Source of the DNA: a virus | Lineage: Duplodnaviria; Heunggongvirae; Uroviricota; Caudoviricetes | Strand: one strand, 5' to 3' | DNA length: 26,754 bases | Virus record (IMG/VR): IMGVR_UViG_3300035182_000695 | Location: 1 to 26,754 of that record | Part shown: piece by piece, positions 1-26,754 of the stretch | Position numbering within the stretch: position 1 is the first letter of the stretch | Layout of the letters: each line of letters begins with the position of its first letter | Position numbers and translations under genes: made by a program | Notes under the pieces: model-generated | Seen by the model: the letters and a program-made list of their open reading frames with translations, nothing else | Told to the model about the DNA's origin: nothing | The model's database searches: none

Positions 1-296
1 TCTTATTTATTTATTTTATTTATCTTACTTAGTTAGTAGAGCGTTAGTCCTCCACCTTTTGTTTCCAACGTCTCCGACGATTTTTTTTATTTTTGCTTTT
101 AAGCTTGATTCTTTTTGTTGATGTTAATTTATTGCACGTCAAATTAAATTGCTGCAACTAATATTTTTTTCACGGTCAACTTATTTATTGTTGATAACTT
201 ATTTAAAAGTTTAACTCATTATATTTTTATAATCAGATTATTCAAATTCTTTGGCCTGACTCTAAAAATGTTAAAACGAATATTTTTTTATTTTAT

Positions 297-327
297 TTTG
301 TATTTTTAAATAAAATGTCTATATTTG
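297..327 (+). promoter_or_regulatory. Bacteroidota sigma70-type promoter directly upstream of tnpB1 (probably leaderless)
   Basis: TTTG 297-300, 19-nt spacer, TATATTTG 320-327; ATG begins at 332. Confidence 0.75.
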
Positions 328-331
328 TGCT

Positions 332-1594
332 ATGTTAAAGGCTTTCAAGTACAGACTATACCCAAACAAAGAACAGCAAATTGCTTTAGATAAGCATATT
401 GGTAGCGTTCGTTTTGTTTATAATTTAGCTTTAGAAACTAAAAAGGTGGCGTACAATAACGCTCGTGTAAATCTTTCGAGATACGATTTACAAGTTCAAT
501 TAAAAGACTTGAAAAAAGAATGTGAGTGGTTGAAAGAAGTAAATAGTCAGAGTTTACAAGTTGCATTAATGAACTTAGATGCTTCTTATTTGAGTTATTT
601 CAGAGGATTAAAAGACGGAAGTATTGATAAGAAAAAAAATAATTATGTTAATTCTAAATTATCAAAAGGATTGCCGATAGACAACAATAAACTTCAAAAC
701 ATAGGAAAGCCGAAATTCAAAAGTAAAAAAGACAGCGTTCAAAGTTTCAATTGTCCTCAGAATTTTTACATAATAGACGGTAAATTAGATATTCCTAAAT
801 TAAAAACTGGAATTAAAATAATCTTACACAGAAAATTAGTTGGAGAACAAAGAAACGTAACTATAAGCAGAACATCAACAGGGAAATATTTCGCATCCAT
901 ATTAGTTGAAGACGGATTCGTGGCGCCGAAATTAAAGAAAATAAAACCTGAAACATCAGTAGGATTAGACTTAGGTATTAAAACATTTGCTGTTTGTAGC
1001 GATGGAAAAGAAATAGAGTCGCCTAAATTTTTAAGAGAATCTTTAAAAAGAATAAAAATATTACAAAAAAGACAAGCGAAAAAAAATAAAGATAGTAATA
1101 ACAGTAAAAAAGCATTAAAAAAAATCGCATTAGCGCACGAAAAAGTTGCTAATCAAAGGAAAGATTTTCTACACAAAGAAAGTAATTTGATAACCAAAAA
1201 TTATGATACAATTTGTTTAGAAGATTTAGCAGTTTCAAACTTAGTGAAAAATCATTCATTAGCTTTATCAATAAGCGATTCGGGATGGAGTATTTTTACT
1301 CGATTTGTAAAATATAAAGCAGATTGGGGAGGTAAAAACTATATTGAAATTGATAGATTTTTTCCTAGCAGCAAGCTTCACGCAAAATGCGGTTACATAA
1401 ATAAAGACTTGGAATTAATTCAGCGAGAATGGACTTGTAAATGTGGTGAATTAGTAAACCGAGACTTAAATGCAGCAATAAATATTCGCAATTTTGCGTT
1501 AAAACAAACAGGAGTGGGACGCTCCAAAGTGCTTGTGGAGTTGCCGACAATGGTCGGGGCTATGAAACAAGAAGCACATAAGATTATTATCTAG
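332..1594 (+). CDS. tnpB: RNA-guided endonuclease TnpB (IS605 OrfB family), 420 aa
   Basis: N-terminal KAFKYRLYPNKEQ; RuvC motifs GLDLGIK, LEDL, RDLNAAINI; Zn ribbon HAKC...CKC. Confidence 0.96.
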   Translation: MLKAFKYRLYPNKEQQIALDKHIGSVRFVYNLALETKKVAYNNARVNLSRYDLQVQLKDLKKECEWLKEVNSQSLQVALMNLDASYLSYFRGLKDGSIDKKKNNYVNSKLSKGLPIDNNKLQNIGKPKFKSKKDSVQSFNCPQNFYIIDGKLDIPKLKTGIKIILHRKLVGEQRNVTISRTSTGKYFASILVEDGFVAPKLKKIKPETSVGLDLGIKTFAVCSDGKEIESPKFLRESLKRIKILQKRQAKKNKDSNNSKKALKKIALAHEKVANQRKDFLHKESNLITKNYDTICLEDLAVSNLVKNHSLALSISDSGWSIFTRFVKYKADWGGKNYIEIDRFFPSSKLHAKCGYINKDLELIQREWTCKCGELVNRDLNAAINIRNFALKQTGVGRSKVLVELPTMVGAMKQEAHKIII

Positions 1595-1604
1595 TGTAGT
1601 TCAC
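1511..1604 (+). ncRNA. TnpB omegaRNA (reRNA) scaffold / transposon right end, overlapping the tnpB 3' end
   Basis: Hairpins GGAGT/GCTCC (1511-1525), CCGAC-aatg-GTCGG (1544-1557) and a subterminal hairpin 1575-1596, ending in TTCAC 1600-1604; the true 5' start is unknown. Confidence 0.7.
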
Positions 1605-1620
1605 AATAATCCTTCAATCG

Positions 1621-1830
1621 ATGAATGACGAATCATTAATGCCATTTGGAAAATACAAAAACATTAGACTTGCAAATATCCCTGCGAGTTACTTCTTTTA
1701 TCTCGAACCTGGAATGAAAGAAAAAGCCCCTAATAAGCGCAGTTTGACTGAAAAACTTCTACTAGACTACATAAACGACAATCGAGATGTTCTAAATAAA
1801 CAGGTCAATGAGTCAAGAAGCGGTAATTAG
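1621..1830 (+). CDS. DUF3820-like small protein
   Basis: MPFGKYK...LANIPASYFFYL matches the MPFGKYKG/diP..Yl motif. Confidence 0.7.
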   Translation: MNDESLMPFGKYKNIRLANIPASYFFYLEPGMKEKAPNKRSLTEKLLLDYINDNRDVLNKQVNESRSGN

Positions 1831-1848
1831 GCGTTAACTTTAATATAC

Positions 1849-1958
1849 TTAACATCAGATTGTTAATAACTTTACAAACATTTTATTTGCAGATGTGTAT
1901 ATTCGTTGTATATTTGTGTAACAATTAAGTTAAACACTAGCAAAATCAAGACATTATG
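1849..1958 (+). promoter_or_regulatory. Promoter module P1 (operator - promoter - operator - leader)
   Basis: TTAACA-N6-TGTTAA 1849-1866; TTTG 1886-1889; N19; TATATTTG 1909-1916; TAAC-N6-GTTA 1919-1932; AAAATCAAGACA before ATG 1956. Confidence 0.85.
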
Positions 1959-2348
1959 AGTAATTTTCAAGCATCAGAATCAGGAGTTATCAAAGCAGGT
2001 GATATAGCATCATTCAAAGGATTTTGGGATGCGGAAGTTAAGACTGCTGATAAAGGAATCATTACAGTTATAGGAAACGATGGTGTGTTTATGGACGATT
2101 CTTTTCAAAAGAAAGAAGAATTCACTATCGAAGACTTAAAGCGTATTTTCAGAAAGTTTAATGTGCTTCGTCCAGAAAATACGCACGAATCGATTATAAA
2201 ATACTCAAAACTTTACGAATCAGACAGATTTCCTGTTTCTGTACATAGAATGATACTTAATGCGATAAAGCCTCACAGAAACGATTTAAAGCAGTTGCAC
2301 GATAAGTTTCTTGCATTAGTTGAAAACAAAATTGGTAAAATCTATTAA
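1956..2348 (+). CDS. hypothetical protein (first gene after P1)
   Basis: 130-aa ORF whose start matches the conserved leader. Confidence 0.75.
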   Translation: MSNFQASESGVIKAGDIASFKGFWDAEVKTADKGIITVIGNDGVFMDDSFQKKEEFTIEDLKRIFRKFNVLRPENTHESIIKYSKLYESDRFPVSVHRMILNAIKPHRNDLKQLHDKFLALVENKIGKIY

Positions 2349-2350
2349 TT

Positions 2351-2674
2351 ATGAAAAAGTACACTCAATTAGAAACGGAACAAAGAGAAGCTCAAGCGAG
2401 ATTCGATAAAGCAATCTATTTAACTTATGTTGAATATGGAAAATACAACCAGTATAAGCGTATTAATAAGGAGTTGTTTATTGAGATGTTAAATAACAAG
2501 GTTGATAAAAAAACAACTCACGAATTTGATAAAAAAAGAATTTATAGAATAGCTGACAGTAAGGAAATTTGGATTGATAAAAATAAAAATGTTTTAGGTG
2601 AGGTTTTCACGGAAGTTTGTAGGGACAATGAAGATATTGTTTTAGAATCATTTTGGATTAACGAAGGATATTAA
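2351..2674 (+). CDS. hypothetical protein
   Basis: 107-aa ORF, 2-nt gap to the previous gene. Confidence 0.7.
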   Translation: MKKYTQLETEQREAQARFDKAIYLTYVEYGKYNQYKRINKELFIEMLNNKVDKKTTHEFDKKRIYRIADSKEIWIDKNKNVLGEVFTEVCRDNEDIVLESFWINEGY

Positions 2675-2686
2675 AAACTACTCATA

Positions 2687-2893
2687 ATGTTTGATAGTAA
2701 GCAAGAATTAATAAAAAGGCATAAAGCTAAGCATCAAGAGGAGTTGCTTGAGATTTTCATTCTAATAGAAGAAAATACTATGCAAACAAAAGTACAGGCG
2801 CTTACTAGATACGCAAGGCTTTTTGGCATGACTGATAAAATAAAAGCGAATGAAGAAATGAAAAAAGCTTACTCTGAATTTAATACCAAATAA
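2687..2893 (+). CDS. hypothetical protein
   Basis: 68-aa ORF in the packed + strand array. Confidence 0.6.
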   Translation: MFDSKQELIKRHKAKHQEELLEIFILIEENTMQTKVQALTRYARLFGMTDKIKANEEMKKAYSEFNTK

Positions 2894-2904
2894 AAAAATA
2901 TAAA

Positions 2905-3234
2905 ATGAAATCATATTATTCTCTAATGTCAATGTTTGCACTTTCAATGATGAGTGCAGATAATTTTGGCAACACAACAAATAGGCGTTCTAATTTTATT
3001 TCTGATGAAGAATTAGAGCAAAAGAATAAGCCTAACTATAAATTCAATTTCTCTATTCCTAAAAGTACAAAGTTGTATCTGTTTGAAAGCAATGGAAACT
3101 TTGAAACTTTCACAGAGTTTGCAAGTCGTAATGAAATGCCAAATTATTGTGTGTTTCATTGTATTGCAATAAATGATAAGTCAGCATTAAATAAGTTTAA
3201 TAAATGGAAATTATCAAACAGTGCAGGATGCTAA
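2905..3234 (+). CDS. hypothetical protein
   Basis: 109-aa ORF with an A-rich leader. Confidence 0.65.
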   Translation: MKSYYSLMSMFALSMMSADNFGNTTNRRSNFISDEELEQKNKPNYKFNFSIPKSTKLYLFESNGNFETFTEFASRNEMPNYCVFHCIAINDKSALNKFNKWKLSNSAGC

Positions 3235-3241
3235 CACTTGC

Positions 3242-3319
3242 CACTAACGTTACGAAGCCTTGCTTAGTTTGACTCTTAGCGGTTATGTAATGCCAAATTG
3301 AGCAAGGGTTGGGTTAGTA
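3242..3319. repeat. attC-like imperfect palindrome 1
   Basis: ACTAAC 3243-3248 / GTTAGT 3313-3318; inner stem CCTTGCTTAGTTTG 3258-3271 pairs with CAAATTGAGCAAGG 3294-3307 (two G-T pairs). Confidence 0.65.
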
Positions 3320-3369
3320 ACAGTAGCCAAATTAAAATTTAAAAACAAATAACAATTAAAAATACAATT

Positions 3370-3612
3370 ATGAAAAATTCAAGTGTAACAATAAAAGGAT
3401 TAACAAGAATACAAGCAAATGCATTAGCTCTTTTGTGCGAGGATGAAGCTATCGGCAAATTGATTAATGAAAAAATGGATGAAATAAAATCCACAACAGA
3501 GGAAGGAGATGAGTTATATGATTTATGTAGTTCATTAGAGGACGAAATGGCTTCAATGGATTTTGACGACTCTGATGGTGACGTTAATCATGTTGCTGAT
3601 TTTGGCGCTTAA
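3370..3612 (+). CDS. highly acidic small protein inside a putative gene cassette
   Basis: 80 aa with 20 D/E and 6 K/R; lies between the two palindromes. Confidence 0.75.
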   Translation: MKNSSVTIKGLTRIQANALALLCEDEAIGKLINEKMDEIKSTTEEGDELYDLCSSLEDEMASMDFDDSDGDVNHVADFGA

Positions 3613-3657
3613 TAAACCTATATCAACACCCGAAGCATAAACATCAAAGGCTATTGG

Positions 3658-3712
3658 TGCTAACGGATTGCACCTAATAAATCGGCTTGCTGTTTATTAG
3701 GTGCTGTTACCT
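3658..3712. repeat. attC-like palindrome 2
   Basis: TAAC 3661-3664 / GTTA 3706-3709; perfect 12-bp stem GCACCTAATAAA 3670-3681 / TTTATTAGGTGC 3693-3704. Confidence 0.7.
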
Positions 3713-3772
3713 GCTGGCGGACTGAATGTTGCTATAAGACTTTAATATAAAAACAATTTAACAAATAAAAAT

Positions 3773-4153
3773 ATGACAATCAGATTAAATATTAAGAGAA
3801 TCGCCTTTGTCGGCTTAGTATTAATGCTATTCAGCTTTATGTTAGCTACAATATTCAAGTTCTGTCAATTATCTCAAGTGATACAACAACCTCAGCGTGA
3901 TGTTGCTATTACTATGTCAATTATTTTTATTGCTGCTGTTGGCTGCTTACTTTGTTTACTCGCAGTTGTTTTATCTTCTATCAATAGCGTTAAAGAGATT
4001 ATAGATGAGCAATATCAAGAACGAATGGATGAAAATCAAACAGCACTTGCGGGAGAAATTATATCGATGGTTAAAAATCATCAAGGCAGCGGAAACGCAT
4101 TATTTAAAATACTAACAGAATTTCACCTTACTAAAAAGAAAAACAATAACTAA
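3773..4153 (+). CDS. two-TM membrane protein
   Basis: Two hydrophobic stretches (IAFVGLVLMLFSFMLATIF; ITMSIIFIAAVGCLLCLLAVVL). Confidence 0.7.
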   Translation: MTIRLNIKRIAFVGLVLMLFSFMLATIFKFCQLSQVIQQPQRDVAITMSIIFIAAVGCLLCLLAVVLSSINSVKEIIDEQYQERMDENQTALAGEIISMVKNHQGSGNALFKILTEFHLTKKKNNN

Positions 4154-4175
4154 AATAAAAAAACAAAAAGATAGT

Positions 4176-6302
4176 ATGAAAAAGTTCAACGCAACAATTC
4201 AAAAGCACTTCGACGAGATGTGCAAAACAGGCAAACTGTTCAGAGTAAAATTAACAGGACAAGAAATTTGGGACTTGTATCTCAAATCATTCGACAACGA
4301 CCCAATGTTCAGAGACCCCGAAAGCTCTACACATAACTGTAATCATTGCAAAAATTTCATTAGAAGATACGGAAACATAGTTTCTATCTCAGAAGACTTC
4401 AAAATTGTAACATTGTTTGATGTGCAAGCAGATGAAGAATTTGTTAGCGTTGCAGCCGCTTTATCTAAGGCAGTTAAATCATCTAAGGTGGCAGAAGTGT
4501 TCTTTGAAACATTTGATGAGCTTAATAAGCTTCCTTATGAGAGCTGTAATAAGAAAAACGCATTGTTTCAATTAGGTGTTGATAAAAACACTAAACGCTA
4601 TACTAAAGAAGAAGCCGAGAAGTTTGGTGTTGTTAAAGCTAATCAATTGGTTGAGTTTCATCACTTGCACTTATCATTACATAAAGACTTTGTAGATACA
4701 ACTGGCAATTCTGTTGAATCAATTATGGGTAAATACAGAGATGACAAAAATGTTTTCGAGCGTGCTATGGAAACAATCTCTTTAGACACTTTACACTTAG
4801 TTCGAGATTTAATCAATCAAGGTTCTTTACTAGACGGACAAACTCACCTGTATAAAGTTGAGCAAATGATTCCTTTGAAAAAAGAATACGATGAATTGAG
4901 TAAAGCGCAAAGAAGTAATTGGTGTTGGATTAAGTCTTACAAATTTCAGTTAGCTAAATTCAGAAACGAATTAATAGGCGTTTTATGTACTGAGCTTTCA
5001 GAAGGCAAAGAAATTAATGAAGCGTGTCAAGCTTGGAACAAACGAGTTGACCCTATCAATTATATGAAAACAACCGCTCCAATAACTAAAAAGCAAATCG
5101 CAGAAGCTAAAGAGTTTGTTGAGCAAAATGGCTATACTGAGTCCTTTGATAGAAGATTCGCTACCATCGAAGACATTAAAGCGTCTGAGATATTACACAT
5201 CAACTCAGGAAAAGGCGGACTTGAAGAGGTTTCTATTTTTGATAGCGTGAAAGCAACATCTTCAACAAGACACAAAAGAAATGAGTTCGACGGCATTGAA
5301 GAAGTGAGCATAGAGAAATTTATGGAAACTATTCTGCCTACTTGCTCTTCTGTTGAAGTGCTTTTAAGAAGCGCACACGAAAGTAATTTAGCGTCTTTAA
5401 CAACAGCTAACAATCCTGATAGCAAGAATATCTTTAAATGGAGTAACAATTACTCTTGGACGTTTAATGGCGATTTAGCCGGCAAATCTCAAATCAAAGA
5501 TGCTGTAAAGTCAAGAGGTGGAAATGTAGAAGGTGTTATGCGTATTAGTTTATCTTTTCCTGACACTACTGATGATTATGATTTACACTTAATCGAGCCT
5601 AACAGAAATCAAATATCTTATAGTAATTTGAGAGTTAAGCATTCATCTTCGGGTATGTTGGATTTAGATGCTCAAGGACGAGATGGAAATCAACCTGCTG
5701 AAAAACGAGTAGAGAACATTATCTACACAGACAAAGCTAGTATGCCAAAAGGTGCTTATCAAGTATATGTAAACAACTATTCTGAAAGAGGATTACATAC
5801 CGCATTTATGCTAGAAATTGAAATTGATAATGAAATTACTGTTTTGAAATTGAAACCAAAAAAATCAATCAACAAGATTAATGCTTGTAAAATTGAATTT
5901 GACGGAAACAATTTTGAATTAACGCCTTGCGAAGGAATGGAAGTTACTGATTCAAAATCTATCTCTAAAGAAATTTACGGATTAGAAACAAATCAATTTC
6001 ATAAAGTAAATTTAGTTTGCTTGTCACCTAATCATTGGGGAGATAACAATGTAGGCAATAAGCATTACTTCTTTATGCTAGACAAATGTAAATCTCCTGT
6101 AAGCATTAGAAGCTTTCATAACGAGAACTTAATGCCTGAGTTAGCTGCTCACAGAAAAGTAATGGAGGTACTCGCTAGTTCAAACTCTATTACATCAACA
6201 GACAAACAACTTTCGGGACTCGGATTTAATGCGACGGTCAGAGAAGAGTTGATTGTTAGGCTAACAGGTACGCATAAAAGAACATTGAAAATTAAATTCT
6301 AA
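4176..6302 (+). CDS. large conserved phage protein with an N-terminal CxxC and a YfaP/DUF2135-like domain
   Basis: 708 aa; HNCNHCKNFI; RISLSF...DYDLHLIEP...LDLDA...VENI...YQVYVNNY. Confidence 0.65.
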   Translation: MKKFNATIQKHFDEMCKTGKLFRVKLTGQEIWDLYLKSFDNDPMFRDPESSTHNCNHCKNFIRRYGNIVSISEDFKIVTLFDVQADEEFVSVAAALSKAVKSSKVAEVFFETFDELNKLPYESCNKKNALFQLGVDKNTKRYTKEEAEKFGVVKANQLVEFHHLHLSLHKDFVDTTGNSVESIMGKYRDDKNVFERAMETISLDTLHLVRDLINQGSLLDGQTHLYKVEQMIPLKKEYDELSKAQRSNWCWIKSYKFQLAKFRNELIGVLCTELSEGKEINEACQAWNKRVDPINYMKTTAPITKKQIAEAKEFVEQNGYTESFDRRFATIEDIKASEILHINSGKGGLEEVSIFDSVKATSSTRHKRNEFDGIEEVSIEKFMETILPTCSSVEVLLRSAHESNLASLTTANNPDSKNIFKWSNNYSWTFNGDLAGKSQIKDAVKSRGGNVEGVMRISLSFPDTTDDYDLHLIEPNRNQISYSNLRVKHSSSGMLDLDAQGRDGNQPAEKRVENIIYTDKASMPKGAYQVYVNNYSERGLHTAFMLEIEIDNEITVLKLKPKKSINKINACKIEFDGNNFELTPCEGMEVTDSKSISKEIYGLETNQFHKVNLVCLSPNHWGDNNVGNKHYFFMLDKCKSPVSIRSFHNENLMPELAAHRKVMEVLASSNSITSTDKQLSGLGFNATVREELIVRLTGTHKRTLKIKF

Positions 6303-6330
6303 ATATAAATCAAATAAAAAAACAGAAAAA

Positions 6331-6720
6331 ATGGAAATGTACAAAGAAGCAACAAGACTTGGACTAAGAGTTCAAACAACAAGAGGTCCTTTATCAATTG
6401 AACAATTGTGGGACTTAAAATTAACTGAATTAGATGCTTTAGCAGTATCTCTTCAAGAGGCTCACGAAAAATCAAAAAGTAAATCGTTTTTGGACACTAA
6501 GACTGTTAAAGACAAAGGAATTAAATTACAATTCGATATTGTATTAGACATTCTTAATACTAAAAACGAAGAGCAAAAAGCCGCCAAAGAGTCTGCGAGA
6601 ATCAAAGCGCACAACAACAGAATTGACGAGCTTATCGCTGAGAAAAAAGATAAAGTTATGGAAGCTAAATCTATCAAAGACCTTGAGAAGATGAGAATTC
6701 CAGTAGAGTCAGAAGATTAA
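6331..6720 (+). CDS. small coiled-coil partner of the 708-aa protein
   Basis: 129 aa; TRGPLSIEQLWDL motif followed by a helical K/E-rich region. Confidence 0.7.
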   Translation: MEMYKEATRLGLRVQTTRGPLSIEQLWDLKLTELDALAVSLQEAHEKSKSKSFLDTKTVKDKGIKLQFDIVLDILNTKNEEQKAAKESARIKAHNNRIDELIAEKKDKVMEAKSIKDLEKMRIPVESED

Positions 6721-6725
6721 TAAAC

Positions 6726-6760
6726 AATAGTGGGAAGGTGTTATGCTTTCCCACTTATTT
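6726..6760 (+). terminator. possible intrinsic terminator hairpin
   Basis: AGTGGGAA 6729-6736 / TTCCCACT 6748-6755, followed by TATTT (weak U tract). Confidence 0.55.
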
Positions 6761-6774
6761 AAAAAAAACACAAA

Positions 6775-6996
6775 ATGAAAAAATCGGAAATAAAGTTCAG
6801 TCTGTCTTTACTTAAAATGAACAGAAAGTACCATAAATCAGGAATGATTAACTCTAATATTGTTGAAAAAAACAGAAAAAATTTAAGCAAAAGCACAATT
6901 AATATGTTAGAGAAAAAATTTAAAAACCACTCATCGTATTATAATGATTTATCACTTGCGATAAATGCACTTGAAAAACAACTTAAATCAAAGTAG
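6775..6996 (+). CDS. hypothetical basic protein
   Basis: 73-aa ORF. Confidence 0.6.
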   Translation: MKKSEIKFSLSLLKMNRKYHKSGMINSNIVEKNRKNLSKSTINMLEKKFKNHSSYYNDLSLAINALEKQLKSK

Positions 6997-6998
6997 CT

Positions 6999-7232
6999 AT
7001 GAAGAATAAATTATTACTATTGACAATAGCATCTTTACTTACAGTTGCTTGTAATGAATCGAAAAACACAACAATACAATCTACCAACGTACAGATTAAA
7101 GGAATCGAAATAGAAACTTACATTTTTGATAGTTGCGAATATGTAGGAAGCATTATAGAAAACGCTCACAACCAAGATTGGATGACGCATAAAGGAAATT
7201 GTAGATTTTGTAAATATCGTAACAGTAAATAA
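6999..7232 (+). CDS. putative lipoprotein, Cys-rich C terminus
   Basis: Signal MKNKLLLLTIASLLTVAC; DSCEY...THKGNCRFC. Confidence 0.7.
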   Translation: MKNKLLLLTIASLLTVACNESKNTTIQSTNVQIKGIEIETYIFDSCEYVGSIIENAHNQDWMTHKGNCRFCKYRNSK

Positions 7233-7233
7233 A

Positions 7234-7653
7234 ATGAACATTGTAGCCGAATTAGAACAAACAACTAAAGAATTGTACAAATTAAACGCTTATAAAGAAG
7301 GTTTGTATAAAAAAATTGAAAACAATTTAAAATCTTATTTAATAGGTAAATACAAAGGTACTGTAATTAAAAGAGATAATTTGCAATATGTTTTTTTTAA
7401 TCTAAGGGTTTATGCTGAGTTTCATCATGATAATATCAGTCCTGCAAATTTAAAAGCTACTTTATATTTTACGATAATTTCAAAAATAACTTCTGTACAA
7501 AAAAAAGAATTAGATGAAGCTATACGAGATTTTGAGTCAAACAATGGAATCTGGTTAGGCGGTCGTAGAAAAATAGATTTATGTCTGAGCATTGAATACA
7601 CATTTACAATACAAGAAGCAATGGAAAATAATATTGATTTACAAATTAAATAA
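7234..7653 (+). CDS. hypothetical protein
   Basis: 139-aa ORF. Confidence 0.7.
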   Translation: MNIVAELEQTTKELYKLNAYKEGLYKKIENNLKSYLIGKYKGTVIKRDNLQYVFFNLRVYAEFHHDNISPANLKATLYFTIISKITSVQKKELDEAIRDFESNNGIWLGGRRKIDLCLSIEYTFTIQEAMENNIDLQIK

Positions 7654-7655
7654 TT

Positions 7656-8114
7656 ATGACAAAGAAACACATACTACAAATTTTCGCAATGAATATCGGT
7701 AACAATGTTATTGTGCCTGAGCTTGCAAATGCTATTGAATTAAAAGCTTTTCATTTAAGCAGGGCGGAAGAAGATAAATGCGAAATGATTCTTCCAAAGA
7801 AGCGATTGATTGACATAGAAGAGTCGCATATATTCAAGCTAATAGAGTTTATGTCGCCTAGCATTGATTGCGAAACCGACAATGTTCAAATCACGCTAAA
7901 AGAATCTAACGGAGCGTACTATAATTTCAAGCCTAAATATGGCTCTAAAATATCCGGCTATTTATCTTACAAAGATGATATGAGTTTCCAAATGTATCAG
8001 TACTTGCATTGGCTTGGCTACGCATTATCTGTAACGCTTTTGAATGAAGATTTAACTCCGGTAACATATAGCGTAAAAGAGTTGATTGAAAAAGAAATCG
8101 TAAAAATAATCTAA
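7656..8114 (+). CDS. paralog family A member 1 (YQYL..GYAL tail)
   Basis: C-terminal MYQYLHWLGYALS...YSVKELIEKEIVKII. Confidence 0.75.
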   Translation: MTKKHILQIFAMNIGNNVIVPELANAIELKAFHLSRAEEDKCEMILPKKRLIDIEESHIFKLIEFMSPSIDCETDNVQITLKESNGAYYNFKPKYGSKISGYLSYKDDMSFQMYQYLHWLGYALSVTLLNEDLTPVTYSVKELIEKEIVKII

Positions 8115-8117
8115 GCT

Positions 8118-8897
8118 ATGAAATTCGCATATACAGAAATAAAACAAAAAGAGAGCGGTAGAATTGGAAGATATGCTTGCTTAGTGAATGAAAAACCTAA
8201 GCCTGAATATAAGTCTAAAGGCTATAATCGTTCTGAACACATGGCGCTACTTGAATGGCAAAAGAACCATATTGAAATTAAGTTCTTTGATGCTCAACAA
8301 GAAATACTAATCGAAACTCACATAAGAAGTGAAAGCATTCCTGAGCATATCGATATGGCTCTTATTGCAGGAGTAGAAACTGATTGCGTTGTTGTTATTG
8401 AAGGTAAAGCGCATTTTAAAATGCCTGTATATAAAGATTTAAACAAAGTAGAAGTGCCGTCGTTTATGCTCACATTTATCAGGGTATCAAATCAAAAACT
8501 AGAATGTGTTTGTAATGAATACGATTTTGAATTGAAAAATTACGATGAATGGCTTTCTAAAAGCACTATCATTAAATTTAGCGACGAAGATGAAGAGCAT
8601 AAAGTTTTCAGATACACAATAAACGAATTTAGAAAACGTGATAACACATTATCTATGTCAACTATGCTTACTCTAGGGATTAAAACAGATTGTATATCAA
8701 TCGAAAATTCGGTTGCTAAATTTAAAAAGCCTTTAAGTATTGATGAAAGAGACGCAGAAGATGTTTTGAACACTCAGATATACAATGTATTGTTTAGCTG
8801 TTTTCTTCACGGTAGAGATACAGTAGAATCATTTAAAGACTACAATGATAGAAACAATGTTGTCGAATTTATAAAAACATTAGTGCGTAAAAAATAA
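8118..8897 (+). CDS. hypothetical protein with an internal tandem domain duplication
   Basis: EW..IKF.D...G(V/I)xTDC...AxFKxP occurs twice. Confidence 0.75.
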   Translation: MKFAYTEIKQKESGRIGRYACLVNEKPKPEYKSKGYNRSEHMALLEWQKNHIEIKFFDAQQEILIETHIRSESIPEHIDMALIAGVETDCVVVIEGKAHFKMPVYKDLNKVEVPSFMLTFIRVSNQKLECVCNEYDFELKNYDEWLSKSTIIKFSDEDEEHKVFRYTINEFRKRDNTLSMSTMLTLGIKTDCISIENSVAKFKKPLSIDERDAEDVLNTQIYNVLFSCFLHGRDTVESFKDYNDRNNVVEFIKTLVRKK

Positions 8898-8903
8898 AAT
8901 AAT

Positions 8904-9143
8904 ATGAAAAACAAAATGCTATTGCTTTCGATTTCAACTATACTTCTTTTCAGTTGTCAAGACGAAGCCCCTATTTTTAATAAATGGAATCCATTTGTTG
9001 TTCACGAAATTAAGTACTACAAAGATTCATTAGATTGCTACACGGCACTTTATGTAAAAGCTCGTGGTGTTGTACACTCTAATCTGTATGCAAAACGAGG
9101 AATGTTTAAAATCGGCGACACTATTAATGTTTCAAAAAAATAA
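8904..9143 (+). CDS. putative lipoprotein
   Basis: Signal MKNKMLLLSISTILLFSC followed by QDE. Confidence 0.7.
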   Translation: MKNKMLLLSISTILLFSCQDEAPIFNKWNPFVVHEIKYYKDSLDCYTALYVKARGVVHSNLYAKRGMFKIGDTINVSKK

Positions 9144-9147
9144 AGTT

Positions 9148-9636
9148 ATGAAGGTAATTATTAAATCATTTGACGGTACAGTTTTACCGTTTCTGTCTGA
9201 GTTAGATGTTCCTAGCGAAATAGATAATCCTGATACTGTGGAATTAACTTACGATTTTAGAATTAGAAAGTTTCACTTACAATTAATAAAATTGGAGTGG
9301 GAAACTTCACTTGATAAGTATTGCGTTAAAACAAAAGCTTTAAACTCTTATAGAAACAACCGTGATGGATATTTTCAATTCGAGAAGGCTTTAGAGATAG
9401 GAATTGATGTAACTAAATATGCAGATGTTGAAACTAAAATAAGTGCTGCTGGAGATATAGGTGTTCGTAGAATAGTTCACTTTAAATCTACATACAAAGA
9501 GCCTGACAAAGGAAAGCCATTTATAGAAGCTGCTGTTAAAGATTTATTGAATGAGTTACATAGAGAAGAAATAACATTTAGCAGAATGGTTGAGAAAATG
9601 AATGAAGTAGCAATTGAATGGTCGCACAAAAAATAA
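9148..9636 (+). CDS. hypothetical protein (start revised from 9064)
   Basis: ATG 9148 follows the upstream stop at 9143, avoiding an 80-nt overlap. Confidence 0.7.
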   Translation: MKVIIKSFDGTVLPFLSELDVPSEIDNPDTVELTYDFRIRKFHLQLIKLEWETSLDKYCVKTKALNSYRNNRDGYFQFEKALEIGIDVTKYADVETKISAAGDIGVRRIVHFKSTYKEPDKGKPFIEAAVKDLLNELHREEITFSRMVEKMNEVAIEWSHKK

Positions 9637-9655
9637 TCAATTTAATAATACAAAA

Positions 9656-10100
9656 ATGAAACCAAATAAAACAACAACAATCACAAACGAATTAAGATTA
9701 CCTATTTTACGCTATGTACATTGGACAAGAATGCTACATAGAAAAAGGTAGAGTTACAGGCGTTAAGAAACAAATCATTCCAAAAGTATTGGACTTTAAA
9801 AAAGACAATGATAGTTTCATAGATGCTACAAGTGCAATATTTGGAAACCACCCTATTCTTTTAAAAAGCTTAGCTAGTGTCAGTCATGCTGACATTATAG
9901 AAGTTTGCAAAATTGAGTATGGCGAACAATATGGTTTATTGGATGACACTTTACTTATTGGCGATAGAATCATACAAGCAATGGAATTTGGCTTTAAATC
10001 TTTTCAGTACTTACAATCTAAAGGTTACGCTCTTCCATATTTAGATTACTCGGTAGAGCAGCTAGTGAAATTAAAAGTTTACAAACTAATTAAACAGTAG
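9656..10100 (+). pseudogene. paralog family A member 2, frameshifted near the N terminus
   Basis: ATG 9656 reads MKPNKTTTITNELRLPI; removing one T from TTTT 9705-9708 joins it to YAMYIGQEC...FQYLQSKGYALPY. The 9714 frame is closed by TAA at 9693. Confidence 0.6.
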
Positions 10101-10101
10101 T

Positions 10102-10305
10102 ATGAAAAAAAGCGAAATAATAAAGAAACATTTTGGAGAAGGTAAAGCTTGTGAATTACACAACATCGGACAAGCTATGCAGGAATATTCCGATTTGAAT
10201 GTTAGAAATGCAATATATAAATATTTATCTCAAGGATGCCCGAATAGAAAAGGATTAACTTGGGTTGATTGGGTTGATAACTATCTTAAAAACGAAAAAC
10301 AATGA
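10102..10305 (+). CDS. hypothetical protein
   Basis: 67-aa ORF coupled to the next gene by ATGA. Confidence 0.6.
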   Translation: MKKSEIIKKHFGEGKACELHNIGQAMQEYSDLNVRNAIYKYLSQGCPNRKGLTWVDWVDNYLKNEKQ

Positions 10306-10580
10306 AACCTATACATAAATTAAATGGCGGTGATGGCGCTACACTTTGCAATAATTGTAGTACTGTAATATCAAAAGGATTAACGGACGAATTGTTTTGT
10401 GATTCTTGTAAAAACACACCGGCTGTAAATGCAAAGATGTTGAGACATAAAGTTGTTTTATTTAAAAAAGAAGTTGTTAATGAAGGCGCAACAAAATTCT
10501 TTTGTGAAATAGATTTTAAAGGTAGCACCATCTGTACCAGTCAATGCACTAGATGTAAAAAAATAGAAACGGAATCGTAA
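10302..10580 (+). CDS. Cys-rich putative Zn-binding protein
   Basis: KPIHKLNGGDGATLCNNC...CDSC...CTSQCTRC. Confidence 0.7.
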   Translation: MKPIHKLNGGDGATLCNNCSTVISKGLTDELFCDSCKNTPAVNAKMLRHKVVLFKKEVVNEGATKFFCEIDFKGSTICTSQCTRCKKIETES

Positions 10581-11008
10581 TGACAACAAAGCTAGAAAGA
10601 CAGTTTGAAGAGTATAAACAAAAGACTCTCACAAAGAGAAATGAAAATGAAGCTAAATTAAAATTAGCCCATTGTGTAATTCCTGTTAGAGGAATGGGCG
10701 CAACAAAATCTAAAGATGTTTCCAGAACGCCTTACACTATTGTTGATGTTCATCCAACACTAAAATCAATAGCTGTTCAAATTGATACAGTTTCGTTTTT
10801 GGAAGGCTCATATAATCCAGAAACAGGAAAAGAGTACGCTCGATTTAAAAAGAATAAAGATGCGCCTAAAATAAAATACACTCTTCGTCAAGACGGAAGA
10901 TATTATGAATATCAGACCTCTTGTAGCGATTGGAATAATTCAATATTTATCGGACAGCGTTTATTCTATGACAAAAATCAACCAACAGTACATAAATATA
11001 AAAAATAA
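10580..11008 (+). CDS. conserved hypothetical phage protein
   Basis: PVRGMGAT...PYTIVDV...LRQDGRY...IGQRLFYD pattern. Confidence 0.7.
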   Translation: MTTKLERQFEEYKQKTLTKRNENEAKLKLAHCVIPVRGMGATKSKDVSRTPYTIVDVHPTLKSIAVQIDTVSFLEGSYNPETGKEYARFKKNKDAPKIKYTLRQDGRYYEYQTSCSDWNNSIFIGQRLFYDKNQPTVHKYKK

Positions 11009-11042
11009 ACAATATGAAAATAAACAATATGAAAATAAACAA
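11002..11042 (+). repeat. 15-bp tandem duplication of a translation start region
   Basis: AAAATAAACAATATG twice plus partial AAAATAAACAA. Confidence 0.9.
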
Positions 11043-11313
11043 ATGGTACGCACTCTCATTGAGAGTAATAGGCTTATTCGTAACGGCAATGATTGTGTCT
11101 TTCTCTCCTGAATTATTAAGAGATTTTTTCGCAGATGAACTTTATAAAGTAGATAGCTCAGGCTATAATTGGCATCACTCTTTAGTTGATGATGATTGGA
11201 GTTGGGGTTACAGACATTACTTATATTTCTTTATGTGTCTTGCATTATTTATAATACAAGCAGTAAGATTGTTTAAGTGGATTGAAAAATATTCTGATGA
11301 GTTTAAAGCGTAG
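11014..11313 (+). CDS. two-TM membrane protein (start 11014 or 11029)
   Basis: Hydrophobic YALSLRVIGLFVTAMIVSF and YLYFFMCLALFIIQAV. Confidence 0.7.
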   Translation: MKINNMKINKWYALSLRVIGLFVTAMIVSFSPELLRDFFADELYKVDSSGYNWHHSLVDDDWSWGYRHYLYFFMCLALFIIQAVRLFKWIEKYSDEFKA

Positions 11314-11320
11314 TGAAATT

Positions 11321-11518
11321 ATGATGAAACACACTCAAACGTACTATCTTTGGAAAGATAAAAATGGTACATTCTTTATTACAGATTATAAAGAAACAGA
11401 TAAAAAAGGTCGGGTTAATATTGACGGCTATGGCTACTTAGAAGTTGAATTGGAATTAAGCAGCAAAGTCAAAACAGATTTGTTAACTCACGTTCAAGCA
11501 CTAACATACAAAAGATAA
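11321..11518 (+). CDS. hypothetical protein (start revised from 11282)
   Basis: In-frame ATG 11321 after the upstream stop at 11313. Confidence 0.6.
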   Translation: MMKHTQTYYLWKDKNGTFFITDYKETDKKGRVNIDGYGYLEVELELSSKVKTDLLTHVQALTYKR

Positions 11519-11523
11519 AAATA

Positions 11524-11997
11524 ATGAGACAATTAAAACTTAGAAGTAATATGGGAAACGGTAAAACTGAATACACAGAAGAAGCGAAACGAATACACGC
11601 TATGAATAAAGTAATAGCTGAGTTTGACGGCTACAGGACGTACAGTAAAACATACGGAAGAAATCACGGCATAGGCGGCGGTATGTTAGATATACCGAAA
11701 GAGTGTATAATTGAAAAACTGAAATACCATTCATCGTTTGATGCTATTGCACCAATCATTTATAGGCTAGAGTCAGTTACAGATACAAATATTATGTTTT
11801 ACATAACAAAGGGCTTTTGTGGTTGCGTTCACGATTGGGTTGATACATCTACGGAAGAATTCAAGAATTTCAAAAACACTTCTATTGATTACAAATACTC
11901 TTCGTTTAATGGAGCTAGAATATTAGCAATTCATCAAGCGGTTTATGATTGCATAGTTTGGTATAACGAATTAAGACAAAGTAAAGAAAATGTCTAA
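11524..11997 (+). CDS. conserved hypothetical phage protein
   Basis: NKVIAEFDG...LKYHSSFDAIAPII...AVYDCIVWYN, a motif set typical of a Bacteroidota phage family. Confidence 0.7.
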   Translation: MRQLKLRSNMGNGKTEYTEEAKRIHAMNKVIAEFDGYRTYSKTYGRNHGIGGGMLDIPKECIIEKLKYHSSFDAIAPIIYRLESVTDTNIMFYITKGFCGCVHDWVDTSTEEFKNFKNTSIDYKYSSFNGARILAIHQAVYDCIVWYNELRQSKENV

Positions 11998-12211
11998 ATA
12001 TTTTTTAATAACGGTAACAAATCAAGACGGAAAAAGCAGAACATTCGTTGAAGAAGGTAATTCTGTTTTTAGCGCATTTATGAATAAATTAAAAGCAACT
12101 AAAGAAATTGAAGGATGGAAATTTCCATACAATACAAGTAGTATTACTTTTGCTCAAGAAGCCTCTAAGGAAGATTATGGGTCTTACTCATCACACAAAA
12201 ACGCTATGTAA
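11990..12211 (+). CDS. hypothetical protein
   Basis: 73-aa ORF. Confidence 0.6.
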   Translation: MSKYFLITVTNQDGKSRTFVEEGNSVFSAFMNKLKATKEIEGWKFPYNTSSITFAQEASKEDYGSYSSHKNAM

Positions 12212-12345
12212 TGAGAACTAAGTACATTCGATATACTCGAATAGTAAAACACTCTATTCTTTATGTGCTAACATTCAACAAAGAACACTACTACGAAGTA
12301 ACGCATTACTACTATATGAAACGATTCACAAACATTAAAAATTAA
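12211..12345 (+). CDS. small hypothetical protein (44 aa, absent from the ORF track)
   Basis: TAATG coupling; MRTKYIRYTRIVKHSILYVLTFNKEHYYEVTHYYYMKRFTNIKN fills the gap. Confidence 0.5.
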   Translation: MRTKYIRYTRIVKHSILYVLTFNKEHYYEVTHYYYMKRFTNIKN

Positions 12346-12349
12346 AACA

Positions 12350-12553
12350 ATGACAAAAATTATTTTATCAAGAACGAATCCTACAACAGGCTCGCCATTC
12401 TATTTTATCAATGTATATAACAAAGACAATATAGGATTTACCCTCAGTCAATTCTCTGCAATGATTAGTGAAGCGCAATATCTATCAATGAAAGGCGTAA
12501 CAGAAGAAGTATATCAAGCAGAAGGTAATTTATATGTTGTTAATCTAGCTTAA
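12350..12553 (+). CDS. hypothetical protein
   Basis: 67-aa ORF. Confidence 0.6.
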   Translation: MTKIILSRTNPTTGSPFYFINVYNKDNIGFTLSQFSAMISEAQYLSMKGVTEEVYQAEGNLYVVNLA

Positions 12554-12563
12554 AAATAAAAAT

Positions 12564-13028
12564 ATGAAAACAGTAAAAGAATTATTTATGCCATACAATC
12601 TGGCTATGATTGCAAAACAAAACGGTTTTAAAGAGAGGTGCTTCTCTATGTATGTTACTGATAATTATGGCGGCACTCCCGAAGAGCCTAAGTTAATAAG
12701 CGTTGGCGGTCATTGGGGTAGCGGAATTGGCTCTTCAATGATTGACGTTAAAGACTTTCAATTGAAGTACGAAGAATGTCCAGCTCCATTATACGCTCAA
12801 ATAGTAAATTGGTTTAGAGATAATCACGGCTTAGTACTTGATGTTTATCAAGAGTGGGATTACGCTGATAAATATACTGGCAAGTGGGAAATAGATATAA
12901 GCATACTCAATAATTACAAGCCCGATAAAGAGAAGCCTACTTATGGAGGTGTTACTAAATTCAATGAGTATAATGAAGCTTGGAATAATTTAATTGAACT
13001 TGCATTTGAAACAATATCAAAAAAATAA
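12564..13028 (+). CDS. paralog family B member 1
   Basis: LFMPYNLAMIAKQNGF...APLYAQIVNWFR...YNEAWNNLIELAF. Confidence 0.8.
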   Translation: MKTVKELFMPYNLAMIAKQNGFKERCFSMYVTDNYGGTPEEPKLISVGGHWGSGIGSSMIDVKDFQLKYEECPAPLYAQIVNWFRDNHGLVLDVYQEWDYADKYTGKWEIDISILNNYKPDKEKPTYGGVTKFNEYNEAWNNLIELAFETISKK

Positions 13029-13033
13029 TATCA

Positions 13034-13396
13034 ATGAAAAATATAAAACAATTATTCTTGCCGTACGAATTGTCTGCTATTGCAAAAGAAAAAGGATTTA
13101 ATGAACCTGATATGTTCTTTTGGAGCATTGGCGCAGAAGATTTTAAACAAGTGTTATGGTCTAATCAATATTCAAGAGGTAACTCGATAGACGCTCCACT
13201 TTATCAACAAATATTAGATTGGTTTAGAGAAAAACACAGAATAGATATTGATATAAGTTGCGATTACGAAAGGGAAACTTGGTGGTTTGGATTTAGAAAA
13301 AAAGGATGCGCTTACAATAAAGATTATTCTATGAAGTTCAAATCTTACTACGAAGCACTTGATAAAGCAATAGAAGAATCTTTTAAACTAATTTAA
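13034..13396 (+). CDS. paralog family B member 2
   Basis: LFLPYELSAIAKEKGF...APLYQQILDWFR...YYEALDKAIEESF. Confidence 0.8.
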   Translation: MKNIKQLFLPYELSAIAKEKGFNEPDMFFWSIGAEDFKQVLWSNQYSRGNSIDAPLYQQILDWFREKHRIDIDISCDYERETWWFGFRKKGCAYNKDYSMKFKSYYEALDKAIEESFKLI

Positions 13397-13408
13397 TAAA
13401 AAATTATT

Positions 13409-13750
13409 ATGAAGCATTTATTTTTACCCGAAAATTTACAAAAGATTGCATTTGAAAAAGGCTTCAAAGAGCCTATATTGAAAAGCAATACAACATTTCA
13501 TTACCCTAATACGAATTATGTTTTTTCTGACGGCGGTATTTTGTATCAACAGATTGTCGATTGGTTCAGAAACCAAAAAATACTAATTGAAATATTTCCA
13601 ATAGATGATTGGAACTCTTGGTCATATAAAATAAGCGCAGAAGATGCTATGGCTCCTTTCTTCGTAGCTGTTCAATATGACGTTGAGTTTGATGATTATA
13701 TTAAAGCAATGAATGAAGCAATTAGTGAAGCGTTTGAATTAATAAAATAA
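13409..13750 (+). CDS. paralog family B member 3
   Basis: LFLPENLQKIAFEKGF...ILYQQIVDWFR...YIKAMNEAISEAF. Confidence 0.8.
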   Translation: MKHLFLPENLQKIAFEKGFKEPILKSNTTFHYPNTNYVFSDGGILYQQIVDWFRNQKILIEIFPIDDWNSWSYKISAEDAMAPFFVAVQYDVEFDDYIKAMNEAISEAFELIK

Positions 13751-13761
13751 AAAATAAAATT

Positions 13762-14112
13762 ATGGCAACAAAAATTACAGGTAAAAAGAGATTGCGTGAA
13801 ATTCAAAATGAATACACTAAAGGATTCACAAATAATTACAGCGTAGGTCTAATTAAAATGGCTATCGCTCACGGCTTTGATGAGCAAAATAAAGAAATAA
13901 ATAAACTCATTAAACAGCAAAGGGAGGAAATCAATGTTTTAAAAGCTAGAATATCTAATTTAAAGACTGAAAACTTGAAATTGATAGTCTTACTCAAAAA
14001 AGTTTCAAAGTGCGCTAAAAAGAGCAATGTAATAGCGGAATTAAATGAAATTCTGTTAAATGAGACTGATTTAGTTCTAAAAGGCAGTAAAAAAGCTTAT
14101 TTGAAGAAATAA
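13762..14112 (+). CDS. coiled-coil hypothetical protein
   Basis: 116 aa with a heptad-like QNKEINKLIKQQREEINVLKARISNLK. Confidence 0.65.
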   Translation: MATKITGKKRLREIQNEYTKGFTNNYSVGLIKMAIAHGFDEQNKEINKLIKQQREEINVLKARISNLKTENLKLIVLLKKVSKCAKKSNVIAELNEILLNETDLVLKGSKKAYLKK

Positions 14113-14221
14113 ACAATGCTTTGTTAGCAATTATTTTCAATAAAAGTTTGCAGATTCAAAAAGATGTTATATATTTGTGTAACATTTAAGTTAAGCACCA
14201 TTTTTAAAAAAAGACAGTATG
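14110..14221 (+). promoter_or_regulatory. Promoter module P2
   Basis: AACA-N6-TGTT 14112-14125; TTTG 14147-14150; N19; TATATTTG 14170-14177; TAAC-N6-GTTA 14180-14193; AAAAAAAGACAGT before ATG 14219. Confidence 0.85.
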
Positions 14222-14704
14222 ATGAAGACAGCTCAAGACAAGAATAGCGATATAGTTCTATTCAGAGATTTAAAAACAATCCCATTATTATTTGTTGAAA
14301 ACGACCTTTGTTTATCAGAGAGAGATAAAGCAGACATTGAATGTTTTTTAACTGGTATGCAGAAAGGCTTCGAGAAACTTGAAAACTTCAATATCAAATA
14401 TGTGTTTGACGCATTCGGCAACAGAGACACATTCAAAGAACTTGAGAAAGCTGAAAATATTATGTTGTACACATACTTTACAGGCGATTCATATTCTATG
14501 CTGAAAAACTTTATAGCGATGTGTAAAGTAAATAACTTAAAGAACAAAAGAATATTTGATGTAGTCGATAGAAGCGTTTTAGGTAACACTTTAGATTCCG
14601 TTAAAGAAGATATTGAACTTTTAGATAAAGAGCATAACATTAGCTTATATACTTTGCCTAGAGGTATGTTTGATTGTTTTACTAAAATAAACTCTGAATT
14701 TTAA
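14219..14704 (+). CDS. hypothetical protein (first gene after P2)
   Basis: 161-aa ORF. Confidence 0.75.
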   Translation: MMKTAQDKNSDIVLFRDLKTIPLLFVENDLCLSERDKADIECFLTGMQKGFEKLENFNIKYVFDAFGNRDTFKELEKAENIMLYTYFTGDSYSMLKNFIAMCKVNNLKNKRIFDVVDRSVLGNTLDSVKEDIELLDKEHNISLYTLPRGMFDCFTKINSEF

Positions 14705-14706
14705 AA

Positions 14707-15156
14707 ATGAAAACAAATTACACCGTAGAGCAAATAATAGATATTTGCAAACAACTATTCCCTAGATACATTGATTGCGCTTTTAAATTGACGAAGCCTG
14801 AATCAACAGAATGGTTACCTTTAACTATACTGAGACTTCAACACATGAACGAATTTTATTTATGGACTCAGCATCCGCTTCAACTTAAATCATTGACATC
14901 TATTACTGAGGAAGATTGTAAAAAGATTGCAAAACTTATTGTTATACCTCACATAACCGGTCAATCAAAAAAACTAAGTATTCAGTTTTATATAGAAGAT
15001 AGGGCTAGAAAATCTTTCTCCGAATCGGTTCTTATGTTTCAGTATTTACAATCAAAGGGCTATGCACTACCTCAGCTAGTATTTTTAGACGATGAAGCGA
15101 AAGTTTTGACGGTAGATGAACAGATTGAATTAGGAATTATAGAAATAATAAAATAA
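14707..15156 (+). CDS. paralog family A member 3
   Basis: LKSLTSITEED...MFQYLQSKGYALPQ...LTVDEQIELGII. Confidence 0.8.
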   Translation: MKTNYTVEQIIDICKQLFPRYIDCAFKLTKPESTEWLPLTILRLQHMNEFYLWTQHPLQLKSLTSITEEDCKKIAKLIVIPHITGQSKKLSIQFYIEDRARKSFSESVLMFQYLQSKGYALPQLVFLDDEAKVLTVDEQIELGIIEIIK

Positions 15157-15157
15157 T

Positions 15158-15493
15158 ATGGAGAAGTTCTCAAAATTTATAATCGAAGGCGAAAACCTTA
15201 TTATAATGAAAGTAACATTTCATAAAGAAATTGTAACTGATGCAACTAAAGTTAAAGGCGGCGGTTGGTTTAAATACTTACAGCATACAGATATGTTTGT
15301 TTTTAGCGGCGATAGCCACGATTTCGGTCCAGCTAAATTTGAAGACATACAACAATGCGTTAAAAACGGAAAAGTGTTTTCAGATAACAGACTTTACAGA
15401 AACATATCGCACAAACATAATTTCGGTTATGATACAGGCAGCGAAATAATTGAACTCAAAGCAGACGAATCTAACCTTAACGAAGAAATATAA
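15158..15493 (+). CDS. hypothetical protein
   Basis: 111-aa ORF. Confidence 0.7.
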   Translation: MEKFSKFIIEGENLIIMKVTFHKEIVTDATKVKGGGWFKYLQHTDMFVFSGDSHDFGPAKFEDIQQCVKNGKVFSDNRLYRNISHKHNFGYDTGSEIIELKADESNLNEEI

Positions 15494-15951
15494 TGAAATC
15501 AATATCAGAAAAAGTAAGAGCCTGTATATACAATCAATACAAGTTAGGCGCAGCTCCAGACATTCAAACAGATGTAAATCCAATTACTTTGGCATCTACT
15601 TGGTACTATTCTAAAAAAATAAAAGCAACTCGCTTAATTGATTTATCAGATGTTGATATTTTAAGACTTGCCGACATAGATGACTTGCTTACAAAAGAAT
15701 CTAAAATAATTCGAGACGGAAATGTTATTAGTGTTCAATCTTACATAGACGATGAGCTTTACGAACTATGCGTTGACTGTAAAGATTGTTTTATCTTTCT
15801 TAAAAAAGAAGGCAAGTGCATTCCTTTTATGACGGCTCTATCTATGTATCAATACTTACAAGCTAGGCAATACGCACTTCCTTATTTAGGATATACAGTA
15901 GAAGATTTAATTGAATTAAATGTTTTTAAAATAGTTGAAAATGAAAAATAA
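15493..15951 (+). CDS. paralog family A member 4
   Basis: RLIDLSDVDILRL...MYQYLQARQYALPYLGYTVEDLIELNVF. Confidence 0.8.
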   Translation: MKSISEKVRACIYNQYKLGAAPDIQTDVNPITLASTWYYSKKIKATRLIDLSDVDILRLADIDDLLTKESKIIRDGNVISVQSYIDDELYELCVDCKDCFIFLKKEGKCIPFMTALSMYQYLQARQYALPYLGYTVEDLIELNVFKIVENEK

Positions 15952-16219
15952 AAATATAATTTTTACGCCAGCGATTATACTTATCATTGGAATACCTTTA
16001 GCTATATGGATAGGCTCAAGTTTAGGCAACGGATTAGCGGAAGCTGACAGAAAGGGAATGGAATCAATTATTAAATCTCAAGAAGCTCAACATAGTCATT
16101 TAGGCGAAGTTGTTGTGATAGATGGAGACTCTGCTACTGTTGTTGACATAAATTTTTGGTGTAAGTATGTACTAAGTAATGGTAAGGAACTAAACGGAAG
16201 TTACTTCGATAAAAAATAA
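15941..16219 (+). CDS. single-TM membrane protein
   Basis: N-terminal IIFTPAIILIIGIPLAIWIG. Confidence 0.65.
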   Translation: MKNKNIIFTPAIILIIGIPLAIWIGSSLGNGLAEADRKGMESIIKSQEAQHSHLGEVVVIDGDSATVVDINFWCKYVLSNGKELNGSYFDKK

Positions 16220-16223
16220 AATT

Positions 16224-16457
16224 ATGGCGGTATATCAATTTATATTTAAAGCTGAGGCTCAATTTTCAACTGCGATTGAGCTAAATGATAATCAGTACGA
16301 GAAAATAAAGAAACTAATTGGAGATAAAAATATGTTACTAAACGGAAACAAAAAAGATGCTTCATTAATAAAATTTTTTATGGCTGGCACAGAATATGAC
16401 ATATTTATTCCTACTGATATTGAAGAGATAGAAACACACAAATTAAAACCTTTATAA
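16224..16457 (+). CDS. hypothetical protein
   Basis: 77-aa ORF. Confidence 0.6.
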   Translation: MAVYQFIFKAEAQFSTAIELNDNQYEKIKKLIGDKNMLLNGNKKDASLIKFFMAGTEYDIFIPTDIEEIETHKLKPL

Positions 16458-16459
16458 AA

Positions 16460-16909
16460 ATGAAAAAGATGCAATTCGATACATCTCACTACGGAGAGTA
16501 TAAACAAAACGCAGAGAACTTCGGTTACAATGCAATTGTAATAACTGGTCCAATTATGGGCAAAAAAGATGTTGAATTCGGTAGAGTTGTTCAAGTCAGA
16601 AAAAAATCAGGCGCTTACGGAAGCGATACAGTATTATTAAGAAGGGCAGATAGTAGCTTGCATTCTTATCACAATATGGGTTTCTTTTCAGTATCTAAAG
16701 ACTACTTGCCTTTATATGAAGAAGCGATGAAAGAATGTGATGATAAGAAGTTAGACACAGGAGATAATACTTATAATATAATGGGCAATAATGCTGTTAA
16801 AGGCTTCGTAGTAGAAGGCTTAGATGACACTAACGGAAAAGTACACTCATTCGCAGTTACTACTACAAAAGAAAAAGACGGTACAATTAAAAAAACAATT
16901 ACAGCATAA
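16460..16909 (+). CDS. conserved hypothetical phage protein
   Basis: GRVVQVRKKSGAYGSDTVLLRRAD motif. Confidence 0.7.
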   Translation: MKKMQFDTSHYGEYKQNAENFGYNAIVITGPIMGKKDVEFGRVVQVRKKSGAYGSDTVLLRRADSSLHSYHNMGFFSVSKDYLPLYEEAMKECDDKKLDTGDNTYNIMGNNAVKGFVVEGLDDTNGKVHSFAVTTTKEKDGTIKKTITA

Positions 16910-17382
16910 TGACAACAAAAGAATTAATGGTAGGTAATTTAGTTAGACTAAACAACCCGATGCACCGTAAAGATGATAACGGAAAAATATTATCAGTATT
17001 ACAAATACAAGACGAAGCAATTAGTTGTTTTCCTATAATTGATTTGCCGTGTGCGTTTTGTTTTGGGCAGTTAATTAAATACATAGAGCCAATTCAATTG
17101 ACACACGAAATTATTAAAGCGTTAGGATTTACTATTGAACAAAAGCAAGTATCTCTAAATGTTGGTGGAGAGCTATTTGAATATGCTATTAACGATACTC
17201 TTGTTATTTGGTACAATAAGTCAAAAGGCTTTACGCTAGATTCAGTAGTTAGAGCGAAAGATAATCCAAGAGGAGAATCTGTTTATTACAATTCTGTTCA
17301 CGAAATACAAAATTTGTTTTTTGCTTTGAAAAAAAGAGAATTAGAAATTGATGTTAAAAAAATATTAGAAGCTACAAAATGA
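16909..17382 (+). CDS. conserved hypothetical Bacteroidota-phage protein
   Basis: ELMVGNLV...PIQLTHEIIKALGF...SVHEIQNLFFAL, matching the ELRIGN/PIPLTEE/VHQLQNLYFAL pattern. Confidence 0.75.
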   Translation: MTTKELMVGNLVRLNNPMHRKDDNGKILSVLQIQDEAISCFPIIDLPCAFCFGQLIKYIEPIQLTHEIIKALGFTIEQKQVSLNVGGELFEYAINDTLVIWYNKSKGFTLDSVVRAKDNPRGESVYYNSVHEIQNLFFALKKRELEIDVKKILEATK

Positions 17383-18065
17383 AAAATGTAATTCTACAGG
17401 ACGGACGATACTATAAAGAATTTGATGTAGTATTAGTAGCAAGTAAGGAAATAGGTAAAGCTGGCGATTTAGTTTATAACGAACGAAACAAAGATTTGTT
17501 TATTGCTAGAATAGATTGTGGTCAAATATATAAACACAATTTATTTTTTCTATCTGATGAAAAGATACAAGAAGGAGATTGGTATTTAGATGATTTGCTT
17601 GACTTTAGAAGAGCTGTAACATCTGATGAAGATTATTGGAGCGCAAGACCTAAATACAAAAAGATAGTTGCAACAACAATCGATTTAATTTATCCAATTG
17701 CAAACAAGAACCAACAACCTAAATTCTTACCAAAGCCTAATGCTGAATTTATTGATTTTTACATTGGACGTAAATTACATTTAAACGATAGCTATGAAAC
17801 TTTAATTGAGCTGCGCAAAGACTTCTATGGACACTTTGACGAAGGTGGCGAAGATTGGAGATACAATGTAAAAATATGTTTAGATGGAACAATGAATACT
17901 AAAGCAGTTGATTCTATTTCTATTGAATATTGGAATGAGCTTTTTGATATTTTTTACATTGAGAATGATGCACATATTCAAAAGTGGTCATCTGAAAACA
18001 GACTTCTTTTAGAGTTCAAGAAGTGGACTAAAAAACAAACTAAATTCAAAATAATAAAAAAGTAA
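17379..18065 (+). CDS. conserved hypothetical Bacteroidota-phage protein
   Basis: HNLFFLSDEKIQEGDWY...KKIVATT...LPKPNAEFI pattern. Confidence 0.75.
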   Translation: MKNVILQDGRYYKEFDVVLVASKEIGKAGDLVYNERNKDLFIARIDCGQIYKHNLFFLSDEKIQEGDWYLDDLLDFRRAVTSDEDYWSARPKYKKIVATTIDLIYPIANKNQQPKFLPKPNAEFIDFYIGRKLHLNDSYETLIELRKDFYGHFDEGGEDWRYNVKICLDGTMNTKAVDSISIEYWNELFDIFYIENDAHIQKWSSENRLLLEFKKWTKKQTKFKIIKK

Positions 18066-18067
18066 AA

Positions 18068-18592
18068 ATGAAAAATATAACGCAAGAAATAAAATTAAAA
18101 ATATTACACAATTACTCAGGCTGTAATTGCTTAACTAAAATTTCATCGTTTGATGTAAAACAATTAATTTACATAGACGGCGATACTTTGTCAGAAAAAG
18201 GGAGAGCATATTTTACTGAACCGGAAATATTGGTTTCGAGTCTTAAAAATATTTTAAAAGCGCACGTTTGCGAATTAGCTAAAATATTAAATGACAAAAC
18301 GGCCTCTTACACTTGCGAACTATACAGTATGAATGATACTGATTCGGTTTTTAAAATTACATACTCAGAATCTCCTTTAGAGAATATGTGGATTCAATTT
18401 TATTATAACGAGGGTTCTTTTTCTTTATTAAGAGGTGGAAACAATGCAATGGATGCAACTGAGATAGGCACGATGAGTCACCATATTCTTGAAGCGTATC
18501 AATATTTGCAATCTAAAGGCTACGCATTACCATACTCTGATTTCAGCGTGAATGATTTAGTTAATTTAGGAGTTTATCAATTATCTGTTTAA
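18068..18592 (+). CDS. paralog family A member 5
   Basis: AYQYLQSKGYALPYSDFSVNDLVNLGVYQL. Confidence 0.8.
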   Translation: MKNITQEIKLKILHNYSGCNCLTKISSFDVKQLIYIDGDTLSEKGRAYFTEPEILVSSLKNILKAHVCELAKILNDKTASYTCELYSMNDTDSVFKITYSESPLENMWIQFYYNEGSFSLLRGGNNAMDATEIGTMSHHILEAYQYLQSKGYALPYSDFSVNDLVNLGVYQLSV

Positions 18593-18601
18593 AAAAATAC
18601 A

Positions 18602-18748
18602 ATGGCAAAGAAACAAAATACTAAATATGATAAGCCTTACTTTCAGCCTATCAACAATGAACAGTCTGTGTTTATGCACCAAATAGACAAAACAAAAGCG
18701 AAGAGTGTTTGCAGGAATTCAGCTAACAAGAAAAAGAAAAAGCGATGA
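18602..18748 (+). CDS. small basic peptide (48 aa, absent from the ORF track)
   Basis: MAKKQNTKYDKPYF...ANKKKKKR; ATGA overlap with the next ORF. Confidence 0.55.
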   Translation: MAKKQNTKYDKPYFQPINNEQSVFMHQIDKTKAKSVCRNSANKKKKKR

Positions 18749-18924
18749 AACACTTTGAGCAACAAGAGCGAAAACTTAGATTCTCATTAAAGGGAAGAGC
18801 TGCTAAACATCACTCAGGAAAAACAATAAAGAAGCTTCGCAACAAATCGTTTAGAATGAAATTAAAGAATGATTTAAACGCATCTAAATCAGATTTAAAA
18901 AGAGATGTTGGTTACGAATACTAA
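18745..18924 (+). CDS. small basic peptide (59 aa, absent from the ORF track)
   Basis: MKHFEQQERKLRFSLKGRAAKHHSGKTIKKLRNKSFRMKLK...GYEY; 18 K/R. Confidence 0.6.
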   Translation: MKHFEQQERKLRFSLKGRAAKHHSGKTIKKLRNKSFRMKLKNDLNASKSDLKRDVGYEY

Positions 18925-18935
18925 AATTAAATAAA

Positions 18936-19121
18936 ATGAATGACATTTATGTATATAAATACAAAAGTACAGGAAGACAATTTACATCTACTGCCAATCC
19001 TCTTGTTATGCAAGTGCATCTTTATTTTATTGTGGCTAAAAGACTAAAAAATAAATCTGAAATAGAATATCCAATTTTGATAGGTGTTTGCAAACTAAAA
19101 GAAATAAAAAAAACAAAATGA
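18936..19121 (+). CDS. hypothetical protein
   Basis: 61-aa ORF. Confidence 0.55.
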   Translation: MNDIYVYKYKSTGRQFTSTANPLVMQVHLYFIVAKRLKNKSEIEYPILIGVCKLKEIKKTK

Positions 19122-19447
19122 TTGATATAGATAAAATCAGACAAATATTAAACTCAGATGCCAACAATGAAGCGATGGAGTTTCAAATATTAGCAGTAAT
19201 AGCGAAAGACAAAGATGCCATTCCTAGTGTTATGAAAATGCTAGCAGAAGAGCGAGATGTAAAACGTAAATTAATTTCTGATATGAATACTAAACTGTCT
19301 CTTGCTCACACATACATTGATGAGCGAATCGAATTAAAAGAAGAGCAGAAAAAAAGATTCAATAAAGGATTTGTTATGGAGCAAATTGCAATTTTCTATA
19401 AGACTTATGCTAACTACATTGAACACGCATTTAATTACAGATTTTAA
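19118..19447 (+). CDS. hypothetical helical protein (start revised from 19088)
   Basis: ATGA coupling at 19118-19121. Confidence 0.7.
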   Translation: MIDIDKIRQILNSDANNEAMEFQILAVIAKDKDAIPSVMKMLAEERDVKRKLISDMNTKLSLAHTYIDERIELKEEQKKRFNKGFVMEQIAIFYKTYANYIEHAFNYRF

Positions 19448-19677
19448 TGAAAAAAAGACTTTATGTATCAAACGAGCCTAAATACATTGAAGTTCTTGGA
19501 ATAGAGCGAAACTACTTCATCAGAAAGTGTGATGACAAAACGCAGTTCTATACAGGTAGAAGTGATTTTAAATTTTGCACATTAAATATGGCTCAAATAT
19601 ACACATTGAAAGACGCTAACGAAATAATTCGTAGCTTGAAAATAAATTGCGAAGCGGTAAAACTAGAAAACATTTAA
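19447..19677 (+). CDS. hypothetical protein
   Basis: 76-aa ORF with TAATG coupling. Confidence 0.6.
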   Translation: MKKRLYVSNEPKYIEVLGIERNYFIRKCDDKTQFYTGRSDFKFCTLNMAQIYTLKDANEIIRSLKINCEAVKLENI

Positions 19678-19681
19678 CACT

Positions 19682-20248
19682 ATGATAGATACTCTTTCTA
19701 CACAAATAACTATACGAAGAATTAAAAAATGGTGTGAGGATAATCCTAATGACGCAAAAAGATTAGCGGCAATTAATTGTGATACTGAAATAAGAAATTT
19801 TACCGTATTTCAAATTGGCGACCCTTTAGGTAGAATAACTGTTATTAATAATGGAGCTATGTTGCCTCACTTTGCTATTTCTATAATGTATATTATGAAA
19901 GGCTCAATAGGATTTGAAATAACCGAAGATACATATAACGAACTAAAAAAGATATATTTAAAAAAAGATAAAATGGATAAATTTGAAACAGAAGGACTTG
20001 TTTGGGAAATTGATGCTAAGCGAAAAACTATTTCGCCTTCTAACCCATACGGCAATAAAAAACTAAACGAATCAGAAATTTTAAAATCGCTTGAGTTTGA
20101 AGAAAATAAACAACGCTTTAAAATCATTGCTAGCGAGTGCAAGAGCGGCGTTATTTTAAATTCTGAACACTTAGCTTATACAGACAAGGATATGCGACCA
20201 TTTCGCTTAAATGACAATAATGAAGCTACTGTTCTTTTAAAGAAGTAA
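19682..20248 (+). CDS. hypothetical protein
   Basis: 188-aa ORF. Confidence 0.7.
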   Translation: MIDTLSTQITIRRIKKWCEDNPNDAKRLAAINCDTEIRNFTVFQIGDPLGRITVINNGAMLPHFAISIMYIMKGSIGFEITEDTYNELKKIYLKKDKMDKFETEGLVWEIDAKRKTISPSNPYGNKKLNESEILKSLEFEENKQRFKIIASECKSGVILNSEHLAYTDKDMRPFRLNDNNEATVLLKK

Positions 20249-20254
20249 TTGAAA

Positions 20255-20632
20255 ATGGATAAATATATCAAAGAGGAAGTTAGAATGGCTGTAATGTATC
20301 AGTATCACGGTCAAAATATTCTCAGAAAATGGGGCGAAGATAATGTAATTCAATTGTGGAGAGACTTTAATCCTGCAATCTTTTATCTCGAAGCTAAATC
20401 GATTAAAAACATATCAGAGCAGCATTTAAACGAACTTTCTGAAATACTTGTCGTTCTGTCTCCCGAAGCATTCATCGAACACTTGATAAATGACTACACT
20501 TATGCGTGTAGACCGAACAGAACAATTCAAGCTTACCAGTTCTTAATTCAAGCGGGTTACGCTATGCCTTTTGCTGATTACACAATAGAAAGATTAGTAA
20601 ACGCAGGTGTTTATAAGATAGCTAACACCTAA
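20255..20632 (+). CDS. paralog family A member 6
   Basis: KSIKNISEQHLNEL...AYQFLIQAGYAMPFADYTIERLVNAGVYKI. Confidence 0.75.
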   Translation: MDKYIKEEVRMAVMYQYHGQNILRKWGEDNVIQLWRDFNPAIFYLEAKSIKNISEQHLNELSEILVVLSPEAFIEHLINDYTYACRPNRTIQAYQFLIQAGYAMPFADYTIERLVNAGVYKIANT

Positions 20633-20729
20633 CTGTTAATAACTAATATCGAAATAAATTTGCAGGAATGAAATAATGTTGTACATTTGTGTAACATTTA
20701 AGTTAAACACTATTAAAATCAAGACAATG
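20622..20729 (+). promoter_or_regulatory. Promoter module P3
   Basis: AACA-N6-TGTT 20624-20637; TTTG 20659-20662; N19; TACATTTG 20682-20689; TAAC-N6-GTTA 20692-20705; AAAATCAAGACA before ATG 20727. Confidence 0.85.
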
Positions 20730-21152
20730 CAAGCTGACATTTTTAAAATAATCGCAGAAAATAAGCTAAGTGAATCAAAGCTTCCAGTTATAGTTAAAGA
20801 AACATACAAAGAGATATTTGTAGAGATGCACGATGAAGTCTGTATTTTATTTATTGCGAAAAACGAAAACGGTGATTATATTTTAGGCTCACTTATCAAC
20901 GAATATGATGAGATTAAAAGTTATGCATATTTCCATACAGTTACTTCTCTCGAATACTTACAATTATTTTTGAATAGGAAAATGTCTCTTATTGAAGTTA
21001 TGAAAGAGTCTTTGGGTATTTGGGTTCACTTGAAAAATTGGACAAATAATCACGAATCAATTTATTGTATTCCGTTATCAAATATTCCAGGAGACTTTCT
21101 TCCTTTGAAAGACTCTTACTATCCTGAGTTTTTAGAAAACATTACACTTTAA
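20727..21152 (+). CDS. hypothetical protein, possibly DUF6575-like (start revised from 20676)
   Basis: Start fixed by the conserved leader; FLNRKMSL...IPGDFLPLKDSY recalls DUF6575 (weak). Confidence 0.6.
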   Translation: MQADIFKIIAENKLSESKLPVIVKETYKEIFVEMHDEVCILFIAKNENGDYILGSLINEYDEIKSYAYFHTVTSLEYLQLFLNRKMSLIEVMKESLGIWVHLKNWTNNHESIYCIPLSNIPGDFLPLKDSYYPEFLENITL

Positions 21153-21161
21153 TATTCATCA

Positions 21162-21401
21162 ATGAAATTAACACATTGGATAATTATGCGAATGAATTTG
21201 TTAACGGATGAAACGATACTGTATAAAACAAAGTTAACCAAACCTCAAGCAAATAGAATTTTAAAAGCATTAGCTGCTAAAAATAAAACAGTAGTTACAG
21301 AAGAAATAGGTGTTAATACTCAAAAATACTACTATGGATTAGGTAAATCAAACGTAATGCTCGATAGAATCATCAGAAAAAATAACAAAAAAACAAAATA
21401 A
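21162..21401 (+). CDS. hypothetical basic protein
   Basis: 79-aa ORF. Confidence 0.6.
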   Translation: MKLTHWIIMRMNLLTDETILYKTKLTKPQANRILKALAAKNKTVVTEEIGVNTQKYYYGLGKSNVMLDRIIRKNNKKTK

Positions 21402-21404
21402 GTT

Positions 21405-21611
21405 ATGACATTAGAATTAAACAAAACTTATCTGACTAAAGCAGGTCACATAGTTAAAATTGAGAATGTTGATTATAACAAGTTAAGTCCTTTCTCAGGA
21501 ACTATCAAAAACGGAAACGATGTAGTGCGTGTAGCTTCTTTTAAAGAGAACGGCAACTACTCTTATGACGGAAGAGCAACAACATTTGATATTGTTAAAG
21601 AAGTAAATTAA
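21405..21611 (+). CDS. small beta-rich phage protein
   Basis: LELNKTYLTKAGHIVKI...PFSG...NG...DIVKE pattern. Confidence 0.65.
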   Translation: MTLELNKTYLTKAGHIVKIENVDYNKLSPFSGTIKNGNDVVRVASFKENGNYSYDGRATTFDIVKEVN

Positions 21612-21614
21612 ACT

Positions 21615-21860
21615 ATGGAGGCAGAGCAAGGTTTAGCAGATGCGCTAAAAGAAATACTTGAAAGCAATCAAGAGCGAGTTTCAAAATTCATTAATGAAGA
21701 GAATCAGCTTTTACTTAGAATTGATTTCTACGAGTCGCATAATTTGCAAGAAGAAAAAAGAATTGCTTTAATAAAGTACGAAGCATTATCTAAGGTGCTT
21801 TACAGATACAAAACAATGGTTGCTGACACTCAGGTATTACTTGATAAATGGAACTCTTAA
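21615..21860 (+). CDS. hypothetical helical protein
   Basis: 81-aa ORF. Confidence 0.65.
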   Translation: MEAEQGLADALKEILESNQERVSKFINEENQLLLRIDFYESHNLQEEKRIALIKYEALSKVLYRYKTMVADTQVLLDKWNS

Positions 21861-21871
21861 AACATACGAAA

Positions 21872-22093
21872 ATGACAAATACTAAAAAATTAACTACTGA
21901 AAAGTACAAAGGCGTTACAATTACAGAAGAATGGATTCCGAGTGGGGAATATACAATGTTTACATCTGATTTATCAGCGCACTCCGACCCTACTGTTAGA
22001 AAGTGTAATTGTTTTGGTGCTGATTTAAAAATGATTAAACAGATGATTGACGAGAGATTAATCGAACTAAAATTAACCGAATACACTAAATAA
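21872..22093 (+). CDS. hypothetical protein (start revised from 21848)
   Basis: In-frame ATG after the upstream stop. Confidence 0.6.
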   Translation: MTNTKKLTTEKYKGVTITEEWIPSGEYTMFTSDLSAHSDPTVRKCNCFGADLKMIKQMIDERLIELKLTEYTK

Positions 22094-22094
22094 A

Positions 22095-22406
22095 ATGGAA
22101 GAAAAAAACTCAATCGATGCCGTTAAAGGCATTCATAAAACAGTTAAAAGTTTGAACAGAATGATGATGTTTTTACTATTCGTTATCAAAGTTTTAAAAT
22201 ACGGAACTATTTGTATTGGCTCACTATTCGTAATAGGTTGGATTATGTTGCTTGTTGCGTTTATTTGGACAATAAACTATCACTACCTTAAATTGTTCTT
22301 CACCATACCAATTGTAGGAGTAATAATCTTAATTATCTGTTACGCACTAATTGAATCAATAAAAATTTCACAAAAAGCAAAACAAAATGACACACACGCC
22401 AAATAA
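22095..22406 (+). CDS. membrane protein
   Basis: Long hydrophobic segments ICIGSLFVIGWIMLLVAFIW and FFTIPIVGVIILIICYAL. Confidence 0.7.
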   Translation: MEEKNSIDAVKGIHKTVKSLNRMMMFLLFVIKVLKYGTICIGSLFVIGWIMLLVAFIWTINYHYLKLFFTIPIVGVIILIICYALIESIKISQKAKQNDTHAK

Positions 22407-22668
22407 ATACAAGCATAAGCCTTGGGGTTCTATTTTAGGTAGAGCAGAGTATGAAATTATCGCATTAAACATAATGGTTATTTTAGACCGTACAGGTAAT
22501 ACTTTCAGAAAACTTGAATGGGATGAATATAAAGCTGAAAGATTGAGAGATGGCAATTTTTCTGATGGCGAGAAAAAATACTTCGATGAAGTTCAATATT
22601 TATCAGAAGGTAAAGTAGAAGACTTGCAAAACTTCTCTAAAGATTGGGATTTTTCAACTAAAAAATAA
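22387..22668 (+). CDS. conserved hypothetical phage protein
   Basis: PWGS...EIIALNIMVIL...WDEYKAER.RDGNFS..EKKYF...FSKDW pattern. Confidence 0.7.
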   Translation: MTHTPNKYKHKPWGSILGRAEYEIIALNIMVILDRTGNTFRKLEWDEYKAERLRDGNFSDGEKKYFDEVQYLSEGKVEDLQNFSKDWDFSTKK

Positions 22669-22970
22669 TGAAAACAACGCACTCAATTATTAATACAATC
22701 ACTCTTGATAGCTCAAAGCACTCAACTGATGTTGAGTATTGGAATAGTGTTGCGAATGGCGCTAAGGTTGAGCCGTTAAACAAACCTTGCAAACGTTGCG
22801 CAATAACAACAGATTTTTATCAAGAGATGGCGGATAATTTAAGTACTCAACCAACAGACATACAAAACAAAGTAATGGATAGTTGGGATTGTCATAACTC
22901 ATTAGGCCGACGTGGCTGCGCAGGAATTAGAAACTTTATAAAAGAAAAACAATGTCAACATCAACAGTAA
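22668..22970 (+). CDS. Cys-containing hypothetical protein
   Basis: PCKRCA...WDCHN...GCAG. Confidence 0.65.
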   Translation: MKTTHSIINTITLDSSKHSTDVEYWNSVANGAKVEPLNKPCKRCAITTDFYQEMADNLSTQPTDIQNKVMDSWDCHNSLGRRGCAGIRNFIKEKQCQHQQ

Positions 22971-23407
22971 AAGGAGAATTACACGGATTATGTTATCGCA
23001 CATCTTGTAAAAATGATAATGCTATATACTTTAACCATAGCGCCAGACAACACTATTGTTTAGAGTGCGCTGAGTTTATCAATAGCGAAAACTTCAAAGA
23101 TTCTATTCGATTGTACGGACACGTTTTATGCACGCTAGCGCCGTCGGTAGCAAATGAAAATCTGATTAGAAAAATAATTGTAGAAACTGTTTCGCAAGTA
23201 GAAGAGAAATCCGAATCTACTGTTATGCCAACAATAACTGAAACAATGTTGAAAAATTGTATGGTCAAATACGCTAAAAAAAAGTGTCAAGAACAAAGAG
23301 AAATTTGTAGTAATATAGAAAGTATAAGCTTTAGATGTGAGACGCTAGAAGATATTGCAGAGCATAGAGAAGATGTGAAAAACGCAGACGAGCCAATATT
23401 TAATTAA
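22952..23407 (+). CDS. protein with an N-terminal Zn-finger-like domain
   Basis: KGELHGLCYRTSC...FNHSARQHYCLECAEFIN. Confidence 0.7.
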   Translation: MSTSTVKGELHGLCYRTSCKNDNAIYFNHSARQHYCLECAEFINSENFKDSIRLYGHVLCTLAPSVANENLIRKIIVETVSQVEEKSESTVMPTITETMLKNCMVKYAKKKCQEQREICSNIESISFRCETLEDIAEHREDVKNADEPIFN

Positions 23408-23408
23408 G

Positions 23409-23708
23409 ATGAGAAATAGAGATTTAAAGCTGCTTATAATTGGCTCCGTTGGCATAGGTATTTCAACTGCTATTTGCGCTCAACGGGCATTAAAAGAAAC
23501 TGGTTGCGAGATAATCGTTATAGATGATTTGAATTTTGACAAAGACTTTCAAGCAGAACGATTCAAACTAACAGATTTACCAAAGATTGATTTTAAAAGT
23601 CCTTTAGGTAAATACAAACAGCAAGAATTGCAGAATCAGTTTACATCTCCAATAGATGCAATAAAACCAAAAGGAAAAAGAAATAATATTAAAAACCATA
23701 AAAAATAA
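23409..23708 (+). CDS. hypothetical protein
   Basis: 99-aa ORF. Confidence 0.65.
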   Translation: MRNRDLKLLIIGSVGIGISTAICAQRALKETGCEIIVIDDLNFDKDFQAERFKLTDLPKIDFKSPLGKYKQQELQNQFTSPIDAIKPKGKRNNIKNHKK

Positions 23709-23709
23709 T

Positions 23710-23853
23710 ATGCCGCCATTAAAAACATACATATTTATTTGTGAAACAGACCGAATAGAAATTACAATTAAAGCATACAATGAAAATTCGGCTAATAAGA
23801 TGTTAAACTATACAGTTAAAGATTCAAGTCTATTCAAAATAAAAACAACATGA
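23710..23853 (+). CDS. small hypothetical protein (47 aa, absent from the ORF track)
   Basis: MPPLKTYIFICETDRIEITIKAYNENSANKML...; ATGA overlap with 23850. Confidence 0.55.
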   Translation: MPPLKTYIFICETDRIEITIKAYNENSANKMLNYTVKDSSLFKIKTT

Positions 23854-24302
23854 AAACAATAATAGCAGAGGATAAAGCAAAGTTTTATAATCAATATCAA
23901 TTCACTCATTCTTGTTTTGAAGGAATTAGCAATTCAATTTGGCACATCAACCATTCATTAGCTCTTGGTTATTATGTTGTAAACGGCGATTTTGGGAAAA
24001 TTTATATGAATGAAGCTTCGCCATTATTACTAAAATCTTTATCAAACGTAACAGATGCAGAAATAATTGAACTGTTTAATATGATGTTCAACAAAGACCA
24101 TTCAGATAAGTCAGATTCGTTTAAAATCGGAATAGGCAAGTCTTGGGTAGATTCATACAACAGAAATGCAGAGATGTTTGTCCCTTTCAACTACATTAAA
24201 GGCTACCAATATTTACAATCGAAAGGCTATGCACTTCGCTATATGGACTATTCAGTTGACGATTTAGTAGAAAACAAAACAATTAAACTAATTAACCCTT
24301 AA
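23850..24302 (+). CDS. paralog family A member 7
   Basis: PLLLKSLSNVTDAEIIEL...GYQYLQSKGYALRYMDYSVDDLVE. Confidence 0.8.
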   Translation: MKTIIAEDKAKFYNQYQFTHSCFEGISNSIWHINHSLALGYYVVNGDFGKIYMNEASPLLLKSLSNVTDAEIIELFNMMFNKDHSDKSDSFKIGIGKSWVDSYNRNAEMFVPFNYIKGYQYLQSKGYALRYMDYSVDDLVENKTIKLINP

Positions 24303-24306
24303 TAAA

Positions 24307-25065
24307 ATGATTTACATTCAATCTAACAGAGAGAAATCACGTCCGCATCACTTTGATTGCGCAAGTGCATTGTATGGCGCCATAGACAGCGCAATTGATT
24401 ACAGATTAGTTTCACTTGAAGATGTTCAAGCAGGAAAGTATGATGTTCTAATTAAACAAAACCTTTTTGTAGGCTCAGTAGAGTTTATGCGAGAAGTTTT
24501 TAATCGAATTGGAATTAATGAAATTTCATTACCTGAGAATTCAGACAGACCGTCTAAAATAATTTCGTTATTCGATGCTCATAAAATAGTTTCAGAAGGT
24601 AAGAAAATATTCATCAAGCCTGTTCAGATGAAATTGTTTACAGGATTAGTTTTAGACGGAACAACTTACACTTGCTTGAGAGATTTGCCTGGCGACACTC
24701 AAGTTATGTGCTATGAGCCATTTGAAGGAAAAATATTGAGTGAATGGAGAATTTATGTTGACAAAGGAAAAATTGTTGATTCAAAAAACTACTCAGGTGA
24801 TTTTAAAGTTCAACCTCGTTATGATGACATTGAAGCTACTCTTTATGATAATGTTGTAAAGAAACAATTTCCTGATACATACGTTGCTGATTTCGGTGTA
24901 TTAGAAATAATTAAGTCAAGCGGTATGTATCACGAAACAGTTGTTGTAGAGTATAACGATATGTATTCTATTGGTAACTACGGATTACCGAATGATGTAT
25001 ATTTAAAATTACTTTCAAAAAGATACTTTGAAATTATGCGTAATTACCGAAATTTAGAAAAATAA
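24307..25065 (+). CDS. ATP-grasp domain protein (DUF4343 / R2K-like)
   Basis: IFIKP...KLFTG, EWRIYV.KGKIV, YVADFG, VVEYND...GNYG motifs. Confidence 0.8.
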   Translation: MIYIQSNREKSRPHHFDCASALYGAIDSAIDYRLVSLEDVQAGKYDVLIKQNLFVGSVEFMREVFNRIGINEISLPENSDRPSKIISLFDAHKIVSEGKKIFIKPVQMKLFTGLVLDGTTYTCLRDLPGDTQVMCYEPFEGKILSEWRIYVDKGKIVDSKNYSGDFKVQPRYDDIEATLYDNVVKKQFPDTYVADFGVLEIIKSSGMYHETVVVEYNDMYSIGNYGLPNDVYLKLLSKRYFEIMRNYRNLEK

Positions 25066-25069
25066 AAAG

Positions 25070-25606
25070 ATGAAGGCTTTAATTAAAACAATAAATGGAA
25101 TGTTTAGGGTGTGTACTGATAATATCAAAACAGACGCTAAAGACATTGAGCAAGAGAAAATTGATAACGCTTACAATTTAGCGTTGGCTAATGTTTTAAA
25201 CGTATTAAAACCTGAAAATAATTGTGAACACAATTGGTATAATGTACCAAATTATGATACTAAAAAAGGAAATTGGGCTGTTTGTGATAAGTGTAAATGT
25301 TGGAAAAAATTAGATTCTGAGCCGCTTATTGAAAGCGAAATTAAATTGAGTACGGATGAGGAAGAAATCATTTACTCACTTATTAAAAAGCATATTAACA
25401 ACTATTACAAAGATGACCAATTTTTTGAATCAGTAAAAGGACAATTGACTTATGTAGCAAAAGCTATGCAAGAATTCACTCAATTAAAAGATGCTGAAAT
25501 AGCAAAGTTAAAAGAGATGCTGCCTAAAGTATGTAATCACGAATTCGTTTCATCGGCCGCATATAAAGGCGCTAAATATTGCGGTAAATGTGGCGCTTAC
25601 AAATAA
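25070..25606 (+). CDS. protein with two CxH...CxKC Zn-ribbon motifs
   Basis: CEHNW...VCDKC and CNHEF...YCGKC. Confidence 0.7.
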   Translation: MKALIKTINGMFRVCTDNIKTDAKDIEQEKIDNAYNLALANVLNVLKPENNCEHNWYNVPNYDTKKGNWAVCDKCKCWKKLDSEPLIESEIKLSTDEEEIIYSLIKKHINNYYKDDQFFESVKGQLTYVAKAMQEFTQLKDAEIAKLKEMLPKVCNHEFVSSAAYKGAKYCGKCGAYK

Positions 25607-25612
25607 AATTCA

Positions 25613-25620
25613 TATATTTG
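25613..25620 (+). promoter_or_regulatory. possible -7 element upstream of tnpB2
   Basis: TATATTTG with no clean TTTG -33 box 19 nt upstream. Confidence 0.4.
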
Positions 25621-25669
25621 TATCGCACAACAATTAAAACTAAAAATGATTTTCAAAAAAAATATTTAA

Positions 25670-26754
25670 AAAAACGCCTTCAAACAATTGGTAACTCTTG
25701 TCATTTTTGGCTTTTGTTGTGCAAAACCGATTGCAAGAAGGCTGTTTTTAATAAATGCTAAAATCGTACAAATACAGGATATACCCAACAGATGAACAGA
25801 AGCAAAAATTAGCTTCTTACTTCGGCTGTTGCCGATTTGTGTATAACATTGGACTTGAAACGAAAATTGCGGCTTGGAATTCAGCCAAAGTTAATTATAA
25901 CTCATTTGATTTATCAAAACAATTAACTGAACTTAAAAACACGGATGCGAAATGGCTATGCGAATGCCCCGCACAATCATTACAACAATCTCTTCGGAAT
26001 TTAGATAAAGCTTACTGTAATTTCTTTACTTGTAAAGGGTTTCCTAAATTTAAAAACAAACACTCAAAACAGTCAGTTCAGTTCGCTCAATATGTTAAAG
26101 TGAATTTACAGGATTCAACCGTGTTTTTACCGAAATTAAAAGGCGTTTCTGCGAATTTTCATCGTAAATTTAAAGGCGAAATAAAAACAGTTACAGTTTC
26201 AAAAACTACTACTGATAAATATTTTGTGAGCATTTTAGTTGATAATAAAATCGAGCTTCCGAAGAAAAAACCAATCAAAGAAAAAACAGCGATTGGCATT
26301 GATTTAGGCATCAAAGATTTAGCAATTTTATCTGATGAAACAGTTTTTGAAAACAAAAAGTTTCTAAGAAATTCACTCGCAAATTTAAGAGTTCAACAGC
26401 GTTCGCTATCAAGAAAAAAGAAAACGAGTAATCAATATAAAAAACAAAAGCTAGTCTTAGCAAAGCTTCACGAGAGAATTAAAAATCAGCGTGAAGATTA
26501 TTTACACAAAGTAACAACTTCGATAATCAAGAAGTATGATACAATTGTGTTGGAAAATTTGAATGTGACAGGTATGGTTAAGAATCACAATTTAGCATTA
26601 TCCATAAGTGATATGGGTTGGTCAAACTTCAATCGAATGCTGGACTACAAAGCTGAGTGGTACGGAAAAAATATTATCCGCATCGGAAGATTTGAGCCCT
26701 CAAGCAAAACCTGCTCAGAATGCGGCAAAATAAACAAAGAATTAAAGCTATCTG
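25670..26754 (+). mobile_element. IS200/IS605-family tnpB-only element 2, truncated by the window end
   Basis: Structured leader 25670-25749 followed by tnpB; no tnpA upstream. Confidence 0.7.
25755..26754 (+). CDS. tnpB: RNA-guided endonuclease TnpB, 3' end beyond the window (absent from the ORF track)
   Basis: Hand translation: MLKSYKYRIYPTDEQKQKL...GIDLGIKDLAILSD...IVLENLNV...GRFEPSSKTCSECG. Confidence 0.95.
   Translation, partial: MLKSYKYRIYPTDEQKQKLASYFGCCRFVYNIGLETKIAAWNSAKVNYNSFDLSKQLTELKNTDAKWLCECPAQSLQQSLRNLDKAYCNFFTCKGFPKFKNKHSKQSVQFAQYVKVNLQDSTVFLPKLKGVSANFHRKFKGEIKTVTVSKTTTDKYFVSILVDNKIELPKKKPIKEKTAIGIDLGIKDLAILSDETVFENKKFLRNSLANLRVQQRSLSRKKKTSNQYKKQKLVLAKLHERIKNQREDYLHKVTTSIIKKYDTIVLENLNVTGMVKNHNLALSISDMGWSNFNRMLDYKAEWYGKNIIRIGRFEPSSKTCSECGKINKELKLS

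Follow-up and report, generated by a model that had tools for sequence, protein, structure and literature searches.

A short array of attC-like hairpins in a phage genome that probably belongs to an integron-like gene-cassette system of Bacteroidota

We describe here two attC-like hairpins that bracket a small gene in a phage genome record, and argue that the stretch around them (positions 3235-4153) probably represents a gene-cassette system that resembles integrons and is specific to Bacteroidota, here in the form of a short array with two sites, on which a tyrosine recombinase would act at TAAC. The sequence analysed, referred to below as the window, comprises 26,754 nt and opens an IMG/VR phage record of 146,216 bp (linear, GC 32%, CheckV completeness 74%). 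An earlier note, made from the letters of the window, had read the same place as an integron-like cassette; that interpretation turns out to be largely right, with the polarity and the boundary of the cassette corrected. The 80-codon gene between the two sites is probably a mobile cassette taken from unrelated phages. The features on which the argument draws are collected in Table 1.

Table 1. Parts of the two-site array, in window coordinates.
Feature	Position	Strand	Remarks
Remnant 3′ closing arm of the preceding cassette, CACTTGCCAC	3235-3244	+	directly after the stop of a 109-aa ORF
Site 1, attC-like hairpin	3245-3316	+	TAAC 3245-3248, 5′-side unpaired stretch, variable loop, GTTA 3313-3316
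Cassette 5′ end, "tail A"	3317-3369	+	12-nt closing arm GTAACAGTAGCC (3317-3328), then A-rich leader to ATG
Cargo ORF, 80 aa	3370-3612	+	acidic, pI 4.05; 20 D+E against 6 K+R
Remnant C-terminus PISTPEA* (7 codons and stop) of an earlier cargo	3617-3640	+	within the constant cassette 3′ end
Cassette 3′ closing arm, "up A", GGCTATTGGTGC	3649-3660	+	pairs with 3317-3328
Site 2, attC-like hairpin, 49-nt class	3661-3709	+	TAACG, 4-nt 5′ bulge, 11-nt loop, TGTTA
Next cassette 5′ end, "tail B", CCTGCTGGCGG... and leader to ATG	3710-3772	+	sequence matches
Cargo behind tail B, 126-aa predicted membrane protein	3773-4153	+	ORF

All genes of the window lie on the plus strand and are tightly packed, and the two gaps that hold the sites (3235-3369 and 3613-3772) exceed those separating neighbouring genes. 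Among the ORFs between 332 and 8897 that were compared with 80 related IMG/VR loci, relatives were found solely for those at 4176-6302, 6331-6720 and 6999-7232 (the last in 2 loci); since none of the ORFs from 332 to 4153 has a relative there, we regard this stretch as a variable head. The 708-aa protein encoded at 4176 belongs to PHROG 1735 and has a precomputed match to PF26675 (DUF8224), and its gene is kept as a pair with the next, 129-aa gene (4176-6720) in 60 of the 80 loci, jumbo-sized contigs included, at 34-65% identity; this pair marks the start of the conserved backbone. Four contigs carry the window locus and are mutually 100% identical, and there is therefore no polymorphism at the locus itself. 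In the GenBank phage collection neither intergenic module was matched and no near relative of the window was present, and ARAGORN predicted no tRNA. The 80-aa protein has no Pfam or PHROG match, a search for relatives in viral contigs was empty, an Atlas look-up gave no usable lead, and its AlphaFold model is poor (pLDDT 58.6); two homologues of about 60% identity (P0002 and P0003) lie in other phage contigs that lack the flanking sites. The variable head also encodes a 420-aa TnpB (332-1594) with HTH_OrfB_IS605, OrfB_IS605 and Cas12f1-like TNB domains; no TnpA occurs anywhere in the genome record. A 69-aa ORF (1621-1830) with a weak match to PF12843 begins 26 nt after TnpB, a gap that leaves little space for a downstream guide RNA.

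Direct reading and folding confirm the two intergenic TAAC...GTTA hairpins of the earlier note. Site 1 has a stem of 14 bp that includes two G-T pairs (arms 3258-3271 and 3294-3307), site 2 a perfect stem of 12 bp (arms 3670-3681 and 3693-3704, between TAAC at 3661-3664 and GTTA at 3706-3709), and their inner stems are, as had been remarked, unrelated. Folded in isolation, the hairpins reach z = -3.0 (site 1) and -3.2 (site 2), with 0 and 1 of 200 shuffles folding equally well, while the whole intergenic folds are modestly better than shuffles (z of -1.6 and -1.8). Among the 316 TAAC..GTTA spans on the plus strand of the 146,216-bp genome, the two hairpins rank first and third by energy per base; the span ranked between them is not a member of the family described below.

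Both sites are recovered by a covariance model, R1, which was built on 15 sites from other genomes with the window sequence left out. Its two hits in the window are site 2, scoring 61.3 bits (E 2e-14), and site 1, scoring 24.1 bits (E 0.0015); it also finds sites in all array loci, always on a single strand. Site 1, with its weak score, carries GGTTA where the family has TGTTA. Both sites have an AAC...GTT core in imperfect inverted repeats around a variable stem-loop. Site 1 reads CACTAAC / GTTAGTA and site 2 TGCTAAC / GTTACCT, and we agree with the earlier reading that neither fits RYYYAAC / GTTRRRY, a pattern that most members of the family fail too. The suggestion that the hairpins might relate to the Rfam Flavo-1 motif is not supported: at E-values up to 1, Rfam yields no match, Flavo-1 included, at the window sites or in four array loci.

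The family to which R1 assigns these sites has a consensus of TAACG, unpaired K-T-T-T, a stem that often starts with GCRGCTA, a loop whose length ranges from 6 to about 90 nt, and ...TAGGTGC-TGTTA, and its members fall into size classes near 49, 70-80 and 124-128 nt. In the complete phages G003, G004 and G005 (39-47 kb), 8-13 sites each are clustered among small early genes on one strand. A degenerate site pattern picks out 70 stretches of GTDB species genomes, nearly all of Bacteroidota, with up to 11 sites per 8 kb, and complete Fluviicola chromosomes are among the genomes that bear them. The stems covary: in the 15 aligned sites, 10 of the 12 inner pairs have changed on both sides, and 88.9% of cells are paired as against 73.2% in shuffles, with slid controls at 30-54%; none of 500 shuffles attains the covariation and pairing that were observed. 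The fold is also strand-specific, being more stable on the plus (sense) strand in 52 of 55 sites, by a mean of 6.75 kcal/mol (p 3e-10) and with 186 G-U pairs against 75. Columns 18/60 of A4 (for example in the G004 site L103, 18987-19057) hold an inner-stem non-pair in 10 of the 15 sites, mostly G opposite G, a conserved irregularity reminiscent of attC extrahelical bases. The earlier proposal of a Bacteroidota-type ssDNA-hairpin cassette system is supported in so far as the sites belong to a Bacteroidota-wide, strand-specific family of attC-like hairpins and cassettes; single-stranded DNA would be the presumed substrate.

Several members of the family carry features of their own. In sites of 120-130 nt (L096 minus strand 4643-4761, oriented 2788-2906; L088 3678-3804; L089 145-272) the "loop" takes in the start codon of the following ORF together with its A-rich leader, such that the 3′ arm, GTTA and closing arm are coding; their product in L096 is a lipoprotein signal peptide. 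A tmRNA gene (L172 6133-6539, minus strand, 79.8 bits) is surrounded by the 11 sites of an array in a contig of a Flavobacterium MAG, and this array may belong to an element integrated at ssrA. Recurrent cargo includes DNA methyltransferases (N6_N4_Mtase and others) and a Mom-like protein (L092 oriented 6742-7470; L112 29248-30848 and 37305-38816), which suggests anti-restriction traffic. A site in Polaribacter phage P12002L (L112 30008-30056; R1 39.4 bits) is the published predicted attC "P12002L_attC1", identified through a primer in supplementary Table S3 of PMC9892861. In that study, Qi et al. (2023) reported CALINs (clusters of attC sites without an integrase) in virulent phages, where they have been described only as scattered predicted attC sites; P12002L_attC1, predicted with HattCI, was the sole site without a verified junction with IntI1 (PMC9892861). 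None of the papers searched describes the TAACG...TGTTA hairpin family as such.

The ends of the cassette are complementary, as the earlier note had claimed for 3313-3328 and 3649-3664. Direct reading gives the same 13 Watson-Crick pairs in 16, and 15 of 16 positions pair on the plus strand if G-T is allowed. The 12-nt arms 3317-3328 and 3649-3660 form nine Watson-Crick pairs and two G-T pairs with one mismatch, and have the G-T that the family shows at position 7; the equivalent 16-mers of L097 and L098 form 15 Watson-Crick pairs and one G-T. Across the family, 149 adjacent site pairs from phages and bacteria were examined for pairing between the 12 nt that follow GTTA and the 12 nt that precede the next TAAC: at least 10 of the 12 positions pair in 51 of them (34%), whereas non-cognate pairs reach this level in 1.4% of cases. 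Of 70 good end helices, 58 have G-T at position 7, and G-T or T-G occurs 103 times as against 12 times for A-C or C-A. At the left border of the window array, homology with L088 and L092 begins at 3237 (94.5% over 3237-3309); in L088 the counterpart of the CACTTGCCAC arm has its partner in the tail behind the preceding site, and the window holds no upstream partner for this arm. Tail B has no complement anywhere in the genome. Because neither a closing arm nor a further site follows the 126-aa gene, we consider that the array ends behind it and passes into the backbone at the 708-aa gene.

The ends of the window cassettes are shared with other phages and their contents are not. BLASTN aligns just the non-coding stretches 3237-3377 and 3610-3779 to other phages, at 77-97% identity, and never the ORFs, and the phages concerned have almost no proteins in common with the window phage. 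The stem of hairpin 1, with varying loops, recurs in seven IMG/VR contigs and one ENA contig (L087), in differing contexts, and in the seven the GTTA is followed either by tail A, as in the window, or by tail B, which is exactly what the window has after hairpin 2. Hairpin 2 precedes tail A in L097 and L098, and all four combinations of hairpin type and tail are found. Tail A is kept after sites of either type in L087, L091, L094, L097 and L098, and tail B is matched at 84-96% in L088, L089, L090, L092, L094 and L095, in both cases before unrelated ORFs; the ten cargo ORFs behind the two tails are mutually unrelated, no BLASTP pair reaching E 0.1. The constant 3′ piece (3610-3664) likewise recurs behind unrelated ORFs in L094 and L096-L099. 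The PISTPEA* stretch within it is the genuine C-terminus of cargo ORFs in L096, L097 and L098, that of L097 ending ...THWMRLPNPPISTTEA; elsewhere, a DUF551 match exists among the ORFs of G004. Near-identical copies of site 2 occur in L097, L098, L088 and G004. The exact stem pattern of hairpin 2 was absent from viral contigs, where relatives bear one or two stem changes. In other contigs of source-type and soil metagenomes the match to hairpin 2 covers the stretch from about 3659 to precisely 3709 and is bordered by different arms, and metagenome assemblies break within both hairpins.

The ENA contig L087 shares 3244-3474 with the window at 91% identity, between quite different genes, with the stem of hairpin 1 intact and its loop and spacers altered. 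Within its positions 1-948, hairpin 1 and tail A are followed by 35 codons (100% identical) from the start of the 80-aa ORF and then by unrelated sequence; to either side lie, as judged by eye, the end of a C5 DNA methyltransferase gene and a SAM-dependent methyltransferase gene. This contig is a mosaic with its breakpoint inside the cargo ORF. The two sites and their 80-aa and 126-aa cargo were most likely acquired from unrelated array-bearing phages. If the cassette reading is confirmed, the acidic 80-aa protein and the 126-aa membrane protein are recently imported accessory genes.

Direct evidence from near-identical genomes on the limits of the mobile unit comes from one pair of phage contigs only, L088 and L092, whose flanks are 99.8-100% identical around two differences. 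At one, 428 nt are present in L092 that L088 lacks, a unit made up of hairpin, GTTA, arm, leader, ORF, arm and TAAC, and its insertion point is immediately 3′ of a TAAC; in the empty site of L088, TAAC runs straight into backbone with no hairpin. At the other, one unit has been swapped for another between TAACG and the next TAAC. These two events, from one genome pair, therefore point to a TAAC-bounded unit in which the hairpin leads the ORF, and by this measure the unit in the window looks TAAC-bounded at 3249-3664 (416 nt) rather than G/TT-bounded. The earlier note had proposed an excisable cassette of about 393 bp at 3314-3706; its cassette frame with pairing ends stands and its boundary does not, and excision, like present mobility of the window copy, is presumed. 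It had also looked to relatives missing exactly 3314-3706. Relatives of this kind were found in L088, L089, L090 and L092, which join hairpin 1 directly to the sequence behind hairpin 2 and correspond formally to the window minus 3317-3709. A G/TT-bounded insertion of 3317-3709 would suit the comparison of the window with L089 and L090, to which we give less weight because those genomes are unrelated to the window phage.

A single crossover at TAAC explains neither the reassortment of hairpins and tails nor the replacement of cargo inside constant ends, and more than one kind of exchange must therefore operate. An ENA contig provides a third variant downstream of the L092 methyltransferase. 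No joints were seen in the contigs of four sequencing runs, assembled contigs being a form of data in which rare excised molecules are invisible. Indels among the closely related contigs L050-L062 were rejected as cassette events: they do not lie at TAAC/GTTA sites and reflect other processes, and the looser hairpin scan probably over-calls sites in these loci.

Profile searches agree with the earlier statement that the window holds no integrase, and extend it to the whole genome record, in which PF00589 is absent (the record being 74% complete); the complete array phages G004 and G005 lack a recombinase as well. The co-occurring tyrosine recombinase that the earlier note had hoped for is missing from these three records, and present in all four of the related array loci examined (G003 and three homologous loci), where a 279-aa Xer/IntI-like recombinase is encoded on the array strand 0.4-2.6 kb downstream of the sites. 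This protein scores 188.7 bits against NF040815 and 186 bits against TIGR02249, which is below the 265-bit cut-off of the latter and was matched in two stretches. These results do not amount to the classical arrangement of an IntI with its extra domain, an attI and a Pc beside the array. Given that the enzyme is missing from the record, it would be supplied by the host or by a co-infecting element, or the mechanism is a different one.

The alternative that survives best, which we nevertheless consider unlikely, makes the hairpins and arms RNA elements of a polycistronic early transcript, with roles in processing, stabilising or presenting messages for translation, and their shuffling a by-product of homologous or short-homology recombination of the kind associated with PeSLs. 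The processed mRNA would carry a 5′ hairpin, with its 3′ end paired to the 5′ region. Such a role would account equally well for G-U-rich folding that is confined to the transcribed strand, for the co-orientation of every site with the genes, for non-coding conservation that spans the A-rich leader up to the ATG, and for the long-loop sites that hold the leader and start codon of the next ORF. Homologous exchange, for its part, would fit the reassortment of hairpins and tails at both feet and the gene content of G004, where there is an ERF-type single-strand annealing protein but a site-specific recombinase is lacking, and it has a precedent in the PeSLs (PMC2839356, PMC4122927). The insertion junctions of L088 and L092, however, share just the 4 bp of TAAC, too little for homologous exchange, and dense arrays are also found in bacterial chromosomes. 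One form of the idea is excluded, in that the hairpins are not promoter-terminator cassettes: sigma-70-type signals are at the level of shuffles, no T-run terminator occurs at the hairpins, and reading of the two leaders revealed no Bacteroidota-type -7 box (TAnnTTTG). RNA and recombination roles could coexist in the same sites, by analogy with attC sites.

Very improbable, in our view, is a second alternative, which takes the unit for an IS200/IS605-type element that is non-autonomous, depends on an HUH (Y1) transposase to move it in single-stranded form, and is tied to the TnpB 1.6 kb upstream. Insertion exactly 3′ of a tetranucleotide, a subterminal hairpin and strict strand specificity are what such an element would display, and the TnpB itself combines OrfB_IS605 with a Cas12f1-like TNB domain. 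Yet PF01797, the Y1 transposase profile, is absent from this record and from five array-phage records, four of these five being estimated at 97% completeness or more (G000-G005 in all), and the TnpB region has no sequence in common with the sites. Each unit, moreover, has one hairpin in place of a similar left-end and right-end pair, the stems of neighbouring units are unrelated, and head-to-tail arrays with shared boundaries are not how insertion sequences behave. Least credible of all is the notion that the hairpins are unrelated chance or terminator structures and the 16-mer complementarity a coincidence, for which the modest z-scores of the whole intergenic folds and the presence of just two sites in the genome might be cited, but which is refuted by the covariation, R1 and cognate-arm statistics, R1 matching both sites and the same sequences recurring in many genomes.

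We therefore return to an integron-like cassette system as the probable explanation and suggest how it might work. Each site consists of constant feet, namely TAACG with about four unpaired bases on one side and TGTTA on the other, around a variable stem-loop that folds on the sense strand, and a cassette runs from hairpin, GTTA, 12-nt arm, A-rich leader and ORF to the complementary 12-nt arm and TAAC. In a free circle, arm-TAAC would be joined to the hairpin, giving an outer helix of 15-16 bp with its G-T pair, a one-sided bulge and the inner stem; outer helix and inner stem could then serve as the two binding arms for a tyrosine-recombinase dimer. The recombinase would cut out, insert and swap cassettes at the TAAC that lies 5′ of the folded hairpin. 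Cleavage of the bottom strand in classical integrons occurs at an equivalent position, AA/C, and the geometry proposed here would be that of the integron bottom-strand reaction, save that the ORF is in sense on the folding strand. Counting against this scheme are the lack of a recombinase in this record, G004 and G005, the uniformity of the four contigs that carry the locus, the reassortment of hairpins and tails, and the weak score of site 1. In the context of an array, moreover, the outer helix is just 4-5 bp long unless the arms pair across the ORF; the sites fall outside RYYYAAC/GTTRRRY, and the P12002L member of the family failed with IntI1.

Surveys with IntegronFinder 2.0 have reported almost no integrons in Bacteroidetes (10.1101/2022.02.28.482270). 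It is quite possible, and we put it forward tentatively, that gene capture in Bacteroidota and their phages relies on a common system apart from classical integrons, in which single genes, led by a sense-strand hairpin and closed by cassette-specific arms with an invariant G-T, move as circles through short Xer-like recombinases acting at TAAC. Exchange would be free among chromosomes, temperate phages and large virulent ones, and the window would then represent a delivery into a 146-kb phage whose recovered record has no recombinase. What the data suggest is a cassette system of large extent, coherent and with a structure distinct from others, in Bacteroidota chromosomes and many phages, with methyltransferases and small orphan genes as cargo that crosses between unrelated phages. 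If confirmed, this system would explain how accessory, likely anti-defence, genes are traded among these phages, would offer an experimentally tractable new pair of hairpin and recombinase, and would provide a means to delimit and mine mobile genes in Bacteroidota viromes.

Features of the array can be found in several known systems. With IS200/IS605 peel-and-paste elements and their miniature derivatives it shares strand specificity, guidance by a hairpin, and insertion that takes place 3′ of a tetranucleotide without duplicating the target, and it differs in lacking a Y1 transposase, in its single hairpin per unit and in its tandem arrays. In CTX-type phages, a single-stranded DNA hairpin folded from one strand is the substrate of the host XerCD, an Xer-type tyrosine recombinase; there, a whole filamentous phage integrates at dif, and gene-cassette arrays are not formed.

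The nearest phage analogue is provided by the PeSLs of T4-type phages, conserved stem-loop intergenic modules that flank small accessory ORFs in hyperplastic regions and mark points of gene swapping (PMC2839356, PMC4122927); minicircles have been proposed for them as well (PMC2839356, PMC4122927). A PeSL, however, combines a sigma-70 promoter with a terminator and acts through homologous recombination, whereas the sites described here have neither promoter nor T-run and show a junction of 4 bp, their end pairing is cassette-specific, and they are also found in bacterial chromosomes.

A further comparison is with integrons. The complementary ends are 15-16 bp long with a nearly invariant G-T, as opposed to 7 bp in integrons, and the unpaired spacer is confined to one side. 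With respect to the folding strand the ORF is in sense, and it is led by its hairpin, whereas a classical site follows its ORF and the boundary is the G/TT of R′. The recombinase is short (279 aa), falls below the integron-integrase cut-off, and is lacking in this phage as well as in two of the complete array phages. Shared with attC sites and CALINs are imperfect hairpins with an AAC...GTT core, in which structure is kept above sequence and terminal stem-loops measure between 44 and about 130 nt; strand-specific folding; complementarity between the first bases of a cassette and the far foot of the site belonging to it; co-oriented arrays of mostly single, promoterless ORFs, with unrelated cargo behind near-identical ends; and an Xer/IntI-like tyrosine recombinase beside some arrays, with one member of the family having been called attC by HattCI (PMC9892861). 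Sedentary chromosomal integrons, with their homogeneous attC repeats, are among the closest known systems.
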